Position numbers and translations under genes: made by a program. The notes under the pieces were generated by a model, which saw only the letters and a list, made by a program, of their open reading frames with translations, was not told the DNA's origin and searched no databases. DNA of 64,000 bases from Candidatus Thorarchaeota archaeon. GTDB taxonomy: Archaea; Asgardarchaeota; Thorarchaeia; Thorarchaeales; Thorarchaeaceae. Shown here in pieces: positions 1 through 64,000 of the stretch; positions within the stretch are counted from its first letter, which is position 1; each line of letters starts with the position of its first letter. Where the stretch lies: the NCBI GenBank assembly GCA_048882045.1, contig JBHLRZ010000016.1:1-64000 (forward strand), given 5' to 3'.

Positions 1-1359
1 TCTGTGAGAGGTCTTCCCGAACTTACTGTTTCGGACATCTACAAGGGAATCAGATTGGAGTATACAACTGATATTTTGACGATCGAAGAAAGAATTGAGG
101 TGGCGTACTCACTTGACAGACAGTTGGGTGGAGCTCAGCTCCTGACGCACACGAATGGAACTGAGAATTTCTTTGTGTACCTTCTCGCACCTAGTATAAC
201 TGAAGATGCGGAGAGCGCTGTGAGACAGTACGTTTTCGTGCTAGATAGGTCTGGGTCAATGGGAGGAGTCAAGATTGAACAAGCAAAGATTGCATTCTGT
301 GCTATGGTTGGCACACTGAGAACAATCGACATGTTCAATGTAATCTGCTTTGACCACGAGATTGATGATCTCTGGACTGAACCCCATGCAGCAACTGTAA
401 GTAATATTCAGACTGCTCAGAATTGGATCAATGCTCTAACAGCAAGGGGATCAACTGACTTCCATGGGGCAGCGATGCGAGGACTAGAAACATTCACTGA
501 AGGCGAGAATGCCAAGGCAATGCTCATTCTCTCTGATGGTCTTCCGACAGCAGGAGAAATAACTCACTCCTCAGGTATATTAACTGCAATCAACGAAGCC
601 AATATACTTGATGTATCAATTGCTACAGTTGCATTCGGGTCCGATGCAGACGAAAACCTCATGGCGAACATCGCGACGCAGAACAATGGATTCTTTGAAT
701 TCATTGAGCCGGATGATGACGCCAGTACTAAGCTCCTAGACTTCTACAAGACATTCTCTACCCCTGTTGCGAATAATTATGAGATTGGATTCAGCGGAGC
801 TTTGGAGGTCGTTTCACTATCTCCTCTTGAAGAGTCACCTTTCTTCAACGGATCTGAAGTTGTTGTTTCTGGTCGATATATTGAAGGAATGACAGTTACA
901 ACGTCTATAGAATATGTAAGCGGACCAGAAATTTACACAGATACAGTTGGCGCTGCATCACATCACAATGAGCATGTGGAGTATATTTGGGCGCAACAGA
1001 AAATCTCCTTGTTGCTTGAACAGGTGGCCGAAGAAGGTGATACTGACGAGCTTCGTAGTCAGATTGTGTCCATTGGCATGAGGTATGGATTAGCGATTGC
1101 AGGTTACACTGCAATGGTGCTAACTGCCTACAATGCAGAATCTACTGAAGAAGTTCCAGACGTACCAGATACGGATGCAACATATACACAACCTCCAGCT
1201 TCAACATATAATGGACCTCCACGAGCGACTGCAACACCTCCTGCGGCTCCAGTCGCTTTTGACTCCACACTAAGTATAGTGAGTGGTTCCATTGGAGTAG
1301 TTTGTGTTCTTAGTATAGGAGCAATCATTCTCCTTATCTCCAGACATAGGAGGGGTTAG
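1..1359 (+). CDS. vWA-domain membrane-anchored protein, inter-alpha-trypsin-inhibitor-like (5' partial)
   Basis: MIDAS motif DRSGS, GST and LSDG; Pro/Thr/Ala-rich linker; C-terminal TM helix plus RHRR. The frame is open to the window edge. Confidence 0.85.
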   Translation, partial: SVRGLPELTVSDIYKGIRLEYTTDILTIEERIEVAYSLDRQLGGAQLLTHTNGTENFFVYLLAPSITEDAESAVRQYVFVLDRSGSMGGVKIEQAKIAFCAMVGTLRTIDMFNVICFDHEIDDLWTEPHAATVSNIQTAQNWINALTARGSTDFHGAAMRGLETFTEGENAKAMLILSDGLPTAGEITHSSGILTAINEANILDVSIATVAFGSDADENLMANIATQNNGFFEFIEPDDDASTKLLDFYKTFSTPVANNYEIGFSGALEVVSLSPLEESPFFNGSEVVVSGRYIEGMTVTTSIEYVSGPEIYTDTVGAASHHNEHVEYIWAQQKISLLLEQVAEEGDTDELRSQIVSIGMRYGLAIAGYTAMVLTAYNAESTEEVPDVPDTDATYTQPPASTYNGPPRATATPPAAPVAFDSTLSIVSGSIGVVCVLSIGAIILLISRHRRG

Positions 1360-1373
1360 TAACCACACGCACA

Positions 1374-1425
1374 GAGTCAGGGCAGAGCGGAGTTCAACAT
1401 TCTGCTCTGACTCACCTTTTTTCTT
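1374..1425 (+). terminator. Hairpin plus U-tract terminator
   Basis: GAGTCAGGGCAGA / TCTGCTCTGACTC stem (one G-U pair) followed by TTTTTTCTT just after the stop codon. Confidence 0.65.
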
Positions 1426-1488
1426 ACTGAGCAACTCTTGAGAGTGAGTTATATAGTACTTTGTAGATGCGAGTACAGGTGACTATGA

Positions 1489-1866
1489 TTGTACCAGAGG
1501 CGTTCAGATACAGAGTACCCATTTCTGTCTGTAGAGAATCTAGGTACGCAGTTTGTTTCTGAAGCTAAGAACATGACTGGACTTGTTTTGAAGGATGCAA
1601 ATGGTCAGATGGATAGAAACCTCCTTTTCAAACAGCATGCAAGTATGAGGGACGCGCTTGAGCGAATCTGGTCAGGTGTTGAGCAAGGTAAGTTCGAGGT
1701 TGACAATCTACCTCTTCTTAGGACCACCCGAACTGTCTTCTGTCCAGAGATTAGTCGGAAGTTGAAAGCGCCAGAGATTGACCATGCTAAAATCATAAGA
1801 GACCTTAGACTCATGGTAAATACATTCCAATATGTAATCAAACCCAAAGATTCGAGATCTTATTGA
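1489..1866 (+). CDS. Hypothetical protein
   Basis: 125 aa ORF with a TTG start preceded by an AGGTGA SD and a TTATAT TATA-like box. Confidence 0.6.
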   Translation: MYQRRSDTEYPFLSVENLGTQFVSEAKNMTGLVLKDANGQMDRNLLFKQHASMRDALERIWSGVEQGKFEVDNLPLLRTTRTVFCPEISRKLKAPEIDHAKIIRDLRLMVNTFQYVIKPKDSRSY

Positions 1867-1918
1867 TATTCATTCCAGAAGACTGAATACTTGTCTAGCA
1901 TCATTCAATTTGAGGAAG

Positions 1919-2674
1919 ATGAAAGTAACACTCTTAGGTACTGGAACCTCGTTTCCCGACCCTGAAAGGGTCCAATCAGGTATTCTCGTTGAAACTAGTC
2001 AGACATGCGGTCTGTTCGATGTCGGCTCGGGAATACTTCATAGACTTACACAGATTGGTTTTGATTTGACTAAACTTGATGCAATCTTTTTGAGTCATTT
2101 CCACATTGACCATGTTTCAGATTTCCTAACACTATGTCAGAGTCTATGGCTATCAGGATATGATAGACCACTCAAGCTCTATGCACCACCGATGGTCAAA
2201 GAATGGTCTCGAGGAGTGCGTGACGTTTCTTTCACCTACCTGCGTGAGAAGATTGAGATAGACATCATACCGCTCAAGGAAGACCAGGTCGTGCATCAAG
2301 GTGACCTAATAGTGTCCAATGTAGCAACAAACCATAGTACGATGGACACACGAGCCTATAGGGTTGAACACAAAAGTAAAACCTTGGTAATCTCTTCTGA
2401 TACGGCTCCCTGCAGAGAGGTCATTGAATTGTCCAAGGGATGCGATGTCCTAGTACATGAATGCAATTGGTTGGACGGATTACATCCTGAAGGTGTGCAT
2501 ACGAGTCCGAGTGAGTTGGCCAAAATTGCTGAGGAAACAAGTCCACGTAGATTGGTCTTGACACATGTTTCACCAGACGTAGTAGAGGATAAGGAGAAGG
2601 TCATTGAGATTGTGAAACGCAGGACAAATGCAGAGGTCATGTTTGGAGAGGACATGATGGTCCTTGAAATCTGA
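1919..2674 (+). CDS. MBL-fold metallo-hydrolase, RNase Z/AtsA-like
   Basis: LLGTG, SHFHIDH, SSDT, HEC, HTS and LTH motifs; ATG at 1919 follows GAGG. Confidence 0.88.
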   Translation: MKVTLLGTGTSFPDPERVQSGILVETSQTCGLFDVGSGILHRLTQIGFDLTKLDAIFLSHFHIDHVSDFLTLCQSLWLSGYDRPLKLYAPPMVKEWSRGVRDVSFTYLREKIEIDIIPLKEDQVVHQGDLIVSNVATNHSTMDTRAYRVEHKSKTLVISSDTAPCREVIELSKGCDVLVHECNWLDGLHPEGVHTSPSELAKIAEETSPRRLVLTHVSPDVVEDKEKVIEIVKRRTNAEVMFGEDMMVLEI

Positions 2675-2675
2675 T

Positions 2676-3122
2676 CTACGGGAATGAGAACGAAGTCCTC
2701 TCTGGTCCGTACATCCGTTTGATGTTTGCGATTCCAAACACTCCACCCAAGATGAACATCGGTGACCATGAGGCGAGGTAATCATACTGGGGGAGTATGA
2801 GGGGAGGTTGACCTTGCGTTAGTGCAAGACCATTTACCACAAGTACTATGAACCAGGTCAATGAATAGCCAAGGTTTACAATTGATGCTTTTCGAGCAAA
2901 GGACACTTCATAGGTCTTGACAATATGTATAGTGTCGCGGACCACAATAATCACAAAGAGTAGAGTGAACGCGATGAGAGCTGGGTAAGCGAATGTCCAA
3001 AAGAGAATATATCCAACCAGCACAAGACCGAGATAGATTGCATAGGTGAACATAGGATTGAATGGACGACTCTCGGGAATGAAAGGTTTTCTTGTTTCAG
3101 GTTCGGATTCTTTCTCAGTCAT
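2676..3122 (-). CDS. Hypothetical membrane protein (about 4 TM)
   Basis: Hydrophobic segments in a 148 aa ORF. Confidence 0.7.
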   Translation of the reverse strand: MTEKESEPETRKPFIPESRPFNPMFTYAIYLGLVLVGYILFWTFAYPALIAFTLLFVIIVVRDTIHIVKTYEVSFARKASIVNLGYSLTWFIVLVVNGLALTQGQPPLILPQYDYLASWSPMFILGGVFGIANIKRMYGPERTSFSFP

Positions 3123-3195
3123 GAGAACGCACTTCTAGGATTTATCAGGACATCATATAACTGAGCGCGTAGGAGCAAAAAACCCCTTCATGAAT

Positions 3196-3882
3196 TTACA
3201 CAATTTTGATTCTTCGATGGTCAATCAGTTGGGTAATCAAGAACAGGCCAATGATGACATATCCTACAATCGAAACAGCTAGACCTGGTGCAAATAGTGC
3301 AAACGCTTCTTCTGGAGTCCAGATCTGGTGACCACCAAATCCGAAAAGGAGTCCCGTTAAAACGTATGATATGATACCGCGAGATGAAATCGTGAGTAGA
3401 TATGAGAAATATGCGAAACGATAAGCTACTGAATCATGGATGCTCCACCACGCGTAAAGTAGGATTGCAATCTCAGAGTAAGTTCTAATGTTTGATATTG
3501 TCGAGATGACCGAAGCACCATCAATGCCTTCCATCCCCATCACACCGGGGAATATCGCATAGATGAATGCATATGACCAAATCCAGCCAAAGATGTAGAC
3601 AGCAATCAAGATCCACGCCAGATTGCTTCCATTCCTCTTGAGGATAGCAATAGTTCCAACGACAAGAAATGCTCCTCCAGATATACCCATTACTCGGGAC
3701 AGCGTATAGAATAGTTCGAACAGTGCTCGATATTCATTCCATCCAGGACTATAGGATGAAGCAAGAGCGAAGAAAATCGACTGCATGATCAACAACGGTA
3801 CTGCTACGATCCCAATGATGAGCTGTACTTGTATTTGCTGATCATTAATACCATCTGTCAGCTTAGAATCCTCTACGACCAT
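3196..3882 (-). CDS. Hypothetical membrane protein (about 6 TM)
   Basis: Multiple hydrophobic helices in a 228 aa ORF. Confidence 0.7.
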   Translation of the reverse strand: MVVEDSKLTDGINDQQIQVQLIIGIVAVPLLIMQSIFFALASSYSPGWNEYRALFELFYTLSRVMGISGGAFLVVGTIAILKRNGSNLAWILIAVYIFGWIWSYAFIYAIFPGVMGMEGIDGASVISTISNIRTYSEIAILLYAWWSIHDSVAYRFAYFSYLLTISSRGIISYVLTGLLFGFGGHQIWTPEEAFALFAPGLAVSIVGYVIIGLFLITQLIDHRRIKIV

Positions 3883-3969
3883 TTTATCCCCTTCGTATAT
3901 CCTGTTGCGTATTCTTCTATACTATGATCCTTTTGACAGATTCGAAAAAAGCACATGAAGAATGCTAAA

Positions 3970-4290
3970 TCATTCACCTTTGAGAGATTCACTGTCAGTC
4001 ACTTCTTCTTTTGACTCCTCAAAAGACTCAGGCATTATAACTCGTGGGGATTCGTACCTAATCTGCCGCAATGCTTCTCGTTCTGCTGCGCTAGTATCAT
4101 CCAGTAGTCTACTGCATATGAATCCAATAATAGGAATCAACGATAGGATGAAAATCCAACTGAGAAATTCCATAATGTAACTGGGAGCGAATCCACCAGT
4201 AGCAATTACGATGCCAAATCCAGCTCCTAAGGTTCCTGAAATGATTAAAACAACCATCGACCCCACACAGATTTTTTCTCCCCGTTTCAT
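3970..4290 (-). CDS. Small 2-TM protein with acidic tail
   Basis: Two TM helices; probable ATG at 4290 after GGAG. Confidence 0.6.
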   Translation of the reverse strand: MKRGEKICVGSMVVLIISGTLGAGFGIVIATGGFAPSYIMEFLSWIFILSLIPIIGFICSRLLDDTSAAEREALRQIRYESPRVIMPESFEESKEEVTDSESLKGE

Positions 4291-4434
4291 TATTTGTTCA
4301 ACTCCTTCTCCATTCATCATGGAATTCGTGTAATACTTGAAAAATCATTCGTGGAATTTGCCATGTCAACGTTTAAAACCTATGAGAACTCTATCCATCC
4401 TAGAACTCGATTATTGAAACCGAGGAGAATTTGA

Positions 4435-5316
4435 ATGGCTGATGCAATCGAATGGACTAACGCCAGTCCAGAACACATTGTCTGGCGTTACCCGGATAAC
4501 AGAATTGATTGGGGCTCACAGCTAATAGTTATGGAGAACCAAGCCGCCATCTTCTATCGAGATGGGAAAGCTTTGGACACATTTCTTGCTGGCCGCCACA
4601 AGCTTACAACGAGTAGCATGCCAGGTCTTGTTGGCTGGTTGCAAAAGAAGGTTAAAGGCGATGTCTTTGAAGCTACCTGTGTCTTTATTTCACGAGGTCA
4701 ATTTCAAGGAAAATATGGAGGGAGAGGACAGACAAGTGATCTGGCACCCCTTATGTTCCATGGTAACTTCTGGTTCCGTGTAAAGGAGCCGAATATTTTC
4801 GTTCAAGAAATAGTCGGGAATCAGAACGCTTTCAGTACTAAGAAAGTAAACGACTTCCTACGTTCATTCATGAACGAGAGGATCATTGACGAGTTTGCCC
4901 ACTATGACCTTCAAGCTGTCTTTACACAACTTGATGAGACCTCTCTTAAGGTCAAGACCAAGGTTCGAATGAACTTTGAAAGGATTGGTCTAGAGCTTGT
5001 TGATTTGAAGTTTGAGGGGATCGATACAACCGAGAAATATCGTGAGCGACTCTTCTTCATGAAGACAGGTGGAGTGAGCGGTTCCCAAATACTAGGATCA
5101 GAAACCGTAAAGGATTCAGCTGAGTCTCTTGGCAAAAGTCCTGGTGCTGGCTTTGGCGCTGGCATGGGATTCATGGCGGGAGCTGCAGGTATGATGGGGC
5201 AAGGTGGACAACAGGGCCCAGCTGGAACCCCAGCAGGTGCCAAGTTCTGTGCCAACTGTGGAACTGCCTTGAACGGAGCCAAGTTTTGCCCGAACTGTGG
5301 ATCCAAAGTAGGATAA
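4435..5316 (+). CDS. SPFH/Band-7 domain protein (YdjI-like) with double zinc ribbon
   Basis: IVWRYP, GSQLIV.ENQAAIF.RDG, Gly-rich linker, two CxxC motifs (CANCG, CPNCG). Confidence 0.88.
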   Translation: MADAIEWTNASPEHIVWRYPDNRIDWGSQLIVMENQAAIFYRDGKALDTFLAGRHKLTTSSMPGLVGWLQKKVKGDVFEATCVFISRGQFQGKYGGRGQTSDLAPLMFHGNFWFRVKEPNIFVQEIVGNQNAFSTKKVNDFLRSFMNERIIDEFAHYDLQAVFTQLDETSLKVKTKVRMNFERIGLELVDLKFEGIDTTEKYRERLFFMKTGGVSGSQILGSETVKDSAESLGKSPGAGFGAGMGFMAGAAGMMGQGGQQGPAGTPAGAKFCANCGTALNGAKFCPNCGSKVG

Positions 5317-5328
5317 TACAAAATCAGA

Positions 5329-5365
5329 GTGGACGGTGCTGCCGTCCACACGTTTCTCTTTTTTC
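5329..5365 (+). terminator. Hairpin plus U-tract terminator
   Basis: GTGGACGG / CCGTCCAC stem then TTTCTCTTTTTT. Confidence 0.7.
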
Positions 5366-5520
5366 ACTTCAATCCTGATACATTAATTCAGTTGTTTAAA
5401 GAAAGAAATACGCAGAAGCAAAGATGATTATTTCTTACCTTGTGCGCATGCGTTAATCTTGACTCTTTATAATACATAGAAGTCAACTTTTCTCATCACA
5501 TTCTATTCGGAGATAGAAGG

Positions 5521-6834
5521 ATGAGGAAGAGCCGGAGTATCGCAATACTAGTTCTATCTCTGATGTTTGTCTTTCCGTTAATTGTCCAGATTGGTGCAGA
5601 TCACACAGCAGCTGATCTTGACACAGCCAAGACATTCATAGAGAGTTATGAACACCACGAGCAAATATGGATACAGAGCAATGAAGAATTCGACTTCCAA
5701 GCGTCTACTGATGGATGGGCAGGGGATGGAAGTGAAGAACACCCATACATTATCACTGGTTATCTGTTTGACTGTGAGAGCCAACCCATTAGAATTTGGG
5801 ACACCAATGTCCATTGGATTCTGATAGACAATATCATAGATGGAGTTGGTAGCAATATTCAGTGTGGAACTTGGATCGAGAATGTCACGAATGGAGCGAT
5901 CATAGACAATGAGATTTTCAATCGGCATTCAGGAATAGCAGTAACTGGATATACAGAATTGAACATCACTGGGAACTACATTCATGATTGCTGGGGGTCT
6001 GGGATTGAGGTCCTGGGAATGTTGAATCAATCAATCATTCAGGACAATGTCATTGAGAATGTAGGAGGAGCAGGAATCTTCTCAGGTATGTCAAAGGGAA
6101 CTATTGTGAAGGACAATTCAATATCAAGCTGCAATTCGATTGGAATTAGTCTGGTTGGCGTTGTTATCGACTGCATTTTGGCCAGCAATGTCATCTTTGA
6201 CAGTGCTGAGTCAGGTCTTATTGTTTCATATGGTGAGAATACAATCATCACAGGAAACATAATCACCTTCTCTTCAGGCCAAGGCATCTACATGAACTCA
6301 CCAGAGCACTGCACAATATCTCAGAACATCATTGGGGATATATCAGGACATGGCATTCGGATAAATGCAGGAGATACATGCGAAATCAAAGATAATATTG
6401 TAGAGAATTGTACTCTTGATGGTATCCGTCTAGACTTGACTAGTTCCTCAGTTCTTCGGAACATTGTGAGGAATGCGTCTGAGTATTCTGTAAACCTATT
6501 GAGTAGTAGCAATCAAGTCACACTGAAGTTCAACACTTTCATAGATAACGGAAACTCGTGTCATGTGTGTGATGATGGGACTGCAAATATAATATCAGAG
6601 AACTACTTCGATGATTGGTCATCTCCAGATGCAGACGTTAATGGGTATGTGGATAATCCATACATGATTGATGGATCTGCGAGCAACCAGGATGAATATC
6701 CTCTTGCTGTTGCTGGGGTCATTCCGACAACAACACCTGATGGGAGCCCAATGAACATTCATCCACTCATTATTATCGCTCCTATAGGAATAGCCATCGT
6801 AATAGCTGCATTTGTCCTAATCAGACGTCGATAA
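5521..6834 (+). CDS. Cell-surface right-handed parallel beta-helix (NosD/CASH) protein
   Basis: Signal peptide, GDGSEEHPYII, repeated IxxNxI...GI units, D.YPL, C-terminal TM plus RRR. Confidence 0.85.
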   Translation: MRKSRSIAILVLSLMFVFPLIVQIGADHTAADLDTAKTFIESYEHHEQIWIQSNEEFDFQASTDGWAGDGSEEHPYIITGYLFDCESQPIRIWDTNVHWILIDNIIDGVGSNIQCGTWIENVTNGAIIDNEIFNRHSGIAVTGYTELNITGNYIHDCWGSGIEVLGMLNQSIIQDNVIENVGGAGIFSGMSKGTIVKDNSISSCNSIGISLVGVVIDCILASNVIFDSAESGLIVSYGENTIITGNIITFSSGQGIYMNSPEHCTISQNIIGDISGHGIRINAGDTCEIKDNIVENCTLDGIRLDLTSSSVLRNIVRNASEYSVNLLSSSNQVTLKFNTFIDNGNSCHVCDDGTANIISENYFDDWSSPDADVNGYVDNPYMIDGSASNQDEYPLAVAGVIPTTTPDGSPMNIHPLIIIAPIGIAIVIAAFVLIRRR

Positions 6835-6874
6835 ACTAAGAAGGGGTTGAATGGGCCAGCTCCTTCTTCCACAT

Positions 6875-8716
6875 CTAGCTTTCCATAAGGTTGGAGTACT
6901 TCTTGGACAGATACGCTCCAACTCCAAAGAGGAGAAATGCACCAGATGGAATAGCGATTACCATGAAATCGAAGAAATCCTGATCTGCCACTTGAGGGTT
7001 TGAGCCATCAAGATATTCGTTCAGATTGTTTTTTCCGTCCCCATCAGGATCCAACTCTGCATCATTTACCAGGGGATTGAGTCCATTCTCAAGCTCATAG
7101 AGGTCAGGAATGAGATCCATGTCTGAGTCCGCAGAATTAGGATTGAGATTGTTCAAGAATTCGTCAGCATTTGAAACCCCATCGCTGTCTGCATCATCCT
7201 GAGCGTCAGATGGGTCCAATGGATCTAGTCCATATTCATATTCCCAACCATCAGAGATTGAGTCCAAGTCGCTATCGGGAGAGGAACTATCAGTCCCAAC
7301 AATGATTTCCATTGCATCACTCAATGAATCTTGGTCACTATCCATGTGGAACAAAGCGCTATCAAGCCAGTATTCATTTCGGTCGAGAACACCATTGCCA
7401 TCCACATCAGCCTCATATTCGACTTTAATTTCGTATCCCAGACTGTAGTTCGCCAGACAGTCGACTACAACATAGTAAAGACCTGGGATTGTGATCTGTG
7501 TGCTTAGCACTTGCTGAGATTCCCATGCTGACGCATCAGGATAGATGTTAATATCAACCAGATTCCACATTGAGTTGTAGACTTTGAACTGTGCTCCTCC
7601 GCCCCACCATCGACTGGCTGCGTTGATGCGAGTTGGCGTGGTAATTGCTAGGGGGAGAGTCCTATTGAATCCTCCATTGATTATTCCATTTATTTCATGA
7701 CGAACTGGTTCTCCATATTCGCGACTCATTGAGAAAGCAATACACCCACCAATTACGCCAGCAGTCGCTCTACCAAGGTGGTAGTTGAACCTGGAATAAG
7801 AATAGTAGTCACCAGGACCACCAGATATGGAATCCTGGTCCCAACTGGATTCATAAGCACAGATGACACTTCGATATCCCTCCTGATAGAAACTGATGTG
7901 GTCAGACGAGGACCAGAGGGGAAAATCGCCTGATGACACTGAACTGGTGATATCGAATCCATAGAGATTGCCCATCATCTCAGCAAGGTCAGCCCAATAT
8001 TTAGCAACATGATACTCGAATCCTTCGGCGTATGCCATGAGGACCTGCTCATCAGCGTAGGCATAGTAGTTCCTATAGAGAATGGAGTCAATATTATACA
8101 ATGCAATTATGTCTATTCCAAGTGCCGAAGCTTCTTCAGCGACTTCGTTACTGCCTTGAAACGGAGTGCCAAATTCTATGGCAATAGCTGCGTTGAACGC
8201 ACAGAAATAGATGTCTAATGGCCAATCATATTGTGAGAGCACTCTAGCGAGTTCTATCAAAAGGGCTACTCCGCTACCATCATCATTTGCGCCAGGTGAC
8301 CCCTCATTGGTATCATAATGGGCGGAGAGCACAAACACAGGGTTGTCACCGGGGAGATAACCAGGGAGAATACCAATCACATTGTCGTAGTTGCCAACCA
8401 GACTGACCTCGACACGGCCATCGGAAACTTCAGTCAGCTGACTCACGATCCAGTCTCTTGCAGCATCATTGCTCTCAGTTTCCCTAGAGAATCTCGAACC
8501 AATTTCAGAAAGACTTTGAACATAGCTTCGAAAGGTATCATAGTTACAAGCATAGAATATCTCTTCAGCAAAGTTTGCTCCATAAACTCTCTCTATGTTC
8601 TGTGACGTTTGAGCTAAAATTCCAGTAGATTGAGAAAACTGGTTGCTTATCTTGTAAACAGGAGTCGTGGTTGATATCATTGATAGTACAAAGAGTACAA
8701 GGAGCAACCTTCTCAT
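6875..8716 (-). CDS. Membrane-anchored M28 peptidase-fold protein with DxDxDG Ca-binding (TSP3-like) repeats; probably catalytically degenerate
   Basis: SAHYD, GANDDGSG, NID and SDH present; EE and the C-terminal His absent; multiple DSDxDG/LDP repeats; signal peptide and C-terminal TM. Confidence 0.8.
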   Translation of the reverse strand: MRRLLLVLFVLSMISTTTPVYKISNQFSQSTGILAQTSQNIERVYGANFAEEIFYACNYDTFRSYVQSLSEIGSRFSRETESNDAARDWIVSQLTEVSDGRVEVSLVGNYDNVIGILPGYLPGDNPVFVLSAHYDTNEGSPGANDDGSGVALLIELARVLSQYDWPLDIYFCAFNAAIAIEFGTPFQGSNEVAEEASALGIDIIALYNIDSILYRNYYAYADEQVLMAYAEGFEYHVAKYWADLAEMMGNLYGFDITSSVSSGDFPLWSSSDHISFYQEGYRSVICAYESSWDQDSISGGPGDYYSYSRFNYHLGRATAGVIGGCIAFSMSREYGEPVRHEINGIINGGFNRTLPLAITTPTRINAASRWWGGGAQFKVYNSMWNLVDINIYPDASAWESQQVLSTQITIPGLYYVVVDCLANYSLGYEIKVEYEADVDGNGVLDRNEYWLDSALFHMDSDQDSLSDAMEIIVGTDSSSPDSDLDSISDGWEYEYGLDPLDPSDAQDDADSDGVSNADEFLNNLNPNSADSDMDLIPDLYELENGLNPLVNDAELDPDGDGKNNLNEYLDGSNPQVADQDFFDFMVIAIPSGAFLLFGVGAYLSKKYSNLMES

Positions 8717-8842
8717 GGCTCAAAATCGGAATATGGCACCGAATAAACTTAGCCCTGCGAGCAAGGGACTATCACGACTGTAACACATCCATTCGTATTG
8801 GTAAGAACCTAGAATTACTCAGCCAAACGAAGAGATGTTGCT

Positions 8843-10711
8843 ATGCGTCAAGACTTCAGCTATCATGCATTGAACGAGGAAACCGTGGTTTCTGCAAGAT
8901 CAATCAAGAAGAGTACAGGGACCTATTATACTCCACAACATCTTGCTGACCTAATTTCAAGAGATTCTCTATTGGCTTGGCTATCTGAACGCACAAACCG
9001 ACCTCTGAAAGGATTGTCAGACCTGAATTCACTCTCAGTAGATGAAAGATTGATGCTAATCAAAAAGATCCATAAGATTAGAATCATGGATCCCTCTGTG
9101 GGAGAGGGCGTTTTTCTTCTTGCCAGTGCAAATCTCTTGAATGAAATATTAACAACGTTGGGAGATGACCGGACAGAAAATCAGAGAAGAAGAGCAATTG
9201 TCACAAACAATCTGTATGGGGTAGATCTATCCAGTCATGGTGCAAGAGTAAGCAGCACAGAACTATGTGAATGGGCTTCTGCAAATAATGCCCCTAATAT
9301 CCGAATGGGGAATAGTCTCCTAGGATTCATCAGAGCACCAGAGGATAGAGTTGATCTTGATTTCATAATGATTCAAAAGATGGGTAAGAAGAATGGTTCG
9401 AGCTTGATAGACGAATTGGAGAAGACAACCTCATTCCATTGGTCAAGTCAGTATCCACTAATATTTTCAGGACTAAACAAGGGCTTCGATATAATTTTGG
9501 GGAATCCACCGTATGGCAATATCCTGGGAATGTTAGAGAGAAGTCACATAACTGCATCATACCCTTTCAATGTTGGAAAGAACAGAACGGGTACATGGAA
9601 CAGTGCTGCGCATTTTATCGTGAGAGCTGCGTCATTGCTGAAGAATGGAGGACAGCTTGGATTTCTAGTGCCCAATAGCATTCTCAGGGTAAAACAATTC
9701 ACGAAGACTCGGGAATTCATTCTCAATCATTTAGAACTTTGGAAAATTGTGGACGAAGGAAGTCCATTTGAAGGTGTGACTCTCGAGATGGTGAGTCTCT
9801 TCCTGAGGAAGGGAGAAAGACTTCAGAACAAAAGCGTTCAGATTGAGTCTCGAAGAAGTGGGATTAAAAAAACGAATGTCGTCGATTTTACAGTACTAAA
9901 GAAAGCGAATGTGTTTCCAATATATTATGATGATTTCTTCAAGAATATCATTGAAAGAGGTGTGAGGAACCAACTCGTTGCAACACGTGGACGAGATATT
10001 CCAAAGAAACATACCCGAAAACAACATGAGGAAGGATACGATATCCCATACATTACTAGCGGCAGAAGTGTTCACAGGTATAGAATCAACGAATCATACG
10101 TTACGTACACGAATGATTGGTTGTTTCAAGATCATATGCTTTCAGAGTCATTTGAGAATGAACTCCTTGTAGCAACAAAGAACTTCAGGTATCCTCGGTG
10201 TGTCATAAAGCCGCCTGGTGTAGCTCATGGTGGCGGAATTGTGAATATCAAACCACAGTATGAGAATGTAGACTTACAAGTCTTGGGACTGATACTCAAC
10301 TCCCGAATGGTTCGCAACATCTGCATCAGATACCTCACAAACTACTCTCAACTAACATGTTGTCTCAATACAGGAATAATGGAAGAACTCCCACTCATCC
10401 TACCGACTTACAATCGTGTATATTCAACTCTATTTGGCAATCTGAGCGAACATTACTCGAAGTCTATTGAACCTGAACCAGTACTGGAACGAGTTGCAGA
10501 TGCATTGGTCTATTCTTTGTATTTAGGAGAGAGCTGTCGTTTAGAGGAGATGATAGATGACCGATTGCCCATATCACGTAGTGATGGGATTATCACGATT
10601 CTTGACGAGGAGATTCTCAGAGAAGTTGACAAGATATTGGAGAACCATGCTGTGAGAGAACTGGAGCGCCTGGGCAATTTCCCTCCTTCTGAGAAATCTC
10701 TTAGATACTGA
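8843..10711 (+). CDS. N6-adenine DNA methyltransferase, gamma class (TaqI/Eco57I-like), with target-recognition domain
   Basis: GTYYTP, motif I DPSVGEGVFL, motif IV FDIILGNPPY, TaqI_C-like LGLILNS. Confidence 0.88.
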   Translation: MRQDFSYHALNEETVVSARSIKKSTGTYYTPQHLADLISRDSLLAWLSERTNRPLKGLSDLNSLSVDERLMLIKKIHKIRIMDPSVGEGVFLLASANLLNEILTTLGDDRTENQRRRAIVTNNLYGVDLSSHGARVSSTELCEWASANNAPNIRMGNSLLGFIRAPEDRVDLDFIMIQKMGKKNGSSLIDELEKTTSFHWSSQYPLIFSGLNKGFDIILGNPPYGNILGMLERSHITASYPFNVGKNRTGTWNSAAHFIVRAASLLKNGGQLGFLVPNSILRVKQFTKTREFILNHLELWKIVDEGSPFEGVTLEMVSLFLRKGERLQNKSVQIESRRSGIKKTNVVDFTVLKKANVFPIYYDDFFKNIIERGVRNQLVATRGRDIPKKHTRKQHEEGYDIPYITSGRSVHRYRINESYVTYTNDWLFQDHMLSESFENELLVATKNFRYPRCVIKPPGVAHGGGIVNIKPQYENVDLQVLGLILNSRMVRNICIRYLTNYSQLTCCLNTGIMEELPLILPTYNRVYSTLFGNLSEHYSKSIEPEPVLERVADALVYSLYLGESCRLEEMIDDRLPISRSDGIITILDEEILREVDKILENHAVRELERLGNFPPSEKSLRY

Positions 10712-10751
10712 TGCTTAAATACGACTGAGGGAGGAAACAGCAGGATTCAGA

Positions 10752-11363
10752 ATGGTAGATGAAAATCATGACTCCGAAGAGATGGCTGAAGAGATCATAG
10801 ATGCCATCGATGATGAAGCTGATTCGGATTTGGTCGATGGACTGTCCAAGAAGGAAAGGAAAATTGAGGAAGACCGTGGTTCAGAGCGCCAGCGGAAAGC
10901 ACAGGACCTGAGGAAACAACTCAGGAAGCGGCAACTTGGTCTTATCAATTATCGCTGGCCTGCAGCTGTTCTAATTCTTGGTGGTATAATGGCGATCATC
11001 TCTGAATTCCTAACGATAATGTATAGAGACCCTGCAGTAATTCCTCCTGAGGTTGGATTCGACAGCTTTTTGCAGGGATTCACACGTAATGGTGGAGTCA
11101 TCTTCATCTTCCCTATGCTTGCAGGAGCAATTATGTTGGTTCTCAGCTATTTCGCATACTCGAATCCTAAAAAAACATGGTTGGCAATCATTCCAGCAAT
11201 GATGCTGATGATGGCAGGTGGGACAATTTTCTTCTTAGTCACATTCGCAGTATCATTAGAACCATCTTACACTGGTTACATCTATGCTACACCCTCAGTG
11301 CTGACCACGATAATAGCAGGGGTTGTTGCGCTCCTTGCGATTGCTATGAGAGAAACCGAATAG
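10752..11363 (+). CDS. Hypothetical 4-TM protein with charged N-terminus
   Basis: Acidic and basic N-terminal region followed by four hydrophobic helices. Confidence 0.75.
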   Translation: MVDENHDSEEMAEEIIDAIDDEADSDLVDGLSKKERKIEEDRGSERQRKAQDLRKQLRKRQLGLINYRWPAAVLILGGIMAIISEFLTIMYRDPAVIPPEVGFDSFLQGFTRNGGVIFIFPMLAGAIMLVLSYFAYSNPKKTWLAIIPAMMLMMAGGTIFFLVTFAVSLEPSYTGYIYATPSVLTTIIAGVVALLAIAMRETE

Positions 11364-11933
11364 TCACTCGCTTAGAAATTCATCGAGTCGACCTTCCTCT
11401 TCCAAGAGGTTCATCCAGTCTATCCTCTCCGGAGTGGGAGTGTCATTCATGATAGAGTCTATTTTCTCTGCCGTCTCTGGCGCACTAAGTTCTGATGTGT
11501 CAACCTCGAAGACCTTTTTTTCACCAAAGGCATCGAGAGCATCGAGCTGACACACACCGAGTATCTCAGCTTCTACATTCTCAATGATTTTTTCCTTAGA
11601 GTATTTTCGTTTTGAGAGACGTGTCCTTAGAATTTCAGGATGAGTCCGAAGAAGGAACACCCACTGGACGGATCTACTAGGTACTAGATCAATATAGTGA
11701 CCCTCAATGACAAGACGTTTCGTTTTGTCTTCTGTCAGTTCAACAAGTACATCGACAAGACAGTCCTCATTGATTATCCCAGTCTTACGAATTTGGTCCT
11801 CAGCTGAAACGCAGCCTGATTCCTCAGCGAGCTCTCCGAGTCCTACTACCTCAACACTTAGCTTGCTGCCAAGAATCTTTGCTACAACAGTCTTACCTGT
11901 TCCAGGTGTTCCACCAACTAGTATCACTGACAT
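11364..11933 (-). CDS. Atypical adenylate kinase AK6/Fap7/hCINAP
   Basis: GTPGTGKT P-loop, LVIEGH, L..R.YS.EKI.ENVEAE; start re-assigned to the ATG at 11933. Confidence 0.9.
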   Translation of the reverse strand: MSVILVGGTPGTGKTVVAKILGSKLSVEVVGLGELAEESGCVSAEDQIRKTGIINEDCLVDVLVELTEDKTKRLVIEGHYIDLVPSRSVQWVFLLRTHPEILRTRLSKRKYSKEKIIENVEAEILGVCQLDALDAFGEKKVFEVDTSELSAPETAEKIDSIMNDTPTPERIDWMNLLEEEGRLDEFLSE

Positions 11934-12021
11934 GAGCTGATGGCCACACATGTTCAAGATAAGCGTTGAGAAGTAACCAATCCACTTGCATAAGTGATAA
12001 AAGAAGTTCAACAGTCTGCTT

Positions 12022-12537
12022 TTGGCAGCAATGAATGCCTCCTATACTCTTAGACTCTTCCAACCAGCAGACATCAAGGATGTAGTTTCAATCAATCAAC
12101 GTTGCCTGCCTGAGAACTATCCCGACCAGTTCTTTCTAGGACTCCATCACCATGCACCGAACGCGTTCTATGTTGCAGAATATGAGGGAGAGATAGTAGG
12201 ATACATCATGTGCAGAATCGAGAGGGGTATCTCTGGATTTGGGCGTTTACCAGTGAAGAAGGGTCATATTGTGTCAGTAGCAGTAGTTAGAACAATGAGG
12301 GAGAAGGGAGTTGGAACAGCCCTCATCAATGCTGCGATGGAGGGAATGAGTGACTATGGAGCTACTGAGTTTTTCCTAGAGGTCAGAAAGAGCAATGAGG
12401 CTGCAGTAAATGTCTATGAAAGTCTCGGATATAATGTTCGCAGAGTCCTGAGAGGGTATTACCGCGATGGTGAAGATGCATATCTGATGGTAAAGAAAAT
12501 AGATGGAGAGCCTGAGGAAGGTCTAGAGGATGAGTGA
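12022..12537 (+). CDS. ard1: Protein N-terminal acetyltransferase Ard1/Naa10 (RimI-like)
   Basis: CLPENY, VGYIMCRIE, GHIVSVAV, LEVRKSN, YYRDGEDAY. Confidence 0.9.
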   Translation: MAAMNASYTLRLFQPADIKDVVSINQRCLPENYPDQFFLGLHHHAPNAFYVAEYEGEIVGYIMCRIERGISGFGRLPVKKGHIVSVAVVRTMREKGVGTALINAAMEGMSDYGATEFFLEVRKSNEAAVNVYESLGYNVRRVLRGYYRDGEDAYLMVKKIDGEPEEGLEDE

Positions 12538-13438
12538 TTCAATCGATGTACCTCTGATACCCGAATGTTCAGCGTGTATTGTCAACAGCCTGAAAACAAT
12601 GATTCCACTCCTGACAAAAGACAAAGAGAAACAGTTTGACCTTTTCAATCTAGCATACAAACGTATCTCTGAGGGGTATGCGAAGAATCTTACACCGATA
12701 GTTCTATCAGTCACACTCTATCAGGAGCTCTATTCAAAGGGTAATCTAGACGATCCATACAAAGAGATCAAACAGCGAAGTACCAGAGCCGCTCAGATGG
12801 CTTTACCTCTCATAGAGGAGAGGATGAATAAGTACAAGGATGCAGAGTATTTCCGAGCATGTATTGCGGCATCAATTGCTGGTAATATCATTGACTTCAA
12901 CACTGCTGAACATACGCCAGACTTGGAAAGACTTGTAGATGTCTTTGGTGATGTGATGGAGCAAGGATTCGCCTTGGATGATTCAATCAAACTCTGGGAA
13001 ACCCTACAATCTCAACAAGGGAAATTGATGTTCCTTGCAGATAATGCAGGCGAAGTAATTCTCGATATTCCCCTACTGAAACTAATCAATAAGTTAGGTT
13101 GGGAGATCACCTTTGTGGTCAAAGGACAGGCGATGATCAACGATGTCACTTCTGAAGATGTCAAGGGAACTGAGATAGAAGAACTCACGACAATTGTCGA
13201 CAGTGGTGGTTGGGCTCATGGAGTTCCCATCGAGTTTGTCAGCCCACAGTTCCTCAGGCTTTTCAAAGAGAATGACCTAGTGATCTCAAAGGGGCAAGCT
13301 AACATTGAAACAGTTCCAGAGATTCAACAAAAGACAGGCGTTGAAACATACTATATAACCAAAGCCAAGTGCTCTCACATCTCTCAGGCAATCAGGGCAA
13401 AGAAGGGAGACAACGTCGTTTTGAGAAGACCTGCGTGA
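12530..13438 (+). CDS. DUF89/ARMT1-like damage-control phosphatase
   Basis: ECxxC, DPYKEIK, AGNIIDF, DNAGE, KGQAN, KC. Confidence 0.88.
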   Translation: MSDSIDVPLIPECSACIVNSLKTMIPLLTKDKEKQFDLFNLAYKRISEGYAKNLTPIVLSVTLYQELYSKGNLDDPYKEIKQRSTRAAQMALPLIEERMNKYKDAEYFRACIAASIAGNIIDFNTAEHTPDLERLVDVFGDVMEQGFALDDSIKLWETLQSQQGKLMFLADNAGEVILDIPLLKLINKLGWEITFVVKGQAMINDVTSEDVKGTEIEELTTIVDSGGWAHGVPIEFVSPQFLRLFKENDLVISKGQANIETVPEIQQKTGVETYYITKAKCSHISQAIRAKKGDNVVLRRPA

Positions 13439-13466
13439 ATCTGAGTTTTAGACATCTTTGACAAGC

Positions 13467-13567
13467 TTTAAAAACACAAATCAAGCAGAAAACGACAGGC
13501 TGTACAGCACGAAGTGCTTGTACACTTTTCACGATTGACAGCGACACTACATTATCGTGGAGCTGTC
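13467..13567 (+). promoter_or_regulatory. Thermosome promoter and leader: TATA-like TTTAAAAA, TGTACA-N12-TGTACA palindrome and a second hairpin
   Basis: TTTAAAAA at 13467-13474; TGTACAGCACGAAGTGCTTGTACA at 13501-13524; GACAGC / GCTGTC at 13537-13567. Confidence 0.5.
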
Positions 13568-13587
13568 TCACAATTGGAGGATTAAAC

Positions 13588-15225
13588 TTGAGTCAACAAG
13601 TACCGGTTATTGTGCTCAAAGAGGATACTGAGCGCACCCGTGGCCGTGATGCACAGAGAAACAATATCATGGCCGCTATTGTGATCGCTGAAGCAGTAAA
13701 GTCCGCCCTTGGACCCAAGGGTATGGACAAGATGCTCGTTGATGGCTTCGGCGACATCACCGTCAGCAACGACGGTGCTACGATTTTGAAAGAGATGGAT
13801 GTGGCCCATCCTGCAGCAAAAATGGTCATTGAGGTTGCAAAGACTGTTGATGCTGAGGTAGGAGATGGCACAACCACCGCAGCTGTTCTGACTGGAGATC
13901 TCCTGAAGCAGGCTGAAACACTTCTCGACCAGAAGATTCATCCGACCACTATCATCAGTGGATATAGAAAAGCAACTGAGAAGGCTCTTGAAGTCATTGA
14001 TGCTGTAGCTGAAAAGGTTGATCCAGCATCTCCTGAATACAAGAAGATCTTGATTGATGTTGCCAAGACTTCTATGTCTAGCAAGTTCGTTTCGACATAT
14101 AGAGATCCTCTTGCAAAGATTGTTGTTGATGCAGTACTGGCTATTGCAAAAGACCTTCCGAAAGATGAGGAGCTGAACATCGAGAACATCCCTCGTCAGA
14201 AACAAGAGGGAATGACCGTTGACAGAACAGAACTTGTCAAGGGACTTGTCCTGGACAAAGAGGTTGTTCATGCCGGAATGCCAAAGAGGGTCGAAGGAGC
14301 CAAGATTGCACTCCTAGAGTCAGCCTTGGAGGTCACAAAGACCGAGTTCGATGCAAAGATTTCGATCACAGATCCCTCAGCAATGCAAAGCTTCCTTGAT
14401 GAAGAGGAACGCATGTTGAGAGACATGGTCGACAAGATTGTCGAGGCTGGAGCAAATGTTGTTATCGCACAGAAGGGAATTGATGACGTTGTTCAGCATT
14501 ATCTCGCGAAGAACAACATCCTTGCAGTCAGGAGAATCAAGAAGTCTGACGTGGAGAGAATCCACAAGACCACAGGAGCAACAATAGTTTCCAAGATTCA
14601 GAACCTGACAGCATCCGATCTTGGTAAAGCCAAGCTGGTCGAGCAGAGAGAGGTTGCCGACGACAAGATGCTCTTCATTGAAGGTACACCAAAGTCGAGC
14701 GTTGTAACATTGCTTGTCAGGGGAGGCACAGACCACATCGTGGATGAAGTGGACCGTGCTCTAAATGATGCACTTTATGTTGTCAGAGATGTTCTAATCC
14801 ATCCCGCAGTGACCTACGGAGGTGGCGCTCTTGCATCAGAGATCGCAAAGCAACTGAGAGACTACGCAGACACTCTTGAGGGTCGTGAGCAGTATGCAGT
14901 AAATGCATATGCAGATGCTGTTGAATCACTACCTAATACCCTTGCTGAAAATGCTGGACTTGATCCTATCGATGTGATTGTCGATCTGAGAAAAGCACAC
15001 ACAGAGGGTAAGATTCATCACGGGATTGAAATCACCAAAGGCAAGGTTGCAGACATGAAGCAGGCTAGAGTTGTTGAATCTGCTATGGTCAACAAGCAAA
15101 TAGTCATGTCAGCAGCTGAAGCAGCTCAGATGATACTCAAGATAGACGACGTCATCAGCTCCCGCGGAGGAGGAATGCCTGACATGGGCGGTGGTCCTGG
15201 CGGAGACCTAGGTGACGACGAATAG
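13588..15225 (+). CDS. ths: Thermosome (group II chaperonin) subunit
   Basis: [25 protein letters not shown] tail; TTG start after GGAGG. Confidence 0.97.
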
Positions 15226-15261
15226 AAAGAGTCAAACGTAGTTTAGAATCAGGTGAAGCTC

Positions 15262-15945
15262 ATGTCAGAAGACTCTGAACCAAAGGAAAATGGGTCCGAA
15301 GAGGAAAATGCTGAAGAACCCACTACAACCATCGAGGAAGGAGTTGCTTTGTTGACCAACATCGCTGGTGTTGGACCAAAGACAGCTGAGAAGCTTATAG
15401 CAGCAGGATACAACTCACTCGAGAATGTTACCACAGCAGACAAGGAAGAGCTTGCAGCTGCAGTTGCTGGTCTTAGTGTTTCAAAAGCAGAAGCAATTAT
15501 TGTTGAAGCTGAGGATGTCCTCGAGAAGGTGAAGGCCGGAGTCCTAGATCTGAGTGGAAAGGCTAAGTCAAAGCGAAAGAAGGCTCCTGAACCTGAGCCC
15601 GACCGTCATGAGCTTGCTCCATTGGAAGCAGTCGACAAGGCTGAAACACGCAAGAAGCTCGTCACCGGGTACGATAAGGAAAAGGAAGAGATGGGAATTC
15701 CTGTCGGTCCAAAGTGGCTGACCAAATTCGAGAAAGCCAGGATAATTGGAGCGCGAGCGCTTCAGGTTTCAATGGGTGCACCAGTACTTATCGACATTAA
15801 GAATGCACCTAAGGGACGGTTCGGATTTGCTGAAGCTGAACTGAAGTCAGGAGCACTCCCCATGACTGTCCGACGAACTCTTCCAACAGGAGAGTCCTTT
15901 GACATCCCACTATCGATTCTTCTAAAGAACACAAGGTTGGACTAG
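15262..15945 (+). CDS. rpo6: RNA polymerase subunit Rpo6/K with N-terminal acidic tail and (HhH)2 domain
   Basis: C-terminal LTKFEKARIIGARALQVSMGAP...LPMTVRRTLP; N-terminal IAGVGPKTAEKL...VAGLSVSKAEAI. Confidence 0.92.
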   Translation: MSEDSEPKENGSEEENAEEPTTTIEEGVALLTNIAGVGPKTAEKLIAAGYNSLENVTTADKEELAAAVAGLSVSKAEAIIVEAEDVLEKVKAGVLDLSGKAKSKRKKAPEPEPDRHELAPLEAVDKAETRKKLVTGYDKEKEEMGIPVGPKWLTKFEKARIIGARALQVSMGAPVLIDIKNAPKGRFGFAEAELKSGALPMTVRRTLPTGESFDIPLSILLKNTRLD

Positions 15946-15970
15946 TTCCAACCTCTCCTTTTCTTTTCTC
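15934..15970 (+). terminator. Hairpin plus U-tract terminator of ths-rpo6
   Basis: AGGTTGGA / TCCAACCT stem spanning the stop codon, then CCTTTTCTTTTCT. Confidence 0.6.
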
Positions 15971-16046
15971 TATACGAGATTTGTGCAATCATACGACGCC
16001 TTAAAAGAGGCGACTTGTAGATAATTAATTCCTAGTGGTGGTTAAA

Positions 16047-17366
16047 ATGCAGGCGTATCTCCCCAGTGCGGATCTAATTATCAAAATACTACTAGGGTTT
16101 GTCGTTGGAGCCCTCATTGGACTTGAACGACAAAAGAAGATACAGTCCGAGAGGGTTGCTGGAGTCCGTTCCTTTGGTCTGCATAGCCTCTTTGGTACTC
16201 TTGCTGCCTATTCCTACCAAATACTCAGTGAACCAGTGATTCTTGTCTATGCTATCGTAATTTCAGGAATCCTTGTGACAACACAAATCTACTACAAGAT
16301 GTTCAGGACTATGGGGAAGGGGCTAACAACACCACTTGTGTTTGCAATCTCATTTGTTCTCGGGATTATTGTAGGTCTTGATACTCCTCCAGTGGGTCAA
16401 CTTGTAGGCACACTTGGCGTCTTTGCAATGACCGTTTCATTTGGGGTGTTCCTTGTTCTCAGCTTCAAGGAGGAACTAGCTCATGCTGTTGAAGTAATTA
16501 CCAGAGATGAGATGATCAGTGCTGTAGAATTGGGAGTCATCATTCTATTCCTATGGCCAATACTTCCACAGACTGTTCAAATAGGTCCTGTTGTGTTTCC
16601 AGCGTTTCAGACATACTTACTCATTGTCATACTTCTGATAGTGAGTTTTGTGAACTATATCTTAGTCAAGAAATACAAGGACAGGGGTGTCTACTTCTTT
16701 GGACTGTTCGGAGGACTAGCCAATAGTGAGGCTACGGTTTCTAGTGTGACAGACTTCTATGTCAAAACCGAGAGGAAAGGTCTTGGAAGGATTAGTGGGT
16801 CAATACTATTTGCAAATGTAGCAATGGTTCTAAGAAACGGATTCCTACTTCTACTCATTGATAACACATTGCTGTTGCTACGTCTCTACCTAATACCAAT
16901 CTGCATCATGCTAATCATCAGTGTGATGAAGCTAGTCATTGAGAGTAGAAAAGAGGATCACAAGAGTGAGCCTATGTTCGATACTCGGTTAGTTTCTCCA
17001 TTCGAGTTTGGACCAGCATTGAGGTTCGGAGCGATATTCGTTGCAGTCTATCTGACTCAACTCTTTTTCACAGAGTTCTATAGTGATGCCGGTCTTGTTC
17101 TGGCAGCAATCATCGGTGGATTTGTTTCGGCTGGAGCTGTAGTTGCTAGCTCAGCAAGTCTCTTTATAGCTGGAGAGGTCAGTCTTTCAGTCGCAGCGAA
17201 TGCTGTTATTCTCACTACTATAGTTTCAGTTCTGAACAAGATGATCTACGTTTATTTCGCAGACCGCGAAACCACACTTCTTAGATCGGTTGCTCGAGAT
17301 TCTGTAGTCGTAGCAGTTGCCATTTTCCTCTACCTCATTCTGCTATCACTCGGACTTATAGCCTAG
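16047..17366 (+). CDS. MgtC/SapB-DUF4010 family membrane protein
   Basis: GALIGLERQ, AGVRSF, GGLANSEAT, SPFEFGPALRFG; many TM helices. Confidence 0.85.
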   Translation: MQAYLPSADLIIKILLGFVVGALIGLERQKKIQSERVAGVRSFGLHSLFGTLAAYSYQILSEPVILVYAIVISGILVTTQIYYKMFRTMGKGLTTPLVFAISFVLGIIVGLDTPPVGQLVGTLGVFAMTVSFGVFLVLSFKEELAHAVEVITRDEMISAVELGVIILFLWPILPQTVQIGPVVFPAFQTYLLIVILLIVSFVNYILVKKYKDRGVYFFGLFGGLANSEATVSSVTDFYVKTERKGLGRISGSILFANVAMVLRNGFLLLLIDNTLLLLRLYLIPICIMLIISVMKLVIESRKEDHKSEPMFDTRLVSPFEFGPALRFGAIFVAVYLTQLFFTEFYSDAGLVLAAIIGGFVSAGAVVASSASLFIAGEVSLSVAANAVILTTIVSVLNKMIYVYFADRETTLLRSVARDSVVVAVAIFLYLILLSLGLIA

Positions 17367-17511
17367 GTCCAACACAACACTTAAAGAAGAAACGACCAGA
17401 CTCCATGTTGGTGACCAATGTGACAGGTGAATTTGTTCATCCAAATGAATAGCCTTAGTGCAACCACCGTCACCTCTTCTCGTTACCAATTTGTTTTCTG
17501 GAGGAATCAAG

Positions 17512-18822
17512 ATGAGTGAGATGAGAACAGTCAGAGGTATGAGAGACCTCATGGGTCAAGAGATGCAGGTCAAGAATTACCTCATGGCTATAGCTGTGGA
17601 AATCTTTGAACAGTATGGCTACGAACCCCTAGATTCACCAGTAATGGAACTCTGGGAAACATTGTCAGCAAAAGGTGGAGAAGAGGTCGAGGAGCAAACT
17701 TTCAAGTTCTTAGACAAGGGAAACCGAGAGGTCGGTCTTAGATTTGACCTTACTGTCCCCCTTGCACGAATAGTGGCAACAAATCTACATCTGCCCAAGC
17801 CATTCAAGCGCTATGCACTCGGTAAAGCATGGAGATATGATCGACCTCAAGCTGGTCGCTATCGAGAGTTTGAGCAGGCTGATGTGGATGTCATCGGCTC
17901 AGAGAGTCCAGCGGCGGACGCAGAGGTCGTCCTTATCGCCATAGAGTTCCTTCGTAGAGTTCTTGGTGAAGACTATCTAATTCAAATCAACAATCGAAAG
18001 GTTCTCCGTGGAATGACTGAGAAAGCTGGTGTTCCTGAAAACCAAGCTTTCGAGTGCTTTAGAGCGATTGACAAACTGGATAAGATTGGGCGAGATGGAG
18101 TCTTGAAAGAACTGCAGGAGAGAGGTATAGATCCTAAGCAGAGTGCATTTCTCATCGATGCAATCGCCATCAAAGGTAGTGGAACTGAAACCCTACAGAG
18201 GTTCAGAAACCTCTTGAAGGGATCAGAGATAGGAAATGAAGGCGTCGATGAACTGTCCCTCATGGCAGAAATCTTCGAAGAGAGTGGAGTAGGCGAACTA
18301 GTAGAATTTGACATGTCACTCGCAAGGGGATTAGACTATTACACCGGTCCAGTGTTCGAAGGAAGATATCTTGGGAAACCAGCCGTCGGTGCCATCCTTG
18401 GAGGTGGTCGATACGACCGTCTTATAGAGAAGTTCGGAGGTCAGGAAACTGCAGCCACGGGCATCTCATTGGGAATTGGACGACTTATTGAAGTAGTAAT
18501 AGCTCGTGGCGGAGCAAAAGACTTGACAAAACCTCTCGACGTCTTTATCGCACCTATCAAGAGACCAATGTTGCGATATGCCGCCGCACTCCAGACCGAC
18601 TTGATTAGGAATGGGATTTCATGTGAAGTTGATTTGATGGAAAGACCCCTGAAAAAGCTCCTCCAACAAGCAGACACAAAGAATGCAAGATTCACTGTGA
18701 TTGTTGGAGAGAGGGATATAGCGAAAGGCGAGGTAAGTGTGCGAAACATGTCTACGAAAGAAACAGACCAAGTCAAGTTGAATAACCTCACATCTTACAT
18801 ACTAGAAAAATCTCAATCTTAG
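17512..18822 (+). CDS. hisS: Histidyl-tRNA synthetase
   Basis: RGMRD, LRFDLTVPLAR, GRYREFEQ, ARGLDYYTG, GGGRYD and anticodon-binding domain; ATG at 17512 after GGAGG. Confidence 0.97.
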   Translation: MSEMRTVRGMRDLMGQEMQVKNYLMAIAVEIFEQYGYEPLDSPVMELWETLSAKGGEEVEEQTFKFLDKGNREVGLRFDLTVPLARIVATNLHLPKPFKRYALGKAWRYDRPQAGRYREFEQADVDVIGSESPAADAEVVLIAIEFLRRVLGEDYLIQINNRKVLRGMTEKAGVPENQAFECFRAIDKLDKIGRDGVLKELQERGIDPKQSAFLIDAIAIKGSGTETLQRFRNLLKGSEIGNEGVDELSLMAEIFEESGVGELVEFDMSLARGLDYYTGPVFEGRYLGKPAVGAILGGGRYDRLIEKFGGQETAATGISLGIGRLIEVVIARGGAKDLTKPLDVFIAPIKRPMLRYAAALQTDLIRNGISCEVDLMERPLKKLLQQADTKNARFTVIVGERDIAKGEVSVRNMSTKETDQVKLNNLTSYILEKSQS

Positions 18823-18908
18823 TTCTAGAGGGGAGGTTTCTCTGACTCAAAGGGTTGAGGAGACCAAATCCTTTTCTCATAGTTTGTGATAGATTCTCTG
18901 GGATTGCC

Positions 18909-19748
18909 ATGGTTCGAATGCCTGTACGAGCTGGAAGCTTCTATGAAGGGCAAGAAGATTTGCTACTTGAGAGAATCAGGAACTGTTTCTTGGGGCCATT
19001 AGGACCTGGAAAACTCCCTGAAGGAGAACCCGGATCGACCAGGTCTATAAAAGCAGTTGTCAGTCCACATGCTGGCTACATGTATTCAGGAATGCCTGCT
19101 GCTCATTCATATCTCAAGATTTTCGAAGACGGGATACCTGAACACATTGTAGTTTTAGGTCCAAATCATACAGGAATGGGTGCTAGACTTGCGGTTTGCA
19201 ATGAAGACTGGCAGACTCCGTTAGGAACAATTGGATTCGATGGAGTGCTAGGAGCAGCCATAGTTGAAGAAGACCAATTTGCATCGAACGACTGCATCGC
19301 TCATAGTAACGAGCATTCAATTGAAGTGCAGGTCCCCTTCATGCAATACACATTTGGACCCGGGGTGCCATTCGTACCAATTTGTGTTTCAGACCAGTCT
19401 TACGCAGTGTGTGAGTCAATTGGGATGACCTTGGCCCGACTTGCGGAAGAGATGGACATTCTAGTTATTGCAAGCTCAGACTTCACGCACTTTGAGTCAG
19501 CCGAGAGTGCAAGAAAGAAAGACAACCAGGCATTGGAGTATCTTGAGTTTCTGGATCCTGAAGGATTCTTGTCATTTGTGCAGGGGCATCGAGTTAGTAT
19601 CTGTGGTGCAGGACCAATTGCAGCAGCTATGGTCTTTGCGAAAGAGAGAGGTGCAACTCAGTTCAAGTTGTTGAAGTACACGACCTCGGGAGACATTACA
19701 GACGACAACTCAAGTGTTGTTGCGTATGTAGCTGCAACTATAGCTTAG
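18909..19748 (+). CDS. amrB: MEMO1 family protein (AmmeMemoRadiSam protein B)
   Basis: AGSFY, PHAGYMYSG, GPNH, EHSIEVQVPF, SSDFTH, SICG, VVAY. Confidence 0.93.
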   Translation: MVRMPVRAGSFYEGQEDLLLERIRNCFLGPLGPGKLPEGEPGSTRSIKAVVSPHAGYMYSGMPAAHSYLKIFEDGIPEHIVVLGPNHTGMGARLAVCNEDWQTPLGTIGFDGVLGAAIVEEDQFASNDCIAHSNEHSIEVQVPFMQYTFGPGVPFVPICVSDQSYAVCESIGMTLARLAEEMDILVIASSDFTHFESAESARKKDNQALEYLEFLDPEGFLSFVQGHRVSICGAGPIAAAMVFAKERGATQFKLLKYTTSGDITDDNSSVVAYVAATIA

Positions 19749-19776
19749 ATCAGTCGGATCCTACAAGTTCGATTTG

Positions 19777-21030
19777 TTAATCAGTCACACATGTTTCTTC
19801 GCTTGAACTGCCTGGAAGCAACACAGCAGCTACGACACCTCCTGCGACTGAAACACCACCAGCAATCGCAAGGCTCAAGGCTGCAGTACCAGTTTCATCA
19901 AATATGTAACCACCGATAAGCGGACTGACGGCATAGGCGCTGTTACTTACAGCTCCGAACACACCCATCATGACTCCATACGCACTTGGGTCTGTCACAT
20001 CTGCAATCAACGCTTGGATTGCTGGACCCCGCATGGACATCCCAATTGACAGTACGATTCCTGCAATCAGAAGGTCGATAGTTGTCTGTGCTAAGATGAA
20101 CATACCCATGGCTCCAGCACCAATCATTGCTCCAATCACAATGAGCCACTTACGACCTCGTATGTCCGAGAGTTTCCCGAATCCAACATTACCAATCATC
20201 ATTGATATACCAATGACTCCAAAGAAAAGACCGATCTCATATGGTTCTAAGCCGATGTTAATCACAGCATCAAGCATGAAAGCGACTTCCAATATTCCCA
20301 TGGCAAACATGTTTGCGAACATGGCAACACCAAGAGCTCCATAGCAAGCACGAGCTCGATTAACTATCTCACGTATTGGAATCTTAGGTGTGACTTTCTT
20401 GATTGTCTTTTTAACTGGCTCTTCAACTAAGATATATAGAAGGACCATTGTAAGGAGTGTCGCAATCCCAGCTAGAATGAATGGCACCCTAATACCTAGA
20501 AATTGTGCGAGAAATCCACCAAGTGCGGGACCTACTACGAAACCCACCATGTTACCCATTGAGAGATAGCCCATTGCAGTACCTCTATTCTTTGGAGTAG
20601 TTACGTCTGAAACAAGAGCATTAGCTGCAGGAAAGAAACCTGCAGAAACTGCACCTTCCACAGAACGGGCTCCAATCATTACGATGACATCGTATGCGTA
20701 AGCATATACAATGTTCGAGAAAGCAAATCCCAGAAGAGCTACTATCAAGACAGGTTTTCTACCCACTCTGTCTGAAAGCCGTCCTAAAGGTCCAGCCAGG
20801 ATAATTCGTGCGATGGCAAACGAAGCAGCAAGAACTCCAAGTTCAATACCGGCCATTCCCATAGATTCAATGTAATAGGGAAAGATTGGGGCAACAAGAC
20901 CAAAACCGATTTGCAGGATACTGAGTGATATCGCTAACATCCATACCTGATACATTCCACCAGACTTCTCGTTAGTATCAATATCGAGTCCACCAATCAC
21001 TGGCGCTGCAACTTCGGTTTCAGGGTCCAT
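19777..21030 (-). CDS. MFS transporter (DHA1-like)
   Basis: GRLSDRVGRK and GKLSDIRGRK motif A; about 12 TM. Confidence 0.92.
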   Translation of the reverse strand: MDPETEVAAPVIGGLDIDTNEKSGGMYQVWMLAISLSILQIGFGLVAPIFPYYIESMGMAGIELGVLAASFAIARIILAGPLGRLSDRVGRKPVLIVALLGFAFSNIVYAYAYDVIVMIGARSVEGAVSAGFFPAANALVSDVTTPKNRGTAMGYLSMGNMVGFVVGPALGGFLAQFLGIRVPFILAGIATLLTMVLLYILVEEPVKKTIKKVTPKIPIREIVNRARACYGALGVAMFANMFAMGILEVAFMLDAVINIGLEPYEIGLFFGVIGISMMIGNVGFGKLSDIRGRKWLIVIGAMIGAGAMGMFILAQTTIDLLIAGIVLSIGMSMRGPAIQALIADVTDPSAYGVMMGVFGAVSNSAYAVSPLIGGYIFDETGTAALSLAIAGGVSVAGGVVAAVLLPGSSSEETCVTD

Positions 21031-21094
21031 TAGGTTTTCACTCTAAGTTTCGCAAGACCTTAGCCTTTTCAAGCTTCGCAATAAGGATAGCAAA

Positions 21095-21610
21095 TCACTT
21101 GTCAATTATGACCTTTCGAACTCCTTTGATCTCTGACAGGGTCTCTATCACTCGACCCGGAAGTGGATCTTGAGTGACTACTTTGAGACATGGTTCTTGG
21201 TATATAGCAACATCTTCTGCAAGCACTTGCCGTATAGCGATACCGTACCCAGCTATCATCGATGTTACTTCAGAGAGAATTCCTGGTGTTTCAGGAGATT
21301 CTACGAGGATTGTCACAACACCATATCCCATCACTTTTCGAACTCGTTCAAGGGACGGACCTGCAGGTCTCAAAAGAGAAAAGAATTCACAGATCTCGGA
21401 GTCTTCAGCTTGACAAATGTCCTCCGTTGTAGCTCTGACCGTCCTTCGGTCAATCCCCAAAGCATTCCCCAGAGATTTCAACGGAATCCTGATGTCACCA
21501 CACTTGATCACACCTGGAGCTTCAACATGGAACCCATGCCTTACAATCGCCTCGGCTACCTTCAGTCTTTGGGGAGACTCGCTAAAATAGTCAACAATCT
21601 TACGCCACAT
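21095..21610 (-). CDS. Archaeal HTH plus ACT-domain amino-acid metabolism regulator (COG2150-like)
   Basis: MW..I..YF, GIDRRTV, PGIL..V...IA..GI.IRQ. Confidence 0.85.
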   Translation of the reverse strand: MWRKIVDYFSESPQRLKVAEAIVRHGFHVEAPGVIKCGDIRIPLKSLGNALGIDRRTVRATTEDICQAEDSEICEFFSLLRPAGPSLERVRKVMGYGVVTILVESPETPGILSEVTSMIAGYGIAIRQVLAEDVAIYQEPCLKVVTQDPLPGRVIETLSEIKGVRKVIIDK

Positions 21611-21626
21611 GGGTTTACACCCACAT

Positions 21627-22163
21627 CTATTCCTCTATCAGCTCTTTTTCCATAAGCACTTCGTCTATAAAGCCCTTCGGCATGTTGAAATGAGCCTTTC
21701 TGATACCTACTGTAGTGTATCCGAGGGACTTGTAGAGGTGGATAGCTTTCTCATTGTTGGCAAAGGTGCTCAGAATGATTTTTGTGTACGCTTTCTTCAT
21801 TGCGATTTCATGACCCGAAAGCATTAGAGCTCTTCCTACTCCGATGCCGCGACTCTCCTTTTTGACAATGACTCCGAGTTTTGCTACGTGTTGTGAGGCT
21901 TGCCACTCTTCAGGTTGGAGGGATAGATGTCCAGCATATTTGCCATCAATTCTGGCTACAAGGAGGATTTCCCTATTGTGATCTGTTCGTTCAATCCAGT
22001 GTGCCCAGTCTGTCACATGAGAATTAGGAGTGAATGTTGGAAACCACATGTGTTCTTCTACAACGCTCTTAAAACCTTCATGAAAATCGGGGGCATCATC
22101 CTTCATCGCCCTTCTTACTTTGATTAGGCGACCATCCTTTGATTGATACTCCCACACATGCAT
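21627..22163 (-). CDS. GNAT N-acetyltransferase
   Basis: RGIGVGRAL, N.KAI.LY.SLGY. Confidence 0.88.
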   Translation of the reverse strand: MHVWEYQSKDGRLIKVRRAMKDDAPDFHEGFKSVVEEHMWFPTFTPNSHVTDWAHWIERTDHNREILLVARIDGKYAGHLSLQPEEWQASQHVAKLGVIVKKESRGIGVGRALMLSGHEIAMKKAYTKIILSTFANNEKAIHLYKSLGYTTVGIRKAHFNMPKGFIDEVLMEKELIEE

Positions 22164-22227
22164 GCTCTACGCCAGTAAAAGGACATTCAGAGGCTAGAAA
22201 AAGCATTGCGGTGTGACAAAAAAATAC

Positions 22228-23055
22228 TCATGGGGCCGGAGTAAGTAGAGGAAGGTCTACCCTCAATCCAGGTCTTGGGAGAGAACAGGTATAGACACGG
22301 TCTAGCTCAATGTAGGCAGTCGAATTATTGATTTCTCTAAAGTGTCCCTTTAGTTGAAAAGCAGCGGGTTCAAGAGTCACTAGTGCAATTGCCACACGCA
22401 TTCCATCTTTCAGTTCAAATCCGCGACGCTTCTCTTCACCACGTTTCAAAACAATTCTGTTAGAAGAAACAGGTATCATTCCAAATTCAGGAAATGCTAC
22501 AGGGTATCCATCATCTGAAATGTATGCAATGATTTTAACTGCCGCCATCTTGGAGAAGCGCTGAAACACATTTAGTGGCATATTGCCTTCCTCTGTTTCT
22601 TTGGTAGGTACCTTGCTACCAACAAGCTTAGCTTTTAGAAATGCTGAGAGGACATTCAATTTTGATATGCCATACTTCTGGCTAGCCCAGATTGCTTCAG
22701 CAACCCCCGCACCACGCGCATTTGTATAATTGTTATAGCGGAAGAGCGGTGTTTGTGCGATGAATTCATAGATTTCATCGTTGCGATGGTATGATTCGAA
22801 ATCAGCTTTGATCAACCAACTATCAAGATCAGTCGTAAAGACCAAGATAGCCATCTTAGTATTCCCATCATTGACATTCTTTCGACTCTTGTAGGTCATG
22901 AAGTCACCATAGACCATAGTGCTATCTCTATACACTGTCCATGACAAAACAGGAACAACATTTGGTTCACCCTCAGAATCCTTGGTAACCATGAATTTGG
23001 GTGTAAGAAATTCCTTCATTGCTTCAACGAGCTCATCGCTCAATATATCAACCAC
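22228..23055 (-). CDS. Tandem pyridoxamine-5'-phosphate-oxidase-like (flavin-binding split barrel) protein
   Basis: Two repeats, KFMVTKDSEGEPNVVP and KIIAYISDDGYPVAFP, with WLIKA / FQLKG strands. Confidence 0.7.
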   Translation of the reverse strand: MVDILSDELVEAMKEFLTPKFMVTKDSEGEPNVVPVLSWTVYRDSTMVYGDFMTYKSRKNVNDGNTKMAILVFTTDLDSWLIKADFESYHRNDEIYEFIAQTPLFRYNNYTNARGAGVAEAIWASQKYGISKLNVLSAFLKAKLVGSKVPTKETEEGNMPLNVFQRFSKMAAVKIIAYISDDGYPVAFPEFGMIPVSSNRIVLKRGEEKRRGFELKDGMRVAIALVTLEPAAFQLKGHFREINNSTAYIELDRVYTCSLPRPGLRVDLPLLTPAP

Positions 23056-24016
23056 AGGTCTTTACCTCCGAGTTCACAACTTCTTTCTTTGAATTCTTGG
23101 TCATTCCAGACCAAACAACGTTAGAAAGGCCTTCTTCGCGAGCCACCTCCGCAAGGTGTTCCATAGTTTCTTCCGTAATTAGGTCATAGTCCCTAAGGGG
23201 ATATTCTAAATCGAAGAGAGCATACTTGTCAATACACATCCGGTTGAAGGCAAGAAGGTCGAACCGTTCAACTTTGGGCATAGCTTCCATGATGAAACGA
23301 GCTATTGCTCTGATGTTCTCTTCGTTATCAGTATGTTCAGGAATTATTGGTGTCCTTATCCATACTGGCTTCCTACTCTGGCTGACTACCCGAGCATTTT
23401 CTAGAACTCTATCAATGGGAACTCCTGTATACAACTTGTGTTTTTCCGGGTCCATGACTTTCAAGTCATAAAGAACCATATCTACATACGGGAGTAGGTC
23501 TCGTAGAACCTTCTCACTGCAGTATCCACATGTATCGAGGGCAACATGCACACCTTCCTTTTTCAGACCCTTTGCTATTTCAATAACAAATTCAGACTGG
23601 AAGGTTGCCTCGCCTCCAGAAAGAGTCACACCACCGTTCGAGGTTTCGAAGAATACCTTGTCACGAATTAGCTCCCTGACGAGATCATCTGAAGACCATT
23701 TCTTGCCCATAATCTTGACAGCACCTGTTGGACATTCATCCTCGCAAATTCCGCACACCAAACATTTGTCCCTGTCTATCTTGAGACCATCTGAAGTCAT
23801 CTCGAGAGCTCCCTCAGGACAAGTACGAACACACGCTTGATCATCAATGCACTTCACAGAGTACCAAACAACAATTGATTCAGGATCAATTGTTTCAATA
23901 TTATGACACCACGTACATGACATTGGGCAGCCCTTAAGGAATACAGTTGTCCGTATGCCTGGACCATCCTCAGTAGAACACCTTTGGATATTGGTGATAA
24001 TTCCAGATGTGGCCAT
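23048..24016 (-). CDS. Glycyl-radical enzyme activating radical SAM protein with ferredoxin insert
   Basis: DGPGIRTTVFLKGCPMSCTWCHN, CxxDxxCxxxCP and CxxCxxCxxxCP, GGVTLSGGE. Confidence 0.95.
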   Translation of the reverse strand: MATSGIITNIQRCSTEDGPGIRTTVFLKGCPMSCTWCHNIETIDPESIVVWYSVKCIDDQACVRTCPEGALEMTSDGLKIDRDKCLVCGICEDECPTGAVKIMGKKWSSDDLVRELIRDKVFFETSNGGVTLSGGEATFQSEFVIEIAKGLKKEGVHVALDTCGYCSEKVLRDLLPYVDMVLYDLKVMDPEKHKLYTGVPIDRVLENARVVSQSRKPVWIRTPIIPEHTDNEENIRAIARFIMEAMPKVERFDLLAFNRMCIDKYALFDLEYPLRDYDLITEETMEHLAEVAREEGLSNVVWSGMTKNSKKEVVNSEVKTCG

Positions 24017-26415
24017 CAGATTGAGTGCTCCGTTCTAGTGATTATCTCTTCTTGTAATTCTCTGCCGACTTGCGTAAAGAATGCATTGTATCCGGTCACT
24101 CGCACCATAAGATTGGAATAGGCATCAGGGTTCTTCTGTGCTTCACGGAGAGTTTCTGAATTAATCACATTGATCTGCAACGCAGTTCCTCCGACCTCGT
24201 TGCATGCTCTAAGCAATGCAGCAAGTTTCTCAATATGCTCCGGAGTCTTTAACATCGAGGGACTGAGTGTTATGGTTTGCGAGGCTCCATTTGGTACAGT
24301 TTTAAGATTCAGTTTTCCAACAGAACGGATAGAAGCTGTTGGTCCAGAAGAATCCATACCTTGTACTGCACCTACACCCCCGGAGAGGAATTCACCACGA
24401 CGTCGCCCATCAGGTGTTGCCGCAGTCAGAGGGCCTAGTGGAATAAAATAGTTCCAAGATAGATAACCAGCTCGATATTTCCGTCCTGTGTATGGATTTT
24501 CATGCTTAATAGCTTCCTCCGCCCAGTAGACAGATAGTTCTCGTGCGATATCATCAACATAATCATCATCATTTCCGAACTTAGGAGCCTTAGATCTTAG
24601 CAATTGACGAATCTCCTCAAAGCCCTCAAAGTTGGAGTCTAAGGCTTCAAGTAAGACCTTCATTTCGATCCTTTTTTCCTCAAAGACTAGCTTCTTCACA
24701 GCAGCTACCGAATCTGCAAGAGTTGCGATACCCATTCCTTCAATTGTGTTGAAATTCCAGGTTGTTCCACCCTCATTAACATCCTTTCCGTTCTGCGCGC
24801 AATCATCCATTAGTGAACTGAGGTATGGAACCGGTTGATACTTCGCACGAAGTGTGTCAACCATATTTCCAACATCAATATGTAGCTTGATGAGTGCCTT
24901 GAGCTGTGTTTTGACTGCATCCATGAATAAGTCAAATGAAGAGAAATTCAAAGGAGCACCGGTTTTTGGACCAAATTGCTCCCCTGAAGCCGCATCCCGC
25001 CCGTCGTGCAGTGCTAATTCTACTGCCTTAGCCAGATTGATGTTCACGTCAACTGTGTCGGAACGGTCATTTCCCTGCAGGGTATTCTCCAAACATCCAA
25101 CGATACCATAGTTCCATGCCTCGTCTCGAGGGATACCCTGCCAGACCAGTCCCTCAATACTATGTTCATCAAAGTTCAGTAGGAAAGGAGATCCTTGAGA
25201 TCTTGAAACCATCTCAGAAACTCGAATCATGAGGTCCTGAGGTGTATTCTTGTGTATGCGAATGTTTGGTTTTGGTTCAAAGAGGTTCATCTCCTCAATT
25301 ACCTCAAGTGCTAGCCAAGTAAGATCATTCGTTAGATCTTCTCCATTAGGACCACAGCCACTAAGAGTGATGAGTTGTCCAAAACTCGAATTGATTCCCT
25401 GATTGATGCCCAAGCGTCCTTGGTAGTCATAGACATAGTTGTGTTTGATCCAGTAACACTGTAGAAGTTCTTTTGCTTCGTTTCGTGTCAGGATTCCTTC
25501 ATCAAGGTCTTTTTTGTAAAATGGATACATATACTGGTCCCAACGACCGTGAGATAGTCCAGCTCCAGGATAGGACTCAGCAGCCATAACAAGCATATGA
25601 ACAATCCAGAGTGATTGCAAGGCTTCCCAGAAGGTTGTGGGTGGTTCCCAAGGGACTCTTTTGCATATCGCCGCAATATTCTGAAGCTCCTTTTTCCGAG
25701 TAGTATCCTGCTCGATGTCAGCAATCTCTTGTGCTTTCTTAGAATAACGCAGTCCAACTTCTTTTGCTGTTTCACAACCGAGAATCAGTGCCTCAATGAA
25801 CTCTCGATGTTCTAGGGTGATATCGCCTTTGAGCAACTCATGATATTCTTCAGCTAAACCTCTCATGCCAATTTTCATCACTTTTGCATAATTAGGAATA
25901 AGATGACCAGGAATACTGGACGCGGTTCCAATTCCATGATCGTTCATTCTGGAAACTTCATCGAACCACTTTTTCATTCCCTTATTCCGTGCAGCTGTTT
26001 CTTTCTTGCTGAGTGTCCGAGATAGGGCTGTGTTGAAGTTGAATCCAACAATCAGCTCTCCATCTAAGATGATTATTGGCATATATTTGGTCATTACTTC
26101 ATTGAAGAAAACTGCACGTCTCATAACGAGTCCATGATTCCAGAAGTTCTCTGGCAGTTCGACCTTAATAGCCATCGCTTTCAGGGTCTGATCGACAGAA
26201 TTCAAGAATGGGTAGAGGGCTGGTTCATTCGTCCAATCATGGACAGAATAGACTTCGTCCCACTCAGTACCTGTTGTGAATGAGTACGGTTCATTCGTAT
26301 CTTCTCGGTCATGAAATGAATAGAAGTGGTCTCTCAGTTTCTTGACACGAGGAGAGAGGTTCTCAGAGGGCGACCAGATTTTTACAGGAGATGCTTTCTT
26401 TTGATCAACAGTCAA
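24016..26415 (-). CDS. Glycyl-radical enzyme (PFL superfamily, single-Cys eliminase type, substrate unknown)
   Basis: Cys loop IVGCLE, Gly loop VRVTGYNAFF, GRWDQY, PKFGNDD, ATPDGR. Confidence 0.93.
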   Translation of the reverse strand: MTVDQKKASPVKIWSPSENLSPRVKKLRDHFYSFHDREDTNEPYSFTTGTEWDEVYSVHDWTNEPALYPFLNSVDQTLKAMAIKVELPENFWNHGLVMRRAVFFNEVMTKYMPIIILDGELIVGFNFNTALSRTLSKKETAARNKGMKKWFDEVSRMNDHGIGTASSIPGHLIPNYAKVMKIGMRGLAEEYHELLKGDITLEHREFIEALILGCETAKEVGLRYSKKAQEIADIEQDTTRKKELQNIAAICKRVPWEPPTTFWEALQSLWIVHMLVMAAESYPGAGLSHGRWDQYMYPFYKKDLDEGILTRNEAKELLQCYWIKHNYVYDYQGRLGINQGINSSFGQLITLSGCGPNGEDLTNDLTWLALEVIEEMNLFEPKPNIRIHKNTPQDLMIRVSEMVSRSQGSPFLLNFDEHSIEGLVWQGIPRDEAWNYGIVGCLENTLQGNDRSDTVDVNINLAKAVELALHDGRDAASGEQFGPKTGAPLNFSSFDLFMDAVKTQLKALIKLHIDVGNMVDTLRAKYQPVPYLSSLMDDCAQNGKDVNEGGTTWNFNTIEGMGIATLADSVAAVKKLVFEEKRIEMKVLLEALDSNFEGFEEIRQLLRSKAPKFGNDDDYVDDIARELSVYWAEEAIKHENPYTGRKYRAGYLSWNYFIPLGPLTAATPDGRRRGEFLSGGVGAVQGMDSSGPTASIRSVGKLNLKTVPNGASQTITLSPSMLKTPEHIEKLAALLRACNEVGGTALQINVINSETLREAQKNPDAYSNLMVRVTGYNAFFTQVGRELQEEIITRTEHSI

Positions 26416-26548
26416 AGGTTACACCGCATTTCAAAGGCTTAGTGTCCAATGGAAATGCGTCTTAAAAGATTACATATTCTGATAGAATGTGACCAAATTG
26501 AGAAGTTCTTTTAAGAAATTATGGAGAGATAGGAGCGAGGAGTTTCGA

Positions 26549-26803
26549 TTGACGGGTGAAGGTTCCGCGATATCTGGATCTGAAAACGAAGGACCATTAA
26601 TGGTTGGTGCTGGTTTCTTCTTACTCATGATATCCTTGGCATGCTCAATAGGAATAGGGACTAGTGCACTGATTACATCACCATATGTAAGCGCCTCACT
26701 TGTCAGCGCTAGCTACTTCTTGGGTCTCTTGTTTTCCGCACCTCTAGGAGGGTATCTCTTTGGTAAAGGATTCCTTCTCATTCTGAGAAAATCAAGAAGC
26801 TGA
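26549..26803 (+). CDS. Small 2-TM hypothetical protein
   Basis: Two hydrophobic helices; probable TTG start after GAGGAG. Confidence 0.5.
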   Translation: MTGEGSAISGSENEGPLMVGAGFFLLMISLACSIGIGTSALITSPYVSASLVSASYFLGLLFSAPLGGYLFGKGFLLILRKSRS

Positions 26804-26903
26804 AACGTACGACCGTGCAACTGGCGCTAGCCTTAAAAGCAGTCCCAGTCCTCTGGCCCCATCCGCCCGAATAGAGATTACTGGGTATCAGGAAGGCTCG
26901 AGA

Positions 26904-29060
26904 ATGAATAGAACGAGTAAATTGTTTGCGCTCCTAGTTGTTACAATGATGTTTGTGGGAGTTGCACAGACTCATATGCAAGCATCAATTGCCAGTCATG
27001 AAGCCCTGATTACACCAACTGAGAGTTTTTCATTTTCAGGATATGATTCCACCCACATCACAGTAGTTCACAACAGTCCCGTGAATGGGAGCACTCAGTA
27101 CGGTACATTCAATATCAACGTAGACACAACATCAGATTACGGGTCCCTGAACCTCACACTCTATGTAGAAGGCATAATATATAGTGGCCACGATCATGAA
27201 AACTTGACAGATGGAAATCACGACATCTCAGTTGATTCAACACTTCTTGCAGAGGGAATGCTAAACTTCACACTATTGTTTGAATACATGGTAGAGAAAG
27301 AGTCCGTATATCTGCTGTACTTCATAGACAACGATGGTGTGAACCTCGAGTTTGACCTATATTCTCCTGTGAACGGATCAACAATCAGTGGCGTGGTCAG
27401 CATTAATATCAATGCAACTCATGACTTTGGAAATCTCAACATGACAGTCCTGGTTGACGGTTTTGCTCAGTCCCCCTATGATCCATCTCTCATCCCTTCA
27501 GGTGATACGAGCATCATCATCGATACTAGCTCCCTATGGGAAGGTTATAACAACTTCACCTTGCTCTTCGAGTACGATTTCCTTGCAACGACATTTCAGG
27601 ATGTCGTATATCTCGAGTATCTGGTTGATAACGATGGTGAACCAATAACCATTGACCATCAGTCGCCCGCTTATGGAGCAGAGGTTTCTGGAATCTTTGA
27701 TCTTGTCCTCCTGATTGGTTCTGAATATGATCCGCTTAACCTCACACTCTATGTCGAAGGTGTAGTTCAATCAGATTACAATGACACGATAATCGGAATA
27801 CGAGAACAGACCATCGCCATAAACACAACTGGTCTCGATGAAGGACTGTTGAACTTCACACTTGTCTTCGAATACAATGTGACAGGCGAGAATGCGAGAG
27901 CAGAATACTTTGTTGAATTCGTAGTAAACAATCACGGTGCTCCAGGATTGGTCATTCTAGGACCTGCAGAATCTGAAACCGTGACTGGCTTGACAGATTT
28001 ATGGTTGAATATCACTTCGACCCTTGATGAGGTCTATCTGAACGTAACAGTCGATGGCGTGATAGCACCAGAGTTCAATGGGACACTGGTCTATGTGGGA
28101 GCAAATAACTACACATTGAACACCAGTCGATATGAGAATGGAGACCACTTAATCGCAGTCACAGTTTATACCGCTGAAGGTGAGAATGTAACAATCGAGC
28201 GAGAGTTAAGCTTCTTGGATTATGTGCGAGTCTATGTATCAGAGCTTTCATCATTCAACGAAGTTTCCGGCAACCAAGAAATCAAGCTGAGACTAGCAAC
28301 ACCTTATGACAATGCTACTCTATCACTTTATATCAATGGGATTTTGACTGAGGTTGAAAATACGACACTTTATCCGGGATTGAACTCAATTTTCGTGAAT
28401 ACAACAGTATTTGATGAAGGGGAAGCGATTTTCAAATTTATCGTGTATGATGCGTTTGGACACTCCTGGACATACCAAATGACACTAATCATTGATAACC
28501 ACGGACCAGTAATACTCAGATTTGGAACCCGAGATGCTGTCGTTATCGGAGTTGCTCTGTTCGAAATCGAAGTAGATACAGAATTGAGTGCAGCGTATTT
28601 CTCTGTATACGTTGACGACGTACTGATGAGCCGGTATGTAAACCAATCAGTGGTTTTTTCCGGAGATTCATTTACCTTCACAATAGACGTTGGCAACTTC
28701 ACCAAGGATCAACATGTTGTCAAGATTGTTATGTATACAGAAGAGGGTGAAAGATCAGAGGTGGAAAGAACATTCGGATTTGCTACTCTCAGGATTGAAG
28801 AGATGGTGAGTGGACTCATTCTACTGGGAGTTGCTTTTCTGATTCCACTCTATAGATGGAGAAAAGGACAGCCACTTCGTCCGGTCATCATTGTAGACAT
28901 CATCTTCTTCTTGGTAGTTGCCCTTGCCTTCGTTTTCCTAGGTATTACGACGGTACCATTCCTGATATGGCATGTCAACCTCCCAAGTATTTGGGCTATA
29001 GGGGGAACCCTAGTGTTTACAAACTGGGTCTTACCCATCATAACGACGGAAGAAGAGTAG
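26904..29060 (+). CDS. Cell-surface protein with about six Ig-like repeats and a 3-TM C-terminal anchor
   Basis: Signal peptide; roughly 100 aa repeats SPxNG...NLTLYV[ED]G...DT..L.EG..NFTL.F; many NxS/T sequons. Confidence 0.82.
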   Translation: MNRTSKLFALLVVTMMFVGVAQTHMQASIASHEALITPTESFSFSGYDSTHITVVHNSPVNGSTQYGTFNINVDTTSDYGSLNLTLYVEGIIYSGHDHENLTDGNHDISVDSTLLAEGMLNFTLLFEYMVEKESVYLLYFIDNDGVNLEFDLYSPVNGSTISGVVSININATHDFGNLNMTVLVDGFAQSPYDPSLIPSGDTSIIIDTSSLWEGYNNFTLLFEYDFLATTFQDVVYLEYLVDNDGEPITIDHQSPAYGAEVSGIFDLVLLIGSEYDPLNLTLYVEGVVQSDYNDTIIGIREQTIAINTTGLDEGLLNFTLVFEYNVTGENARAEYFVEFVVNNHGAPGLVILGPAESETVTGLTDLWLNITSTLDEVYLNVTVDGVIAPEFNGTLVYVGANNYTLNTSRYENGDHLIAVTVYTAEGENVTIERELSFLDYVRVYVSELSSFNEVSGNQEIKLRLATPYDNATLSLYINGILTEVENTTLYPGLNSIFVNTTVFDEGEAIFKFIVYDAFGHSWTYQMTLIIDNHGPVILRFGTRDAVVIGVALFEIEVDTELSAAYFSVYVDDVLMSRYVNQSVVFSGDSFTFTIDVGNFTKDQHVVKIVMYTEEGERSEVERTFGFATLRIEEMVSGLILLGVAFLIPLYRWRKGQPLRPVIIVDIIFFLVVALAFVFLGITTVPFLIWHVNLPSIWAIGGTLVFTNWVLPIITTEEE

Positions 29061-29063
29061 CCT

Positions 29064-29927
29064 TCAGAGCAGTCGTGTGACTGGAATATCTGTAGATGTT
29101 TCGGACTTCCACTTGACAAGTGAATTAAAGACGATAAGTTGATCCTTCGGAATTATGGATCTAACAGTCTTTGGCGACCAAGTGGAGGAGGCATTTACAG
29201 TCCGTGAAACGATAACATCAGCATACTCTAATCCTTTCTTCGTGACATCGGCCGCAAACAAGGCCATCTTGGAGTTCTCATTTGTAATGACTCCTACACC
29301 AATCAGTCGATCTTCTGATGTGAACTCCATTAGCTTTCCGGGAAGCTCACCTGAAATTACTCTCGATGCCAATTCAGCGAGTGATCCAGGGTATGCGATA
29401 TGTGAGAACCGCATTGATTTGGGTAGCTTAGTCACACCTTTTAGAGTGACAGTTTTGACTTTTGTTGTCTTCTTTGCAGGAATTCTTGCAAGAGGTAATT
29501 GGATGTTCAGAATAGAACCTCGCGCAAAGTATTGCACCTTCATCCAGTAGTTATAAGCTGCAGGTGGGGTTGTTGCTACCACGCGAACCACACGTTTCTT
29601 CCGAAGCACAGCTTCAGCCGCTCGGGTCAGCTTTGTCCCTATTGTAGTTTTCTGGTTTCGCACATCGATGTCTAGATTCCTGATTATTCCGACTCTTCCA
29701 GAGATTGGATTCCTTTCATATCTGAAGACAATCTCACCAACGACCCTACCTCGTTCCTCAGCAACAAGCCATCCCCACCTCTCAAAGGCTGCACCTCGAT
29801 GCTCATCTTTTACTTGCTCTAGAGTTTTATACCCTCCATCTCGGACTCGGTGAAACCATCGCGTGCCCTGATATACTTCAAGCAAATCCTTGCAGTCTTT
29901 CATGGCACCCTGTCGAATAGTAACCAT
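29064..29927 (-). CDS. GNAT-family acetyltransferase (two-domain)
   Basis: TIRQG, WLVAEE.GRVVG, QKTTIGTKL; probable ATG at 29927. Confidence 0.72.
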   Translation of the reverse strand: MVTIRQGAMKDCKDLLEVYQGTRWFHRVRDGGYKTLEQVKDEHRGAAFERWGWLVAEERGRVVGEIVFRYERNPISGRVGIIRNLDIDVRNQKTTIGTKLTRAAEAVLRKKRVVRVVATTPPAAYNYWMKVQYFARGSILNIQLPLARIPAKKTTKVKTVTLKGVTKLPKSMRFSHIAYPGSLAELASRVISGELPGKLMEFTSEDRLIGVGVITNENSKMALFAADVTKKGLEYADVIVSRTVNASSTWSPKTVRSIIPKDQLIVFNSLVKWKSETSTDIPVTRLL

Positions 29928-29999
29928 TCCTAGAAACCTCTGACAAGAGTCAAATGCATGTGAGCAAGATAAAATGCTGTATGACAAGATATTGTGTTT

Positions 30000-30926
30000 C
30001 TAGAGAGTATCACTCAGTTTCAGAGTTCGTTCACTGACCTCTTTCGCACTAGGTCCAAACAGATAGAGGATGGGTTCTACACTGTATCCACCTGGAACAT
30101 GTATTGCAGGATAGGCAGTCCTCTTTCCTGGCAGTTGCTTCACACTCATGAGCGACCTTGTAATCCTACTCGAAGAAGTTTCAGACTCCGCGATAGGAAC
30201 AACATTAAATCCGACCTTGCGAGCATTCTGGACCACATCTTCTCTTCCACTAACACAAAGACAGGATCGAACACGTGTCCATGTTTGCTTGGCATACAAC
30301 AAAATTTCAGCAGTATGACTTGAAGCTCCAAACTGTGGACTGATTAGGGCCCTTGCATATCCATCTATGACAGTGATTCGTCCAGGTACACCGGCAACAT
30401 CTTCGACTGTTTCAGCCTGCTTGTCGCATACGACAAAATTGGCCCGCACTTGAGGAACTATCTTTTCAAAGGTGGCAGAGAGCTCAATTATCCCTAGAGC
30501 ATCGAGCATATCACTGATAACCGTCGCGCGGCCAGCTAGATGGTCATCCTTTCCTCCTAGCAATGACGAACATATCTGGCAATTCACAGCCTTGAGAGAT
30601 GGAACCTGCTTCTGATGCATCTCACATAAAACAGACCCGATTCGCGAACGCATACAGGATGAACATATCTCTCGAACGACTTGGTCTTGAGATGACTCGC
30701 CAGATTTGAGCATCTCTGTGAGTCTTTCTGAGAGGTGAGATATCTCGTCTGCGAGTTTCGTCTTTGTTACTGGTTGATTGAGGTATTTGCTGACCGCAGC
30801 CTGTGTCAAATCCATCTTCGAAGCGATTTCGGTCTGTGAGAATCCTTCCTTTCGGAGAGACCTAGCAACGAATACTCTCACGGTTCTGAGGAAATCTCTC
30901 TGGACAGTTTCACACGGTGGCCTCAT
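30000..30926 (-). CDS. thiR: Thiamine-responsive regulator ThiR (HTH plus ThiN-like domain)
   Basis: MRPPCE, SQTEIA..M.LTQAAVSKY, PQVRAN, VAGVPGRI, FGASSH, GG.S.EP; divergent from the thiamine ABC genes. Confidence 0.88.
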   Translation of the reverse strand: MRPPCETVQRDFLRTVRVFVARSLRKEGFSQTEIASKMDLTQAAVSKYLNQPVTKTKLADEISHLSERLTEMLKSGESSQDQVVREICSSCMRSRIGSVLCEMHQKQVPSLKAVNCQICSSLLGGKDDHLAGRATVISDMLDALGIIELSATFEKIVPQVRANFVVCDKQAETVEDVAGVPGRITVIDGYARALISPQFGASSHTAEILLYAKQTWTRVRSCLCVSGREDVVQNARKVGFNVVPIAESETSSSRITRSLMSVKQLPGKRTAYPAIHVPGGYSVEPILYLFGPSAKEVSERTLKLSDTL

Positions 30927-30939
30927 ACTAAATCACCAT

Positions 30940-30974
30940 TTCTTATAACACAGTTATAATAACCGTTATAAGAA
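30940..30974. promoter_or_regulatory. Putative ThiR operator(s) overlapping divergent promoters
   Basis: TTATAAC-ACA-GTTATAA at 30943-30959 and an outer perfect inverted repeat TTCTTATAAC / GTTATAAGAA. Confidence 0.75.
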
Positions 30975-31006
30975 TGCTTGCATGGCTTCCTATTAGTGAA
31001 GGAATA

Positions 31007-32131
31007 ATGACAGAGTACCCAGTCAGAAGAGACCCCCGCAAGATGATAGCTGCAGTATCAATCGTCGTCGTGTTGGCAATAGCGACATATGCAGTGGTAA
31101 CTTGGTGGAAACCAAGGTTTGTTGTCTATACATACAGTAGTTTCCTCGACTGGGGAGATGAAGGAGCGGACGTTGTGCTTCAAAGGGCTTTTGCTCCCTT
31201 CGAAGCGAAATATGGAGTGGATGTTGATATCATTCTACTTGATGCCGATGCAAATGGGATCATAGCCAAGTTAATTGCCGAATCATCAAATCCTGTTGCA
31301 GATGTTGTGATTGGGATAGACAACATTCTCATCCTTCAGGAAGAGGCGAGGAGTGTTTTAGAACCATATGAATCACCCAGCCTCAGTTTCATCAATGAAT
31401 CGTTAGTCAATGCTCTTGATCCAGACCACTATCTAACACCCTTTGACTTTGGCCTTGTTACTCTCATCTACTCGACAACTACGATAAATACTACAACACA
31501 TCCTCAACTGGGAAATCTGACGTTTGCTGACCTCGCAACACCCGAACTTGCCTCAGCATTAGTAACAGAGAATCCCAACTTAAGTAGTCCCGGACTGGCT
31601 TTCTTGCTCTCGCAGATTGCAGTTTATGAAGAAATACTTCAAGAAGACTGGACTTCTTGGTGGGAAACTGTCAAGAATGACATCAATGTTCAACAGGGTT
31701 GGAGTGAAGCATGGTCTGTTTGGTCAGGAGACCCTACACGACACCTGCTTGTCAGCTATGGCACCGACCCAGCATATTCATCGAAATGGTTGAACGGTTC
31801 AGAACCAGACACACGAGTAGCTCCTTTCTATTACAATAATGAACCATGGGCATGGATGCAAGTTGAGGGAGCTGGGTTAGTCAAGAATGGCCCCAATCCA
31901 GAACTTGGCAAAGCCTTCATAGACTATTGCCTCAACGCTACAGTTCAGATGGAGATTCCCCTGAATCAGTGGATGTTTCCAGTGAGGACAGACCTAACAC
32001 TACCCAGTGTCTATCAATATGCTATTCATCCAGATGAGATCAATGTTCTCAATGATTTGCTAAATGCGACCATAATAACAACCAACCTTGATACTTGGCT
32101 CAATCAATGGGACATAACAAGAATACCGTAG
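31007..32131 (+). CDS. thiB: Thiamine ABC transporter substrate-binding protein
   Basis: VYTYSSF..WG, ADVVIGIDN, SSPGLAFL, GWSEA, VSYGTDPAY, QVEGAG, QWMFP. Confidence 0.92.
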   Translation: MTEYPVRRDPRKMIAAVSIVVVLAIATYAVVTWWKPRFVVYTYSSFLDWGDEGADVVLQRAFAPFEAKYGVDVDIILLDADANGIIAKLIAESSNPVADVVIGIDNILILQEEARSVLEPYESPSLSFINESLVNALDPDHYLTPFDFGLVTLIYSTTTINTTTHPQLGNLTFADLATPELASALVTENPNLSSPGLAFLLSQIAVYEEILQEDWTSWWETVKNDINVQQGWSEAWSVWSGDPTRHLLVSYGTDPAYSSKWLNGSEPDTRVAPFYYNNEPWAWMQVEGAGLVKNGPNPELGKAFIDYCLNATVQMEIPLNQWMFPVRTDLTLPSVYQYAIHPDEINVLNDLLNATIITTNLDTWLNQWDITRIP

Positions 32132-32142
32132 GTGAGAAGCGA

Positions 32143-33792
32143 TTGGACAAGAGGATACTGACAAGATACGCAGTGTTAGCATTCCCAATCATTCTACTGC
32201 TTGTATTCATAATATATCCAGTACTAACTGTCATTGTTCAAGGACTGACCTCAAGTAGAAACTCCTCCTTCTTTGATGTAATATCATCACCTTGGATTCA
32301 ATCTGGATTTCTGTTCACGTTTTACCAAACAACCGTAAGTACTCTACTTGTCGTAGTTATAGGATTACCCGGAGCTTTCATGCTAGCTCGATTACGTTTC
32401 AAAGGGAAATCACTCGTTAGAGCCTTGATGGTTGTTCCATTTGTTCTTCCACCGATTGTTGTTGTAATTGGATTTAATCAGATGTTTGGTTCGTATGGAG
32501 TCATTGATTCAATTCTAATGTGGATGCAATCCTCAAACGTATCGGTGTTCAATCTAGCCACTGGAGTTCCAGGAATCATCCTTGCACACACTTTCTACAA
32601 CATCCCCTTGGTTATGCTGATGGTTTCCGCATCTCTTGAAAGATTGAATCCCGAGATTGAAGAAAGTGCTGAGCTCTTAGGTGCGACATCATTCCAAAGA
32701 TCCAGGAAGATTACACTTCCACACATCCTACCGTCCCTTCTTGCCGCAGCCATACTCACATTCCTCTTCTGTTTCATGTCATTTCCAATCATCCTTGCTT
32801 TTGGACAATGGAGATACCTTACCATGGAAGCTCAGATTTGGAACGCATTCAGACACTTCGACTATCTTGAGGCGAGTTCCCTTACTCTGGTTCAGCTATT
32901 CATCACATTAACACTAGCAGTAGCATATGTAAAACTGGGTGGTCAATCTAACGATGACACAGGACAGACTGCATCAATCAAGACTGTTGAATTCAATCAG
33001 TATCGTATGATAGAACGTGGTCTAATCATAACCTATGTGGTTTTGATTCTGGTTCTAATAATCGGTCCTATAGTGACAATTGTCAGGGCGGCTGTCTACA
33101 ACCCCAACAACGGAGCTTATACTCTTGATGGATTTGCGAATCTACTAATCGGTGGAAGTCAAGGAGGTTTCACTCATCTGATCAACTCTCTTTTCTATTC
33201 ATTCTTGGCGACACTCTTCGCAATCATTCTTGGAATTCCTCTTGCTCTGGCGATGCGGTCAAGATCGAAGACGATTCCAACATTAGCATCAATGATGATA
33301 CTCCTCCCTTTAGGAGTATCATCAATCAGTGTTGCATACGGTCTTATGCTGACAATAGCGGTTCCAACTGGACTTGTGATAAATCCTTGGCCAATAATCG
33401 TAATCGCGCAAACGATTATTGGATTACCTTTCAGTGCACGAGCAATTGAGATTTCTATGAGGAATATCAACCCAGATCTTCTTGACCAAGCAGACTCCCT
33501 TGGCGCATCAAGGATTCAGAAACTCATGTTTGTTGAACTACCGCTACTGGCTCCAGGCATCTTGGTGGGTGGTGTCTTTGCGTTCGCCATGGCAATTGGA
33601 GAAATGTCAGCAACTTATCTTATAGCCCTCCCACAGAACTACACACTGGCTGTTGCTATCTACACTAACTATGCTTCACGACACTTTGTGGAAGCAGGAG
33701 CAGCTGCTCTGATATTAGTAATGGTTTGCGTCATTGCATTTCTGCTAATGGAACGAATCTCAGAAGGAAGTACAACGAGTGGTGCGTTATAA
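32143..33792 (+). CDS. thiP: Thiamine ABC transporter permease
   Basis: Two EAA loops (EESAELLGA, DQADSLGA), PFVLP, AHTFYNIP. Confidence 0.9.
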   Translation: MDKRILTRYAVLAFPIILLLVFIIYPVLTVIVQGLTSSRNSSFFDVISSPWIQSGFLFTFYQTTVSTLLVVVIGLPGAFMLARLRFKGKSLVRALMVVPFVLPPIVVVIGFNQMFGSYGVIDSILMWMQSSNVSVFNLATGVPGIILAHTFYNIPLVMLMVSASLERLNPEIEESAELLGATSFQRSRKITLPHILPSLLAAAILTFLFCFMSFPIILAFGQWRYLTMEAQIWNAFRHFDYLEASSLTLVQLFITLTLAVAYVKLGGQSNDDTGQTASIKTVEFNQYRMIERGLIITYVVLILVLIIGPIVTIVRAAVYNPNNGAYTLDGFANLLIGGSQGGFTHLINSLFYSFLATLFAIILGIPLALAMRSRSKTIPTLASMMILLPLGVSSISVAYGLMLTIAVPTGLVINPWPIIVIAQTIIGLPFSARAIEISMRNINPDLLDQADSLGASRIQKLMFVELPLLAPGILVGGVFAFAMAIGEMSATYLIALPQNYTLAVAIYTNYASRHFVEAGAAALILVMVCVIAFLLMERISEGSTTSGAL

Positions 33793-34847
33793 TGGCGAAG
33801 GTTGAACTTAGAGAACTTGTGAGAGAGTTTGCTGATGGAACTAGAATTGGTCCAATTAATCTCATAATTGAAGATGGCGAGTTCCTCACATTACTGGGAC
33901 CATCAGGAAGTGGTAAGACTACGACACTACGAATGGTTGCTGGTTTCATTGAGGACGTGGAGGGAAAACTACTCTTTGATGAAAAGGATGTAGTCGATGT
34001 ACCTCCAAGAGAACGAAGTATCGGAATGGTCTTCCAGTCAGTTGCCTTGTTCCCAAACATGCGTGTGTACCAAAACATATCTTTCGGTCCAGAGATGGCA
34101 GGTTGGACGAGAGAGAGAACAATAGAACGAGTTGAGGAACTCGCTGACCTTCTGGGTATTCGAGGGCTCCTGCTGAGAAAGACCAATGAAATTAGTGGAG
34201 GAGAAGCACAGCGAGTTGCCCTCGCCAGAGCTCTAGCAAAAGAACCAGAACTCTTGTTGCTGGATGAACCATTATCTGCTCTAGATCCTCAGTTGAGAGA
34301 GAATTTGCAGACTGAGATTCGAAGAATCCAAAGAACATTGAACATAACGACAATCTATGTCACACATAGTCAGGACGAAGCATTTGCAATCTCAGACAGA
34401 GTGGCAATTCTGCAAGACGGAATGGTTAGTCAAGTTGGTACTCCAGAAGAATTGTATGATGCTCCTGCGAATGAGTTCGTTGCTAGATTCCTCGGGAGCG
34501 GCAACATATTCAATGGAGAAATTGTGGAGAATAACAACGGACTTCTTGTCCAAGTCAATGGAAATCAATTCAGTTTTCCAGGGGAAGGAGAGATTGGTGA
34601 GGTCATCACATTCAGTGTAAAGCCGGAGGATGTGATCATATCAGCTCATGCTAGAGATGGATGGGTGAAAGCAGAAGTGGTGGCTATTACTCCGCAGGTT
34701 GGTTCATTCAGGGTGTCTATCGATTTCGATAATATTCAGATAATTGCATCGACAACTGATGAACAGCTGGTGAAACAGCTAAGAACCAATAGTGACAATG
34801 GTATTTACTTTGCATTTGATTCTGAATCAGTCTTCATCTTCAGATGA
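33792..34847 (+). CDS. thiQ: ABC transporter ATP-binding protein (thiamine), TOBE domain
   Basis: GPSGSGKTT, ISGGE, LLLDEP, VTH; ATG overlaps the thiP stop codon. Confidence 0.9.
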   Translation: MAKVELRELVREFADGTRIGPINLIIEDGEFLTLLGPSGSGKTTTLRMVAGFIEDVEGKLLFDEKDVVDVPPRERSIGMVFQSVALFPNMRVYQNISFGPEMAGWTRERTIERVEELADLLGIRGLLLRKTNEISGGEAQRVALARALAKEPELLLLDEPLSALDPQLRENLQTEIRRIQRTLNITTIYVTHSQDEAFAISDRVAILQDGMVSQVGTPEELYDAPANEFVARFLGSGNIFNGEIVENNNGLLVQVNGNQFSFPGEGEIGEVITFSVKPEDVIISAHARDGWVKAEVVAITPQVGSFRVSIDFDNIQIIASTTDEQLVKQLRTNSDNGIYFAFDSESVFIFR

Positions 34848-35909
34848 TTCGAAGTCTTCTCCTGGAGGAGGAGGAATGTTGTAACCTTTGGATTCTGGTT
34901 TTGGTACAGGCTCTGGTTCCGGTGGAGGTTCTAATACTGGTTCAGGTTCGGACTCCATATCACTTGATGTTGACGGAGAAGGCACTTCCGCCGTCATAAA
35001 GACCTGACGCTCAACCAGAGATAGAACCTGACTACGAATATAATCTGGAGAAGTTGCCATATCAGGCACATTGTATCGTGTTGAAAGGTACTGCATCATA
35101 GAGAGGGTTGCTCGTTTTTTGACAAATACAAAGATGATTGTAAAGTTCAGAATTATTGAGAAGAGTGGTCCAATAGCGATGAGGATAATAAAAACCGGAA
35201 CCCATGGAGCAGTAAAACCAATGCTCAATGTGAGCTCTAGCCAGACAAGAATAATGTCCACTCCAGCGAAGAACTCCAAGATATCCTCCACGTCATCTCC
35301 AACATTACTTAGAGACCTATCTTTTTTATCGAGATGAAACAGTCCTGCTTCCTTCATCAACCACGGACCATAGTAGAGTAACATGACCGTAAATGGGAGA
35401 ATAAGTACACTTACAATCATCAAGACTGCACCAATATAGATCAGACCCTCTGCATCAATACTCGTCATCAACTCGAAACCCAGAATTGTGAGAGCTATTC
35501 CGACAATGAGGACTGAGCCGTACAGAGACCTTCGAAATGCAGCCCTTAGATTCTCATCCTCTGGCTCTGGTGACATGAAATAGTCTCCCGCGTGGTGTTT
35601 TGCACGTCTGTGAATCCAAAGAGGAAGACTCACTGTTCGCGGCCATTTTACCAGGATTGCACAGAGGATCACTGCAAGTATTATAGAGCCTACTGCGGCT
35701 CCCAACATATACATTGTATAGGGAACAAATCTCGTAGGGTCGAAGCTATAAAGACCGGAGAAGTTTAGCAAAGACAAAAGTCCCCAAGTGGAAGCAAGCA
35801 AAATCAACGTCGATATTAGGAATCCAAGGATGAGTTTAGCAATGCTTAGCTCCTTGGCTTCATCGAACAACTGCTTGTACGGATTGGTATATGTCTGTGC
35901 TTCTTCCAT
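34827..35909 (-). CDS. Multi-TM membrane protein with Pro/Glu-rich C-terminal tail
   Basis: About 6 TM; tail EPEPVLEPPPEPEP...NIPPPPG. Confidence 0.78.
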   Translation of the reverse strand: MEEAQTYTNPYKQLFDEAKELSIAKLILGFLISTLILLASTWGLLSLLNFSGLYSFDPTRFVPYTMYMLGAAVGSIILAVILCAILVKWPRTVSLPLWIHRRAKHHAGDYFMSPEPEDENLRAAFRRSLYGSVLIVGIALTILGFELMTSIDAEGLIYIGAVLMIVSVLILPFTVMLLYYGPWLMKEAGLFHLDKKDRSLSNVGDDVEDILEFFAGVDIILVWLELTLSIGFTAPWVPVFIILIAIGPLFSIILNFTIIFVFVKKRATLSMMQYLSTRYNVPDMATSPDYIRSQVLSLVERQVFMTAEVPSPSTSSDMESEPEPVLEPPPEPEPVPKPESKGYNIPPPPGEDFESSEDED

Positions 35910-36074
35910 TTTCAGCAACCGAATAGTGTTAGCACATCTGACTCATAAGCCTTCTTGACACTTATTGAAAGAAGAACACCCATCTATCTAGCACAAAATA
36001 GTTCATATAGCACAAGATGAGATTAATCGTTGCGCTGGCAATGCCAACTCTGCATAGTAACGTAGTGATTGATT

Positions 36075-36989
36075 ATGGTTGTAGGCTACGAAGTTTTAGA
36101 AGACGGAACCCTGAATGAGGTCGAGCTCACAAAAGATGACCTTGAATCAACCAAGGTTGTCTGCGTCGTTGATGATGAAACAAAGAGCATCTATCTCTGG
36201 AAAGGAACCCAGGCAGGAGTTAGGAGAAAGTTCATTGGCGCAAGGGTTGCGACCAATCTCCGGACAGAGTATGGATTTCATTTTAAGGTCAGACCTTTAG
36301 ATGAAGGAGAAGAACCCCCAACCTTCTTTTCAGCACTTGATGGCACAACTGCAGCAGCAAGGATTCTAAAACCAGGAGAATCAGCCCCGCCCCCAAGTCC
36401 ACCCAAACCGAAGACTGAAGCTCGAGCTGAAGAAGCAGCAGCACCTCCCAAACCAAAACCAGATACATCAACTCCAAAAACAACTACAACACCTCCGCCT
36501 ACACCAAAAACAGCTGCACCTCCACCAAGACCACCGACATCAACACCTGCGTCAAAAAGCCCACCAGTTTCAGCAGAAATCCAAGCTATGATAGCAGAAC
36601 TAGAAACAGTCGATCCACCAGAGGGCTACCAGCGAGAGTTACTCATTGTTTACAACGAACTGTTTACAGTAGCGGAGCACAAGATTGCAGTCTTTGGACA
36701 GGAAAAGGTTGAACGTAAGTTCGAGAAAGTGAAAGATCCACCTGAAGGGACATTTATGGCAGAAGGTTTCATTCCACGAGTCATAGTACAGGATGGTAAG
36801 GTCTTAGGAATTGAGCTTCTCAAAGGAACTCCGGATGCAATCCTCAGTCCAATAAAGGCAGAGATGAAGGAACGCCTAGGGGATCTCATTACATTCTTCC
36901 GTTCAGAGATCGAGGAAGAAGCAATGTCCAAGGACAAGGCTGACGCAAAAGCTAAGGGTAAGAAAGGCAAGAAGCTTGTTGCCAAATAA
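36075..36989 (+). CDS. Gelsolin-domain protein with Pro-rich linker and C-terminal Asgard domain (1DGelX-like)
   Basis: DLES..VVCVVD...IYLWKG..AGVRRKFIG.R.A...DEGEEP..F gelsolin signature; long Pro/Thr linker; PPEGYQRELLIV domain. Confidence 0.85.
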   Translation: MVVGYEVLEDGTLNEVELTKDDLESTKVVCVVDDETKSIYLWKGTQAGVRRKFIGARVATNLRTEYGFHFKVRPLDEGEEPPTFFSALDGTTAAARILKPGESAPPPSPPKPKTEARAEEAAAPPKPKPDTSTPKTTTTPPPTPKTAAPPPRPPTSTPASKSPPVSAEIQAMIAELETVDPPEGYQRELLIVYNELFTVAEHKIAVFGQEKVERKFEKVKDPPEGTFMAEGFIPRVIVQDGKVLGIELLKGTPDAILSPIKAEMKERLGDLITFFRSEIEEEAMSKDKADAKAKGKKGKKLVAK

Positions 36990-37011
36990 TCATGATCCAA
37001 GAGGAATACAT

Positions 37012-37401
37012 ATGTCATCTAATCTCGACCCAGCAAAGGAAAAGGAGCTTGTCGAGCTCCTAATGGGCTTAACAAACTATGCAGATCTTGATGCCATCGC
37101 TGTCATCAGCAAACAAGGTGTCAAACTTGCGTACTTTGCAACAGAGGACTCAGATGTTGATCCAGACCTGATGGCAGCAATGAGTGCTGCACTTCTCAGT
37201 ACTGGAGAAATGGCGGCTGGAAATCTTGAGTTGAACGAGCTCTATGAAGTAATAGTTAGAGGGAAGGATGGATTTGTTGTCCTCTCTCATGCAGGAGAGT
37301 TTCTACTTATGGGATCCGCAAAGGACCTAACATCGATGGGACTCGCAGTCACTCAGATGAGAAAATACGCAAGAGAAGTCGGTGAACTTCTGGGTCAATA
37401 G
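37012..37401 (+). CDS. Roadblock/LC7 domain protein
   Basis: AVISKQG, AAMSAALL..GE, L.EVIVRGKDG.VVL, GL. Confidence 0.9.
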   Translation: MSSNLDPAKEKELVELLMGLTNYADLDAIAVISKQGVKLAYFATEDSDVDPDLMAAMSAALLSTGEMAAGNLELNELYEVIVRGKDGFVVLSHAGEFLLMGSAKDLTSMGLAVTQMRKYAREVGELLGQ

Positions 37402-37497
37402 TAACTCATTAGCTTCGTTCCATCCGAGATTATGTTACATGGGTTAATAGTCAATAATCAATAGCAGATTAATGACGATTATTTGGTTGAATGAATC

Positions 37498-37908
37498 GTG
37501 AAGGGAATCATTGTGTTTGATGAAGGAGGCGTAAGTCTTGCCTCAGTCGGTTTAGAGAACATCAAGCTCAATGAGGACCTTTTTGGTTCATTCATTGCTG
37601 CCATTCAGGCCTACGCCCAGAAATCAGTTGGAAGCATGATGAAGTCACTAACGTATAGCAAAATGAAACTCATGATTGATTTTGCAGCTGAGAATTTTGT
37701 AGTCACTCTACATGGAATTGATGACCCTGATGCTGACTGGAACCACAGTGCCACTGTAAGAGTGATTGAGGGAGATGGATTCGAACTCAATCAGCAATAC
37801 CTCGAAATCCTAAGGGAGCTCTTGACAGACGAAATCGTATCACCAGATGAAGTTGAGAATGGGATTGATAAGCTCAGGAAAGCGACGCGATCATTCCTAG
37901 ATAAGTAG
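37498..37908 (+). CDS. Longin-like domain protein
   Basis: IIVFDEGGVSL, DLFGSFIAAIQAYA, beta-hairpins typical of Asgard longins. Confidence 0.7.
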   Translation: MKGIIVFDEGGVSLASVGLENIKLNEDLFGSFIAAIQAYAQKSVGSMMKSLTYSKMKLMIDFAAENFVVTLHGIDDPDADWNHSATVRVIEGDGFELNQQYLEILRELLTDEIVSPDEVENGIDKLRKATRSFLDK

Positions 37909-38046
37909 GCTAGTCAACTGTTAATTGAGTGGAACGAACCGATCAGTTATAGAACAGTCAATTACACTGCTGATAAACCATATTGAGTATATGGTGAAAA
38001 GACATAATTGAGAAAAGACAACCAACTCAAATTATGAGGTGATTCT

Positions 38047-39711
38047 GTGGTAAGAAATCTCTCCCTCCATTTTCTATATCGGAAAGAAGGAACAAGAATT
38101 GAGGTTGAACCTGAAGGTGTTGGATTAATTGATGCTCTTGTAGCTGCGGAGTCACTCAAAGGTAGTAGTTCTAGAGTAGCAAGTCTGAGTAGAGTATCAT
38201 TCCCATTTTGGTTGGTTCAGACATCATCAACAAAATCAATCATCCTATCAGCATCAAGTAGTATGATTAAGCAATTTCAGTTTACAGACATCAAAGGTGC
38301 TAGTGAAATAAGAAGGATTGTCAGTTCTGAGGTCACCCAGTCATCAGACATTCCTGTTGCGGTATCGAAAATTGGACCTCTCCTGGATCAAGTAGACACA
38401 TACACAGTTGACCTTTCAGGGTTGATTGCACCAGCAGCATTTGTTTCCGTTGGTAGGCTAATTGTTGCTTCTGATCCAAATGCTAAACCCAATAGAATGG
38501 AGATGAGGACAGATTCCGGGGGTGCATTGAAAAGATCAGAAGAGTTCAAGGAGGTCTCTGAATCAGTAAAAAGAAGGACAGAAGCGACAGAAGCCATAAA
38601 GTCTTTGTTCAAGGAGAAGCTTGGAGGTCAATCTTCAACTCTTGAGAACCTGATTGAACTCGAGAGAAAAAGGTGGGATGAGAGAATCAAAACTATGCAA
38701 GAAAGAACCGCTCAGGAGATTGTTGGACTCAAAGAGAAGAGGGATGACCAATATTACAACCTTGGTGAGAAACATAAGATTGCTTTACGTGCCTTGACTG
38801 CGGATTTCGCTAGAGCAGCAAATGACCTTGAACAGCATTTTACACAGATATCCGAGCAAATCAGAGATGCAAAATCGAAGATAGGACAAAAAGAGGATGA
38901 TGTTGAAGGAGCAATCTCCATTTACGAAGATCTTGTAAATAATGTACGAAAGACTATCGAGAGAAGCAATCAACCTATTGAAGTAATGGATAGAAAAAGA
39001 GAAGAATTAGAAAAACGAACTGTCGAAGCCAGAAGGAATTACGAGCAGGAAAAGACCCAGGCTCAATCATCTCTTGAGTTACAGATTAATGACATCCAAA
39101 AGAGAATTGAGGACACCAAGAGCGAGCGAGAACAAAACCTGAGAGAACTCGATGAATTGAGGCTCAATGTGAATTCGGTGATTGAGAAGGCTTACAAAGA
39201 TGTTGAAAACAAGATCCTCAAGTTCCAGGAGGAGTTCCTAAATCTCATGTCTTGGACTTTGGACAATAACTCGATAAATCAGCTAGCTCCTCTAACTCAA
39301 CTGGACATTCACACTTATGTAGCGAAATTTGACAATGACCTATACAAAGTGATTACCCCTCATTTCACACCGGAAACTTGGAATTCTATAACACCAGGAG
39401 CGGGGGTTGTCCTCAGTAGAGAGTTTGATGAGATGCTCACGACATCAATTGATGAATGGATGAAGTCTGATCGATCCTTCAAAGAAGCTTTTGATCGTGC
39501 ATGTATCAAAGGAAATGTGTTTCTAGACCCTGAAGGCGAAAAGATGCTAGCTGCAGGATTTGAATCACTGAGTAATAGAAAACTACTAGGATCTTCTGAC
39601 ATAGAGAGATATGCAAGACTTTGGTACAGATATGCCAAAAAGTGTCCAAAATGCAGTAGCGAATTAGAAGCTGGAGCAAAGTATTGTAATAGTTGTGGTT
39701 CTGAATTGTAG
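38047..39711 (+). CDS. Long coiled-coil protein with globular ends and C-terminal zinc ribbon
   Basis: Heptad-rich region at about residues 160-400; CPKC...YCNSCG. Confidence 0.8.
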   Translation: MVRNLSLHFLYRKEGTRIEVEPEGVGLIDALVAAESLKGSSSRVASLSRVSFPFWLVQTSSTKSIILSASSSMIKQFQFTDIKGASEIRRIVSSEVTQSSDIPVAVSKIGPLLDQVDTYTVDLSGLIAPAAFVSVGRLIVASDPNAKPNRMEMRTDSGGALKRSEEFKEVSESVKRRTEATEAIKSLFKEKLGGQSSTLENLIELERKRWDERIKTMQERTAQEIVGLKEKRDDQYYNLGEKHKIALRALTADFARAANDLEQHFTQISEQIRDAKSKIGQKEDDVEGAISIYEDLVNNVRKTIERSNQPIEVMDRKREELEKRTVEARRNYEQEKTQAQSSLELQINDIQKRIEDTKSEREQNLRELDELRLNVNSVIEKAYKDVENKILKFQEEFLNLMSWTLDNNSINQLAPLTQLDIHTYVAKFDNDLYKVITPHFTPETWNSITPGAGVVLSREFDEMLTTSIDEWMKSDRSFKEAFDRACIKGNVFLDPEGEKMLAAGFESLSNRKLLGSSDIERYARLWYRYAKKCPKCSSELEAGAKYCNSCGSEL

Positions 39712-39783
39712 TTGGGTCCTTTCTTTATGGTTTAATAACAAATAATATACGGTGGATGGCGAGCAGCAGAAATAGGGGTAAAG

Positions 39784-40986
39784 ATGAAACTCGACATCAC
39801 TCCACGTGCAGCAAACCTCCAATATGCAATTCGAGATATCGTTGTTGCAGCAAGAAAGTATGAGAAGAGAACAGGGGAGAAACCTCTCTATCTCAATATT
39901 GGTGATCCCATAAAATATGATTGGAAAACTCCTCAGTATATGGTGGATGCAATCTGCAAAGCAGCAAAAGAAGGCTGGAATGGTTATTCTCCTTCAGAAG
40001 GTGAGGAGCAGCTCAGGATATCGGCTGCAGAAAAAGAGAAACGAGTCAATGGGATTGATGTCAATCCAGATCGGATGATAGTCACATCAGGGGTCTCAGA
40101 GGCAATCCAGTTTCTCTGTGGTGCTCTCGTTGAGCGAGGTTCTGAACTTCTGGTTCCAGGACCTTCATATCCTCCATATATCAGCTATGTGAATTTCTTT
40201 GGTGGAAAGCCAGTTGCCTACAGGACAATCGAGGAGGATGATTGGAATCCGGACACAGATGACCTCCGAAAGAAGATCACAGACAAGACAGTAGGTATAC
40301 TTGTCATCAATCCAAACAATCCCACAGGCTCAGTGTACAACGAGAAAACACTTAGAGAGATTGTAGCAATTGCTGGCGAACACGAACTGCCCCTAATTTC
40401 AGATGAGATCTATGATCAGCTGACCTATGACGAACCACAAACACCAATGGTCAGAATAGCAGGCGATGTACCTGTCGTCGGTTTCAACGGAGTAAGTAAA
40501 GTGTACCTTGCACCTGGATGGCGTGTGGGGTATGCTTACTTCCACGACATGAGTGGTGAGCTCGACCCACTATACGATGCGATGATCCGTCAGGCGAGAA
40601 TCAGGATATGTTTGAATGCCACTGCACAGATAGCAGCAGCAACAGCATTGGCTGGAGATGGAAGTCATCTAAAGGATGTCATGAGTCGTCTTCGGATAAG
40701 AAGGGATTTGATACACAAACGACTCAACGAAATCGATTCAATTTCAACACGACTACCTGAGGCAGCCTTCTACATAATGCCTAAGGTTGATCTACAAGGG
40801 AGATGGAAGGATGATTATGAGTTTGTATTGGCAGTCCTTGAAGAAACAGGTGTGGTATTTGTTCCTGGTAGAGGATTCGGTGTAGAGTATGGAGCTGGAC
40901 ACTTCCGAAGCGTGTTTCTACCACCGCCAGAGATGATTGAGGATGCAATGAATCGCCTTGAAGGATTCATGATTAAAAACCAGTAG
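39784..40986 (+). CDS. Class I/II PLP aminotransferase (alanine aminotransferase-like)
   Basis: YAIRD, LNIGDP, NPNNPTG, DEIYD, SKVYLAPGWRVG. Confidence 0.92.
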   Translation: MKLDITPRAANLQYAIRDIVVAARKYEKRTGEKPLYLNIGDPIKYDWKTPQYMVDAICKAAKEGWNGYSPSEGEEQLRISAAEKEKRVNGIDVNPDRMIVTSGVSEAIQFLCGALVERGSELLVPGPSYPPYISYVNFFGGKPVAYRTIEEDDWNPDTDDLRKKITDKTVGILVINPNNPTGSVYNEKTLREIVAIAGEHELPLISDEIYDQLTYDEPQTPMVRIAGDVPVVGFNGVSKVYLAPGWRVGYAYFHDMSGELDPLYDAMIRQARIRICLNATAQIAAATALAGDGSHLKDVMSRLRIRRDLIHKRLNEIDSISTRLPEAAFYIMPKVDLQGRWKDDYEFVLAVLEETGVVFVPGRGFGVEYGAGHFRSVFLPPPEMIEDAMNRLEGFMIKNQ

Positions 40987-41085
40987 TGGATTATTGCATA
41001 CTTCTTGCTGTTGCAGTCTTTCTCAAGAGGAAGTTCTAAACTCCTTACCATCTTTCTTACATAGAATCTGGAGTAGATTGTAAAA

Positions 41086-42756
41086 TCACTCAAGCTCAGC
41101 TTTCTTCGATTCGAGTAGTTGTGTTATTTCATTTCTTAGAGACCTTGCCACTACAAGTGCCATTTCGATCTTCTCAGGAGTTGAGGGGCGAGCTTCATCT
41201 GCGAGAAATGGATTACCTAGAACCTTAGTTGTTTCTGACTGAATGTGGGTGACATCCGTTCCTGATAGCGCCAGATGATCTGCAAGATCCTTGATCTTCC
41301 TCACACCATCTTTCACTTCTTTCCTTTTCGCGGCAATGTCATCCCATTCCCTGAGGCTCTCTTGAGCCTCAGTTTCGAGCTTTCGCTCCTGATTGGTCAG
41401 TTTTTCGGTGATTTCTGTTAGAACAGGCATCAGTTTTCCGCGTGCGAAAGCTTTCTTCTCAGCTTCCTTACTTTCTCTGACCTTTCTAATTAAGTTCTCA
41501 TCACCTACGATCGCATCGATAGTGTCAATCATTTCATTGACGATTTTTACTCTGGCTTTTGCAGAGTCCAATTCTCCTGCTTCAACCTCTGCACGACCTT
41601 GTTTCAAAGAAACTATTAGACTGTCTACTAATCTAACAAGTGGTTCCGATTCAAGGTCAGTCGTTTCAATAGTTTCTTTCAGAACACTCACTCTGCCATC
41701 TGTGACATCTGCATCTCGGAGCAACTTCTCAGATTCTTTGAAGTCTTTCAGAACTAGAGTTCCCGGACCGGCCTGGAGTGTGTAGGCTGTCTTGAGCTTG
41801 TCACTATAAGAACCTCGTACTATGACTGAGAACTCCTTCATTCCTTCAAGTGCTTGGGCAGATTTGAGAACCACTGCAAGATCAAGAGTGTCTCCAGGTG
41901 GCAGGACATTGACAGATTTGGTTCTCTCTCCGGATACCATCTGTAGCCCCTCATCGAAATGCCACTCGACAGAGAGACCTGTTGCCTCGCCATTACCATT
42001 GTTCTTAATCAGAACCTTAACAGGGAATTCCTCCGTAAATGTAAGATCAACAGGAAGAACCAGTTGAGAAGATAGCTTTGGAACCTTGAGCTTACCCCTC
42101 AGGAGCTCTCGAACCATATCGAGACCTCGGTCAACATATTTGCTAAACTCCTGACTGTTGGCACTCGCCAGAGCAGCTTTAAGTTCAGTCACTGCTGCAT
42201 TCTCTGCTGACGCAAATGCCTCAAGGTTGACTGACTGAATCGCACTCTCCAGCATCTGGGGAATCTGACTCAATCGAACAGTGGCAGGTAGCCTCAATTT
42301 TGAAGCATTCTCAGCAGCGAAACCTCGTGCCTTATAGAATCCATCAGCCTCTTTACCAATCATGATGTAAATCATACAACTAGCCATTGCGAGTGCAGTA
42401 CCCTTACTTGTTTCTGCATCTTCGCCCCACATGAGATGTTCATTAGAAGCCAACATTAGATCATCTGCTGCAATTTGATAGGCTTCGATGGCTTTTGTTG
42501 CATCGCCAATATCAGAAAAGACATCACCTGCTGCACACATGTTGAGTGCAGCCTTCTTGTAGCTCTTTGAACCACGATATTCATCTGCTGATTTCAGAAA
42601 TGCCTCAGCCGCCAGACCATATTCGTGGTCTGCAGTCGCGATATCTTTGTTCCGCTCAGCCTCAGCAGCTCTCATAAGATGCTGTCGTCCTGCGGACTGT
42701 CTAATCGTATCTTTCTGAGACTCCTCAATCCATCTCTTGGCACGCTCTTCCGACAC
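41086..42756 (-). CDS. Alpha-SNAP-like TPR plus Ig-like plus coiled-coil protein
   Basis: AAEAFLKSADEY...AALNMCAAGDVF...KAIEAYQIAAD; beta-sandwich VKVLIKNNGNGEA...YSD; C-terminal heptads. Confidence 0.65.
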   Translation of the reverse strand: MSEERAKRWIEESQKDTIRQSAGRQHLMRAAEAERNKDIATADHEYGLAAEAFLKSADEYRGSKSYKKAALNMCAAGDVFSDIGDATKAIEAYQIAADDLMLASNEHLMWGEDAETSKGTALAMASCMIYIMIGKEADGFYKARGFAAENASKLRLPATVRLSQIPQMLESAIQSVNLEAFASAENAAVTELKAALASANSQEFSKYVDRGLDMVRELLRGKLKVPKLSSQLVLPVDLTFTEEFPVKVLIKNNGNGEATGLSVEWHFDEGLQMVSGERTKSVNVLPPGDTLDLAVVLKSAQALEGMKEFSVIVRGSYSDKLKTAYTLQAGPGTLVLKDFKESEKLLRDADVTDGRVSVLKETIETTDLESEPLVRLVDSLIVSLKQGRAEVEAGELDSAKARVKIVNEMIDTIDAIVGDENLIRKVRESKEAEKKAFARGKLMPVLTEITEKLTNQERKLETEAQESLREWDDIAAKRKEVKDGVRKIKDLADHLALSGTDVTHIQSETTKVLGNPFLADEARPSTPEKIEMALVVARSLRNEITQLLESKKAELE

Positions 42757-42851
42757 TGTTTTTCTCTCTCCTTCTCAAGCTAAATACACGAGACGGTTTC
42801 AACCCTTCGCTTTGTTCGATGAGTCAAGACCTTATGCATTCCATGCGAATC

Positions 42852-43145
42852 CTAGTACACTTCACGTGGAGAGTGCCTGAGTCTATCAGGTAGTCCTCCA
42901 CCATGACCCTCTATCACAAGCTCGTATCCTCTTCCAATCCTACCCTTTGAGGCAGTCTGAAATCCAACCTTCTCAATACCGCGAGCATTGCGTTCCGCGG
43001 CTCTACGCTCGATCATGCTTGCTCCACCAGGAATGGCAAGAATGAGCTTCTTCAAGGATTCATCAACAGTCAGAGTGATTGGCATTGTAGGAGTGCCAGA
43101 GCACTCATGAAATTGGCTGTCCTTATACTCGAGTAAATGCTTCAT
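42852..43145 (-). CDS. Small single-domain gelsolin/cofilin-fold protein (ProGel-like)
   Basis: ITLTVDESLKKLILAIPGGASMIERRAAERNARGI aligns by eye with the gelsolin core of the 36075 ORF. Confidence 0.62.
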   Translation of the reverse strand: MKHLLEYKDSQFHECSGTPTMPITLTVDESLKKLILAIPGGASMIERRAAERNARGIEKVGFQTASKGRIGRGYELVIEGHGGGLPDRLRHSPREVY

Positions 43146-43231
43146 TTGAACTATTACACCATCCAAAGGTCAGTTCTGGACAAATCCCCCACGTGGTTAC
43201 ATATTAGGATTTGGCGGATGAAATGATTGCA

Positions 43232-43277
43232 GAAATAAAGAAGAATTGAGCCCAGGACCCGAGGGTCCAAAGGCTCA
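43232..43277 (-). terminator. Hairpin plus U-tract terminator
   Basis: TGAGCC..GGACCC / GGGTCC..GGCTCA stems; TTCTTCTTTATTT follows on the minus strand. Confidence 0.6.
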
Positions 43278-43299
43278 GAAGTAACACGATATACTAGGT

Positions 43300-43575
43300 T
43301 TAGTCCGGCGGCGGGGGTGGTGGTGGTGTATCATCGAGCTTAGTGTCGACCGGTCTAAGTACCGAATCGCGCTTCTTCCTTGTGAAGACAAAGCCAACAA
43401 TAATCAACAACAATCCTAAGATTGCCACAACAGCACCAATCATCATTGTGTAGCCAGGGATGAGATCATATCCCGCCCCAGGTAACAATGCGAGAATGGC
43501 ACCGCCAATCACTAAAAGCGCACCAAGACACACGGGTCCTGAACGCGTATACTCACGCCATGTCAAGTAGCTCAA
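43300..43575 (-). CDS. Small 2-TM protein with C-terminal heptaproline
   Basis: Two TM helices, RKKR, terminal TPPPPPPPD. Confidence 0.75.
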   Translation of the reverse strand: MSYLTWREYTRSGPVCLGALLVIGGAILALLPGAGYDLIPGYTMMIGAVVAILGLLLIIVGFVFTRKKRDSVLRPVDTKLDDTPPPPPPPD

Positions 43576-43675
43576 TTTTCTAAGCTCCTACTCGAGACTT
43601 ACCACGCGGTCTCGTCTAAACAAGATGAGTCATACGTAGCGATTTAAGATTATTGGGTAAATAACACTGCAAGAA

Positions 43676-44545
43676 TCATTCAAAGGCTATGCTCACGATG
43701 CATCCAGTTGATGAAGTATTTACACTGACTTTTGCTCCAGTCAGTTCACTCAACCTCTTTGCTATTTTCTCGTGAAATGTGCATGGATAACCAGCTGGAA
43801 TCTTTGATGCCTTGGGATCCATCTCATGACAGGTTGTTAGTAGCTTGCAAGTACCAGTCTCGACAGTTGCTGTACCAGTGCCAGTCTTGGGTAGTTGACT
43901 CTCATTTGAACAACTCTGAATCAGCGAGGCGAATTTTATGAGTGCTGTTGGAGGCTCATTTGGATTTGACATGGCCCAGCGATAGATCAGAGCATCAACT
44001 ACTCTGTTGAACATGTTATCGAGATGTCCCTTTGGCAACTCTGAGGCATATGCGGCAATCTCACATATCATTGCTGCGTGTGCTTCGACATTCATTGCCC
44101 AAGCTGCTTCGTCCTTTACTCGGTGAAGTGGGGGAATCTCTCCTATTCTCATGTCTGGCAGATCTGCAGAGGTAGCTGATTCCTCAATTGCAACCTCTCC
44201 CTTCTCAGCAGCAGCAATGCCACCGATTGTGGTACCATCTTCATATGTCAAATCAGGTATTTCGTAGTTCGGACATACTCCAGCAGTCTGATATTTCCTC
44301 GCAAACTGCATCAGTCTTCCTGCCATTTGGGCTACAGCATATCTACTTAGACCTTCAAATCGGATGTTGCCATAAGCTATACCTACCATATTCTCAAGGT
44401 CAAGTTCAGGCATAGTCTTCTCTGCGAGTATCTTCTTACCTCTGACGATTCGCATCGCCCACATTTCATTCATGACTCCCGCCTGAGCACCATAGCTTGT
44501 ATTTGGAATTCCGACGAGTGGGGAAACGGGATAGAAATCACTCAT
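43676..44545 (-). CDS. Hypothetical protein with C-terminal V4R/Bet3-like domain
   Basis: C-terminal TVE..TC...PC.FH...GCIVSI pattern; unrecognised N-terminal domain. Confidence 0.55.
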   Translation of the reverse strand: MSDFYPVSPLVGIPNTSYGAQAGVMNEMWAMRIVRGKKILAEKTMPELDLENMVGIAYGNIRFEGLSRYAVAQMAGRLMQFARKYQTAGVCPNYEIPDLTYEDGTTIGGIAAAEKGEVAIEESATSADLPDMRIGEIPPLHRVKDEAAWAMNVEAHAAMICEIAAYASELPKGHLDNMFNRVVDALIYRWAMSNPNEPPTALIKFASLIQSCSNESQLPKTGTGTATVETGTCKLLTTCHEMDPKASKIPAGYPCTFHEKIAKRLSELTGAKVSVNTSSTGCIVSIAFE

Positions 44546-44617
44546 ATTACAGCCTCAATATCCACTGTTCTGAAAATCATGGTCAAATGTGATTCAAAAG
44601 GGTATTGTGGTTGTATG

Positions 44618-44666
44618 AAAAGAAAAGTGGAAACTGGATGGTCATTCGCATCCAGTCTGTTTCCAC
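44618..44666 (-). terminator. Terminator of hsp20-cdc48
   Basis: GTGGAAAC / GTTTCCAC and TGGATG / CATCCA stems, then TTTTCTTTT on the minus strand. Confidence 0.7.
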
Positions 44667-46852
44667 TACACGTAACCTGGGAGGTCCATGTCTTTCTGTG
44701 GTTTTCGCTTCTTCACTGATTCAGCCAATGCTAGGAATCTCTTGACATCATCTGGAGAGATGCTTGGTCGAACTTCCTTCAGAGCTTCATCGAAGTGTTT
44801 CATCTGCACAGGTTTTGCCTTCCAGTCATCCCGGACTGCAGCCATTGCAGCCTCACGAACAAGACCTTCGATATCCGCACCCGAGTATCCTTCGGTTTCA
44901 TCAGCCAGCTTTTCAAGACTTACGTCATCTGCAAGAGGCATTTCACGAGTATGAACTCTGAGAATCTCTAATCTCGCGTCTGTATCTGGAGGTGGAACGA
45001 ATAGAACTCCATCAAATCTGCCAGGCCTTAAAACCGCAGGATCTAGGATGTCCGCTCTGTTTGTCGCACCGATTACCAACACATTCTGTAAAGTCTGCAT
45101 ACCATCAAGCTCTGCAAGGAATTGGTTCACAATTCTCTGACTCACACCGGTGTCATCTGCTCGACTTCTTGTACTCATAATTGCATCAATTTCGTCAAAG
45201 AACAGAACACAAGGAGCAGTCTGTCGGGCTTTTTTGAAGATCTCGCGGACAGCTTTTTCCGACTCACCAACGTACTTGTTGAAGATTTCAGGACCTCGTA
45301 CAGAAATGAAGTTAGCTTCACTCTCTGTAGCTACAGCTTTTGCTAGTAGAGTCTTTCCGGTACCTGGAGGGCCGAAGAGGAGAACTCCTTTTGGAGTTCG
45401 AATTCCCATTTCCTCGAAGACTTCAGGATGTTTCAATGGGGCTTCAACAGCCTCTCGCAATTGCATCTTGACTTTTGTTAGACCACCAACATCGTCCCAT
45501 CGGACATTCGGCTTTTCTACAAGAACTTCTCTCAAAGCAGAGGGAGTTACTTCAGATAGAGCCATATCAAAGTCAGCTTGTGTCACATACAGATTCGTTA
45601 GAATATCTGCAGGAATGTCACCAGTTTCAGGGTCAACATGAGGAAGGACTCTTCTGAGAGCCTGCATTGCGGCTTCCCTTGCGAGGGCGGCAAGATCTGC
45701 ACCCACGAATCCATGGGTCACAGCGGCTAGTCTTTCTAGGTCAAGATCTTCTTCGAGTGGCATTGCTCTGGTATGAATCTGAAGGATTTCCAATCTGCCC
45801 TGCTTATCAGGGACTCCTATCACAATCTCTCGATCGAAACGGCCAGGTCTTCGTAACGCTTCGTCAATATCATCAGGTCTGTTTGATGCTCCAATGACTA
45901 TTACTTGTCCTCTCCCCGTTAGACCATCCATGAGAGCGAGTAATTGTGCCACAACGCGTCGTTCAACCTCACCAGTGACCTCCGCGCGTTTGGGAGCAAT
46001 ACTATCTAGTTCATCAATGAAAATGATAGTTGGTGCATTCTTTTCAGCATCTTCAAATGTTTCCCTAAGTTTCTGTTCTGATTCTCCATAGAATTTGGAC
46101 ATAATTTCTGGTCCATTAATTACCTTGAAATTCGCACCAGATTCATTTGCAACAGCTTTCGCAATGAGTGTCTTTCCTGTTCCGGGAGGGCCCATCAAGA
46201 GGACACCCTTAGGAGGAGAAATACCTAGACGCTTGAAAAGCTCTGGTGACTTCATTGGAAGTTCTACCATTTCACGGATTTTCGTCAGTTCCTTTCCCAG
46301 ACCACCAATGTCTTCATAGGTCACATCGGGAACTGAAACATCTTCAGGTTTCGCTGGTTTTGTTAGCACCTCAACAGTTGTTGCTGGTGTTACTCGAACG
46401 TGTTTACTTGGAGAAACCGTTGTTGCTGTGAATTGTAATCCTTGACCAATTGAGGAGATGAGAATCACATCACCTCTAGTGATTGGTTTGTTGATTATCT
46501 GTTGTTTCACATAGTTTTCGAATCCTTGTTGAAAACGGACAGGTTGACTAGGAGCCAGTACTATTCTGGCTGCTTCAGGAACATTTGTCTTACTAACCTC
46601 AACCATCTCACCGAGTCTCGCTCCTGCATTATTACGAATCAGACCATCCATCCTGACCATATCAAGAACTTCATCTTCTTTGAGACTAGGCCATGCAACT
46701 GCTACAGTTTCTCTAGTGCCTTTCAAAAGTACATAATCACCTGAACGGATGTCCAAGTGGTTTCTAACATCAGAATTTAATCTCACAATTCCGCGGCCCT
46801 GATCCTTCGGCATGGCAGCCGCTACTTTTAGACGAACTGAATCTTCACTCAT
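44666..46852 (-). CDS. cdc48: CDC48/VCP/p97 family AAA+ ATPase
   Basis: N-domain, two GPPGTGKT Walker A motifs, IIFIDE / LFFDE, RPGRFD twice, C-terminal GYV (HbYX-like). Confidence 0.97.
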
Positions 46853-46863
46853 TCCCTCACTCT

Positions 46864-47310
46864 CTATTCAATTCTCAGGTATCCTTCACTGGTTTCCTGC
46901 TCTTCTGATCTTACAGCAGTAATCTCAATCACACCGTTACGATAGGATACTGTCGACATCTCTTGGTCCACATTGAACCCAGGATGTAGGTGAATGTCTT
47001 GCTTGTTGGAACCAATCTTGACAATGATTTCTTCACCATTTACCTTCACTTTAGGCACAAAGTCAGAAGAAAACTGACCCTGAACTAGGAACATGACACT
47101 ATTTCCTAAATCAATCTCCTCCACATGTGCTTCATCATTATGTTGCTCGATGTTCTGTTCGAGCGGGTCATTGACAAATGAGCCAGACCATGATCTAAAT
47201 GTACCATTACCTTCAGGTAATTGTCCAAAGGCCTCTCTGAATTGTTCCATCATTTTTCGGAAAACTGACTCAAAGTCATCATCTATCATGTTTGGAAAAA
47301 TACCTCCCAT
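46864..47310 (-). CDS. hsp20: Small heat-shock protein (Hsp20/alpha-crystallin-like, divergent)
   Basis: DDDFESVFRKM N-terminus, SYRNGVIEI, C-terminal LRIE (IxI-like); alternative start at 47289. Confidence 0.75.
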   Translation of the reverse strand: MGGIFPNMIDDDFESVFRKMMEQFREAFGQLPEGNGTFRSWSGSFVNDPLEQNIEQHNDEAHVEEIDLGNSVMFLVQGQFSSDFVPKVKVNGEEIIVKIGSNKQDIHLHPGFNVDQEMSTVSYRNGVIEITAVRSEEQETSEGYLRIE

Positions 47311-47313
47311 TAC

Positions 47314-47363
47314 GAAGCCCCGGGCGGCTGATGCCGCCCTTCCGAGTCACCGATTGGGGCTCC
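47314..47363 (-). ncRNA. Candidate structured cis-regulatory leader RNA (three-way junction) of hsp20-cdc48
   Basis: P1 GGAGCCCC / GGGGCUUC, P2 UCGG-UGAC-UCGG, P3 GGGCGGC-AUCA-GCCGCCC; wobble pairs form only on the minus strand. Confidence 0.55.
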
Positions 47364-47368
47364 CTTTC

Positions 47369-47422
47369 TGTACTGTCTTGTCAGTCAGTACTAAGATACC
47401 ATGTGGTACAATAGCATATAAG
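47369..47422 (-). promoter_or_regulatory. hsp20-cdc48 promoter: TATA-like CTTATATG plus WGTACW-N12-WGTACW palindrome
   Basis: TGTACT-N12-AGTACT at 47369-47392; TATA-like box at 47415-47422 on the minus strand. Confidence 0.5.
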
Positions 47423-47582
47423 GATTTGGAAGTAGGCCTACTCAGGATATGGGTTTCTTCCTTTGTCTCATGACATATTGTACACTCTAATAGTGTGAGT
47501 TTACTCAAAAATCATTGCTGATGTCACAGAGATATGGATATATTGGGCAAATTCTGCCATATGATAGACTGGTGTAACCACA

Positions 47583-48455
47583 TTGCCAACATGCTCTCTG
47601 TGCGGCACTGAAGATTTGAGCTTCACATGCCCGTACTGCAATGGAGTGTTCTGCTCAGAACACAGACTTCCAGAGAGTCATGGTTGTCCTGGGATGCATA
47701 GAGTACGTGAGGACGCACGGCGAAAAGTTACAGGAAAAACTGATTCTGAGGACATGAACGTTACTTTTTCTATTCGCGAGCGAAGGAAACCCCAACGACA
47801 AAGACGCCGAAGGCGTAGATTCTCGTCTACTGAACTTCGTGATCTAACCATTGCTGCGGTTCTTGTAATTCTGGTTGGGATATCCATATTCGGTTCCCCA
47901 TATGGTATCTTTCGTGCTATAGATGTTCTAGGGTACTACTTGAGCCTCGGTCTGTGGTGGTTGCCCGTAGGAAGTATTCTCATCTTTCTATTCTCATTCA
48001 TGGCGCATGAACTAGCTCACAAGTTCGTCGCGCAGAGCTTTGGAGCTTGGTCAGAGTTCAGAATGTTGCCTACTGGATACATCCTCTCAGCAATGGCAAT
48101 TCTCTTTTCAGTGCCAATCTTTGGAACTGGAGTGGTTTATTCTAGCGGAATGTCGAATAGAGAACAAGTAGGGAAGACAAACCTTGCAGGTCCTTTGACC
48201 AATTTTATTCTAGCTGCTATACTAATGATTACTGCATTGACAATGTCAGTGTTCGCTCCTCTGGGTGTTATAGGCTTGCTATTTCGTTTTGGGATTCAGT
48301 TGAATGCATTCCTTGGACTCTTCAACATGATTCCATTCCAACCCTTTGATGGAGCATCCATTAGAAACTGGAGTAACAAAGTTTGGATTGCCCAAGCAGT
48401 TGGACTTGTGTTCATGCTCATTCTTGGCTATGCATTTCCCTACCTAGTACTATGA
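47583..48455 (+). CDS. AN1-type zinc finger fused to an M50 site-2 intramembrane protease
   Basis: CSLC...CPYC...FCSEHRLPESHGC; HELAH; AGP..N; FNMIPFQPFDG. Confidence 0.9.
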   Translation: MPTCSLCGTEDLSFTCPYCNGVFCSEHRLPESHGCPGMHRVREDARRKVTGKTDSEDMNVTFSIRERRKPQRQRRRRRRFSSTELRDLTIAAVLVILVGISIFGSPYGIFRAIDVLGYYLSLGLWWLPVGSILIFLFSFMAHELAHKFVAQSFGAWSEFRMLPTGYILSAMAILFSVPIFGTGVVYSSGMSNREQVGKTNLAGPLTNFILAAILMITALTMSVFAPLGVIGLLFRFGIQLNAFLGLFNMIPFQPFDGASIRNWSNKVWIAQAVGLVFMLILGYAFPYLVL

Positions 48456-48531
48456 AGTGTTGCGTCAATAATACCACGCTTCATAGCAGAATATTATACA
48501 GACACCTTGAAACTTTCAGGGGATTGACCAA

Positions 48532-50067
48532 TTGCTCACACCTAAGGGATACAGCACTGACATCACCGAGCTATCAGTTTCAGCCTGGTTCTACCGTAAC
48601 CGGACTATCGCGGGTTTTGACAATCCCGCTCGTTCACTCTATGTTTCTATTCGCGAGCTCGTTGAGAACAGTCTTGATGCATGTGAGGATGAACGCGTCT
48701 TACCAGATGTGAGTGTCTTCCTACGGCGTGTGAGTGAAGCTAGCGACGATATGTTGAGTTCAGGACCAGAAATCTTCGAACTCACTGTGAAAGATAATGG
48801 GATGGGAATCAAACGAGAAGACATCCCAGTTCTGATTGGGAAAATGCTGACAGGAACCAAGTTTACACTCAGACAAAGCCGAGGAACTTTTGGGCTGGGA
48901 GGAAGTCTGGCACTTCTCTACGGACAAGTGACCACCCAAGAACCAATAGAAGTTGTGACTGGACAGAAGTACGAGCCTACTGGACACAGAATTGTCATGC
49001 GTCTTGATATCGATACAAATCAACCAGTCATTCTCAAAGAGGAATCAATTCCCAAGAGTCCAGATGAGATGGGCACGATGGTTTCATTCCAGCTCCAAGG
49101 AGACTGGATAAGGAGTAAACGAAGAATCATTGACTATTTCTCTCAGACAGCCATAATTGTCCCCCATGCATCACTGTTCTTCGAAACTCCTGATAGGGAG
49201 GTTTTCAGATTTGATAGACTTATAGATAGACTACCAGTTTCGCCAAAGGAGATGGAACCTCATCCGAGAGGTATCGATGTTGAGATGCTCAAGAAGATGA
49301 TTGGGGTCAGTCGTGCAAAGACTCTCAAATCATTCATGAAGAATTCTTTCCAACGTGTAGGAGATTCTATTGCGGATGATTTTCTCCAATATGCGAAGCT
49401 AGATAGCGAGAGGTCTCCGAAGTCGTTAGGGCAACCCGATTTAGTGTCAATGATGAACTCATTTGTTAGTTATGAGAAATTCCTCCCTCCCTCACCTAAA
49501 TCCCTATCACCAGCTGGTACTGAGTTGCTTATGGCAGGTGTTCAGAGACTCTCTCCAGACCTTGCTGTATTCAAGAAACGAGCCCCAAATGTCTATGAAG
49601 GACATCCATTCATAATTGAAACAGGTGTAGCATACAGAGGAGGTCTTGGAGCGGGAATTAAGATCTTTAGATTCGCAAACCGTATCCCTCTGCTCTATGA
49701 TGAAAGCTCAGATGTTTCATACCGAGTAGTGAGAAACCTCAATTTGAAACATTATGGTCTCCGTCAAGAAGATCCGATTGCGTTCGTCATCCACATCTGC
49801 TCAACAAAGGTCCCGTTCAAGACTGTAGGCAAGGAGTACATAGCTGACGTAGATGTTGTACGAAGAGAGATCGAGCTGGGATTCAAGGAATGTCTTCGTG
49901 AGATCAGTGAGAAGGTGAGGAAACGAGAAAGATTCCACAAACAGCGTAAGAGAGAGACGAAACTGTTCCAGTATTATCAGTTCATGTCTGAAACGTTGGC
50001 CTCAGCCCTAATGAGAGATGTCTCAGCGAAGTCTCTATTCATGATAAGTGGAGATGATACTGATTGA
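48532..50067 (+). CDS. top6B: DNA topoisomerase VI subunit B
   Basis: RELVENSLDA, DNGMGI, QSRGTFGLG, H2TH, RFANRIPLLYD, STKVPFKT.GKE. Confidence 0.95.
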   Translation: MLTPKGYSTDITELSVSAWFYRNRTIAGFDNPARSLYVSIRELVENSLDACEDERVLPDVSVFLRRVSEASDDMLSSGPEIFELTVKDNGMGIKREDIPVLIGKMLTGTKFTLRQSRGTFGLGGSLALLYGQVTTQEPIEVVTGQKYEPTGHRIVMRLDIDTNQPVILKEESIPKSPDEMGTMVSFQLQGDWIRSKRRIIDYFSQTAIIVPHASLFFETPDREVFRFDRLIDRLPVSPKEMEPHPRGIDVEMLKKMIGVSRAKTLKSFMKNSFQRVGDSIADDFLQYAKLDSERSPKSLGQPDLVSMMNSFVSYEKFLPPSPKSLSPAGTELLMAGVQRLSPDLAVFKKRAPNVYEGHPFIIETGVAYRGGLGAGIKIFRFANRIPLLYDESSDVSYRVVRNLNLKHYGLRQEDPIAFVIHICSTKVPFKTVGKEYIADVDVVRREIELGFKECLREISEKVRKRERFHKQRKRETKLFQYYQFMSETLASALMRDVSAKSLFMISGDDTD

Positions 50068-51194
50068 GTAATGCAGACTCCGAAGTCATAGAACTCATCG
50101 ACATAGTTCTGGAAACCTTGGCTGAAACGATCAACGAAGGAGAGTTCCCCGAAATCGGATACTTTGGTTCAAAAAAGAAGAATGTGTATTACTCTGAAAT
50201 TGAAGGGTATCTCCCAATCGAAGATACTCCATCATTCATTGATGGTCGGAAAGTAGAGAGTGCAAAGACCATCGCAGGTCTTGTCTATGGACTTACACGC
50301 TTCAAGGAACACCTCGAACAGAGGATGTCTATGAGCTTAAGAGACTTTTACTACATGCACAAGGTGAAGCGTGTGCAGGACATCCTCAGGATATCCAATC
50401 AGACCGAAACAAACCGTTTGATCAATCTGTGTGAGAGGATTATCAAACACAATGGATCTTCTGTACCAAGAGAGGAGTTCGGAGTTGTAAGCTCACCAAA
50501 GGGTACATTCTATGGTGATGTGACTCTCTCAGACCTTTCAGGTAAGAGATTGGCTTGTAATGCAACTGGTGAGTATGGATGGTTCATTTCATCCCGTCCG
50601 TTCGATGTTCAAATCCACGACATCAACATCGATGCAGCTGTATTTGTCGAGAAAGAAGCCATGGCAAGAAACTTGATCGAACTCGGACTTCCAGAACAAC
50701 TGAGTATAGGAGTTGGTTCTCTATTCGGTCAACCAGGGAGGAACATGAGGGCTTGGATTCGACGTTTGTCGGATAATGAGGTCCCCATCCTAGTCCTTGC
50801 AGACATGTCCCCCTGGTCTTTACGGATATTCTCGACCATCAAGAGCAATTCGATTGAACTGGCGAACATCAGAGGTCTCGCAACTCCTAAGGCACGACTA
50901 ATTGGTCTGACCACTAAGGACTTTTGGACAAAGAAGGGAATGCTCAACGGAATCGAGCATTCCCTTGAATCTATGAGTAGTTCTGACATCAAGTGTGCTA
51001 AACAGAACCAGAACATACCAGCAATTTGCCAAGACGTTTTTCTCAGAAAAGAGAATGACACTATGCTCAAGAAGAAAAGAAAAGGAGAACTTGAAGCCTT
51101 CAAAGCCTTTGGTTTACCACTTTCTGAATTGAAACAGTTGTATATTAGTTATCTAAGAGCAAAATCAGCAGACTATGATGTGAAACTGATATAA
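50064..51194 (+). CDS. top6A: DNA topoisomerase VI subunit A / Spo11-like, divergent
   Basis: SLRDFYY catalytic Tyr, VEKEA, GQP.R, KGELEA; TOPRIM DxD motif reads DMS. Confidence 0.85.
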   Translation: MSNADSEVIELIDIVLETLAETINEGEFPEIGYFGSKKKNVYYSEIEGYLPIEDTPSFIDGRKVESAKTIAGLVYGLTRFKEHLEQRMSMSLRDFYYMHKVKRVQDILRISNQTETNRLINLCERIIKHNGSSVPREEFGVVSSPKGTFYGDVTLSDLSGKRLACNATGEYGWFISSRPFDVQIHDINIDAAVFVEKEAMARNLIELGLPEQLSIGVGSLFGQPGRNMRAWIRRLSDNEVPILVLADMSPWSLRIFSTIKSNSIELANIRGLATPKARLIGLTTKDFWTKKGMLNGIEHSLESMSSSDIKCAKQNQNIPAICQDVFLRKENDTMLKKKRKGELEAFKAFGLPLSELKQLYISYLRAKSADYDVKLI

Positions 51195-51229
51195 AGGCCA
51201 GTTGTCTTCACACAGGATGAGGAGTCATT

Positions 51230-51868
51230 ATGACTGATCGGGAGAAGATGCTAGAGCTACTGAATGAATTTCAAAACTCGATTGTCAAACTCATGGATGA
51301 GAGAGACAAACTGAGTTCTGAGAGTGAAGAACTGAGAGCTTCTAAACGAGAAGCTGAGGAGAAGGCTTGGGCTGCAGAAGAAAAGGTCAAGGAACTCACG
51401 GACGATTTGGCTGCAGTAAAGGATGAAGCTGAAGACCTTAAAACAAAGGCAGTCGAAGCGGAGTCATCCAAAGGAGAGGCTGTTAGTGCACTCCAAGCTG
51501 AAAGAGATGAACTCCGGAAGGAGATGGATGAGATCCAAGAACAGCTTGGTAGAGTATCAGAACTCTATAGAGAAGCGTCAGCTGAAAAAGAGGCCCTCCA
51601 AGAAAAGGTTGATGTAAGTGACCTATTGGCTATATACATCACACTCATCGAGACAGTCTTCTACGGCAAACCGCATGCACGAATACTGTACACCTTGCAT
51701 GATGTAAAGACTGCCATTACGAGAAAGAACTTGGTTTCGAGTACGGGCATTCAACCTGCTGCAGTACTCAAAGCAGTTCATGACTTGGCAAATGCAGATC
51801 TGGTATCATATAATGATGAAACTCAAGAAGTAGAACTTACCAAGGATATCCTTCGCAGATCCGGATAA
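51230..51868 (+). CDS. Coiled-coil protein with C-terminal winged helix
   Basis: About 125 aa of heptads, then RILYTL...TRKNL...GI....V.KAV.DL...LV. Confidence 0.8.
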   Translation: MTDREKMLELLNEFQNSIVKLMDERDKLSSESEELRASKREAEEKAWAAEEKVKELTDDLAAVKDEAEDLKTKAVEAESSKGEAVSALQAERDELRKEMDEIQEQLGRVSELYREASAEKEALQEKVDVSDLLAIYITLIETVFYGKPHARILYTLHDVKTAITRKNLVSSTGIQPAAVLKAVHDLANADLVSYNDETQEVELTKDILRRSG

Positions 51869-51891
51869 TTTCAATCTGAGAGAGACAGCAA

Positions 51892-52896
51892 TTGGCTACA
51901 AAGACAACAATAGGACCCGCATTGCAGAAGTACATACGTAGATACACGCTTAATGACAAACTCAGCTCCATCACCTCCCTACTCGGTGACGAAACACAGA
52001 ATGTCATAGACTGGGCATATGAAGAGGCAAAGAGAAGGATTGCTGAAAATCCTGAGGAGAAGAAGAGGGATATTGGGAGAATAGTCTTTGATCTCATTGG
52101 CAATGAAGCTGCAATCGTTCTTGTGAAACAAAATCATGCAAAAGGAAGGTTGACGACTAAGAGTGAGGTCAAGTCAAAGACAGGACAAAAAGTCGAGATG
52201 CCAGTACTCTATCGTGATGCGGGATTGAGGCATCCACAAGAAGCTAGGAATCTTAGACACAATCTCTTCCACGAGGCATTTCATGCATTAATCATGCATC
52301 TATTTCCTGACGTTTCAACAAGTGTACCATCAACAGGAGAGGGGTTGACTCCAGACCTGATGATTGAACACAAAGACCCTGACTGGTTAATCTCGGTCGA
52401 ATACAAAGGTTATCGATCGATCACCCTTCTAAGCGAGTCGGAAGTTCTCAAGGGAATGAGGTATCAAGATGCATTCGGAACAGCATGGTTAGTGACTTCA
52501 TCCGCGAAGACTGTCAGGGATGTATACAAAAAAACGATTCATTCCAAAGAAATCGTAGAACGGGGAATAGAGAGATTACGAAGGATATACAAACGGCAAG
52601 CCTTCACAAGTGAGCAGAAGGAGAATAGAGGAATTGCAAGGAAAGGAATCAGTCACCTTGAGAAACACAAGGACCTAGACTTGAAATGCCGCCTCTGGAC
52701 TGCAGAAGAACTCCTTGAATCGATGAAGGACGGAAAACCTGTAAAGGGGCTAATCATCTCAAGTGGATTCGAATTCATCAAACTACTCAAGGATGCAGGA
52801 CTCGAGGAAGAAGCCGATAATGTTCTGCGCGTGATGAAACTTCCAACATCATCTTTACACAGTGACAAGGTGACTTCTGTCCGATTGATAGGATAA
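51892..52896 (+). CDS. PD-(D/E)XK nuclease-fold protein
   Basis: TPDLMIE...ISVEYKG, later AWLVTS. Confidence 0.65.
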   Translation: MATKTTIGPALQKYIRRYTLNDKLSSITSLLGDETQNVIDWAYEEAKRRIAENPEEKKRDIGRIVFDLIGNEAAIVLVKQNHAKGRLTTKSEVKSKTGQKVEMPVLYRDAGLRHPQEARNLRHNLFHEAFHALIMHLFPDVSTSVPSTGEGLTPDLMIEHKDPDWLISVEYKGYRSITLLSESEVLKGMRYQDAFGTAWLVTSSAKTVRDVYKKTIHSKEIVERGIERLRRIYKRQAFTSEQKENRGIARKGISHLEKHKDLDLKCRLWTAEELLESMKDGKPVKGLIISSGFEFIKLLKDAGLEEEADNVLRVMKLPTSSLHSDKVTSVRLIG

Positions 52897-52999
52897 TTGA
52901 CTAAAAACAGGTCTAGGGATGGTGCTCCCAAGCTTTATCAATGCCTTGCGTGAAAGCCATACTGTCCCTGATTAAAACAGGGCATGAGGGATTCGACAG

Positions 53000-53398
53000 T
53001 TGACGGACTCAAGTCAGAGTATCATGAAGCTTCAAGAGCAGCTAAGCGACCTTCTTAGAGCACTATCAAGTAGATCCCCCATTCTTGGAGCTGCTGTATT
53101 TTCAATAGAGGGACTTCCATTAGTCAGCAGGTTTCATGGTGGCACTGAGGAAGCTTCCATAGCAGCTATAGTGGCCGCAATCCATGCTGCCGGTGAGCAG
53201 ACTGTCAAAGAACTACGGCAAGGAGAACTCAAATCAATCATAATTCAGGGAGACCTAGGAACAACTCTTGTAATTTCAATATCATCAGACTATCTTCTAA
53301 CTGTTACAGCCCCGGATAATGCCAAACTCGGACTTATCTTCAGTGATGCAAAGAAAGCAGGGAGAGATGCTAGGAAGATTCTCCATCAGGCAATTTGA
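53000..53398 (+). CDS. Roadblock/LC7 domain protein
   Basis: AAVFSIEGLPLVS, IAAIVAAI...GE, ELRQGEL..IIIQG..G, AKLGLIF. Confidence 0.92.
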   Translation: MTDSSQSIMKLQEQLSDLLRALSSRSPILGAAVFSIEGLPLVSRFHGGTEEASIAAIVAAIHAAGEQTVKELRQGELKSIIIQGDLGTTLVISISSDYLLTVTAPDNAKLGLIFSDAKKAGRDARKILHQAI

Positions 53399-53404
53399 TT
53401 TACG

Positions 53405-54235
53405 ATGTCGATTCTCAATAAACTCTACATTGACAAGCATCCGTGTTTTTCCAATCGGAGAGAGACCCTCTGGCATCGAATACACCTACCTGTGGCTCCC
53501 AATTGTAATGTCAAATGTGCATTTTGCTCCCATTTAATAGGTTCCTCCTGCCACACCTCAAAGCCGGGATTTTCGAGCCAGCTCATGTCTCCAGAAGTCG
53601 CAGCTTCACGAGCTTTGTTGGAGATTAATCTCGATCCAAGAATCAGCATAGTTGCAGTGTCAGGACCCGGTGAACCTCTAGCTAATTCTGAAACATTTGA
53701 AACATTTGAACTAATTAGAGAACGAACACGTGACATCCACTTTTGCCTCAGCACTAATGGAACATTATTGTCAGAAAAAGTACAATGGCTTAGAATGATG
53801 GGGTTCAAGACATTAACCGTATCGATGAGTACAGCGAACCCATCCACAGCTTCAAGAATCTATGAATGGGCTGTTATTTCAGAGAAGAGAATGACAGGAG
53901 AAAGGATGGGTCAAATCATCGTCGATTCGCAGCTTCGAGGTATTTCTGATGCTGCTAATGCTGGACTGACTGTCAAGGTGAATACTATTCTCATTCCTGG
54001 TTTTAATCAAGAGGATATCATCGATTTAGCTGAATCTGTGTCAGATGCTGGAGCTGCAATTCAGAACATTGTACCTCTGGTACCGAATGACAGACTTTCT
54101 TCTTTATTGTCTCCAAGCAAAGAAGCAATTGAGGAAGCGAGGAAGCAAGCAGCAGAGCATATTAAGCAATTCAGACATTGCAAACAATGTAGGAGCGACG
54201 TAGTTGGTCTACCTGGTTGCGATGTCATTTTGTGA
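53405..54235 (+). CDS. NifB-like single-domain radical SAM protein
   Basis: HPCF, RIHLPVAPNCNVKCAFC, SGPGEPL, FCLSTNG, KVNT.LIPG.N, CKQCRSDVVG. Confidence 0.85.
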   Translation: MSILNKLYIDKHPCFSNRRETLWHRIHLPVAPNCNVKCAFCSHLIGSSCHTSKPGFSSQLMSPEVAASRALLEINLDPRISIVAVSGPGEPLANSETFETFELIRERTRDIHFCLSTNGTLLSEKVQWLRMMGFKTLTVSMSTANPSTASRIYEWAVISEKRMTGERMGQIIVDSQLRGISDAANAGLTVKVNTILIPGFNQEDIIDLAESVSDAGAAIQNIVPLVPNDRLSSLLSPSKEAIEEARKQAAEHIKQFRHCKQCRSDVVGLPGCDVIL

Positions 54236-54238
54236 ATA

Positions 54239-55057
54239 CTACTGAATACTGAGACACCCTTCTTCGACCAATTTGTTGATGATGAACCACATCGCTCGTG
54301 GATCATACTTGAGTGATTCAAGGACCGCTCTAACTTTCTTGGTGCCATCGAACTCTTTTAGGATATCATCCAAAGGTTTTCCATATTGAGCCCTCAATTT
54401 TTTGAGTTTCATTTCAGGACAGTCTTTCCTGACCAGAATGTTATCCTCAGTCAATCGAGCCTTGAATTCAATCCAATTGTACCGAGTAAGGATGGAGATC
54501 AGAGCTAGGACTTTTTCATCTGGAAATCCAATAAGATCCATTATCTCAGCTACGGTTCGTTTTCCATTGATGAACGATTCTACTTGCTCCAAATCGTGAT
54601 CAACAGAACCTACCCTGAAGGGGATCCGAATTCCATTCTTTGATTGGATTGGCACAAGATCAAGATCTGCTGTGGAGAATGGGAATTCTTGAACAACTGT
54701 AAGAGCAGATTCTCTGAATCTGCGAACATCTCCCTCAAAGTGTCGAAGTTTTTCCCCATGATCAACCTCAACCTGACTTAGAATTCGTTTGAGCTTTTCA
54801 CGGTACGGCGACTCGTCTGCGACTGGATCCACAACTAGCAAAACAAGTATATTCTCACCAACCTCGATTAAGATATCATATGCGGCCTTTCTGATTGTCC
54901 GTATTGGGGTCTTAGCAAAAATGATGACCGCTGTAACAAAGCCTGCAATCAGATCTGGATCGACAGTGAGCTCAGCATATGGAATGTTGAGAACAGACTC
55001 TCCTCCTTCCATTCGAATCAATGAGATGTATCGGACCTTAGAAACGTCTAGAGCCAT
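54239..55057 (-). CDS. Longin plus tandem winged-helix protein (NPRL2/3-like), paralog 2
   Basis: DPDLIAGFVTAV longin helix; FINGKRTVAEI and FDGTKKV wHTH repeats. Confidence 0.72.
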   Translation of the reverse strand: MALDVSKVRYISLIRMEGGESVLNIPYAELTVDPDLIAGFVTAVIIFAKTPIRTIRKAAYDILIEVGENILVLLVVDPVADESPYREKLKRILSQVEVDHGEKLRHFEGDVRRFRESALTVVQEFPFSTADLDLVPIQSKNGIRIPFRVGSVDHDLEQVESFINGKRTVAEIMDLIGFPDEKVLALISILTRYNWIEFKARLTEDNILVRKDCPEMKLKKLRAQYGKPLDDILKEFDGTKKVRAVLESLKYDPRAMWFIINKLVEEGCLSIQ

Positions 55058-55060
55058 CTA

Positions 55061-55957
55061 TCATCCCTCCACATCTTTGACTGAGGATACAGTCTTTGAG
55101 TCACTATATCCCAAGACTCCTGCATCAATCAGGTTGTTTGCTACGAGACGAACAGCCTCCATATTGAACGGGAGAAGTTCACATATTTCTGCGAGCGTGC
55201 GAGTTCCATTAATCTGTTCAACAAGTTTGGTAAGTTGTTCACCATACACTCCCTTTAGGAAGAGTGGAGGATCCATGATCTTGACCAATACTGAGTTATC
55301 CTCAAGTTTTCTGGTGAAGGAAATCCATTTGTATTTGTCAAGCATCGATAGAATAGCAATCACTTCATCATCTTCCAGGCTCGATTGCTTCATTATATCC
55401 TCTATTGTACGTTTCCCATTAATGAAACCCACAAGAATTTGGAGTTTTTCATCAGTTTCACCCACCGACCAGGGAATATTGGCATGAAGATCAGGCGTTG
55501 CTTCTGATTTTGCCACCATTTTAGGAATCATCTCGAGGGCGAAATTCCTGTAAGGATATGCCCGAAGTATTTCGAGAGCATATTCTCGAAATGGACGAAT
55601 ATCACCCTTCCAGGCTTCTAGGAGAGGTTGATGTGTCGATTCGAAATGTTTGACTATTTTGATCAAGTTGTTTCTGTAGGGATCGTCATCTTCCACCTTA
55701 TCTACAATGAGTAGTCCGACGACATAATCACCCTCTTCGATGACTACCGTATAGCCTTCTTTCGTGAATGTCCTCAATTGTCTGTTTTCAAAAATGATTA
55801 CTGCTAGAACGAAGCTTGCAACAAGGTCGGGGTCTACACTCATCTCTCTATAGGGGATACCTATGATTGGTTCTCCTCCTTCTTTTCGAACGAGAGAGAT
55901 ATAACGGACTTCTGCCTTCTCTATGCCAGATTCGTTCACACCATCTTTCAGAAACAA
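55061..55957 (-). CDS. Longin plus tandem winged-helix protein (NPRL2/3-like), paralog 1
   Basis: DPDLVASFVLAV; FINGKRTIEDI and INGTRTLAEI wHTH repeats. Confidence 0.72.
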   Translation of the reverse strand: MFLKDGVNESGIEKAEVRYISLVRKEGGEPIIGIPYREMSVDPDLVASFVLAVIIFENRQLRTFTKEGYTVVIEEGDYVVGLLIVDKVEDDDPYRNNLIKIVKHFESTHQPLLEAWKGDIRPFREYALEILRAYPYRNFALEMIPKMVAKSEATPDLHANIPWSVGETDEKLQILVGFINGKRTIEDIMKQSSLEDDEVIAILSMLDKYKWISFTRKLEDNSVLVKIMDPPLFLKGVYGEQLTKLVEQINGTRTLAEICELLPFNMEAVRLVANNLIDAGVLGYSDSKTVSSVKDVEG

Positions 55958-55973
55958 GTGCCTAAATAAGTTA

Positions 55974-56867
55974 TCAGAGGAAATCCATCAAGCCAGATTG
56001 TGTTACCATGGTAATATCCTCATCATAATCCAAGCTATATCCTATCACCTGTTTCAGATCAATAACCGTATATGAGCTCCCCAGACTAGTGACTAAGAGT
56101 GACCCCTTCATTCCTACAACCTCGCCCAACAGTGGACTGTCATCAATCTTGGCTGTTCTTGATTTCCAAGGATTCGGTTGTGTATCAACACTCGAAAGAG
56201 AGTAGTATTTAGATAGATCTTCGAGTTCAACAGTATTTCCGAGCTCACCATCTTCTATCTCCAAAAGGAAATCTTCTACAATAGATTGAGCATTATCAAT
56301 CTCTATTTTGTCAAGAAGACCTCGTATCTTTCTCTCCCCTCGAACCTGCTTTGCAGCTTTTGGGTTCTTTCCAAGGCGATCTTCGATTCTTCGCGCATCT
56401 ATACCGCCTTCAACTAAACGGAGGGTTCCACCATAATCGGCCCCCTGCTCGACCCATCTTGTACGTACTCTCTTCTCTGAAGATACGCCAATCTTGAGTG
56501 TTTCATCATTGAATACGACAAGATAGATTGCATAATCTGTGCCATCACATTGAGCCCGTCTCTCAGAAGATGCCATGCAGTTTCTACCATCACATCGGAT
56601 ACATGGGTCCACAAAATCCATGGCGGAACAAGGACCACATCGTAGTGTTCCGCGTTGTAGAATAACAGAATCTTCAGGGCAACGGACTGATTGCAATGAG
56701 GAGTCAACACTTCCAATACATCGTCGAGGCCCACGGAACACCCAGCTGACTTTCTCCCCAGGGACAACAGGAATAAACTCTGGAGTATCACTATCGTTCC
56801 AGACTCGCAAGCCTGAGAGGAATGACCCATCATCTTGAGCCTTCCATGATATTCCCATAACCTGCAT
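55974..56867 (-). CDS. DUF2797 family protein
   Basis: RRCIG, CxxC pairs, YL......KIGVS...RW.EQGA, AR.IE, G.KG; start re-assigned to 56867. Confidence 0.8.
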   Translation of the reverse strand: MQVMGISWKAQDDGSFLSGLRVWNDSDTPEFIPVVPGEKVSWVFRGPRRCIGSVDSSLQSVRCPEDSVILQRGTLRCGPCSAMDFVDPCIRCDGRNCMASSERRAQCDGTDYAIYLVVFNDETLKIGVSSEKRVRTRWVEQGADYGGTLRLVEGGIDARRIEDRLGKNPKAAKQVRGERKIRGLLDKIEIDNAQSIVEDFLLEIEDGELGNTVELEDLSKYYSLSSVDTQPNPWKSRTAKIDDSPLLGEVVGMKGSLLVTSLGSSYTVIDLKQVIGYSLDYDEDITMVTQSGLMDFL

Positions 56868-56877
56868 GAGATTTGCC

Positions 56878-57924
56878 TCAGAATCGTTTGAACTGTCCTT
56901 TTCCTCGTACCATCCACTGGACACCTTTAATGTTCAAATCTTTCTTACATTTTGGACAGGTACCATCAGAGTCAAGATTGTTGCTACTGAGATATACTGA
57001 ATATCTTTCGACAGCTTTGAAACCACATTCCGGGCAGTACGTATTCTCATAGTCGTGACCTGCAACGTTTCCCGAATAGACAAAGACAAGTCCAGCGTCC
57101 TTCGCAACCTCGATATGCCTCTCCAATGTAGAAGCAGGTGTACGAGGTAAGTGCTTCATTTTGTAGGTTGGAGCGAATGCAGTAAGGTGGAAGGGGGTGA
57201 GTTCTCCTAAGTTCTGAACAACCCATTCAGCAAGATACTTGGTATCCTCCAAAGAGTCACCTACTTCTGGAATGATCAGATTCGTAATCTCGATGAAGAT
57301 GTTTCTTTCTTTCATAGCTTTCATTGAGGCATAAATAGGATCAACCTTGGGAACGGACATCAAGTCTTTGTAGAACTTTTTATTGCCACTACCCTTGAAG
57401 TTGATAGATGCCGCATCTAGATATGGTGCTATCATGTCCACAGCATCTATGGTCATGTAGCCGTTGGTTACGAATGTGTTGAACATTCCTTTCTCGTGAG
57501 CAATCTTGGCGGTGTCGTATGCCAATTCATAGAAGACAGTAGGTTCAGTGTATGTGTACGTGATTCCACTACAGTCATATTTCTCTGCGAGAATTACGAT
57601 ATCCTCGGGACTCACATATTGTCCAACTGGGATTTCTCTGTGGGCGGAATGATAGTTTAGGCAGAATTGACAACGAAAATTACAGGAAGAGGTGCTAATT
57701 GAGAAAGCCGAACTTCCAGGAGCGAAATGGAAGAGTGGTTTCTTCTCGATGGGATCAGCCGCCATTCCGTCAATCAATCCATAGACTGTTGTATAGAGAT
57801 TGTTATCCTTTGCCACTCTAACCCTACAGAATCCAGTTTCACCATCATGGATTACACATCTTCTAGCACATAGGTCACATCTGATACCCTGTTTAAGGTT
57901 GGAGTAAAGCAGCGCCTCTTTCAT
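56878..57924 (-). CDS. amrS: AmmeMemoRadiSam radical SAM enzyme
   Basis: CDLCARRC, GFCRVR, DPIEKKPLFHF, CNFRCQFC, YTYTEP, TYCPECG. Confidence 0.93.
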   Translation of the reverse strand: MKEALLYSNLKQGIRCDLCARRCVIHDGETGFCRVRVAKDNNLYTTVYGLIDGMAADPIEKKPLFHFAPGSSAFSISTSSCNFRCQFCLNYHSAHREIPVGQYVSPEDIVILAEKYDCSGITYTYTEPTVFYELAYDTAKIAHEKGMFNTFVTNGYMTIDAVDMIAPYLDAASINFKGSGNKKFYKDLMSVPKVDPIYASMKAMKERNIFIEITNLIIPEVGDSLEDTKYLAEWVVQNLGELTPFHLTAFAPTYKMKHLPRTPASTLERHIEVAKDAGLVFVYSGNVAGHDYENTYCPECGFKAVERYSVYLSSNNLDSDGTCPKCKKDLNIKGVQWMVRGKGQFKRF

Positions 57925-58022
57925 CGTGATTCTCTCCTCGTTTGAATTCTTATGCGTGTTCCGGTGTGTTTCTCGTAATCAGAATTATAAGAAAAAGTTG
58001 AGAGAATCCTTTTGATATCACT

Positions 58023-58463
58023 ATGCCAGATCCTAAGGAGCTGAAACGAATAGACGGTCTCTTCAATCTTGCATCAGCACGCAGTAGACCGTTTCTCGAT
58101 CAATGCTCCGAAGCAAAGTATCTAGCTGTTAGGGACTACAATCGGGCGGCTGATGAAACTCTGAAACTTGCTATGCAGACTCTCAAGTTCGCAGGAGCTA
58201 ATAGTCCAGCTCTCACAGGAGAATTTTCAGAGATTAGATCAGCTGTGAAAGCAGGTCAACTTGATACAGACTTCATTAAGCAACTGTCAACTCTTCGTAC
58301 AAAATACATCAAGCAAGTTCTCAGACCTGCGGTCAAAACATACCTCAGTAATGAAGATTTCAAAACATCGGATCTTGACTCGTACTATGAAAGCGCTCTG
58401 AGAATAGATGGACTATTAGAGGTGGTTCAGTTTCTTAAGCGAATTAGACCAGATTCATTCTGA
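58023..58463 (+). CDS. Hypothetical helical protein
   Basis: 146 aa ORF with an upstream TTATAA box. Confidence 0.7.
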   Translation: MPDPKELKRIDGLFNLASARSRPFLDQCSEAKYLAVRDYNRAADETLKLAMQTLKFAGANSPALTGEFSEIRSAVKAGQLDTDFIKQLSTLRTKYIKQVLRPAVKTYLSNEDFKTSDLDSYYESALRIDGLLEVVQFLKRIRPDSF

Positions 58464-59909
58464 CTCCTTCTGATGGTCCCGATGCACAAGGGTTTGTCCA
58501 TCGACCACCCATGCAAGCGCTAGAGCTTGAAACTCATCTGCCCACTTCATCACAATTGCAGGAGCTACACCAAGAGATCTTGCAATCTCCCTGATGGACA
58601 TCTCACCGTGTTCTTCAACCATGAGGTAGGCTTTGGTCTTCTCCGTGCTATCCATTAGGTCTAGATATCCCTCAAGTGTTTCCTGCGTATGAGCTAGTTT
58701 GGCTTTGGTTTCTTCAAGGTCCTTAGTCGATCTTTCGAGATTAGCCTTAGCTCTATCAAACTCAGACTTGAGCCGTTCTAGTTCTCGAGCTTTGTCTCCA
58801 GATTCGAAGGATCTTAGTCGGGCTCGAATCTCCTCCATTTCAGTAAGTCGATCAGCAGTCTTAGCTTTCTCGTCCTCTAGTTGCCCTGCCTGAGTCTTCA
58901 AATCTCCAATCTCTAAATCCTTCTTTGCTATATCATCAGAGAGCTCTTTCGACCTTTGTTGAGCAGTTGTTATTCTATCTTCGACTTCAGCAACTTTCTC
59001 ATTAAGAAGTTCATTTGATGCCTCAAGGGTCTTTACTTTCTGCCTTAGGTCCAGAAGGACTTGTTGATCAGTCTGTGGTGCTGCTTTCAGAGCAGCAAGT
59101 TCCTCTTCCAGTTCTTCGTTTATGACCTTGAATGAAGCATTGTCTTTGCGAAGATTCTCTATTTCGGTTTCTCTTGTTTCAATCTTCTGAGTGGAGAGAG
59201 TAAGTTCTTGAGATAGCTCTTCAATTCGGCGTTCGAGTACTTTCATCTTGTCAGCAATGTCCTTTGGGACCTCAATTCTGGGCTTCATTCCCAATTCTGA
59301 TGCCAAGAATTCAACCTCTGTGGTTGCTCGTTGAGTAAAATCATCAATGTTTGACTTGAGTGCGGTTAGTTCTTCATAGGTGATTTTCATTGCTTCCTTC
59401 AAGCTCTCTGTCACATCACGAACTTTCTCAAGAATCGGAGTTGACATACCTGTTGTGAGGGAATCTTCCACCTTGGAGAACTCTTGTTCAACACGTGGCT
59501 TGACTTCAGTCTCGATAAACGTAGACTGGAGATTTGTCTTTGCAGCACGTTTACTACTGCTGACAATGTCACCACGCATTGCGACAAGGTTTCCCTTCAG
59601 GCTGACCAGAAATGATAGAACAACTGGAACGAGGTCTCTCTCGATTCGGTCAATTGAACCATCAACTGTCATGATGTTACGTTCGAGGAGACTAATACTG
59701 TCCTGTAGTTTCTCAAGGCTCTTGTCAATCTCCATTCGTCGCCGTACTTGGTCAGCAGATTCGACTCTCATCACGTCACTCTTCATCCGGCCTGATTCAA
59801 TGAGCTCTTGTCTCATTTCATCATCCACACCAAGTTCGGTGAGTAGATCGTCGACAACTCCACCTTTCTTTCCTGATTCATCAGACTTCTTTTCAGGATC
59901 TTCAGCCAT
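58455..59909 (-). CDS. Long coiled-coil protein with C-terminal winged helix
   Basis: Extended heptads; KAYLMVEEHGEMSIREIARSLGVAPAIV.KW. Confidence 0.82.
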   Translation of the reverse strand: MAEDPEKKSDESGKKGGVVDDLLTELGVDDEMRQELIESGRMKSDVMRVESADQVRRRMEIDKSLEKLQDSISLLERNIMTVDGSIDRIERDLVPVVLSFLVSLKGNLVAMRGDIVSSSKRAAKTNLQSTFIETEVKPRVEQEFSKVEDSLTTGMSTPILEKVRDVTESLKEAMKITYEELTALKSNIDDFTQRATTEVEFLASELGMKPRIEVPKDIADKMKVLERRIEELSQELTLSTQKIETRETEIENLRKDNASFKVINEELEEELAALKAAPQTDQQVLLDLRQKVKTLEASNELLNEKVAEVEDRITTAQQRSKELSDDIAKKDLEIGDLKTQAGQLEDEKAKTADRLTEMEEIRARLRSFESGDKARELERLKSEFDRAKANLERSTKDLEETKAKLAHTQETLEGYLDLMDSTEKTKAYLMVEEHGEMSIREIARSLGVAPAIVMKWADEFQALALAWVVDGQTLVHRDHQKESE

Positions 59910-60020
59910 AAAGAAACCTCACTTTCCTCAAACCCGTAAAGGCAGATGGAAAGGTAGCCAGATAATACATAAATCTATTCGGTGAAAGCTCCAATGTATC
60001 TAGGAGCCTGAGAACGCGCA

Positions 60021-60857
60021 ATGCGACTGAAGATTGAGATGCAAGCAAACATACACAACCGTGGAACTTCCAAGTTGCGTCGAGGTGTTATGGTTTGGCA
60101 TCTTTTCACGGACATGGAAAACCAATTTGTTGAGATGATAGACGTCTTTCCACCAGCGAAGGTCACTGAAAAGGCAGAAAATAACATGGTTGCAGTGATA
60201 AAGATTCCAGAGTTGAATCCTGGAGAAAGCTTCTCCCCATCTGCAGTCCTAAGAATCGACACAATAACTAGAGACTGGTTGATGGAACCACAGATGACCC
60301 CTGAGAATCTTGTATCTCAAGCCCGAGGAATGTATTGTACTCTCCAGAGATATTGGGAGATAGATGATCCATTGATTCAGGAAATGTCCCAGAAGGCGGC
60401 AGAGCGGACTGGAGACGACGAGTCTTATGCCAGACTTGTCTTCGAAAAAGTGCGTGAACTAGTGAAACTAAAGACACACCTAGACGAGCGTAGAGGAGCA
60501 GCTCGAGCAGCACGGGAGAAAGAGGGAGACTGTGATGAGCATGCGGACCTGTTCATAGCTTTGGTTCGTACAGTACACATTCCAGCAAGGAGAATAGTTG
60601 GTCACTATTTCAGGGGAGATCCTGAACCAGAACCTCACGCTTGGTGTGAGGTGTTCCTGGAGAGACAAGGATGGGTTCCAGTAGATCCAGCTTTGGGACA
60701 TTTTGGTATTATGTCCGAGAACTATTTCTCTAGAATCAGAGAAGGTCTTGTTTCCGAGAGACCCACGATTCATCTGAAATGGAGTGGAATTGCCAGTGAG
60801 GCACCCTCTATAGAAGAAGAGGTCAAAATGACAGTTCTCAAGAACGGCCATAGTTAG
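60021..60857 (+). CDS. Transglutaminase-like (Cys-His-Asp) protein
   Basis: GDCDEHA, IPAR.VG, HAWCEV, GWVPVDP. Confidence 0.9.
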   Translation: MRLKIEMQANIHNRGTSKLRRGVMVWHLFTDMENQFVEMIDVFPPAKVTEKAENNMVAVIKIPELNPGESFSPSAVLRIDTITRDWLMEPQMTPENLVSQARGMYCTLQRYWEIDDPLIQEMSQKAAERTGDDESYARLVFEKVRELVKLKTHLDERRGAARAAREKEGDCDEHADLFIALVRTVHIPARRIVGHYFRGDPEPEPHAWCEVFLERQGWVPVDPALGHFGIMSENYFSRIREGLVSERPTIHLKWSGIASEAPSIEEEVKMTVLKNGHS

Positions 60858-61579
60858 AGACCGCGAATCAATCCTGTTGTTTCTAACTGAACGAATAGTT
60901 CAGCGCCAAAGTGCCAGCATGCGTGTGTGTCGAATATTGAACACATCACCTTGGGGAGTAGAGGTTCTTCGAATGCAGAGTGCAGAGTCCCCGCAAGATG
61001 ATGTGTCATCAGTTCTCCATACGCAGCTACCTGAGGTATGGAATCGATGAATCGTTTCTTCGTCTGCTCGAGAGGACCGGGTTTATAGTCGCAGACATGG
61101 ATGACACCATTAACAACTCTTACAAGGTCTACATGTCCAGTCAAACGATATCTCTCAGACCAGACTGGTACTTCAATCGCTATGGTATTTGGATCCTTTA
61201 GAAGGAACTCTTTCAGTATATCATGACCTGCAGAGTAACTCAGGTCATTTCGAGACCGATGATACTTTCTAAGTAATTTGACCAGTTCATCATCGACAGT
61301 TGTTTCAAGCTTTCCAGATCGTTTCAGCTTTTTACGAAAACCCACCTTCTTCGCAGAGGACATCTCTGCTAAGCTAAGTCTTGATGCTCGATTATAGAAC
61401 GGATCTTCAAAGGGAAGTTGTGGCACTTTTCCAATATGGATTGAATTCAAGTGAGCCCACAAGGAGAAGAGGTCACCCTCATCATTACCAAGCTCTTTGT
61501 GATGCGCTATGTTCCACTGAAATCCATAAGCGATTTTACCATGCTGAAAATCACGTCGTAGAATATCTTCTGGAGCCAT
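60854..61579 (-). CDS. PD-(D/E)XK nuclease (RecB/Cas4-like, no Fe-S Cys set)
   Basis: IEVP, GHVDL, CDYKP, QVAAYG. Confidence 0.82.
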   Translation of the reverse strand: MAPEDILRRDFQHGKIAYGFQWNIAHHKELGNDEGDLFSLWAHLNSIHIGKVPQLPFEDPFYNRASRLSLAEMSSAKKVGFRKKLKRSGKLETTVDDELVKLLRKYHRSRNDLSYSAGHDILKEFLLKDPNTIAIEVPVWSERYRLTGHVDLVRVVNGVIHVCDYKPGPLEQTKKRFIDSIPQVAAYGELMTHHLAGTLHSAFEEPLLPKVMCSIFDTHACWHFGAELFVQLETTGLIRGL

Positions 61580-61624
61580 AGCATTCTCAGAAGGTTTTCG
61601 GTTTCAATCTATTTAATCCACCGC

Positions 61625-61672
61625 AAAAAGAGGAAAGTAGGAAGAGGGAGATATCAATTCCCTCAATCCTAC
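61625..61672 (-). terminator. Hairpin plus U-tract terminator
   Basis: GTAGGA.GAGGGA / TCCCTC..TCCTAC stem; TTTCCTCTTTTT on the minus strand. Confidence 0.55.
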
Positions 61673-61682
61673 AACTTACAAT

Positions 61683-64000
61683 CTATTTCTTTTTCTTCAT
61701 CATTATGACAATGATGATGATGACAACAAGTACTCCACCTACGATTGCGATTAGCACGAGTGGATCAAGGGTTATTCCAGGTCCTCCGACGTAGTTGTCG
61801 AGTTCAAACACTGCATCTGAATCGTCTGTGGAGCCAAGGACACCATCGGAAACAGACACACGAATCAGGTATTGATCACCATCATCGTGTAATGTTGTAT
61901 TCCACTCATACTGCATAGTATTCAGTCCAGATGCGAGCAGGGACCAGTCCCCTCCGTTGTTGTCACTGTAATAGACATCAAAGGTCAATGGATCACTGTC
62001 ATAATCAACTGCAGTCCAGTTCACTAAGACCATACCACTGAGTACTTCGCCACCATTTGGATCGGTGACTTCGACCATCGGAGCCCTATTCTCAGTGAGC
62101 CAGCGGAATACATTCTGCAGTAGGATGTCATTATCACTGTCATAGAGAATTGGTACACCATCACCATCGTAGTCAAAGTTGTATCGTGGGAAGATATAGT
62201 CAGCTGAGAAGAAAACACGACCCATGCTGTAGTCTAATGCGGCCATCAGAGTGAGCCCATTGGCTGGAGTTCCATCGTCCCATGTTGCTGTTCCATCTGT
62301 GTCAGTTCTGACAAGACTTGTTGCACCGCCGATGCTGATGAACGCAGAGGTCCACTGAAGCTCGAGGCGTTCAACCCCATCCATGATTGGATGATTGCCA
62401 AAGTTGCTTACATTGTAGAAGATGTTCTGATGACTGGCATCGAGAAAGTCATCTGTGTCAGTAATATATCCTGTATTGTTCAGATCCAGCCCAAACTCAT
62501 TACCTACTAGGTCTGCTTCCAGTCCATAGACTGTTTGACCTCCAAGTAGAGCCAAGCCACCTCCTCCTGATACATAGTTGACAATGTCAGTTAGTTCACT
62601 AGCTGTATAGTTAATGGACCCGTCTTGAATAACAAGGGCATCTGCATTATCTAGCAATGAGGAATCAGTTGTCCAGTTATCTATCCACCTAATGGTATAA
62701 CCATTTTCAGTTAGGAATTGACCAAATCCGTAGTAGGATAGGGTGAGCCACCAATTTCGTCCATGTGATTCATCGAAGACCACGAATTTCTCCTTAACGC
62801 CACCACCAGAAGCCCAGAGAACTGCATTTCGTGCGAACTGTGCGTTCTGCGCATCGAAGTAGGTGAAAAACGAATCACCGTCCGGATTGGTGTACTGTGA
62901 GAGCATGTCCCAGTCAGTCACTACTGATACTCGTCCAAGACCGTAGCTTGCAGCTGCTGCAACAGTAAGACCGTCTGCTGGTGTGCCATCACTATAGAAT
63001 GATGTGGCATCATCATCTGTTGTCACCAGGGCAAAGCCATTCGCTGGATACTCAAGCAAACATCCACCCCTGTCAAACTCGACACTGGTGACCTTCAGTG
63101 TAATCGAATGGGTATTGATATTCTCAGGTTGATATGGCGTGTAGGAGGATAGTGTGTCATTCAGGTCATAGATATAACCGGTCGTGTTTCTAACAAACCC
63201 GAACCTGTTAATAACAGGATCCAGCTCATTTCCGTATACACCCCAGTCTGTATAGACAACCAAACCTCCACCAGAGGCAACGAAATCCTCTATTACAGTA
63301 ACCTCTCCAGCTGAATAAACTATGTCACTGACTACTTGGACAAGTACATCACATGCCTCAAGTATGCTTGGATTCCATGTTGTCATCGCAGAAACTGCGA
63401 ATCCGTCAGATACGAGATCTAGGGAGTAGTTTAGGAGAGCTCCTCCAATGTATCCCATAGGTGAGTGTGATGCGTCAAATACAACATGACGGGTCAGCTG
63501 GATTGCATTGACAAGAATGTCTTCTTGTGCCTGACCAGATATGTACAAGTCAAATCCGAGTATCGCGATGTGACCCTTTCCCATGGTCCTATGACCAACT
63601 ACAGGGAGTGTACCGTCATCAATAACATTTGTAAATCCTGTAACATTAAAACGAAGAGTTCCATCTGTTCCAGGAAATGTTGATGGTATACCTCTTGCGA
63701 GTGCATTGTTTGCATCAATGACATTGTTTGTAGCACCAGGATATCCATATCCATTATTATACTCAATGAAACCAGTTGCATTAAGCATCTGTAGTGACGG
63801 ACCATGTGGAATGGACAATAGTGAACCGTAGCAGTCCAGTGCCACAATATTACCACCATTTGCAACGAATGATTCTAAAATTCCATTCCACGCTGCACCG
63901 ATTGCTGTGATATTATCATCATAGAGTCGTTCTTGCTCAGGAATCAGAAAAACATCATAGTCCATGATCACTGATGGAAGATCGTTATAATCAGTCAAGT
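61683..64000 (-). CDS. Surface protein with repeated GIFT/DUF4350 (class I GATase-like) domains, an Ig-like domain and a TM anchor (5' partial)
   Basis: Repeats VVFDASH / VVFDESH, FV..GG.L, GRV; PNGGE Ig domain; C-terminal TM plus KKKK. Confidence 0.8.
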   Translation of the reverse strand, partial: LTDYNDLPSVIMDYDVFLIPEQERLYDDNITAIGAAWNGILESFVANGGNIVALDCYGSLLSIPHGPSLQMLNATGFIEYNNGYGYPGATNNVIDANNALARGIPSTFPGTDGTLRFNVTGFTNVIDDGTLPVVGHRTMGKGHIAILGFDLYISGQAQEDILVNAIQLTRHVVFDASHSPMGYIGGALLNYSLDLVSDGFAVSAMTTWNPSILEACDVLVQVVSDIVYSAGEVTVIEDFVASGGGLVVYTDWGVYGNELDPVINRFGFVRNTTGYIYDLNDTLSSYTPYQPENINTHSITLKVTSVEFDRGGCLLEYPANGFALVTTDDDATSFYSDGTPADGLTVAAAASYGLGRVSVVTDWDMLSQYTNPDGDSFFTYFDAQNAQFARNAVLWASGGGVKEKFVVFDESHGRNWWLTLSYYGFGQFLTENGYTIRWIDNWTTDSSLLDNADALVIQDGSINYTASELTDIVNYVSGGGGLALLGGQTVYGLEADLVGNEFGLDLNNTGYITDTDDFLDASHQNIFYNVSNFGNHPIMDGVERLELQWTSAFISIGGATSLVRTDTDGTATWDDGTPANGLTLMAALDYSMGRVFFSADYIFPRYNFDYDGDGVPILYDSDNDILLQNVFRWLTENRAPMVEVTDPNGGEVLSGMVLVNWTAVDYDSDPLTFDVYYSDNNGGDWSLLASGLNTMQYEWNTTLHDDGDQYLIRVSVSDGVLGSTDDSDAVFELDNYVGGPGITLDPLVLIAIVGGVLVVIIIIVIMMKKKK

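Follow-up and report, generated by a model that had tools for sequence, protein, structure and literature searches.

Does a tandem pair of archaeal genes represent a counterpart of the eukaryotic NPRL2-NPRL3 pair, and does it share that pair's origin and role? NPRL2 and NPRL3 (Npr2 and Npr3 in yeast) are the longin subunits of GATOR1/SEACIT, which acts as a GAP for RagA/Gtr1, and they form the catalytic core of GATOR1, a brake on TORC1 nutrient signalling. In that complex the two paralogues heterodimerise by way of both their longin and their C-terminal domains. The origin of their fold and of their two-paralogue design bears on the rise of eukaryotic GTPase regulation. The two genes considered here, A and B, lie on a 64,000-nucleotide stretch of DNA from a Candidatus Thorarchaeota archaeon, referred to as the window. 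On balance, they are best explained as tandem duplicates of an Asgard NPRL2-like gene, whose products probably pair with each other and regulate a small GTPase.

The gene pair and its domains

Genes A and B are the last two genes of a minus-strand run and face a convergent pair of genes on the plus strand:

53000-53398, plus strand: roadblock/LC7 gene, convergent with the A-B pair (PF03259, E 2.3e-12)
53405-54235, plus strand: NifB-like radical SAM gene, separated from the roadblock gene by 6 nt (TIGR01290, E 1.3e-65; 222 bits, below the cutoff of 344)
54239-55057, minus strand: gene B (P0001), NPRL2-like longin and two winged helices; ORF of 272 aa with an ATG start
55058-55060, minus strand: spacer of three bases, TAG, between the TGA stop of gene A and the ATG of gene B
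55061-55957, minus strand: gene A (P0002), NPRL2-like longin and two winged helices; ORF of 298 aa with a TTG start and a TGA stop
55974-56924, minus strand: DUF2797 gene, 16 nt upstream of gene A on the same strand (PF10977, E 1.3e-12)
56878-57924, minus strand: amrS, radical SAM gene of the AmmeMemoRadiSam system, first gene of the run amrS-DUF2797-A-B (TIGR04337, E 1.2e-88; 297 bits, above the cutoff of 220)

An earlier note, made from the letters of this DNA, had called A and B adjacent paralogs separated only by a TAG. The spacer is literally those three bases, and the two neighbouring minus-strand ORFs encode proteins that are 37% identical over 276 columns (BLASTP, E 2e-67), far above chance. 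The three motifs that it listed as shared (VRYISLxRxEGGE, VDPDLxAxFVxAVIIF and FINGKRT) are all found in the translations of both genes, and the context that it described, with amrS and DUF2797 upstream on the same strand and a roadblock and NifB-like pair in convergent orientation, agrees with the profile matches given above. Gene A has an alternative start, a GTG seven codons past the listed TTG. The tight packing of the two genes around a three-base spacer is compatible with translational coupling.

Each protein had also been assigned a longin domain and two wHTH repeats, and the AlphaFold2 models of the full-length proteins (mean pLDDT 89.7 for B and 86.9 for A) display both. The N-terminus of each model follows the order beta-beta-alpha-beta-beta-beta-alpha-alpha, which is the longin topology; in A, DSSP places strands at residues 17-24 and 30-35, a helix at 43-57, strands at 63-66, 69-75 and 79-86, and helices at 92-114 and 121-133. 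The C-terminus of each model consists of two helix-helix-helix-strand-strand units, which are two winged helices (wH1 and wH2), and MarR- and HTH-type profile matches span both of these units. The approximate limits of the domains are:

55538-55957, minus strand: longin domain of A, about residues 1-140 (DSSP of the model)
55304-55471, minus strand: winged helix 1 of A, about residues 163-218, containing FINGKRT (model and profile matches)
55100-55276, minus strand: winged helix 2 of A, about residues 228-286 (model); net charge -4
54668-55057, minus strand: longin domain of B, about residues 1-130
54452-54616, minus strand: winged helix 1 of B, about residues 148-202, containing FINGKRT and aligning with human NPRL2 (model and profile matches)
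54242-54424, minus strand: winged helix 2 of B, about residues 212-272 (model); net charge +2

Both proteins are acidic, with pI values of 5.6 and 4.8 and net charges of -4 and -14. The net charge of wH1 is -2 in A and in B alike.

Likeness to NPRL2 and GATOR1

According to Levine et al. (PMC3747258), what defines NPRL2 and NPRL3 is a longin domain at the N-terminus together with at least two winged HTH repeats. The same elements occur in the same order in A and B, which are likewise two paralogues and share sequence homology with NPRL2 in wH1. When a profile of 34 family sequences was searched against the PDB, human NPRL2 (E 4.4e-7, 32 bits, and 5e-7) and yeast Npr2 (E 3.6e-5) were the top three of 42. 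A profile of 27 sequences returned NPRL2 at E 3.7e-5 and 4.1e-5 and Npr2 at 1.5e-3; a less diverse profile of eight sequences found no NPRL2 match in the PDB, and the signal is obtained only with the 27- and 34-sequence alignments. The match to NPRL2 is limited to the linker and wH1 (NPRL2 residues 172-264), and includes the FINGKRT / YIDGFRHI-type motif. Structural comparison of the models gave a similar result. With Foldseek, ranks 1-13 for B (E 8e-8 to 9e-5) and ranks 1-12 for A (E 4e-8 to 4e-5) are all chains of GATOR1/SEACIT entries, which align over nearly the full length and stand above every other protein. The global TM-scores of A and B against NPRL2/3 are low (0.30-0.37, with an rmsd of 10-14 A). 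The earlier note had proposed a resemblance to NPRL2-NPRL3 and had named Foldseek as a check; with NPRL2/GATOR1 placed first by both the profiles and Foldseek, the resemblance goes beyond a generic longin fold.

On rigid superposition, the longin domain is matched most closely by longins of the SNARE, CPLANE, adaptor and roadblock types; GATOR1 chains are absent among the best 50 matches listed, which are filled by longin domains and do not probe the winged-helix part. Taken alone, the modelled longin domain looks generic on rigid superposition, so that the specific NPRL2 signal rests on the wH1 region and the overall architecture. MglB- and Ragulator-type roadblock dimers differ from A and B, which have their elements in longin order and two extra winged helices.

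Several features set A and B apart from NPRL2 and NPRL3. The proteins are about 270-300 aa long, compared with chains of 380 aa for NPRL2 and 615 aa for Npr2. The Pfam NPR2 model (PF06218) has no match at E <= 1 to A, to B or in the whole genome, and the genome, 93% complete, likewise has no match at E <= 1 to the IML1 model (PF12257) for DEPDC5/Iml1, the third GATOR1 subunit. Among the 150 relatives listed (metagenome representatives), the 38 proteins scanned had no match to the Pfam NPR2/NPR3 models. Relatives in the ESM Atlas form archaeal clusters, some members of which are HTH_47 or TrmB proteins. A one-to-one orthology of A with NPRL2 and B with NPRL3 was considered and rejected because both proteins score best against NPRL2-type chains; the local origin of the duplication, described below, stands against it as well.

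Conservation and origin of the pair

Matches to gene A (E <= 1e-10) occur in 75 of the 76 genomes of the window's family, compared with 39 of 224 genomes of the other families of the phylum. When synteny was followed across relatives, as the earlier note had proposed, both genes were found in the same order in 66 of 70 related loci. Two of the four exceptions are cut by contig ends, one contains another paralogue, and one (L059) truly lacks A. The flanking genes are also frequent: the NifB-like gene is present in 61 of the 70 loci, DUF2797 in 60 and the roadblock gene in 56, and all misses of the roadblock gene fall at locus ends. DUF2797 is truly absent, with its flank available, from L042, L058 and L059. 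Among closely related genomes, synteny extends over a block of about ten genes that includes topoisomerase VI.

In the family tree, the 23 rows of A and the 24 rows of B each form one clade (SH-aLRT 98 and 99, respectively), and both clades are Thor-only. Each clade spans the same 22 loci and the window; therefore, both copies have been kept since the duplication. The sister family of the same order has one homologue at the syntenic locus (L089, positions 7663-8490), which faces a roadblock gene and follows the order amrS-DUF2797-homologue; the NifB-like gene has no match in L089. More distant members of the family (L090, L091 and L092) lack all three of the neighbours amrS, DUF2797 and roadblock. 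Because the sister family has a single gene at the locus and A and B fall into separate Thor-only clades, the duplication is, as judged from trees and gene order, local to one archaeal family; it is independent of and parallel to the NPRL2/NPRL3 duplication and not its ancestor. The description of the pair as a proto-GATOR1-like module was misleading in this respect. Since the eukaryotic pair did not arise from this duplication, the evolutionary claim that can be made is one of parallel design, not of origin.

The roadblock gene near the pair, to which the earlier note had drawn attention, is a neighbour conserved among the related loci. By itself, its adjacency was rejected as strong functional evidence, because the whole block up to topoisomerase VI is syntenic in relatives, and the adjacency may be passive. 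The persistence of the roadblock neighbour in the sister family gives it some added weight.

The family itself is already in the literature. An NPRL2-like family was reported in most Thor MAGs (Liu et al. 2020, bioRxiv 10.1101/2020.10.19.343400), and an "NPRL2-like longin domain" is named as an asCOG class (PMC9834061). The proteins described by Liu et al. resemble A and B in having a longin domain and an NPRL2-type C-terminal domain, and their prevalence in Thor agrees with the near-complete coverage of the window's family and the patchy occurrence elsewhere. The present locus adds modest detail to this known family, namely the tandem Thor paralogues, the single-gene sister family and the roadblock neighbour, which the text of Liu et al. 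does not appear to mention and which its figures or supplement may show.

Link to small GTPases and competing readings

The link between this family and small GTPases comes from paralogues and relatives of A and B. In the same genome, a paralogue of 652 aa (C6) carries an Arf/Roc/Ras/Gtr1-type G domain before its longin-wH-wH module. The same fusion occurs in a sister family (L093), and two metagenome representatives (P0139 and P0148) have it as well. The closest member from another Asgard family (L092) lies in an operon of overlapping genes with an Arf-like GTPase. These fusions and neighbours support a role for A and B as putative GTPase regulators. No small-GTPase gene lies within the 64-kb window. 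The Gtr1_RagA model has ten matches in the genome, all of them short G-domain matches and none on the contig of the window; these ten loci are candidate clients of A and B. As a compact and conserved archaeal version, confidently modelled, with one-gene and two-gene sister lineages and GTPase-fused paralogues, the locus is a convenient test system for the function of an NPRL2-like longin protein without DEPDC5.

In the mechanism that we favour, a single transcript, amrS-DUF2797-A-B, would yield both A and B, and the two proteins would dimerise by way of their longin domains, the usual mode among longin and roadblock proteins. Together they would regulate one of the Arf-, Rag- or Rab-like small GTPases of the genome or provide a platform for it (GAP, GEF or scaffold), and the conserved neighbouring roadblock protein could join them in this task. 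The acidic winged helices would contact other proteins, like their counterparts in GATOR1, and would not bind DNA. A structure prediction of the A-B complex gave a score of 0.02 against a mark of 0.32, which is no answer and counts neither for nor against binding.

The chemistry of such a regulator can be constrained from its loops. The arginine finger of NPRL2 is Arg78 on a longin loop (PMC8534245). The short beta4-beta5 hairpin, read from the model strands and the sequence, is EEGDYV in A and EVGENI in B, and both are free of arginine; the equivalence of these positions to the Arg78 loop of NPRL2 is tentative. Across the wider-family alignment of 27 sequences, no conserved arginine was found. 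The earlier note was correct in stating that this hairpin has no arginine and that GAP activity is therefore unsupported. In longins with GAP activity, as described in PMC12290439, the beta1-beta2 loop of the catalytic subunit closes with a GP motif, where A has GGEP and B has GGES (EGGES) before beta2. Either version is kept in at least 98% of 59 orthologues and follows an invariant arginine that ends beta1. As read from the sequence, neither protein has a contiguous G-P in this loop. The second glycine of the loop is at least 90% conserved in the wider family. FLCN-FNIP and C9orf72-SMCR8, described in the same source as longin dimers acting on Rag or Arf GTPases (PMC12290439), are comparable in having a longin domain and, where the beta1-beta2 loop ends, a glycine that is conserved in the A/B family too (G19, in at least 90% of 27 sequences); they differ in having DENN modules after the longin, where A and B have winged helices, and a conserved arginine finger, and neither feature is seen in A or B. 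Because the hairpin has no arginine, the pair, if it has GAP activity at all, would need a chemistry other than that of NPRL2. A bolder version of the proposal is that the Thorarchaeal lineage has independently re-invented the NPRL2/NPRL3 solution, with a single homodimeric protein duplicated into an obligate A:B heterodimer whose active-site loops, GGEP and GGES, are asymmetric. Together with the roadblock protein, this heterodimer would serve an Arf/Rag-like Asgard GTPase as GAP or GEF, without a canonical arginine finger. This version is unlikely.

The strongest competing reading is that A and B form independent homodimers, each with partners of its own (subfunctionalisation), and that their tandem linkage is a historical leftover. 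The sister family copes with a single gene, the genome of L059 has kept B without A, and the Asgard roadblock and longin structures that have been solved are homodimeric according to PMC10933270 and the PDB titles of 8yqg and 9jue. However, the two copies stand side by side in nearly all related loci, 25 of 60 A-to-B gaps in related loci are at most 4 nt or are overlaps, and the paired clades indicate that both have been retained ever since they arose. Separate homodimers are therefore a possibility to be taken seriously, but a doubtful one.

It is also conceivable that A and B do not regulate small GTPases. They could belong functionally to the amrS-DUF2797-A-B run and assist the AmmeMemoRadiSam system or its substrate as adaptor or chaperone, or they could offer a platform to some NTPase that is not a GTPase. 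The four genes lie close together on the same strand, the gene order is shared with the sister family, and a second paralogue pair of the same genome (C37; 348 and 425 aa) is directly followed by a ParA/MinD-type ATPase gene. This reading appears quite improbable, since the three loci without DUF2797 keep the pair or B, the distant family members have none of these neighbours, the Memo gene of the AmmeMemoRadiSam system lies 35 kb away within the window, and the synteny among close relatives reaches unrelated genes.

The least probable reading is that A and B are transcription regulators that sense a ligand or protein with the longin domain and bind DNA with the wHTH units, possibly controlling the flanking radical-SAM genes. 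It draws on the second tier of PDB profile matches, where MarR-family proteins and further HTH regulators of archaea stand at E 8e-4 to 0.03 (34 sequences) and 0.026 to 0.065 (27 sequences), and on TrmB, HTH_47 and HTH_24 Pfam matches in relatives of A and B. The winged helices of A and B themselves give weak, sub-threshold matches to MarR- and TrmB-type regulators. This reading is unlikely, since NPRL2 ranks above every DNA-binding protein in the 27- and 34-sequence searches, the proteins are acidic overall and in wH1 of both and wH2 of A, members of the family are fused to G domains, and constraint in the orthologue alignment is highest in the longin domain and lowest in wH2.

The gene pair and its neighbours

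Genes A and B are adjacent paralogues which, together with amrS and a DUF2797 gene, are tightly packed on one strand. A roadblock gene and a NifB-like gene, separated by six bases, converge on the pair.

56878–57924, minus strand, upstream of the pair: amrS, AmmeMemoRadiSam radical-SAM enzyme gene (TIGR04337, 297 bits vs cutoff 220)
55974–56924, minus strand, upstream of the pair: DUF2797 gene (PF10977, E 1e-12)
55061–55957, minus strand: gene A, ORF of 298 aa, TTG start, TGA stop
54239–55057, minus strand: gene B, ORF of 272 aa, ATG start
53405–54235, plus strand, convergent on the pair: NifB-like radical-SAM gene (TIGR01290, E 1e-65, below cutoff)
53000–53398, plus strand, convergent on the pair: Roadblock/LC7 gene (PF03259, E 2e-12)

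The earlier note's observation of this locus is confirmed in every detail. Pfam and TIGR matches bear out the neighbours it had named on both strands, and its description of genes separated only by a TAG agrees with the DNA, in which the TGA of A is followed by TAG and at once by the ATG of B. Pairwise alignment supports the paralogy (37% identity across 276 columns, E 2e-67), and the motifs VRYISLxRxEGGE, VDPDLxAxFVxAVIIF and FINGKRT are all found in both proteins. A GTG seven codons into A is a possible later start, and the start position is therefore provisional; starting at the next in-frame Met would leave the fold without its two initial strands.

The stretch from topoisomerase VI to the roadblock gene holds two further, conserved plus-strand genes, encoding a 334-aa protein without a family match (51892–52896) and a coiled-coil protein of 212 aa whose C-terminus gives a weak, MarR/Fe_dep_repress-like winged-helix signal (51230–51868). 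Each accompanies the roadblock gene in 54 of 70 related loci, and both do so in the sister family. The Memo-like gene of the AmmeMemoRadiSam system (18855–19748, plus strand; PF01875, E 6e-70) lies about 37 kb from the radical-SAM gene, which is instead packed together with DUF2797, A and B; the window ORFs that were scanned include no AMMECR1 gene.

Fold and likeness to NPRL2 and NPRL3

AlphaFold2 models, computed from alignments of 27 and 24 family sequences, have a mean pLDDT of 86.9 and pTM of 0.82 for A, and 89.7 and 0.81 for B. Both run two strands, a helix, three strands and helices, which is the order of the longin domain proposed for them, followed by the two expected winged-helix units (wH1 and wH2), each of three helices and a beta hairpin. 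Across 59 orthologue pairs the longin domain is the most conserved part and the second winged helix the least; the beta1-beta2 loop is invariant within each clade (GGEP in A, EGGES in B), and an invariant Arg ends beta1 in both.

NPRL2 and NPRL3, the longin subunits of GATOR1/SEACIT, are described in the text of Levine et al. (PMC3747258) as having an N-terminal longin domain and then two or more winged HTH repeats, an architecture common to A and B. The proposed likeness goes beyond a generic longin fold on two independent lines, Foldseek and sequence profiles. With whole models, the top Foldseek ranks are all chains of GATOR1/SEACIT entries (ranks 1–12 for A, E 4.0e-8 to 3.7e-5; ranks 1–13 for B, E 7.9e-8 to 9.2e-5), in alignments 320–370 columns long, and adaptor sigma-type longins form the next-best group (E ~1e-4). 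Global TM-scores to these chains are low (0.30–0.37, rmsd 10–14 Å), so that single domains match but their relative arrangement differs. From chain length we infer that chains of 362–370 residues are NPRL2 and those of 400–461 residues NPRL3, and on this reading NPRL2-type chains come first for both proteins. The PDB profile search identifies 8adl_S as yeast Npr2, and 6ces, 7t3a, 7t3b, 9v0j, 8fw5, 9o5a and 9o5d contain NPRL2. The best three distinct PDB sequences for the 27-sequence HMM are human NPRL2 in two constructs (E 3.7e-5 and 4.1e-5) and yeast Npr2 (E 1.5e-3); a broader 34-sequence profile gives 4.4e-7 and 5e-7 for NPRL2 and 3.6e-5 for Npr2, with MarR-type regulators next (E 8e-4). The alignment extends from the longin end through the first winged helix (NPRL2 172–264) and places the family I-x-G-K-R-T-I-x-x-I with NPRL2 YIDGFRHIQKI. 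The Pfam NPR2 model matches neither A nor B nor anything in the genome, HTH_NPRL3 reaches just E 0.049 on A, and a homologue of the third GATOR1 subunit, IML1/DEPDC5, was not detected in the genome (93% complete).

In both proteins the beta4-beta5 hairpin is free of arginine, as had been noted, and the 27-sequence alignment shows no family-wide conserved arginine; canonical NPRL2-type GAP chemistry is therefore without backing, in line with the earlier caution on GAP activity. A “GP motif” is described, in the text of PMC12290439, exactly at the end of the beta1-beta2 loop in NPRL2, FLCN, SMCR8 and C9orf72, and as absent from NPRL3 and FNIP. Compared by sequence, the loop glycine of this motif appears to be retained here (at least 90% of the wider family), but a contiguous GP does not.

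Conservation and history of the duplication

There are 285 close homologues at E <= 1e-3, and the best 120 of the 285 are “hypothetical proteins” of Thorarchaeota-type MAGs. Among 70 loci sampled from species-representative genomes, A and B are both present in the same order and orientation in 66; two exceptions end at a contig end (L065, L070), one carries a different paralogue (L069) and one is truly without A (L059). The NifB-like gene occurs in 61 and the roadblock gene in 56 of the 70, all misses falling at locus ends. The operon also occurs naturally in deleted forms, at three loci where DUF2797 is truly absent: A and B persist in L042 and L058, and L059 lacks A as well and keeps B alone directly after amrS. 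The A-to-B spacer is at most 4 nt or overlapping in 25/60 loci (median 32 nt, maximum 154 nt), some gaps being underestimated as the ORF caller picks the longest ORF. In a survey of 301 genomes sampled from the phylum (E <= 1e-10), the pair profile matches 75 of 76 genomes of the window's own family and, weakly, 39 of 224 outside it.

A quick maximum-likelihood tree of 74 rows, with SH-aLRT support only, comprised pairs from 22 of 59 complete-pair loci, the window, L059, nine paralogues of the window's genome and 18 representatives. It recovers A as one clade (23 rows, support 98) and B as another (24 rows, support 99). Both copies are kept together, with minimal spacers and with separate clades that cover one and the same set of loci; this pattern speaks for a functional pair, which may be a heterodimer or two homodimers. 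A homodimer is viable: the sister family is single-copy, a B-only genome exists (L059), and Asgard roadblock/longin structures are homodimeric.

The syntenic locus of G108, a genome from a sister family of the same order, reads cc484, amrS, DUF2797, one 275-aa family member, roadblock (convergent), orf334 and cc212; its family gene is single and the NifB-like gene is absent. Because this single protein is about equally like A (29%) and B (31%), the duplication arose inside the Thorarchaeal family. It runs parallel to the one that gave eukaryotic NPRL2 and NPRL3 and is not its forerunner, and “proto-GATOR1” is incorrect as a claim of ancestry. The roadblock gene is tail-to-tail with the family gene in G108 as well, and the association gains slight weight because this position persists beyond close relatives. 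Three genomes at greater distance also have their best homologue as a single gene, without an amrS, DUF2797 or roadblock neighbour.

Family expansion and links to GTPases

The family is greatly expanded in the window's genome (21 six-frame matches; 27 ORFs by hmmsearch), where at least nine members have the full longin-wH-wH module. A paralogue on contig C6 carries an Arf/Roc/Ras-type G domain, also above cutoff for Gtr1_RagA, fused ahead of the module; the fusion recurs in the sister family (L093, 644 aa) and in metagenome representatives P0139 and P0148. The C6 genes (locus L081) and those of contig C37 (locus L082) are:

L081:7760–9454, minus strand: partner gene directly upstream of the fusion gene, 564 aa, module at residues 303–562
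L081:5709–7667, minus strand: fusion protein, 652 aa, G domain at residues about 122–253, then longin-wH-wH
L082:6176–7222, minus strand: first member of the C37 pair, 348 aa, also matches Fuz_longin_1
L082:4819–6096, minus strand: second member, 425 aa
L082:4077–4829, minus strand: ParA/MinD-type P-loop ATPase gene (AAA_31/ParA/CbiA)

These are the second and third tandem pairs of the genome, the third followed by the overlapping ATPase gene. Over the module the C6 members share only ~21% identity (pairwise E 0.011), and the N-terminal half of the 564-aa protein has no Pfam family match. In L092, from another Asgard family, four overlapping genes form a run that includes an Arf-like GTPase and ends with the closest family member. 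Candidate clients in the window's genome are 10 matches to the Gtr1_RagA model, none of them on the window's contig; roadblock-model matches number 15, and none of 48 further ORFs of the window matched a GTPase family in Pfam.

The best-supported reading is that A and B probably act as a small-GTPase regulator or scaffold, in view of the fusion and operon links, the NPRL2 homology and the way longin/roadblock dimers generally serve as GTPase platforms (text of PMC3747258). The earlier interpretation is supported in part. It stands as to NPRL2-likeness (Foldseek, profiles), and a GTPase link is plausible from the fusions and the L092 operon, while its heterodimer and any activity are putative; its ancestry part falls with the single-gene sister locus. 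Tight packing on one strand and the ATPase gene next to the C37 pair suggest instead a role alongside amrS and DUF2797, or one with a non-GTPase NTPase, but three loci do without DUF2797, and distant family members are without these neighbours. A transcription-factor role, to which weak MarR/TrmB-type matches point, is weakened by the acidity of the proteins (pI 5.6 and 4.8; wH1 net -2 in both) and by NPRL2 matches ranking above all DNA binders.

The family and its NPRL2 likeness are already known from Liu et al. (bioRxiv 10.1101/2020.10.19.343400), who reported it in most Thor MAGs, and later annotation includes an “NPRL2-like longin domain” class (text of PMC9834061). The tandem pair, the single-copy sister state and the roadblock neighbour are not described in the text of Liu et al. 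or of PMC12290439; Fig. 5c, the supplements and the Nature version of Liu et al. may show the pair. What the analysis adds is useful detail and no new kind of system: a duplication specific to the lineage, the conservation of that duplication, and family members fused to GTPases.

The L092 run (7042–10358, minus strand, genome G007) has overlapping stops and starts. Its first and third genes encode unknowns of 351 and 180 aa, the second an Arf-like GTPase of 276 aa extended at the N-terminus, and the fourth the longin-wH-wH family member of 303 aa, whose wH2 is weakly like DUF742 (conservon CvnC family). In the window, a second Roadblock/LC7 gene (36976–37401, plus strand; PF03259, E 8e-12) is followed by a 136-aa ORF (37498–37908, plus strand) with a weak match to the family profile in its longin segment (E 6e-4), forming another small roadblock/longin cluster 16 kb from A and B.
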